From the human T2T-CHM13v2.0 reference genome, Homo sapiens: DNA of 64,000 nucleotides. The stretch is taken from the NCBI RefSeq assembly GCF_009914755.1, contig NC_060940.1; one strand, given 5' to 3'. A program made the translations under genes and the position numbers. A model generated the notes under the pieces. The model was not told the origin of the DNA. It searched no databases and was given only the letters and a program-made list of their open reading frames with translations. Every line of letters starts with the position of its first letter. Within the stretch, counting starts at the first letter, position 1. Below, one piece after another: positions 1 through 64,000 of this stretch.

Positions 1-39
1 CTGCCTTGGCCTCCCGAAGTGCTGGGATTACAGGCGTGA

Positions 40-822
<783 letters not shown>

Positions 823-910
823 CAAATGTTGATTTTATTATAAAAAAGAAAAGTGCAGTAAAAAAGACTGAAAATTCTTGAAAATGTCAATATTGGTCTT
901 TTCTGGATGA

Positions 911-1745
<835 letters not shown>

Positions 1746-1834
1746 TCCAACATCGCCTAGAGGCTTTGTGTGTTCCTCTCCCAGTGCTGAGTGCCCCAGG
1801 CCGAGTGCCAGGCACCTGTGCCCTCTCTCCGTAG

Positions 1835-2016
1835 AGCCCGTGTTCTGGTACTACGTGAAGGAGGTCCTCAACAAGCACGAGCTGCAAGCGCTTCTACTCC
1901 CTGCGCCACATCGCCTCAGACGTGGGCCGGGGCCGCACCTGGCTGCGCTGTGCCCTCAACGAACACTCCCTGGAGCGCTACCTGCACATGCTCCTGGCCG
2001 ACCGCTGCAGGCTCAG
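1835..2016 (+). pseudogene. SNX29P2: SNX29-like RUN-domain exon with +1 frameshift
   Basis: ccgtag|AG CCC GTG TTC TGG ... GCTCAG|gtacgt, 182 nt. An extra A at 1886-1887 (CTGCAAGCGC) separates VLNKHELQ from RFYSLRHIASDVGRGRTWLRCALNEHSLERYLHMLLADRCRL. Confidence 0.9.
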
Positions 2017-2613
2017 GTACGTGGCCGGGATGGGACCTGGAATGGGATGGAGCAAGGGGTGAAGATCTTGGAGTCTGTAGTCAGACCACCTGGATTTTCA
2101 TCCTAGTTCCCCGATCTGGGGCAAGTGGGCCTCCCTCTGACAGCTCCGGAGTGTTCTGCTGAGCTGTGGAGAAACTTGGGGGAGAATCATTGAGAGACTG
2201 CCTGTAATGGGCTCGGCATGGCACTTGCATACAGCCAGCTTGGATGTGGAGAGAGCTGTTGTCCTAGGACATAGCTTCCTCTTCACTTTCTGGATTTTTT
2301 TTTTTTTTTTTTTTTTTTAAGACAGAGTCTTGCTTTGTTTCCCAAGTTGGAGTGCAGTGGCATGAACACGGGTCATTGTAGCCTGGACCACCCTGGCTCA
2401 AGCAATCCTCCCACCTCAGCCTCCTGACCAGCTAGGACCCTAAGTGTATGCCACCCTGCCTGGCTAATTTAAAAAATTGTTTTGTAGCGATGGGGTCTCA
2501 GTGTGTTGCCCAGGCTGGTCTCGAACTCCTAGGTTCAAGTAATCTTCCCGCCTCAGCCTCCCAAAGTGCTGGGATTACAGGTATGAGCTACCATGCCAGG
2601 TGCAGAATTTTAA

Positions 2614-2814
<201 letters not shown>

Positions 2815-3493
2815 TGAGTAGCTGGGATTACAGGCGTGTACCACCATACCCAGCTGATTTTTTGTATTTTTAGTGCATACGGGGTTTAATCATGTTGGCC
2901 AGGCTGGTCTCAAACTCCAGACCTCAGGTGATCCACCCGCCTAGGCCTCCCAAAGTGCTGGGGTTACAGGCGTGAGCTACTGTGCCTGGCCGTGGCCATT
3001 ACTTTTGCTCTGAGAATGGTGGACTAGACAAGTTGTTTTGTGTCCTTGAGTGATACGGAGTGACCCTGATGAATCCTGTTCTGGTTCCTTAAGTAACTTC
3101 CTGATCAGCACCGCCCAGATCTTCAACAGTGAAATTTCACTGAATTCAATAAGTGGGCAGCTTGTGAGTAGTGTGGCGTGTTCCCTTGATTTTATATCTT
3201 GCCCTGTGTTCCCTAGTTTAGGTCTCCTCTTCTGCTTTATCTACTGCTGTGGTCACCTCTCTACTGGTAATGTCTCAGATCTTCTGGGATTGTGCACTGG
3301 GGCTCTTAAAAATACCCTTAAAGTTCTCTGTTGCCTGTGGCTCCTTGTTCAATTGTATGGCAAGACTCTATGTGTCCAAAATGGGAGGGCTTGGGAGCCA
3401 GGAGGACTGACACTGACGACACCTGTGTACTGCTCACGGTCGGAGTTCGGAGGCTGAGAATGTCTGGACCTCTAGGGCATTAACCAGCTTTAG

Positions 3494-3694
<201 letters not shown>

Positions 3695-4539
3695 TAGTAG
3701 AGACGGGTTTCACCGTGTTAGCCAGGATGGTCTCGATCTCCTGACCTCGTGATCCTCCCACCTCGGCCTCCCAAAGTGCTGGGATTACAGGTGTGAGCTA
3801 CTGTGTCTGACCTACTCCTTTTTTTTGAAGTGAATTTCTGTGAAGCTCCTTCCAGCATATCATTTACGGGTAGTTCAGAGTTACATACTCAGTCTCAAAG
3901 TTGAAGTGACCAACAAGGAGAAGTCAGTCCAGCAGGTAAGAATCACAGTTGACTTTACCTGGATCACCAGCCACTTCCCCAGCTGGATGTTGGGAAAACA
4001 CATTCATTTAGATGCGTGAAAACGGGCTCAGATTTTTAAAGGATTATGATTTTAGGAATCAGGTGCAGTCAGAATGTCAGCTTGAGCATGTGGTTTGTAC
4101 GTCTACTAACATTTTCTGGGAAAGTATATTGGAAATGCTCCTCTTCTTTCTTTCTGTTAGTTGTATTCAGTCACTTCAGTGGCTAATTTTTCCAGTCTCT
4201 CACTCAACTACAGGTCATGTATCCCTGACTTTGCTTTAGTGAAATTGACTTTTTCCTTGATTAATTTAGAATTCAATGACCTGGCGGGGAAGTTATGGCA
4301 TTGGGGATTTTTGGTTTCCATTGCTTAACATGAAGTCAGAGAGAGCTTGGAAGCTGGACTCGGGAGACCTGCTTTTAAGCCCTGGCTGGACCATTTATTG
4401 GCTAGATGACCTTGGACAGGCCCTGTGGGCTTCCTTGACACCCCTACCCCAACTGCCATCTAGATTTGTGGGGCATTTTTAGCCTCCTAGCCTTTTCCAA
4501 GGATAATGTGGGCTTTCAGGCCTGTAACCTAGGCAGGCA

Positions 4540-4542
4540 TTA

Positions 4543-4573
<31 letters not shown>
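4540..4573. repeat. (TAT)n microsatellite (Alu tail)
   Basis: Directly visible. Confidence 0.95.
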
Positions 4574-4716
4574 TTGAGGTGGAGTCTCGCTCTTTCGCCC
4601 AAGCTGGAGTACAGTGGCGCAATCTCTGCTTACCAAGCCTCTGGGTTCAAGCGACTCTCCTGCCTCAGCCTCCCGAGTAGCTGGGATTACAAGCACCTGC
4701 CACCATGCCCAGCTAA

Positions 4717-4866
<150 letters not shown>

Positions 4867-5308
4867 TAAATGCCCTGGTTGATGAAGCCATAGAGGCTCT
4901 GTAATTTCTGTCTGAAATGGTCTCTTCTTGTATTAGGCAAATCAGGCGAGCCCTGTTGGCAGGCTTGGATTTCCTGTCTGTCTCTTGGGGACATTGCTTG
5001 AGTGGAAGTCACCCACCTGACTGCTCCGTTCTACTTTGCTGCTTTATAAATACATTTACATATCATGTCTATTTTAGTACTCTAAAGCTGAGGGTCGGGG
5101 GGGACCAGCGAGGAAGTTGTAGGATGTATGTGTTCAATCTTCTGTTTGTAACCAGAAGCTTTAAACCAGCAGAGACCTCAGACAAATCATATCCCTCCTG
5201 GGGTGACCAGGTGCAGATCTTCCAGGGAGCCGTCTAATGGAATTTCCTGGTTAATGGACACAGAGAACCACTGCTAAGAACGATTTCCTTTTCTCTTTCA
5301 ATCTGCAG

Positions 5309-5379
5309 TACTTTTTATGAAGACTGGTCTTTTGTGATGGATGAAGAGAGGTCCAGTATGCTTCCTACCATGGCAGCAG
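5309..5379 (+). pseudogene. SNX29P2: SNX29-like exon (71 nt); holds ATG 5337 of the residual ORF
   Basis: ctgcag|T ACT TTT TAT GAA GAC TGG ... GCA GCA G|gtaagc; TFYEDWSFVMDEERSSMLPTMAA; phases match both neighbouring exons. Confidence 0.9.
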
Positions 5380-5604
5380 GTAAGCCTGGCCCAGACCAGG
5401 GCGCCAGGCCTTGTGACACATGGCAGAGGGGCTGCCTTGGGGCAGTTCCACAGCGCCATGGAATGTTGTGATTCTTCTGTCCCTCAACAACTCAATGAGT
5501 CACTTGCTGCTGTCCTTCTTTTACTAGCACTGAATGTTGGTTTTTAAATTTTTATTTCTTTAAAGAGAGAGCCTCACTCTGTCACCCAGGCTGGAGTGCA
5601 GTGA

Positions 5605-5871
<267 letters not shown>

Positions 5872-6510
5872 TGAGACCCTGGCAGAGAAAGCGAAGATTT
5901 GAAGGTTTTTAGTTGGGCTTTGGAGATATAATATGCATTGCGGGGAATTGGAGGTGGGAGACCTATCTTTGAATCCTGGCTTTACTCCTTGCTACCTGGT
6001 GACCTGGGGCAGATGCCGTAAGCTTTGCTGCCTTTTCTTTCCTCTCTGTGAGGTGGGAATCATGCTGTCTCAGCAGTCATCTTCATGGGGCTGTGAGAGA
6101 ATCATGTGAGATCAGGAGTCGCACACACGACGAATCAACATGGAGAGACCCTGGGTTGATGTTAGTCGGTGGACTGTTACATTGTTCACCCTTTGACTCA
6201 AAGGGTGAAAGGTGGAATCAGCTGGACTGAAGTGGGCAACTTGCTTCCTCTTTCCAAGTTCTTTGTTGCCTCCTTTTTGTTTTTCCTTGAAAATTTATAC
6301 TAAACTCATATATCTGGGCTTATGTTAGTCCTGTCCATTGATGAGAAAAAGAATTTGACCATGATTTCCTTTGTAGATCATAAGATGCCCAGTGTAAGTT
6401 TCTGTCCACATTAATGATGATGATGTTACCAGTGCACATTTGATGGTTTATGGAGCTGAGTGTTTTGTGAGAGATTGCCTTTAATACTTACAATCCTGTG
6501 AGGAAGATAA

Positions 6511-6891
<381 letters not shown>

Positions 6892-7293
6892 TAGTAGGTG
6901 GCAGTGCTGGGATTTACCCCCAGGCAGCCTGATCCCGGGACTTGTGCCTTTACCTCCTCCCAGTTGAATTCTTATTCATATTCATCTTCCTGGCTGTTAG
7001 GGAGAGAATGTGGCATGACTCAACTCCCATGATAACGGATGTCTGCTGACCCCAGTTTCATGGGAGGTTGTTTTTTTTTTTTTTTTGGAAGCCAAGTCTT
7101 GCTCTGTCACCCAGGCTGGAGTGCAGTGGCACGATCTCGGCTCCCTGCAACCTCTGTGTGGCAGGTATTTTTATACCTATTTAAGATCAACGTGTCTCCT
7201 CTTCTGTAATCTGTTGTCTGCAGCTGTCTTCTCTTATTGGTGGTATGACTGCCCATCAGCAAGCACTCCAGACTTTTCCCTTTTTTTGGACAG

Positions 7294-7539
7294 GTCCGAA
7301 CTCCATACTCTTTGCGATTAACATTGACAACAAGGATTTGAACGGGCAGAGTAAGTTTGCTCCCACCGTTTCAGACCTCTTAAAGGAGTCAACGCAGAAT
7401 GTGACCTTGCTGAAGGAGTCCACGCAAGGAGTGAGCAGCGTGTTCAGGGAGATCACAGCCTCCTCTGCCATCTCCATCCTCATCAAACCTGAACAGGAGA
7501 CCGACCCCTTGCCCGTCGTGTCCAGGAATGTCAGTGCTG
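7294..7539 (+). pseudogene. SNX29P2: SNX29-like exon (246 nt)
   Basis: ggacag|GT CCG AAC ... AGT GCT G|gtgagt; open frame inside ORF 7245..7592. Confidence 0.9.
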
Positions 7540-8096
7540 GTGAGTGGGAACTGGTGCTCGAGGCGGAGCAGAGGGAATCAGAATGTGGCTGATGGGGTGG
7601 ACATACCTCATCATCTGAAAGTCATTCCAAGGGGAATGGAGTCCAGTGCACTTGCGTTTTCCATTTGTGTTTCTGTTTCTCATCCTCATTCACTCTGAAA
7701 GGGCTCTGATGGCCTTACCTAGATGTGAGAATTGCTGGGTGGAAAAATGAACAGCTCAACCAGAGCGAATGGAAAGTGAGGGTGTGAGAGACACCGGGAG
7801 CCAGATGACGTTGATCCTCATTCATTCATTCCTTTATTTGTTCCTTCATCGTATTCTGTGTGTTAGGCGGTGAGCCGAATAGGAAAGACAGATTGCCAGC
7901 AGGTAGCCTGCAGTCTCCTTTGGGATGGGTGTGGGTGGGTAGTTCATGACAAAATATATAATTTAGGATCCTTAGGATAAGAGGGATGAAAGCCAAGCAT
8001 AGACTGCTATGGGGAACATCTGCCATTGGGCTTGCCTCTGATTGGGGATGGCATTTAAGGCCTCAGGAAAGAGAGGAGTTGTCAGGTTTGACTCTA

Positions 8097-8249
<153 letters not shown>

Positions 8250-8253
8250 TTAA

Positions 8254-8514
<261 letters not shown>

Positions 8515-8621
8515 TAAAGTGCTAGGATTACAGGCGTGAGCCACTGTGTCCAGCCTGTTTTTAAAAAATTTTAATTAAAAAATTAAATATAAAAAAAGAA
8601 AGTTGATTCAGTTAAGATTAA

Positions 8622-8867
<246 letters not shown>

Positions 8868-9532
8868 TAGTATTCTCAAATCTCTTAAACAAGGCAGTAA
8901 CTGTGGCCATCCCTTTGGAATTATTGATGGTGACCCTGCATGAACCTTGTAGGAGATAGGGCTGTTGACAGCTTTGTGTAACAGACACTGAAATTTCTAC
9001 ACCCACAGGAGTAGCAGTCCCACCCATTTTTGGAACTGCTTTTGAGGTGATCTCAGAGTTGTGCTATACCAGTGAGGCCTCACCACATCACACATTGGTT
9101 TAGACAGATTGGGTTTTTGGAATTGGCTCAAAGTGTCTTACATCCAAGTGTGATGATTAAAATAGGGGCACAAAGTGTCTTCTGTGAGAGCTGGTCACTA
9201 AGGCAAGCTTGATTTCTTTTTCAGTTAGCATTTGCTATATAACAAGTGATTTAAAAATGTAGTGGCTTAAAACCACCGCAGTTCGTTACTTTTTTGTGTA
9301 GGTTGGCATGGTGGCTCTGCTGCTGGGCTCCTTCGGCTCACTCATGGGAGCTCGTGGTTAGATTGGAAGATCTAAGATGGCCCCATCCACATGTCTGGAA
9401 TCAGTGCTGGGGCTGCTCAGATTCTACTCATGGACTCTCATCCTCCAGTCGGCTGAACTGGCTTCTTTATGTATGGGGTCAGGGCCACTGTCCAGGAGAG
9501 CAAAGGCAAAGCTGAGACCTTTTAACGCCTAG

Positions 9533-9945
<413 letters not shown>

Positions 9946-10727
9946 TAGGAGGCTGAGGTGGGAGTATTGCTTGAGGCCAGGAGTTTTGAGACTAGCTTGG
10001 GAAGCACAGCAAGACCTCATCTCTACAAATAATAATAAAATTAGCTGGGTGTTGTGGCATGCACCTGTAGTCCCAGCTACTCGGGAGGCTGAGGGCAGAG
10101 GATTGTTTGATCCCAGGAATTTGAGGTTACAGTGAGCTATGATTGCACCAATATACTCCAGCCTGGGCAATAGAGCGAGATGCCCCAACTCTTAAAAAAA
10201 AAAAAAAAAAAAAAAGGCAGAGCACTACGCCAGCCAGATTCAAGAGGGTGCAGAAATAGACATCACCTCTGGCTGGGAGGAGCCACAAAGACCCATTGCA
10301 AAGGGGCATTGCACAGGAATGGCAGGAATTTGAGGCTGCTCAACACTTGACTACACCCCCCAGCTGGTTCTCCTGGTCTCATCTACCAGCTATGAGAATA
10401 TTTTCCAAAGTGAAGCATTGAAGATCATTTTGGTAATGGTAGCATCCTTCACATCAAAGTGACTGCTTGGAAGGAACAGTTTCAAGGTGTGCTCTGTGGT
10501 GTGTTTATTTAAATCAGTGGGAGAGGCCTGCATCCATTCTGCTCAATCTTCTGTACACAGATTTTCACTGAGGATTTTAAAAAGTCTGAATTCATGTTAC
10601 AGTGTATTTCTCACTAGAATAGTATTTTCCACAACCTGGAAGTGAGTTGGTTTCATCATCCTTTTGTCTTGCCTACTTTTTCTTATACTGTATCTTTTCT
10701 TTTTTTTCTTTTTTTTTTTTTTGCCAG

Positions 10728-11569
<842 letters not shown>

Positions 11570-11847
11570 TAGGAGTGTTATTTGGAAGGAGTGTTATTTG
11601 CTCTTCCCTTGAGAACTGAAAGAGGGGAAGAGAGTACATTTGAGGGCACTTAATACAAAGTTAATGTCAGAATGTGTGCCTTGAAATTCTTGCTTTATAC
11701 ATACATCTGTAATTTTCATTTCACAGGGTTCACAGGGTTTCACAGTCTGATGAGACTGTGCCTGTTATTGTTTTTTATTTTTACTCTGGATTTTCCTTGC
11801 ATCTGACTTGCCACTAGCACAGGAAGCTCAGGACGAAGGCAGCGTTA

Positions 11848-12075
<228 letters not shown>

Positions 12076-12747
12076 TTAGCCAGGCATGGTGGTGCATGCC
12101 TGTAACTCCAGATACTTGGGATGCTGAGGCAGGAGAATCGCTTGAATATGGGAGGCAGAGCCAAGATGACACCATTGCACTCCAGCCTGGGCAACAAGAG
12201 AGAAGGTCCTTCTCAAAAAAAAAAAAAAAAAAATTCCCAAAATACCCCAAATAAGCTAGTTACCTCTTAGGCTTTGTGGTGCACAGTGCCCTCCTAATCA
12301 TGACTACTGCAAAATCCAGTCCATTAAAGTGTAAAATGAGGCCAGGTGCAGTGGTTCATGCCTGTAATCCCAGCACTTTGGGAGGCTGAGTTGGGAGGAT
12401 TGCTTAAGGCCAGGAGTTTGATACCAGCCTGGGCAACATAGCAAGAACTCCGTCTCTACAAAAAAATAAAAAGTGTAAAATGAATATACAGAAATGTATC
12501 TCTCTATTTGACCTAAATCTTATGGATCGCACCATTGCACTCCAGCCTGGGCAACAAGAGTGAAACTCCGTCTCAAAAATAAAAAATAAAAAAAACATTA
12601 AACTTCAAGTCCGGGTGCAGTGGCTCACACCCGTAATCCCAGCACTTCAGGAAGCTGAGGGGGGTAGATCACTTGAGGTCAGGAGTTTGAGACCAGCCTG
12701 GCCAACATGGTGAAACCCCATCTCTACTAAAACTACAAAATTAGTCA

Positions 12748-12927
<180 letters not shown>

Positions 12928-13241
12928 TTAAACTTCAGAAGGAAAGAGAGTTGTAGCCTTGATTCCTTTTTTCCCAAGACACTCCTTGAGGCCTATGCAA
13001 ATTTTCCCAACTCCTCAGCAGTCACAGCTAAGTGGGCCAAAGCAAGGGCTAGTGGAAGGAGTGATCGCAGACCCCATGACACCCTTCACACAGAGCCATA
13101 GATGACTACTCAACTTACGGTCACGTCACCATGGGAGAGTCACCAAACAGCATCTCTCTCTGAAATGTCAACATCTATACACCCATCTAGTGTCTGGTTT
13201 AGGGTGGAAATGTGGGTGTAAGAAAAGTAATTTAGAGGTAA

Positions 13242-13764
<523 letters not shown>

Positions 13765-13767
13765 TGA

Positions 13768-14007
<240 letters not shown>

Positions 14008-14127
14008 TAGTAGAGACGGGTTTCTCCATGTTTGTCAGGCTGGTCTCAAACTCCTGACCTCAGGTGATCTGCCCGCCTCAGCCTCCCAAAGTGCTTGGAT
14101 TACAGGGGTGAGCCACTGTGCCTGGCC

Positions 14128-14301
14128 TACAAACTGGTCTATCAGCAAGGTCTTTATGACCTGTATCTTGTGCCAACCTCCTGTCTCATCCTGTGACTTA
14201 GAATGCCTTAACCTCCTGGGAATGCAGCCAAGCAGGTCTTAGCCTTATTTTACCCAGCCCCTATTCAAGATAGAGTCGCTCAGGTTCAAATGCCTCTGAC
14301 A
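14128..14301 (-). mobile_element. Truncated MER41-family LTR (5' part only)
   Basis: Reverse complement of the 5' end of the MER41 at 58871 (ATCCTGTGACTTAGAATGCCTTAACC ... GCCTCTGACA). Confidence 0.8.
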
Positions 14302-15514
14302 CTCCTGCCTCAGCCTTTGAGACAGCTGGGACTATAGGCACACACCACCAGGCCTGGCTAATGTCTTCATTTCTATTTTGTAGGGACAGGGTCTTGCTAT
14401 GTTGCCCAGACTAGTCTCAAACTCCTGGCCTCAAGCCATCCTCCCACTACAGCCTTGTAGAGTGCTGGGATTACAGGCATGAGCCACCACGCCAGGCCTT
14501 GGTTTTTCTTAGTATGTGGGCTAAAGTCATTCAATGTTGATGGTAAAGGAAAATGGGGCCGGGCACCGTGGCTCACACCTATAATCCTAGCACTTTGGGA
14601 GGCCCAGGGGGGCGGATCACCTGAGGTCAGGAATTCAAGACCAGCCTGGCCAACATGTCAAAACCCCATCTCTGCTAAAAATACAAAAATTAGCTGAACA
14701 CGTTGGCTCATTCCTGTCATCCCAGCACTTTGGGAGGCCGAGCTGGGTGGATCACTTGAGGTCAGGGGTTTGAGACCAGCCTGGCTAACATGTACTAAAA
14801 CTACAAACATTAGCCGGGCACAATGGTGGCTGCCTGTAATCCCAGCTACTCAGGAGGCTGAGACAGGAAAATCACTTGAACCCGGGAGGCGGAGGTTGTA
14901 GTGAGCCAAGATCGCACCACTGCACTCCAGCCTGGGCGACAATATAATAATAATAATTATTTTTTTTTGACAGAGACAAAAAATAATAATGATACTTTTT
15001 TTAAAAAAAGGAAAATGGGAGGTGATTGTAGAAGGTAGAGGATTTGGAGTGATAGTTCATTACAATTGTAATAAGGACCACAAGATGCTAAGAGTAATGA
15101 GATGTAGCGGACGTCTGCTATTTTTGCCTGTTCAGCATCCACTCGTTCTGCTTTGTGTGATAGCACCCCAAGCTTCCTTTGAACCAGTCCTTCCTTCAGC
15201 GGAGGCCGACCCCACCCCTTCGCTCTGTGGGGTGGCCACATGACCCAGGTCTAGCCAATCAGCACATTCCATCCCGGAGCAGCAGCTGTGTGCCCCTAGC
15301 CCAAGCTAGGCTGCTCCTGGCTTTGTGTACCTATTAGGGGAAAATGTGTTCTCTTTTCACTGCAGTTGCTAAGCATGTGGGATGTAAGCCTGGACTTGCT
15401 GGTGGCTGCCTTTGCCACCGCTTAGGGAGATTCTGGCCAGGCATGAAGCCGGCACAGAGTAAATGAAGCAGGGCCAGGAGATGAGGAGAGATGGATTCTG
15501 ATTGCATTATATGA

Positions 15515-15946
<432 letters not shown>

Positions 15947-16210
15947 TGATTGGTTCCCAGTGAAACCTCATCTGTAAGACCTCTGAGCCACCAGTATCCA
16001 CGGGGCTTGTCCTATAACAGCTCCTGTGCAATCCAGTAACCTTGAACACTGGAAGCCACTGAGCCCTTCTGTGAGTAGATGCACACCTCTGAGGCTAAGA
16101 TTACTGGTGTACTCATTGGGACCAGTTTGGTCTCAGTGACTGAAAACTCAACCCAAACTTGTTCATTTGGAAAGGAAAAGTCAACCAGGCACAGTGGCTC
16201 ATGCCTGTAG

Positions 16211-16545
<335 letters not shown>

Positions 16546-16877
16546 TGATCTGCCTGCCTCGGCTTCCCAAAGTGCCGGGATTACAGGCGTGAGCCACCGG
16601 TGCCTGGCCTCTACAAAAAATATTTTAAATTAGCAGGCATGATGGTGCATGCCTGTAGTCCCAAATGGGCAAAGTTGTTCTCTGATTGGCTGAGGTCTTT
16701 GTCACCTGCTCCACCCCTGAGCTGGAGCCCCACCCAAAGTAATTGACTGAAAGGGGGTGTTCTCCAGTGGGAAATTAGGTAAGGTTTACATTATTTGGCC
16801 CTAACTCTTCACCCTTCCCCCTACCCATGCCCTTGGCCATGTAATTTTGCAGTGCCCTCCTGTCACAGGCAGGATGA

Positions 16878-17102
<225 letters not shown>

Positions 17103-18134
17103 TGAACTCCTGACTTCAGGTGATCCTCCTCGCCTGCCTTGCCTCCCAAAGTGCTGGGATTACAGGCATAAGCCACCACGCCCGGCCCTGCCTCTTGAGC
17201 TGGGGAGTTCAAGACCAGCCTGGGCAACATAATGAGATTTCAGCTCTATTAAAAATAATAATAATTAAAAAAAAAAAGAATGGCCCTACCTTTCACTGGC
17301 AGGGAAGGGTGGAGGGCCCTCCTGTCATCTCCAAATCATAGTACTGTCCCCACCAGCCATAGCTGATCATTTTAGGAGTGGTTCCAAGGAGTCCCAAGCT
17401 GGGCCCATTACAGCCTCTCCTGGAGGGTTACAATTGGATGAGAAGCCAATCGATATCCTCTATAATTAAAAATATAAGAACTTAGGAGTCATGGGGCAGC
17501 TGTGTTTAGTTGAAAGCCTAGAGAAGCAGAGAGAGTCCATGTGTTTGTTACTTACGGTAATGCTGGCTGCTGGAACAGATAAGCCCCGAAATCTCTGTGG
17601 CTTAACATCACAGAAGTTTATTACCTGCTCAGATAACAGTCTAAGGCAGATGTGCCACATGGCGATTCAGGGACTGCTACCTTGTGGTTCTGCTGTCTCT
17701 CGGGGCCTCGGCTGGTAGATAGCAAACAATGCAGACAGGAGAAGACAGATCCATGATCTTAACCATCTCAGCCCCAGACAGGGGACCGCGTCATTTCCAC
17801 CCACCTTCCATCAGCAAGAACCAGTCACATGAGCACATCTAACAGCAATGAAGGCTGGGAAATACATGCCCAGGAAGGGAGGAATCAGTTTCTTTGCAGA
17901 GGAGAGAGGGAACAGAAGAGAGGGAAAGGGGGAAAATAGAGAGACGGAGGGAGAGAAAGAGAGAAGAACTAATGAGCACAGAACTAAGAAAGCCCAGGCA
18001 CAGTGGCTCACATCAGTAATTCTAGGGCCTTGGGAGGCAAGACAAGAGAATCACTTGAGGCCATGAGTTCAAGGGCAGCCTAGGCAACATAGTGGGACCC
18101 TATCTCCACAAAAATAATAATATTATTATTATTA

Positions 18135-18610
<476 letters not shown>

Positions 18611-18883
18611 GCCAGTTCCAGACTAGGAGACTCCAAAGAGACACTGGAGCCAACCACAATGTGCAAACCTGATTGGGTCCTGATTTGGAAATTAAACATC
18701 TTTAAAATGCATTCAGGGAATAATTGGGTTCATTTGAACGTGGACTCAATATTAGAAAATTTCTATTGATTTTCTTGGGTAGGGTGGTGACATGTGGCTG
18801 GCTATAAGGGAAGATGTCTTTATTTTTAGGAGATTCACATTGAAGTCATTATAGGGGTCAAGTGACATGATATCTACAGCTAA

Positions 18884-19079
<196 letters not shown>

Positions 19080-21414
19080 TAAATGTTGGCCAGGCGCAGT
19101 GGCTCACGCCTGAAATCCAAGCACTTTGGGAGGCCGAGGCAGGCGGATCACTTGAGGTCAGGAGTTCAAGACCAGCCTCGCCAACATGATGAAACCTCGT
19201 CTCTACAAAAAATACAAAAAATTAGCTGGGCATGGTGGCAGGTGCCTATAATTCCAGCTACTCAAGAGGCTGAGGCAGGAGGATCACTTGAACCCAGGAG
19301 GCGGAGGTTGCAGTGGGCCAAGATCATGCCACTGCACTCCAGCCTGAGCATTAGAGCGAGACTCCATCTCAAATAAATAAATTAATTAACATTTCAGCAA
19401 AATACACACATGCACACAGACAAAGAAAATATGACAAAATGGTAATTATTGAATTTCAGGATAGGTGTATGAGTGACAATTATACCACTTTTTCAACTCT
19501 TCTATGTTTAGATGCTTTAAATATTTAAAGCTAGGGGCTGGGTGCAGTAGCTCATGCTTGTAATCATCATATTTTGAGGGGCTGAGGTGGGAGCATAGCT
19601 TGAGCCCAGCAGTTCGAGGCTGCAGTGAGCTATGATCACACCACTGCCCTCCGGGCTGGGCAGCAGAGCAAGACCCTGTCTCAAAAAAATATAAAATAAA
19701 ATGAAATAAATCTGGGGAGCACGTGGGGGAGGGACTAGTGCATCACAGCCTAATTGAACGAGCAGGAGACTGCCATGGGATGAGGCCAGGCCCAACTGTG
19801 TCAGTCCCTCTGGGTCATTCTAAGGACTTCGGATTCTATCCTGAATGCATGAGGAAACCCTTGAAGGCCTTAAGCAGAGAGTGACATGGTCTGATTTTCT
19901 TTTAAGCTGTAGCTTTGTTTTTGAGATGGGGTCTTGCTAAATTGCCCAGGCTAGTCTCGAACTCCTGGGCTCAAGTGATTCTCCTGCCCCAGCCTCCCAA
20001 GTAGCTGAGATTACAGATAAGTGCCACCACGCCCAGCTAATTTTTGTATTTTTAGTAGAGACGGGGTTTCACCATGTTGGCCAGACTGGTCTCAAACTCC
20101 TGACCTCAAGTGATTCGCTTGCCTCAGCTTCCCAAAGTGCTGGGATGACAGGTGAGAGCCACTGTGCCCAGCCAATTGTACATTTTTAAATAACTCAAAG
20201 AGTGTAATTGAATTGTTTGTAACACAAAGGATAAATGCTTGATGTAATGGATCCCCATTTACCCTGATGTGATTATTATGCATTGCATGCCTGTATTAAA
20301 ACATCTCATGCACCCCATACATATATATGCCTACTATCTACCCACAAAAATTAAAAAATGAAAACATTATCCTTTTGATGCTTGGCCACATGGAGGACAC
20401 AGCAAACGGTTCATGGCCAAGCACAAGAGAGCCACTAATGTCTGCACCAGGAAGGGATAATTATCCAATTATAACCCAGAGGCAGCCTCTGGTGTCAATA
20501 GCTGATTGTTCTGAACAAGTCCAGATTCTATGCTTCCCCAAAGCTGTGTGAAATTTAAAAATTCATAATCATTGGCAAATGATAATCGTAATACACATGC
20601 CAAGGCACTACCCAGACCAAGGAAATCCAATTCCCTTGGCACCAGGATCAAATCCAAGATCCCCAGGGGATTCTTTCTTTCTTTATTTTGAGACGGATTC
20701 TGCTCTGTCACCCAGGCTAGAGTGCAGTGACGCAATCTCAGCTCACTGCAACCTCCACTTCCGGGTTCAAGCACTTCTCCTGCCTCAGCCTCCTGAGTAG
20801 CTGGGATTACAGGCACCCGCCACCACGCCTGGCTAATTCTGTATTTCTAGTAGAGACGGAGTTTTAGCACGTTGGCTAGGCTAGTCTCGAACTCCTGGTC
20901 TCAGGTGATCTGCCCACCTAAGCCTCCCGAAGTGCTGGGATCACAGGCGTGAGCCACCACACCTGGCCTCAGGGGATTCTTGATTGCAGCCAGGCAGAGC
21001 CTGCAGTCCCAGGGTGGGGAGTTCCAGCAGACCTATGAAGGACTGGCTCCAGGGTCCCTGAGCACAAGGTTGCAAGGCCATGTTGTCACACTCTGGACCT
21101 CTTGTTTGTTTGTTTGTTTTTTGAGACGGAGTCTCGCTCTTTCGCCCAGGACGGACTGCAGTGGCACGATCTCGGCTCACTGCAAGCTCCGCCTCCTGGG
21201 TTCATGCCATTCTCATGCCTCAGCCTCCTGAGTAGCTGGGACTACAGGCGCCCGCCACCGCGCCCAGCTAAATTTTTTGTATTTTTAGTAGAGACGGGGT
21301 TTCACCATGTTAGCCAGGATGGTCTCGATCTCCTGACCTCGTGATCCACTTGTCTAAGCCTCCCGAAGTGCTGGGATTACAGACGTGAGCCACTGCGCCC
21401 AGCCAACAGATAGG

Positions 21415-22113
<699 letters not shown>

Positions 22114-23243
22114 GATATATTGTAGAAAAGAATAGTCCGTAAATTCCCAGCAGTAACACTTCGCATATTTTGCCTCTTATTACTTGGAGTATACTGTGTT
22201 TCATATGGCTTTTTAAACTTTGTAAAAACTGCAGCAAGTGCCTGATTACTTAGGGCTTCTTTATCTAGTGACAGACTATTTAGTCCATTAATTTTGTGCT
22301 GTACAACAGGAAAGAGAAAGAAAATGACTTCTGCAGAGACTGAATCATCTTTATGTCCTCTATGGTAGTTGGCACTTAGTAGATATTAAATAAAAAACAG
22401 GCTGGGCAAGATGGCTCATGCCTGTAATCCCAGTACTTCGGGAGGCTGAAGCAGGTGGATCACTTGAGCTCAGGAGTTCAAGACCAGCCTGGGCAACATG
22501 GTAAAATCCTATCTCTACAAAAACTATAAAAAGTAGCGGGATGTGGTGGCATGTGCCCATAGACCCAGCTACTTGGAAGGCTGAAGTGGGAGGATTGCTT
22601 GAGCCCGGGGGGTGGAAGTTGGACTGAGCCAAGGTCCAGCTCCAGCCTGGGCCACAGAGGGAGACCCTGTCTCAAAACAAACAAACAAACAAATCTCTTT
22701 AACTCCCAAAATGGAAAGTTCTCCAAGATATATGTTAAGTGATTAAAAAAAAAAAAAAAAAAAGGGCCAGCCTGGCATGCTGGCTCATGCCTGTAATCCC
22801 AGCACTTTGGGAGGCCGAGGAAGGCAGATCACCTGACGTCAGGAGTTCGAGACTAGCCTGACCAACATGGGGAAACCCCGTCTCTACTAAAAATACAAAA
22901 TTAGCCAGGTGCGGTGGCGCATGCCTGTAATCCCAGCTACTCGGGAGGCTGAGGAGGAGAATCGCTTGAACCCAGGAGGCGGAGGCTGTGGTGAACCGAG
23001 ATAGCACCACTGCACTCCAGCCTAGGCAACAAGAGCGAAACTCCATCTCAAAAAAAAAAAAAAAAAAAAAAAAGGAAACCGCATCTCTACTAACAATACA
23101 AAAATTAGCTGGGCAAGGAGCTAGGTGATTATAGTACCAGCTACTCAAGAGGCTGATGCAGGAGAATCACTAAACCGCATCTCTACTAAAAATACAAAAC
23201 TTAGCCAGGCAAGGAGCTGGGTGACTATAGTACCAGCTACTCA

Positions 23244-23429
<186 letters not shown>

Positions 23430-23493
23430 TCACTGGAGCCCAGGAGTTTGAAACCAGCCTAGGCAACATAGTGAGACCCTGTCTCTATATTAA

Positions 23494-23530
23494 ACACACA
23501 CACACATGCACACACACACACACACACACA
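23494..23530. repeat. Interrupted (CA)n microsatellite
   Basis: Directly visible. Confidence 0.93.
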
Positions 23531-23664
23531 AAGGCAGCCAGACTATGCACTAGGAACTGCCCTGGGAATCCCTTTGCGTTCTCACAACAATCCCATTTCA
23601 CAGATGAAGAAACCAAGGCACAGAAATATTAAGTAATGTGTCCAGGTGCGGTGGCTCACGCCTA

Positions 23665-24060
<396 letters not shown>

Positions 24061-24832
24061 CTACTTACTGTGTGAGAAGCGCCTGTTCTGTGGAAGGTTG
24101 TGGGCTGAGATCTTTCCATGAGTTCCACTCATTTACCCCCAAGGCTGTTCTTAAAGGCAGGCATGACAGTTATGCCCATTTTACAGATGCGGCCCTGAGG
24201 CTCACAAGGGCACGCCACTCGCCCATTTCCACAAAGCTATAGCTCGTTAGCGGAGGGCAGAATTCGGCCGCCTCTCCCCTAGCTCGAAGGCTGTGATTGA
24301 CACAGAGGTTTTTGTTGTTGTTGCTGTTGTTTGTTCTTTTTTCTTTTTTTTTTTTTTTGAGACAGGGTCTTGCTCTGTCATCCCGGCTGGAGTGCAGTGG
24401 TGCGATCTCAGCTCACTGCAAACTGCCTCCAAGATGCAAATGATTCTCATGCCTCAGCCTCCCAAGTAGCTGGAATTACAGGTGTGCACTACCACGCCCA
24501 GCTGTTTTTTGTAGAGATGGGGTTAGTAGAGATTTGTTTAATAGAGATGGGGTTTCACCATGGTCTCTACTAAACCCTGTCTCTACTAAAAATACAAAAA
24601 TTACCCAGACGTGGTGGCACATGCCTGTAGTCCCAGCTACTCAAGAGGCTGAGGCAGGAGAATCACTTGAACCTGGGAGGTGGAGGTTGCAGTGACCCAA
24701 AATCATGCACTCTAGCCTGGGGTCTCGCTTTTGCCCAGGTTAGAGTGCAGTGGCACAATCACAGTGGCTCACTGCAGCCTCAAACTCCTGGGCTGAAGGG
24801 AATCCTCCCACCTCAGCCTCCCAAGTAGTTAG

Positions 24833-25104
<272 letters not shown>

Positions 25105-26282
25105 TGATCCACCTGCCTCGGCCTCTCAAAGTGTTGGGATTACAGGCATGAGCCACTGAGCCTGGCCTGGTGAGCTAATTTTTAAATTTGTTATAGAGAC
25201 AAGAGAGACAAGAGTCTCTCTTATGTTGCCCAGGCTGGTCTCGATCCCCTGGCCTCAAGTGATCCTCCCACCTCAGCCTCCCAAAGTGCTGGGATTACAG
25301 ATGGGTGTCACCGCACCTGGCCTCCGAGGAGGATTTCATTATAAACCTGCCCTGAAGGGAGGGAATCCAATTTTACGAGAGGGTGTAGCCTGGTGAGGCC
25401 TGGATGACCTCCGGAGGCAGGGGCTTGTGCCTGGGCTGAGGCCTAAGGGACAATGGGCAGACATGAAGTTGCCCCAGGCAGAGGGTACAGTGTGGGCAAA
25501 GTCAGGAAGTGGCAGGGCTTGGATCACTCCAGGAAGAGAGAGGAGTCATGTGTCACAGGAGCTCGAGACCCAGAGAGTGAGGCAGGCAGGCAGGGACCAA
25601 GCTTGGGCACAGCCAGGAAGGCAGGACAGGGCATGGTGGGGCCAATGGAATCATTACCCAAGACGGGCATTTTCAGGGAAACAGCTTAGATAAGGCCAGG
25701 CATACAGTAGCTCCCACCTGTAATCCCAGCATTTGGGGAGGCTGAGGTAGGAGGACTGCTTGAGCCTGGGAGTTCAAGACCAGCCTAGGCAACATAGACC
25801 CCATATCCACAAAAAATTTAAAAAAGGAGTTTGTGTTCCTGTAGTAGCATACTTGGGAAGTTGAGGTGGCAGTATCACTTGAGCCCGGGAGTTCAAGGCT
25901 AAAGTGAGCTGATTGAGCCATTGCACCCCAGCCTGAGCGACAGAGAGATATGCTGTCTCAAAGGAAATACAAATTAAAAAACCAGCCGGGCATGCTGGCG
26001 TGTGCCTGTAGTCTCAGCTACTTGGGACACTGAAGTGGAAGGATCGCTTGAGCCCAGGAGTTCAAGGCTGCCGTGAGCTATGATTGTGCCTCTGCAGTCC
26101 AGCCTGGGCGACTGCAGACTGCAGGACTTTTTTAAAGACCCTGTCTCTTAAAAAAAAAAAAATCTTAGATAAGAGGATGCTGTGCCTCCCTGGGGGTCTT
26201 CAGTCACCCATGGTCCTGGCAAGAGAGGAGGGCCAGGAGAGAGCTTCACCCACCTGCTGTCCTGCCCATGTGACATCCGCAG

Positions 26283-26389
26283 GTGCTGCCATGGCCACGA
26301 CTGTTGTTACACTCGAGCTGAGGAGGCCGGCTGCAGCCCCAAGACAGAGCGCTACTCCTGGCAGTGCGTCAATCAGAGCGTCCTGTGCG
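26283..26389 (+). pseudogene. Isolated PLA2G10 (group X secreted phospholipase A2) catalytic exon, pseudogene fragment
   Basis: ccgcag|G TGC TGC CAT GGC CAC GAC TGT TGT TAC = CCHGHDCCYTRAEEAGCSPKTERYSWQCVNQSVLC, the sPLA2 CCxxHDCC motif. The donor reads ATGAGT instead of GTGAGT; no other PLA2G10 exon recognised. Confidence 0.9.
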
Positions 26390-27446
26390 ATGAGTCCCCA
26401 GCAGCACCATGCCACCCACCCCGAGTATCCCCTGGGCACCCTGGCATAGCCAGATGACTTCCGTGCCCCTGTTGCAATAACCACTGCTTCCAAGTCTCTG
26501 TAGACCACCCCTTGGGTATATCTCATGTAAGTGATATTTATTTTATTTATATTTTTTGAGTCAGAGTCTCACTCTGTCACCCAGGCTAGAGTGTGCTGAC
26601 GTGATCTTGGCTCACTACAACCTCTGTCTCCTGGGTTCAAGCGATTCTCATGCCTCAGCCTCCCAAGTGGCTAGGACTACAGACATGCACCATCACGCCC
26701 AGCTAATTTTTGTATGTTTTTCAGTAGAGGTGGGGTTTCACCAAGTTGGCCGGGCTGGTCTCAAACTCCCCACCTCAAGTGCTCTGCCCGCCTCGGCCTC
26801 CCAAAGTGCTGGGATTACAGGCATGAGCCATGGTGTCTGGCCCTAATGTGAGTGATCTTTAACACTGAGCACTTGAAAAAGAAAACCCTGAAGAAACCTA
26901 ATTATTCGATGTCTGGACGACAAGGAAGAAGATAGAAATGGCATCAGATAATAAACAGTGTAAATGTTTGTTTATCAGAAAGGGGCTGGTGGTCGGGACA
27001 AGTAGGAGGATCGCTTGAGTCCAGGAGTGCATCTCTACAAAAAAGTTAAAGGATTTTTTAACATTGGCCAGGCGTGGTGGCACACATCTGTGATCCCAGC
27101 TACTTGGGAGGCTGAGGCAGGAGGATTGCTTGAAGCCCAGGAGGTTGAGGCTGCAGTGAGCTGTGATCGAGCCACTGCACTCCAGCCTGGGTGACACAGC
27201 AAAATCCAGTCTCAAAAAAAATAATAATAATATTTTACATAACCAACCACTTCTAAAGATTAAAAAAAAACCCCTATGATTAAAAACCTCAGGTCCCTCA
27301 GGCAATCATACCAGATATCGAAACAAAGCAATAACATAAGGACTGCAGTATTTATTTTATTTTTATATTATTTATTTATTCTTTGTTAGTTTTTGGAGTG
27401 TGGGTTTTGTTTTGTTTTTTGAATTTTTTATTTTGTTCTACTCGGT

Positions 27447-27452
27447 TTTATT
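27447..27452 (-). terminator. Candidate NPIPB poly(A) signal AATAAA (second copy at 27427-27432)
   Basis: TTTATT on the + strand about 35 nt beyond the stop codon. Confidence 0.7.
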
Positions 27453-27486
27453 CTTATTGCTCAGGCTTGAGTGCACTGGCCTCTTC

Positions 27487-49595
<22,109 letters not shown>

Positions 49596-50513
49596 TTGCA
49601 GAATGAGAACAGGGGCTCATGATGAGTGCCAACCTATTAGATAATTTAAAAAAAAAGTGTTGAATGAGTGGAAAAACAAGGTGATGTTTGAGTCTATAGT
49701 GGTCAAGGGCTTCAGAAAAGGACAGAACCAAGTTCAAATTCCTGTACTTTGAATTTCTACTTCATGCCATGCAAAATTACTTTACCCCTTTTAACCTCAG
49801 TTTTCTTCTGTGTGAAACAGGAACAATAGTTTCATTCGTCATTCAGTTTCTCTCAAGGTTTCACGAGATCATACCTATAAAACATCCAAGTCATTTAAAT
49901 GTATCATCATTTCTGTCATAATTAGTGGGATCCATTTCACTATTATTGGATATACAGTTCTGTGCCTGAAACCTACAAAAAAAGAAAATGTTAAGTCTAA
50001 AAAGCATTAGTGATTTCTCATTTTTATATTACTAATTATAACCCTATTTAATCACACAAGGCCTTGTCCGTGGCAGGTGCTCAATAAACACTTGTCGAAT
50101 CAATGCATGTGGGCTCCGGAGCCACACTGTTTAGATTCTATTCTGCCTCCACCACTTATCAGCTGTGTGATCTGGGTAAGATAATTCACCTCTTTATGTC
50201 TGCACTTCCCTCTCCATAAACTATATATAATGAGAATCCTTAGCTCATTCGGTTGTGGTGAGGGGTGAATGATTTGGCACACAGGAGGGGCTTGTTAAAC
50301 ATTAGCTGTGATGATCTCCTTCCAAATCTTCATTTTCAGAGCCACAGATGAGGCCACAGTGCAACCAGGTGACCTTAGAGTGTAAGTACACATGATCGCC
50401 AGCTATGCTCTGTCTCCACCATAGGTCCAAGACTGGGTAGTTCCGGCCTGGAGGTTTCTGCTGCATCTGCCTTCTCAGTGCTCACCTAAGGGCTTTTGTA
50501 TTTTCCTCCTCGC

Positions 50514-50596
50514 ATCCCCACAGATGGGGTTCAGGCTGCCGGACACAGCTGGGTGATGCCAGGGCAGTGGTCACCTGTGCCAGCCCTGTGAGGTAG
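50514..50596 (-). pseudogene. Degraded ACSM-like antepenultimate exon
   Basis: ccag|C TAC CTC ACA GGG ... gives YLTGLAQVTTALA / HPAV / SGSLNPICGD, against ACSM YRIGPAEVESALVEHPAV...VGSPDPIRGE; frameshifted, internally deleted, donor gcgagg. Confidence 0.7.
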
Positions 50597-50830
50597 CTGG
50601 AGGATCATTGTTCCTTCCTTCTCGGGCTCTGGGCAGATGCCAGGGCTGGGGTGACCCATGCCCTCAAGTTTCTTGCTTTGGTGGGCCACATTTTCCCTTG
50701 GCAAAGAGGGTAAAGGTCACAGGATGCCAGAGAGCTGTGACTTCTCTGTGCCCTGGGCCCAAACTATGAAGACCTGACACACTATGCTAAAAGTCCAAGG
50801 CTGGGTGCTCCCCAGAGCTTCTTGCCTCAC

Positions 50831-50935
50831 CGCTTCTGCTGAGGGAGGAATGAATACTATGTCCTCCCAGAGCTTTGGGAGCTTGTAGCAAGCAGCCTCC
50901 CCAGCACAAAATCTCTTGGAAACCTCTAACTGTGT
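50831..50935 (-). other. Candidate non-coding 5' exon of NPIPB
   Basis: tgtttcag|ACACAG ... GAAGCG|gtgagg; splice signals only. Confidence 0.3.
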
Positions 50936-51729
50936 CTGAAACATTAGTGCAAATGTTGCATCATATTTCCCATATGTCCGCATGTTTTAGGAAAAAACCC
51001 TCAATTTCCTAAATATGCAAGAAAAATCGATATTGTAGGACAATGTGACTTTTTAAAAAATGTTATTTAAAAATCTTCCCCACCTCCTTTTCTGCCCTCC
51101 AAGACTGCCAAATACTTGTTGAACAAATATTATTAAAAGCCTACTACGTGCCAGCCATGATTCATGGTCTTGGGGACACAGCAGAGAACAAACTGACAGG
51201 ATTCCTCTCTTATGCAACTCACATTCTTATACGATAATGATAAGGGTTAACATTAATTAAGCCGTCACCACGTGTTAGTCACGGTGCAGTCATTCCCACA
51301 CATTATTACACTTAAACCTGCTAGCAAGCTTGCAAGGTAGTTAGTTGTTTTTCCTTTAAAAACTGAGTCTCGGAATGATGAAGCACTCTGTCCAATGTCA
51401 CACGGCTAGTAAGTGTGGAGACCTTGCATCCAATCAATGCCCGTCTCATTCTAAAGGCCATGTTATGTGTTCTCCAGCCCATGGAGAATAATTTTAACAC
51501 AGTCAATGAAATTTCTACACAACAATGTTCTTGTTTCAAGTCCAAGAATGCCTCCTACACCTCCTATAATACTGGCTTTCTGGTGAGTAAAGATGGCATT
51601 CTCATGTGTAATCAGGTGGCAAATGGAGATATGACCAAAGTAACCATCTGCCTACACTCATAACCCTGTACACACTCTTCCTGTGTCGATTCAATTCAAG
51701 TACCCCTTTTGATCACTTAGCAAATCTGA

Positions 51730-52967
<1,238 letters not shown>

Positions 52968-54073
52968 TAGCCAGGATGGTCTCAATCTCCTGATCTCGTG
53001 ATCTCTGCGCCTCGGCCTCCCAAAGTGCTGGGATTACAGGTGTGAGCCACCGTGCCCAGCCTAATTTTTGCATTTTTAGTAGAGAGGAGGTTTCACCATG
53101 TTGGCCAGGATTGTCTCCATCTCCTGACCTTGTAATCCACCTGCCTCGGCCTCCCAAAGTGCTGGGATTACAGGCGTGAGCCACTGCAACTGACTTTTTT
53201 TCTTTTCCTTTTTTTTTTGTTTTTTGAGACAGAGACTCACTCTGTCACCCAGGCTGGAGTGCAGTGGCATGATTTCGGCTCATTGCAACCTCCACCTCCT
53301 GAGTTCAAACAATTATCCTGCCTCATCCTTCAGAGTACCTGGGATTACAGGTGTGTGCCACCGTGCCCGGCTCATTTTTGTATTCTTAGTAGAGACGGCA
53401 TTTCGCCATGTTGGCCAGGCTGGTCTCAAACTCCTGGCCTCAACTGATCCACTCTCATTGGCCTTCCAAGGTGCTGGGATTATAGGCGTGAGCCACTACA
53501 ACTGGCTCAGTAAATACATTTTTTATTATCAAAAAAGAGCAGTGTATGGTTGGCATATTCTGTGTAGAATGTATTTTATTGATGTCTCCTATTTTTATAA
53601 TTTGCGAGTTAAGTACTTTTTAATTAATGCTTTTTAGTTTTGGGCAGATTCAGTTGACTAAAGCACCTCATTTCCCCGATACATGAAATAAAATATTTGG
53701 CTTCTTTTCCAATTTCACACTGATGTTATTTTGTGAAAATCAGTGCTTTAAGATAAATCTTTATACGTTAAGGTAAACATGAGAAACTTGATCTAATATT
53801 TAATATTTATTCAGTTCTACACTTTATTAACTTGTACACCAGCAGATTTAAACATTATGTAACTATCTCAAGAAGTTTCACTTGGATGTAATGCTTCACG
53901 CTTGTAATCCCAGCACTTTAGGAGGCTGAGGTGGGAGGACTGCTTAAGGCAAGGAGTCTGAGACCAGTCTGGGCAATACAGCAAGATCCCATCTCTATTT
54001 TAAAGAAAAGTTTCACTTTGGGAGGCCAAGGCGGGTGGATCACAAGGTCAGGAGATCGAGACCATCCTGGCTA

Positions 54074-54295
<222 letters not shown>

Positions 54296-54934
54296 CTAAG
54301 AATTCCACCACAGTTCTGTTGTCTCCAATGTCATCTTCCACAGATTTCAAGTTGTGAAGCCCTGAACTGTTAATTTATCTTGAGAATGTATATTTAAGCT
54401 TAATTTAAGACTATATACCTAAAAATTGAGCATATAATTTCTATAATTTATTTATGTAAGTTTCTGTAAGTCATAAGTATGTGGTTTCCAAGGGTATAAT
54501 TTATCTGAATGTAATAGGCATTAATATATTTTACATTATTGGGACCATAGTACAGAAATTTCTAAATGGTTTGTAAAATAACTTGTTATTTGTGTTGTTG
54601 TAAAAGCAGTTAATACAATGGAAAAACTTGTAAGAAGAAGATACAGTTTAACATCAAAAAGTTTACCCAAGGTAATTATGAGTACTACACCTGGCAAAAC
54701 TTCACAGAAGCTGTGGTATCACTTTTACGATGGAAGAATAGTGTTTGCATTTTGTGTAAAAGTACTTGCGGCTGGGCGTGGTGGCTCATGTCCCAGTGCT
54801 TTGGGAGGCGAAGGCCGGTGGATCATCTGAGCCCAGGAGTTTGAGACCAGCCTAGGCAATGTGGCAAGAGCCTGTCTCTCCAAAACCTACAACAATTAGC
54901 CAAGCATGGTGGTGTGAGCCTGTAGTCCCAGCTA

Positions 54935-55390
<456 letters not shown>

Positions 55391-55474
55391 TTACCTGTAA
55401 TTAAAAATCATGCATCATTCACGATTTATATCTTTTTTGTTTGTACAAAAATGAATACAAGTTATTCTCTTTTA

Positions 55475-55879
<405 letters not shown>

Positions 55880-56357
55880 TTAAATGGGGACTTAACATGA
55901 ACTATGTTCATAACAGTTGACCAAATTAAGTGTAGATCGTCTCTTTAATAAAGAGATCATCTGGAACTGCAATTTCTAACTCATACATCATTGCTAGAAA
56001 CCTTATTTGTTTACTGTTTCTCTTCCAAGGACCATCAGTCATCCTTTAAAATTCATTTGAAGCTCTGAAAAGATATTTTTTGTTACATGGGCAATTTACT
56101 TTTAGTACAGTAAAATGTTATGTGAATTTCTACAGCATGTTTGCCAAAATGAATTGTATCTAGAATACGCTTAATATATTCTGGAGGCAGCTTTCATTTG
56201 AAATTAGGTTCATCTTCTGAGAGTATGAAAAAGTTAATGGGTTTTTGTGCCTGAAGATTTTGATGTTGCATTTGGCTACATTTAATCCACTTTCACCCAT
56301 AAGTTTTAGCATCTAAAAAAATGAAATCACTGCTAATGCAATTAAAATGCATTATGA

Positions 56358-56842
<485 letters not shown>

Positions 56843-57061
56843 TAGAATGAGGCATGTTGACACCTCCCCTTCCCATCATGACCTAAGCTGGTCTTTTCAG
56901 TTTACTTTTGAATGTCCTTGCTCAACAGGAAGGGTCCATTCAGTCGGATTGGGTGGCTTAGAATTTTATTTTTGGTTTACATCTCAACTGTCACAGCAGC
57001 CGGGCGCGGTGGCTTCACACCTGTAATCCCAGCACATTGGGAGGCTGAGGCAGGGGTATCA

Positions 57062-57347
<286 letters not shown>

Positions 57348-57752
57348 TTAAACTGGTTAATGCAGAAAGGAAGTCTGGAAATTCCAGTTTTAAAGTAAAA
57401 TTTTGGACATTGTAGGATTGATTATTTGGCATAGTTGTGATGTTTGTTCCTGCATTATGGTTTTGTTGGCAGGGCAGCCTTTAAGGACCTGTATATTTTC
57501 TTCTAGACTCTATATATTCCCTGTGAGTATTAGTTGTATGGTCAAACTGGCAAATTTTACCATAGGTATAAATAATAGAGAATGTGGAAGAATAGTGAAT
57601 AGTGTCAGAGATAGTTAAAAGTCCATACAATAGTAGAGAAGGTAATAAGTAATAGTGGCTTGGACTAAATATTTGTTGAATAAATGTTTTAAAAAACAGG
57701 CTACCTACAATTTGTGTTGAAGATATGAATGAATGAAGTTTCCACACCCTTA

Positions 57753-58475
57753 TGTGGAGTCCTGATAAGTAAGCAACAATAAGGAAGGGTCCCCAGGTTG
57801 GGGAGAGCCCCAAGTTGAGAACAATAATGAACAATTACTGTATGAACAATTGTTAGAGACAGCTAATCACAAACAACCTGCGGGCACAATGACCTCATTC
57901 CACACGTAGCACCCTTCAGCAGGACCCTATAAAACTTTCCTCCAGCCCCTGCCTCTTTGCAGGTAGCCCCTTCTCTGCTGAGCTGCCCACTGCAACATAT
58001 TTTCATAATTTCTCTAATAAATCTGCCCTTCTTTACCTACAACTATCTTGGTAAATGGCTTTACCACCTGCAAAACTGACCCTAGGTTGTTGCTACCCGA
58101 TATGGTTTGGCTGCGTCCCCACCCAAATTTCATCTTGAATTGTAGTTCCCATAATCCCCATGTGTCGTGGGAGGGACCTGGTAGGAGGTAATCAAATCAT
58201 GGGAGCAGGTTTTTCCCATACTGTTCTCGTGATAGTGAATACATCTCACTAAATCTGATGGTTTTATAAAGGGCAGTTTCCCTGCACGTGCTCTCTTGCC
58301 TGCTGCCATGGAAGACATACCTTTTTGCTCCTTCTTTGCCTTCCACCATGATTCTGAGGCCTCTCCAGCCTTGTGGAACTGTGAGTACATTAAACCTCTT
58401 TTTCTTTATAAATTACCCAGTTTCGAGTATTTCTTCATAGCAGTATGAAAAGTAACTAATACACTACCCGAGACA
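57753..58475 (+). mobile_element. Solo LTR (TG...CA, 5-bp TSD CCTTA; ERVL-class likely) interrupted by THE1
   Basis: CCTTA at 57748-57752 and 58476-58480; internal TATAAAA and AATAAA. Confidence 0.75.
58098..58463 (+). mobile_element. THE1 (MaLR) solo LTR
   Basis: GATATGGTTTGGCTGCGTCCCCACCCAAAT ... ACTAATACA; TSD CTACC at 58093-58097 and 58464-58468. Confidence 0.92.
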
Positions 58476-58870
58476 CCTTAGGAGATTTGTAATAGCTGTA
58501 ATGCCAGGTCCACCATATTTTTAGCATAAAGCAAATGTTCATGCATGATATGACTGCACAGGCTTTCTTTCAGCTGGAGCCATAGCAACTCAAGTAGTAA
58601 CCCTATCTTAGTCTGATTAAAAGTAAATATTAGTCTGGGCATGGTGGGACATGCCTGTAATCCCAGTACTTTGGGAGGCTGAGACAGAAGGATTGCTTGA
58701 GCCCAGGAGTTTGAGACCAGCCTGGGCAACATGGAAAAACACCGTCTCTACAAAAAATACAAAAATTAGCTGAGCGTGGTGGCACACACCTGTAGTCCCA
58801 GCACCTTGGGAGGGTGAGGCAGGAGGATCTCTTGAACCCAGGAGGTGGAAGCCGCAGTGGGCAGTGATCA

Positions 58871-59730
<860 letters not shown>

Positions 59731-60218
59731 ATCATGCTACTGCACTCCAGCCTGGGCAACAGAGCAAGGCCCTGTCTCAAAAAAAAAAAAAAAAAAAAAA
59801 AAAGGAACATGACTTAATACATTCATTTTGGAGGGTAAGTCTCTCAAAATAGGCCTTTCACTGGGGGAAAATGGTAAAAATACTCCCTGGTAATTCAAGA
59901 ATTGGAGACTCCTGAGATGCTGCTCATATTAGCTGAACACTTATCAATACTTCACTTTTTTCCATATATACTCAAGGAACAAGTGCTATTTAAAGTGTTT
60001 CACTCCACTGTGCTAGGTGCAAGACTATAAAGAGGTGAGGATCAACACTTTTATGAAAACCAGTGTCATTCTGGATATAGTTTCAGATGCTAGTGCAAAG
60101 GAAGCTCTTGGTATACGGAAAAAGTATTCAACAATAAATTAGGCATGGTTGCTTCCATTTTCTGCCTCACATACTTTTTTTTTCGTGGTTAAAGTGATAT
60201 AATGTCTATGATATTTTA

Positions 60219-60494
<276 letters not shown>

Positions 60495-60615
60495 TCAGGC
60501 CAGGTGTGGTGGTGCATTCCTGCAATCCCAGCACTTTGGGAGGCTGAGATGGGCAGACAGCTTGACCTCAGGAATTCCAGACTAGCCTGGGCAACATGGC
60601 GAAACCCCATGTCTA

Positions 60616-60864
<249 letters not shown>

Positions 60865-60894
60865 CTACAGTCCTCTATTAGCAATGTGCCACAG

Positions 60895-61284
60895 CAGGGG
60901 TCCCTGACCCCTGGGCCATGGACATGTACTGGTCTGTGGCCTGTTAGGAACTGGGCCACAGAGCAGGAGGTGAATGGTGGGTAACAATTGAAGCTTCGTC
61001 TGTATTTCTGGCTGCTCCCCATTGCTTGCATTGCTGCCTGAGCTCTGCCTCCTGTCAGATCAGCAGCATCATTAGATTCTTACAGGAGCATGAACCCTGT
61101 TGTGAATTGCACACACGAGGGATCCAGGTTGCATATTCCTTATGAGAATCTAATTCCTGATGATTTGTGGTGGAACAGTTTCATCCCAAGACCATTACCA
61201 TCCTGCGCCCCATCCCTTGCCGCCTGTGGAAAAATTGTCTTCCACAAAGCCGGTCCCTGGTGCCAAAAATGTTGGGGACTGCTG
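60895..61284. mobile_element. MER1-type hAT-Charlie DNA transposon
   Basis: CAGGGGTCCC...GTGGCCTGTTAGGAAC...GGTCCCTGGTGCCAAAAATGTTGGGGACTGCTG. Confidence 0.85.
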
Positions 61285-61919
61285 TGCTTTAGAATCTGCC
61301 ATGAATCTGCAGCCTCTATTATATAGCTCCCTATAGACTTTGCTTCCTACCGTCTTACGTTCTGCCTTATAGGCATTTGAGTTTGCAGCCCTTGTTTTTG
61401 TTAGTATGTTATGCTGGTGACATTGACCAAATTGACCACACATTAATGATAAGCTTAGTTGGTGATGACCTCAACGGAATAACGTGACATAAGTATTGTG
61501 ACAATACTTCTTGCATGTATCTGCAGGTGGAATTGTAAACCTGGTGGTCCGAGATGGTCTAATTCCATCTTCCTATGTATCTCCTTATATTAATAGTGGT
61601 AACATTTGTGATGGTGATTCAGCATTTCAATGCCTCTTCTCATGGCAACAACAAACGTTTTCCTTCTGAATCAACATTAACCTAGATGTTACTGTGGATC
61701 AAAATTAGACTCTACATTTTCAACCACAGAAATACTGGGCAGTAAAAATTTTTCTTAATATTGATTGTCTACATAGGTTGTGTAATTAGCATGTGTTTAC
61801 AGTTCTATGATTTCTGCGTGGCTGCTACAGAGCTGGAGGGGGTAAAGCAACAGTGTTTTCTCAGTTGTGCGAGCAGCATTACATTATAATAAATAGGTAA
61901 TATTAAACTGGGCTGATGA

Positions 61920-63470
61920 GAGTTGCAAAAGACTACTTTAATGTTCATATGGAACCAAAAAAGAGCCCACATTGCCAAGACAATCCTAAGCCCAATGAAC
62001 AAAGCTGGAGGCATCATGCTACCTGACTTCAAACTATACTACAAGGCTACAGTAACCAAAACAGCCTGGTACTGCTACCGAAACAGACATATAGACCAAT
62101 GGAACAGAACAGAGCCCTCAGAAATAATACCACACATCTACAACCATCTGATCTTTGACAAACCTGACAAAAACAAGAAATGCAGAAAGGATTCCCTACT
62201 TAATAAATAGTGCTGGGAAAACTGGCTAGCCCTATGTAGAAAGCTGAAACTGGATCCCTTCCTTACACCTTATACAAAAATTAATTCAAGATGGATTAAA
62301 GACTTAAATGTTAGACCTAAAGCCGTAAAAACCCTAGAAGAAAACCTAGGCAATACTATTCAGGACATAGGGATGGGCAAGGACTTCATGTCTAAAACAC
62401 CAAAAGCAATGGCAACAGAAGCCAAAACTGACAAATGGGTTCTAATTAAACTAAAGAGCTTCTGCACAGCAAAAGAAACTAGGATCAGTGTGAACAGGCA
62501 ACCTACAGAATGGGAGAAAATTTTTGCCATCTACTTGTCTGACAAAAGGCTAATATCCAGAATCTACAAAGACCACCAACAAATTTACAAGAAAAAAAAC
62601 AAACCCCATCAAAAAGTGGGCAAAGCATATGAACAGACACTTCTCAAAAGAAGACATTTATGCAGCCAACAGACACATGAAAAAATGCTCATCATCACTG
62701 GCCATCAGAGAAATGCAAATCAAAACCACAATGAGATATCATCTCACACCAGTTAGAATGGCGATCATTAAAAAGTCAGGAAACAACAGGTGCTGGAGAG
62801 GATGTGGAGAAATAGGAACACTTTTACACGGTTGGTGGGACTGTAAACTGGTTCAACCATTGTGGAAAACAGTGTGGCGATTCCTCAGGGATCTAGAACT
62901 AGAAATACCATTTGACCCAGCCATCCCATTACTGGATACATACCCAAAGCATTATAAATCATGCTGCTATAAAGACACATGCACACATATGTTTATCGCG
63001 GCAATATTCACGATAGCGAAGACTTGGAACCAACACAAATGTCCATCAATGATAGACTGGATTAAGAAAATGTGGCACAGATACACCATGGAGTACTATG
63101 CAGCCATAAAAAAGGATGAGTTCATGTCCTTTGTAGAGACATGGATGAAGCTGGAAACGATCACTCTCAGCAAACTATCACAAGGACAAAAAACCAAACA
63201 CCGCATGTTCTCACTCACAGATGGGAACTGAACAATGAGAACACTTGGACACAGGAAGGGGAACATCACACACTGGGGCCTCTTGTGTGGTGGGGGAGGG
63301 GGAAGGGATAGCAGTAGGAGATACACCTAATGTAAATGACGAGTTAATGGGTGCAGTACACCAACATGGCACATGTATACATATGTAACAAACCTGCACA
63401 TTGTGTACATGTACCCTATAACTTAAAGTATAATTTTAAAAAATAAGTAAATAAATAAATAAAAAAAGAA
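61920..63470 (+). mobile_element. 5'-truncated primate L1PA: disrupted ORF2 C-terminus, 3' UTR and A tail
   Basis: ORFs 61923..62210, 62373..62756 and 62629..63231 are ORF2 pieces ([28 protein letters not shown]) broken by TAG at 62208 and a frameshift; G-rich UTR and A-rich tail follow. Confidence 0.97.
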
Positions 63471-64000
63471 ACAATTGCTGGCTTTGCAATTCTCTTTCCT
63501 CCAAAATCGCCAAGGCCTCAATTTACTCATTGCTGAAAAAGGACGACTCTGTATATTTTTAAATGAAGAGTGTTGTTTTTACCTAAATCACTCTGGCCTG
63601 GTATATGACAACATAAAAAAACTCAAGGATAGAGTCCAAAAACTTGCCAACCAAGCAAATAATTATGCTGAACCCCCTTGGGCACTCTCTTAATTGGATG
63701 TCCTGGGTCCTCCCAATTCTTAGTCCTTTAATACCTGTTTTTCTCCTTCTCTTATTCGGACCGTGTGTCTTCTGTTTAGTTTCTCAATTCATACAAAACC
63801 GTATCCAGGCCATCACCAATAATTCTATATGACAAATGCTCCTTCTAACAACCCCACAGTATCAGCCCTTACCCCAAAATCTTTCTTCAGTTGAATCTCT
63901 CCCACTGTAGGTTCCCAGGCCGCCCCTAATCCCGCTCGAAGCAGCCCTGAGAAACATCGCCCATTATCTCTCCACATCACCCCCAAAAATTTTCGCCACC
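63471..64000 (+). mobile_element. HERV-H internal 3' segment with defective env TM region; runs off the window
   Basis: LQNRQGLNLLIAEKGRLCIFLNEECCFYLN (ISD plus CX6CC), then NWMSWVLPILSPLIPVFLLLLFGPC after a +1 shift near 63691; TGA at 63830. Confidence 0.9.

What the first reader, a model, noticed from the sequence alone, without database searches (positions are those of the whole stretch)
49590..49640. Start codon created on a destroyed splice acceptor
Seen: the minus strand reads cccctgttctcattctgcaa-ATG GTG AAG, a pyrimidine tract ending CAA right before the ATG. Knowledge: ACSM proteins read GE-VVKAF here, implying ancestral cag|GTG GTG AAG. Inference: two adjacent G>A changes removed the acceptor and made the initiator, and a new acceptor (ttttttttaaattatctaatag|G, 49633) turned the old intron end into 5' UTR. 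A dead acceptor with a replacement upstream implies the exon is spliced from a more distant promoter.
Basis: partly seen in the sequence, partly recalled or inferred. Interest (0 to 1): 0.7.

Follow-up and report, generated by a model that had tools for sequence, protein, structure and literature searches.

The report
Splice site turned into start codon
In the human NPIPB genes two neighbouring G-to-A changes turned the splice acceptor of a copied ACSM1 exon into the annotated start codon; the exon's origin is already published, but it likely came not alone but inside an old block joining ACSM1's tail to an NPIP gene, whose decayed remains still lie beside ACSM1.

Summary
Core observation confirmed. 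All 15 of 15 NPIP-linked copies read CAA|ATG; all 8 of 8 other homologs, ACSM1 included, keep CAG|GT. Both G>A changes map to the one branch leading to NPIP.

Two corrections. The replacement AG 38 nt upstream is old (ACSM1 has it); only its T-run is new. And it is used optionally: RefSeq's donor is 162 nt away, and the top long-read NPIPB11 model runs through unspliced. Distant promoters are documented (BOLA2-SMG1P6-NPIPB11; a GC-rich exon 5 kb upstream in NPIPA2). An out-of-frame ATG at -25 overlaps the start; my search found no protein-level evidence for initiation here.

Published: the ACSM1 origin of the exon (Dishuck 2025) and the ape origin of the ATG (Bekpen 2017). Not found in print in my searches: the nucleotide-level route, and that the window carries three consecutive ACSM1 exons with their introns, while a decayed NPIP gene (73-82% identical, collinear) lies just downstream of ACSM1, with further relics on chr10, 11, 7 and X. 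The exon was likely co-duplicated with NPIP, not duplicated independently. The order of the two changes is unresolved. Modest interest.

The parts
49595..49596 (-). GG>AA dinucleotide: 49596 is the former G of the acceptor AG, 49595 the A of the new ATG
   Evidence: 15/15 NPIP copies CAA|ATG, 8/8 other homologs CAG|GT; outgroups G,G
49476..49595 (-). MVKL first coding exon of NPIPB11, a copy of ACSM1's penultimate exon, same frame and same donor
   Evidence: 103/120 nt and 31/40 aa identical to the ACSM1 exon; RefSeq; Dishuck 2025
49596..49633 (-). 38 nt of former ACSM1 intron end, now 5' UTR; keeps the old pyrimidine tract
   Evidence: cDNAs A2_2, B11_1, B6_1
49549..49620 (-). out-of-frame upstream ATG (-25, A at -3) opening a 23-codon ORF that overlaps the main ATG
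   Evidence: present in 15/15 NPIP copies and in the chr11, chr10:96 and chr22 copies
49634..49670 (-). replacement acceptor: old cryptic AG (49635-49634) plus an NPIP-specific T-run (49656-49648)
   Evidence: pyrimidine fraction 0.71-0.76 and 0 competing AGs in 6 NPIP copies, against 0.29-0.62 and 0-2 in 6 others
49634..49795 (-). 162-nt RefSeq 5' UTR intron with a weak donor (GAG|gttaaa)
   Evidence: length arithmetic fits 3 isoforms that must be spliced
49875..49972 (-). 98-nt non-coding exon made from ACSM1 intron sequence (donor TAG|gtatga; ACSM1 has TAT|gtatta); carries 6 ATGs
   Evidence: spliced to the -38 acceptor in NPIPA2 cDNA
50514..50596 (-). decayed copy of the preceding ACSM1 exon, donor GT>GC, 15-nt deletion
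   Evidence: alignment
47187..47273 (-). copy of ACSM1's last exon; acceptor, frame and stop intact, but no AATAAA/ATTAAA in the 700 nt after it
43357..43431 (-). hydrophobic first exon of the NPIP body ([11 protein letters not shown]...), whose homolog with upstream TATAAA also lies downstream of ACSM1
   Evidence: that it is the MRVR/MRLR start exon of the papers is my inference
31302..37304 (-). NPIP body segments, including exons 36038-36137, 31584-31644 and 31439-31474, collinear at 79-82% with DNA downstream of ACSM1

Best explanation
Two adjacent G>A changes on the branch leading to the NPIP copies turned the acceptor and first base of a duplicated ACSM1 exon (CAG|GTG) into CAA|ATG, the annotated NPIPB start, in a block that likely carried ACSM1's last three exons together with a neighbouring NPIP gene. 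Shown: the boundary, the polarity of both changes, the three ACSM1 exons with introns, the collinear NPIP relic behind ACSM1, and the old AG at -38 with a new T-run. Inferred steps: (1) an old genomic duplication copied the ACSM1 tail plus NPIP; (2) the preceding exon decayed and the ACSM1 poly(A) signal was likely lost, so the exon's intact donor skips the terminal-exon copy and joins NPIP exon 2, in phase 0, 9.6 kb away; (3) with the acceptor dead, transcripts either splice to the cryptic AG from donors 162 or 241 nt upstream or keep the intron, fed by borrowed promoters (BOLA2-SMG1P6 read-through for B11, published); (4) ribosomes would reach the ATG only by leaky scanning or reinitiation past an overlapping out-of-frame ATG, so output is predicted to be low.
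For: 15/15 against 8/8. The NPIP clade has 100/100 support and sits with the chr11 and chr10:96 copies, which keep CAG|GTG. Nine ordered blocks totalling 5155 nt of window sequence match the ACSM1 locus from window 31302 to 50973; these segments hit only a handful of non-NPIP loci genome-wide, so they are not common repeats. Three chr10 copies and the chr11 copy carry both the ACSM exon and NPIP-body pieces. NPIP is adjacent to an ACSM duplicate in dog and mouse lemur (Cantsilieris Fig. S15 legend). ATG absent in monkeys and lemur, present in 4 gibbon BACs (Bekpen). Spliced use of the -38 AG. BOLA2-SMG1P6-NPIPB11 transcripts. None of the isoform rows as held contains the terminal-exon peptide.
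Against: No non-human genome could be searched, so the direction of the old duplication and the order of the two changes are untested. One orangutan BAC has the UTR but no ATG. The polarity of the poly(A) difference is unresolved because that stretch aligns poorly, and weaker AGTAAA variants are present. No ribosome or peptide evidence for initiation here was found. The spliced UTR has 7 upstream ATGs and the RefSeq UTR 57. Variation among the 15 copies (6 amino-acid-changing, 3 silent) cannot be told from neutral. The short-alignment tree gave only 81/79 for the NPIP clade, and the NPIP-body tree is star-like. The relic's exon 2 lies inverted, 15 kb from the ACSM1 exon, so the relic is rearranged.
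Confidence: 0.78

Rival explanations
1. The exon came by an independent duplication of a single ACSM1 exon, placed upstream of an existing NPIP gene (the wording of Dishuck 2025).
For: Stated in the paper. 12 or so of the 27 NPIP bodies lack the exon (27 bodies, 15 exon copies). A chr22 copy carries ACSM1 sequence without detectable NPIP body.
Against: Three ACSM1 exons, their introns and the NPIP body are collinear with the ACSM1 locus. Old chr10 copies keep both parts in order. The exon is closer to the chr10/chr11 copies (K2P 0.12-0.15) than to ACSM1 (0.24).
Confidence: 0.07
2. The ATG is a by-product that is rarely used. The transcripts are read-through or intron-retaining RNAs, and NPIPB protein starts mostly at other exons, so MVKL is mainly an ORF-calling result.
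For: C at -3 for the main ATG against A at -3 for the overlapping upstream ATG; 9 to 60 ATGs in the colinear UTRs; scattered 5' ends; no sign of constraint; the NPIP version no longer scores against AMP-binding_C.
Against: G at +4; frame and donor intact in 15/15 NPIP copies while the chr11 copy is frameshifted and the chr10:96 copy has a stop; MVKL heads 12 isoform rows of Table S5.
Confidence: 0.35
3. The two changes were one tandem mutation (GG>AA; CC>TT on the other strand), so acceptor loss and start gain were simultaneous rather than stepwise.
For: No intermediate among 23 human homologs; slight excess of adjacent pairs on the stem, 9 against 5.0, P=0.052; given the ATG, an independent neighbouring G>A has a prior of about 0.06.
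Against: The stem is long (0.069 changes per site), and about 5 adjacent pairs are expected from independent hits.
Confidence: 0.4
4. NPIP arose elsewhere, one copy landed behind ACSM1, and that composite later seeded today's loci; ACSM1 is then a way-station, not the birthplace.
For: The tree of the NPIP body does not resolve a root. Published work calls 16p13.1 the ancestral locus.
Against: Dog NPIP copies lie beside an ACSM duplicate. The divergence of 0.19-0.22 is older than the monkey-ape comparisons used to define the 16p13.1 locus (calibration recalled).
Confidence: 0.2

Closest known systems
NPIPB 'MVKL' start exon co-opted from ACSM1 exon 12 (Dishuck et al. 2025, PMC12790995 / bioRxiv 10.1101/2025.02.04.636496)
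   Same: This is the same exon: 40 aa, ACSM1-derived, half of the AMP-binding C-terminal domain.
   Different: In the text I saw, the paper gives no splice-site or nucleotide account and calls it an independent duplication. Here it sits in a multi-exon block co-duplicated with NPIP.
Ape-specific NPIPB start codon (Bekpen et al. 2017, bioRxiv 10.1101/116087)
   Same: Same ATG; absent in monkeys and lemur, present in gibbon BACs.
   Different: That paper derives it from noncoding repetitive DNA. It is in fact the first base of an old coding exon.
ACSM duplicate adjacent to NPIP in dog and mouse lemur (Cantsilieris et al. 2020, PMC7419210, Fig. S15 legend, Table S4)
   Same: An ACSM-NPIP neighbourhood that is older than primates.
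   Different: There it is read as a lineage-specific flanking duplicon of ACSM2A/ACSM5. The parts I read describe no NPIP relic at human ACSM1 or on chr10, 11, 7 or X.
Promoter co-option by read-through in segmental duplications, e.g. SMG1P-NPIPB (bioRxiv 10.64898/2026.01.14.699191)
   Same: Supplies the distant promoter for this paralog (BOLA2-SMG1P6-NPIPB11).
   Different: The passages seen do not say which NPIPB11 acceptor is used.
Cryptic acceptor activation after loss of the canonical AG; start-codon gain in duplicated gene fragments (general knowledge, recalled)
   Same: Same logic: a nearby AG takes over and a point change creates an ATG.
   Different: Here both effects fall on one dinucleotide straddling the junction, and the gained UTR brings in an overlapping upstream ORF.

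Membership tests
ACSM1-derived exon | sequence and frame homology to the ACSM1 penultimate exon | tested here: met
   103/120 nt, 31/40 aa; the ACSM1 exon scores against PF13193 at E=0.001, below the curated cut-off
ACSM1-derived exon | same intron-exon boundaries as the source | tested here: met
   acceptor position and donor coincide; the previous ACSM1 exon ends GE|gt
Genomic (DNA-level) duplication | introns and neighbouring exons retained in order | tested here: met
   three exons and introns collinear
Single-exon independent duplication | homology to the source ends near the exon | tested here: not met
   homology continues through the NPIP body
De novo splice acceptor | AG absent from the ancestral sequence | tested here: not met
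   AG present in ACSM1 and in 5 of 6 non-NPIP copies compared
Cryptic acceptor activation | a pre-existing AG is used in spliced transcripts after the canonical one is lost | tested here: met
   A2_2 cDNA junction; RefSeq intron; 3 isoforms too short to be unspliced
Functional initiation codon | ribosomes initiate here in vivo | not testable with these tools
   no data found; context mixed
Tandem (single-event) mutation | no intermediate state in any lineage | tested here: inconclusive
   none in 23 human homologs; no primate genomes available
AMP-binding C-terminal domain (PF13193) | whole domain scoring above cut-off | tested here: not met
   the NPIP exon and the last-exon copy, scanned separately, gave no family at E up to 1

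The most novel reading that the evidence does not exclude
NPIP's birthplace is the slot directly behind ACSM1. The LCR16a core descends from an old 'ACSM1 tail + NPIP' block that was already duplicating across chromosomes (chr10 three times, chr11, chr7, X) near the root of primates. One GG>AA event in an ape ancestor then re-recruited the hitch-hiking ACSM1 exon as the NPIPB N-terminus, under an overlapping upstream ORF.
Probability: 0.5. Interest if true: 0.55.

Novelty: new member of a known kind. Interest (0 to 1): 0.36.

Why it matters
NPIP is among the most strongly selected human gene families, and its core drives the chromosome 16 rearrangements linked to neurodevelopmental disease. 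A base-level account of its main B-type start corrects two published descriptions (from noncoding repeats; independent exon duplication). It also makes testable predictions: weak, optional splicing, and translation damped by an overlapping upstream ORF. The relic behind ACSM1 and the old copies on other chromosomes would supply outgroups inside the human genome for dating and polarising NPIP changes, and would push the duplicon's mobility back before the known expansions. The start-codon detail alone is a neat but small addition to a known case.

Tried and rejected
Ordering the two substitutions from human paralogs failed: no intermediate in 23 homologs, and no primate genomes are held. Testing selection on the exon was uninformative (6 amino-acid-changing against 3 silent changes among 15 copies). 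A short MVKL-plus-last-exon isoform (68 aa if spliced) was looked for in Table S5: 0 hits for its peptide or exon sequence, but cells are cut at 400 characters. The GC-rich first exon of NPIPA2 is not in this window (0 matches at up to 3 mismatches), and no 1-kb bin from 44 to 64 kb has CpG observed/expected above 0.42, so a local CpG-island promoter for B11 was rejected. Retroposition was rejected because introns are retained. Common-repeat artefact for the ACSM1-NPIP collinearity was rejected because the segments hit few loci genome-wide. A direct blastn of the preceding ACSM1 exon against the window found nothing; it showed only in a targeted alignment. No homolog of the start of NPIP's last exon or of exon 2 was found in the fetched collinear part of the ACSM1 locus. 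My first coordinates for the 98-nt exon were off by one and were redone. No splice-strength model was available, so only pyrimidine content and competing AGs were compared. One search gave no usable rate for germline GG>AA doublets (listing only). Chr16:20,536,001-20,545,000, which holds the inverted exon-2 relic, was not read.

Full report
Observation. A search of the own genome with 401 nt around it gave 24 matches; 23 cover the exon and L022 was set aside as flank only. All 15 near-identical copies read CAA|ATG. All 8 others read CAG|GTG (6) or CAG|GTC (2): ACSM1 (L019), two further ACSM-type exons (L023, L024), and copies on chr11, chr22 and chr10 (three). I identify L019 as ACSM1 from its translation, its exon structure and the paper's statement. 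The names ACSM2A/2B for L023/L024 are recalled. At L019 the previous exon ends in GE|gt in phase 0 and the next exon is terminal, followed by AATAAA.

Where the changes fall. On a 1.4-kb alignment the NPIP copies form one clade (100/100, stem 0.069) beside the chr11 and chr10:96 copies (K2P 0.15-0.165), with ACSM1 and chr22 outside (5 of the 15 NPIP copies were used). Both G>A changes sit on the NPIP stem, with G in the outgroups. The stem has 76 substitutions in 1143 informative columns and 9 adjacent pairs against 5.0 expected (P=0.052); G>A hit 17 of 270 G sites. One tandem event and two successive events both remain possible. Bekpen 2017 reports no ATG in New World monkeys, macaque or mouse lemur, an ATG in four gibbon BACs, and none in one orangutan BAC. 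That places the gain in early apes, with the orangutan case unexplained.

The replacement acceptor. The AG at -38 is old: it is present in ACSM1, chr11, chr10:96, chr22 and chr10:81.1, and absent only in chr10:80.4 (5 of 6). What is NPIP-specific is the T-run, which lifts the pyrimidine fraction to 0.71-0.76 (6 copies) from 0.29-0.62 and leaves no competing AG. In Table S5 of Dishuck 2025, 12 rows begin MVKL. A2_2 shows a GC-rich first exon, a 98-nt exon (window 49972-49875) and a junction into the -38 AG; its first exon lies about 5 kb upstream at the chr16:14.74 Mb locus and is absent from this window. B11_1, the top model for this gene, runs through the site unspliced. For 9 of the 12 rows I compared lengths, using window positions as a stand-in for the paralogs. 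Three (B11_2, B345L1_1, B35L1_1) are too short to be unspliced and fit either the 162-nt or the 241-nt intron. Six fit no splicing with a 45-98-nt 3' UTR, though splicing with a longer 3' UTR is not excluded for those whose junction I could not see. Two rows start at or inside the 38-nt stretch. So the acceptor is used but optional. A distant promoter for this paralog is published: BOLA2-SMG1P6-NPIPB11 transcripts. The window has no CpG island upstream.

Translation. The shift brings an out-of-frame ATG at -25 into the UTR. It has A at -3, is present in 15 of 15 copies, and opens 23 codons that overlap the main ATG, which has C at -3 and G at +4. The spliced UTR has 7 upstream ATGs, three in that overlapping frame; the RefSeq UTR has 57. 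One literature search found no initiation or peptide evidence. Low output by leaky scanning or reinitiation is a prediction.

Beyond the finding. The exon did not travel alone. The window holds a decayed copy of the preceding ACSM1 exon (50596-50514, donor GT>GC) and an intact-looking copy of the last exon (47273-47187) with no canonical poly(A) signal in the next 700 nt. Loss of that signal would explain why the donor joins NPIP exon 2 instead; this is inferred. Nine blocks from window 31302 to 50973 (5155 nt, 67-82%) match the ACSM1 locus in order. The part downstream of ACSM1 includes homologs of NPIP's hydrophobic first exon with its TATAAA and of three internal exons; an exon-2 homolog lies inverted further on. 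Other old NPIP-body relics lie at chr10:80.4, 81.1 and 96.05, chr11:3.39, chr7:65.6 and chrX:50.4 Mb, at K2P 0.17-0.26 where measured, in a star-like tree. The chr10 copies keep ACSM exon and NPIP parts in order. Cantsilieris 2020 notes NPIP beside ACSM duplicates in dog and mouse lemur. The simplest reading is an old ACSM1-tail-plus-NPIP block. Whether ACSM1 is the birthplace needs other mammals. By recalled neutral rates, 0.15 and 0.2 correspond very roughly to 50-60 and 60-80 million years.

What is known. The ACSM1 origin (Dishuck) and the ape origin of the ATG (Bekpen) are in print. The acceptor-to-ATG route and the relic behind ACSM1 were not found in searches or in the papers as read. 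Gene catalogues may still list the relics as pseudogenes; I could not check.

What I saw of each paper. Dishuck preprint: abstract, section 7 part 1 of 2, passages. PMC12790995: passages, supplement 1 text, supplement 5 rows cut at 400 characters, supplement 6 searched, all six searched once; mmc7 unreadable. Bekpen: passages, section 5, supplementary legends; the Fig. S6 alignment, which may already show the monkey bases, was not visible. PMC7419210: passages, Discussion part 1 of 2, supplement search, file 1 part 3. Passages only: 10.64898/2026.01.14.699191 (46), PMC9132208, PMC6920530, PMC12596725. No figures were seen.

Verdict. Real, and mostly right as history; the acceptor is recruited rather than new, and the promoter inference is too strong. 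The headline is largely known. The co-duplication and the relics are the part worth following. Interest 0.36.

Noticed in passing
G000:C16:20,547,367-20,552,271 (L025) and 20,540,067-20,540,571: Decayed NPIP-like gene directly downstream of ACSM1: first exon with TATAAA but ATA in place of ATG, internal exons at about 80%, and an inverted exon-2 copy. Dog is reported to have two inverted NPIP copies beside an ACSM duplicate.
   Followed up: partly
G000:C10:80.38, 81.12 and 96.05 Mb; C11:3.39-3.43 Mb; C7:65.6 Mb; C23:50.37 Mb: Old NPIP-body relics (75-83% identity) outside chromosomes 16 and 18, not mentioned in the NPIP papers as read.
   Followed up: partly
window 47187-47273 (-): Copy of ACSM1's last exon keeps acceptor, frame and stop in 4 of 4 NPIP copies checked that have it. 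Spliced to the MVKL exon it would give a 68-aa peptide. It is deleted at the chr16:14.75 Mb copy, and an extra AG sits 4 nt upstream of the acceptor.
   Followed up: partly
L041:4400-5100; G000:C16:28,644,652 and 29,030,909; C10:96,062,351; C12:79,668,721: The GC-rich first exon used by NPIPA2 has copies near two other MVKL exons, upstream of the chr10:96 relic, and a 72% match on chr12. From recall this could be a PAWR retrocopy acting as an antisense promoter; not checked.
   Followed up: partly
L014 (chr18 copy), 38 nt upstream of the ATG: Junction reads AATAG|ATAG, giving a second AG 4 nt downstream; this copy also lacks 4 nt in the repeated donor.
   Followed up: no
G000:C22:17.71-17.72 Mb (L018, L031): At least 8 kb of ACSM1 upstream introns and exons at 82-88% identity, with the donor of the homologous exon changed to ct and no NPIP body found.
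   Followed up: partly
window 43357-43431 and 44213 (-): Two alternative NPIP first coding exons lie inside NPIPB11's first coding intron: a hydrophobic MRGRW... exon and the MFCC exon.
   Followed up: no
window 61919-63474: 1.5-kb element 88-92% similar to insertions at three chr10 loci, most likely a LINE-1 fragment; one such insertion splits the chr10:96 copy just upstream of the -38 AG.
   Followed up: no
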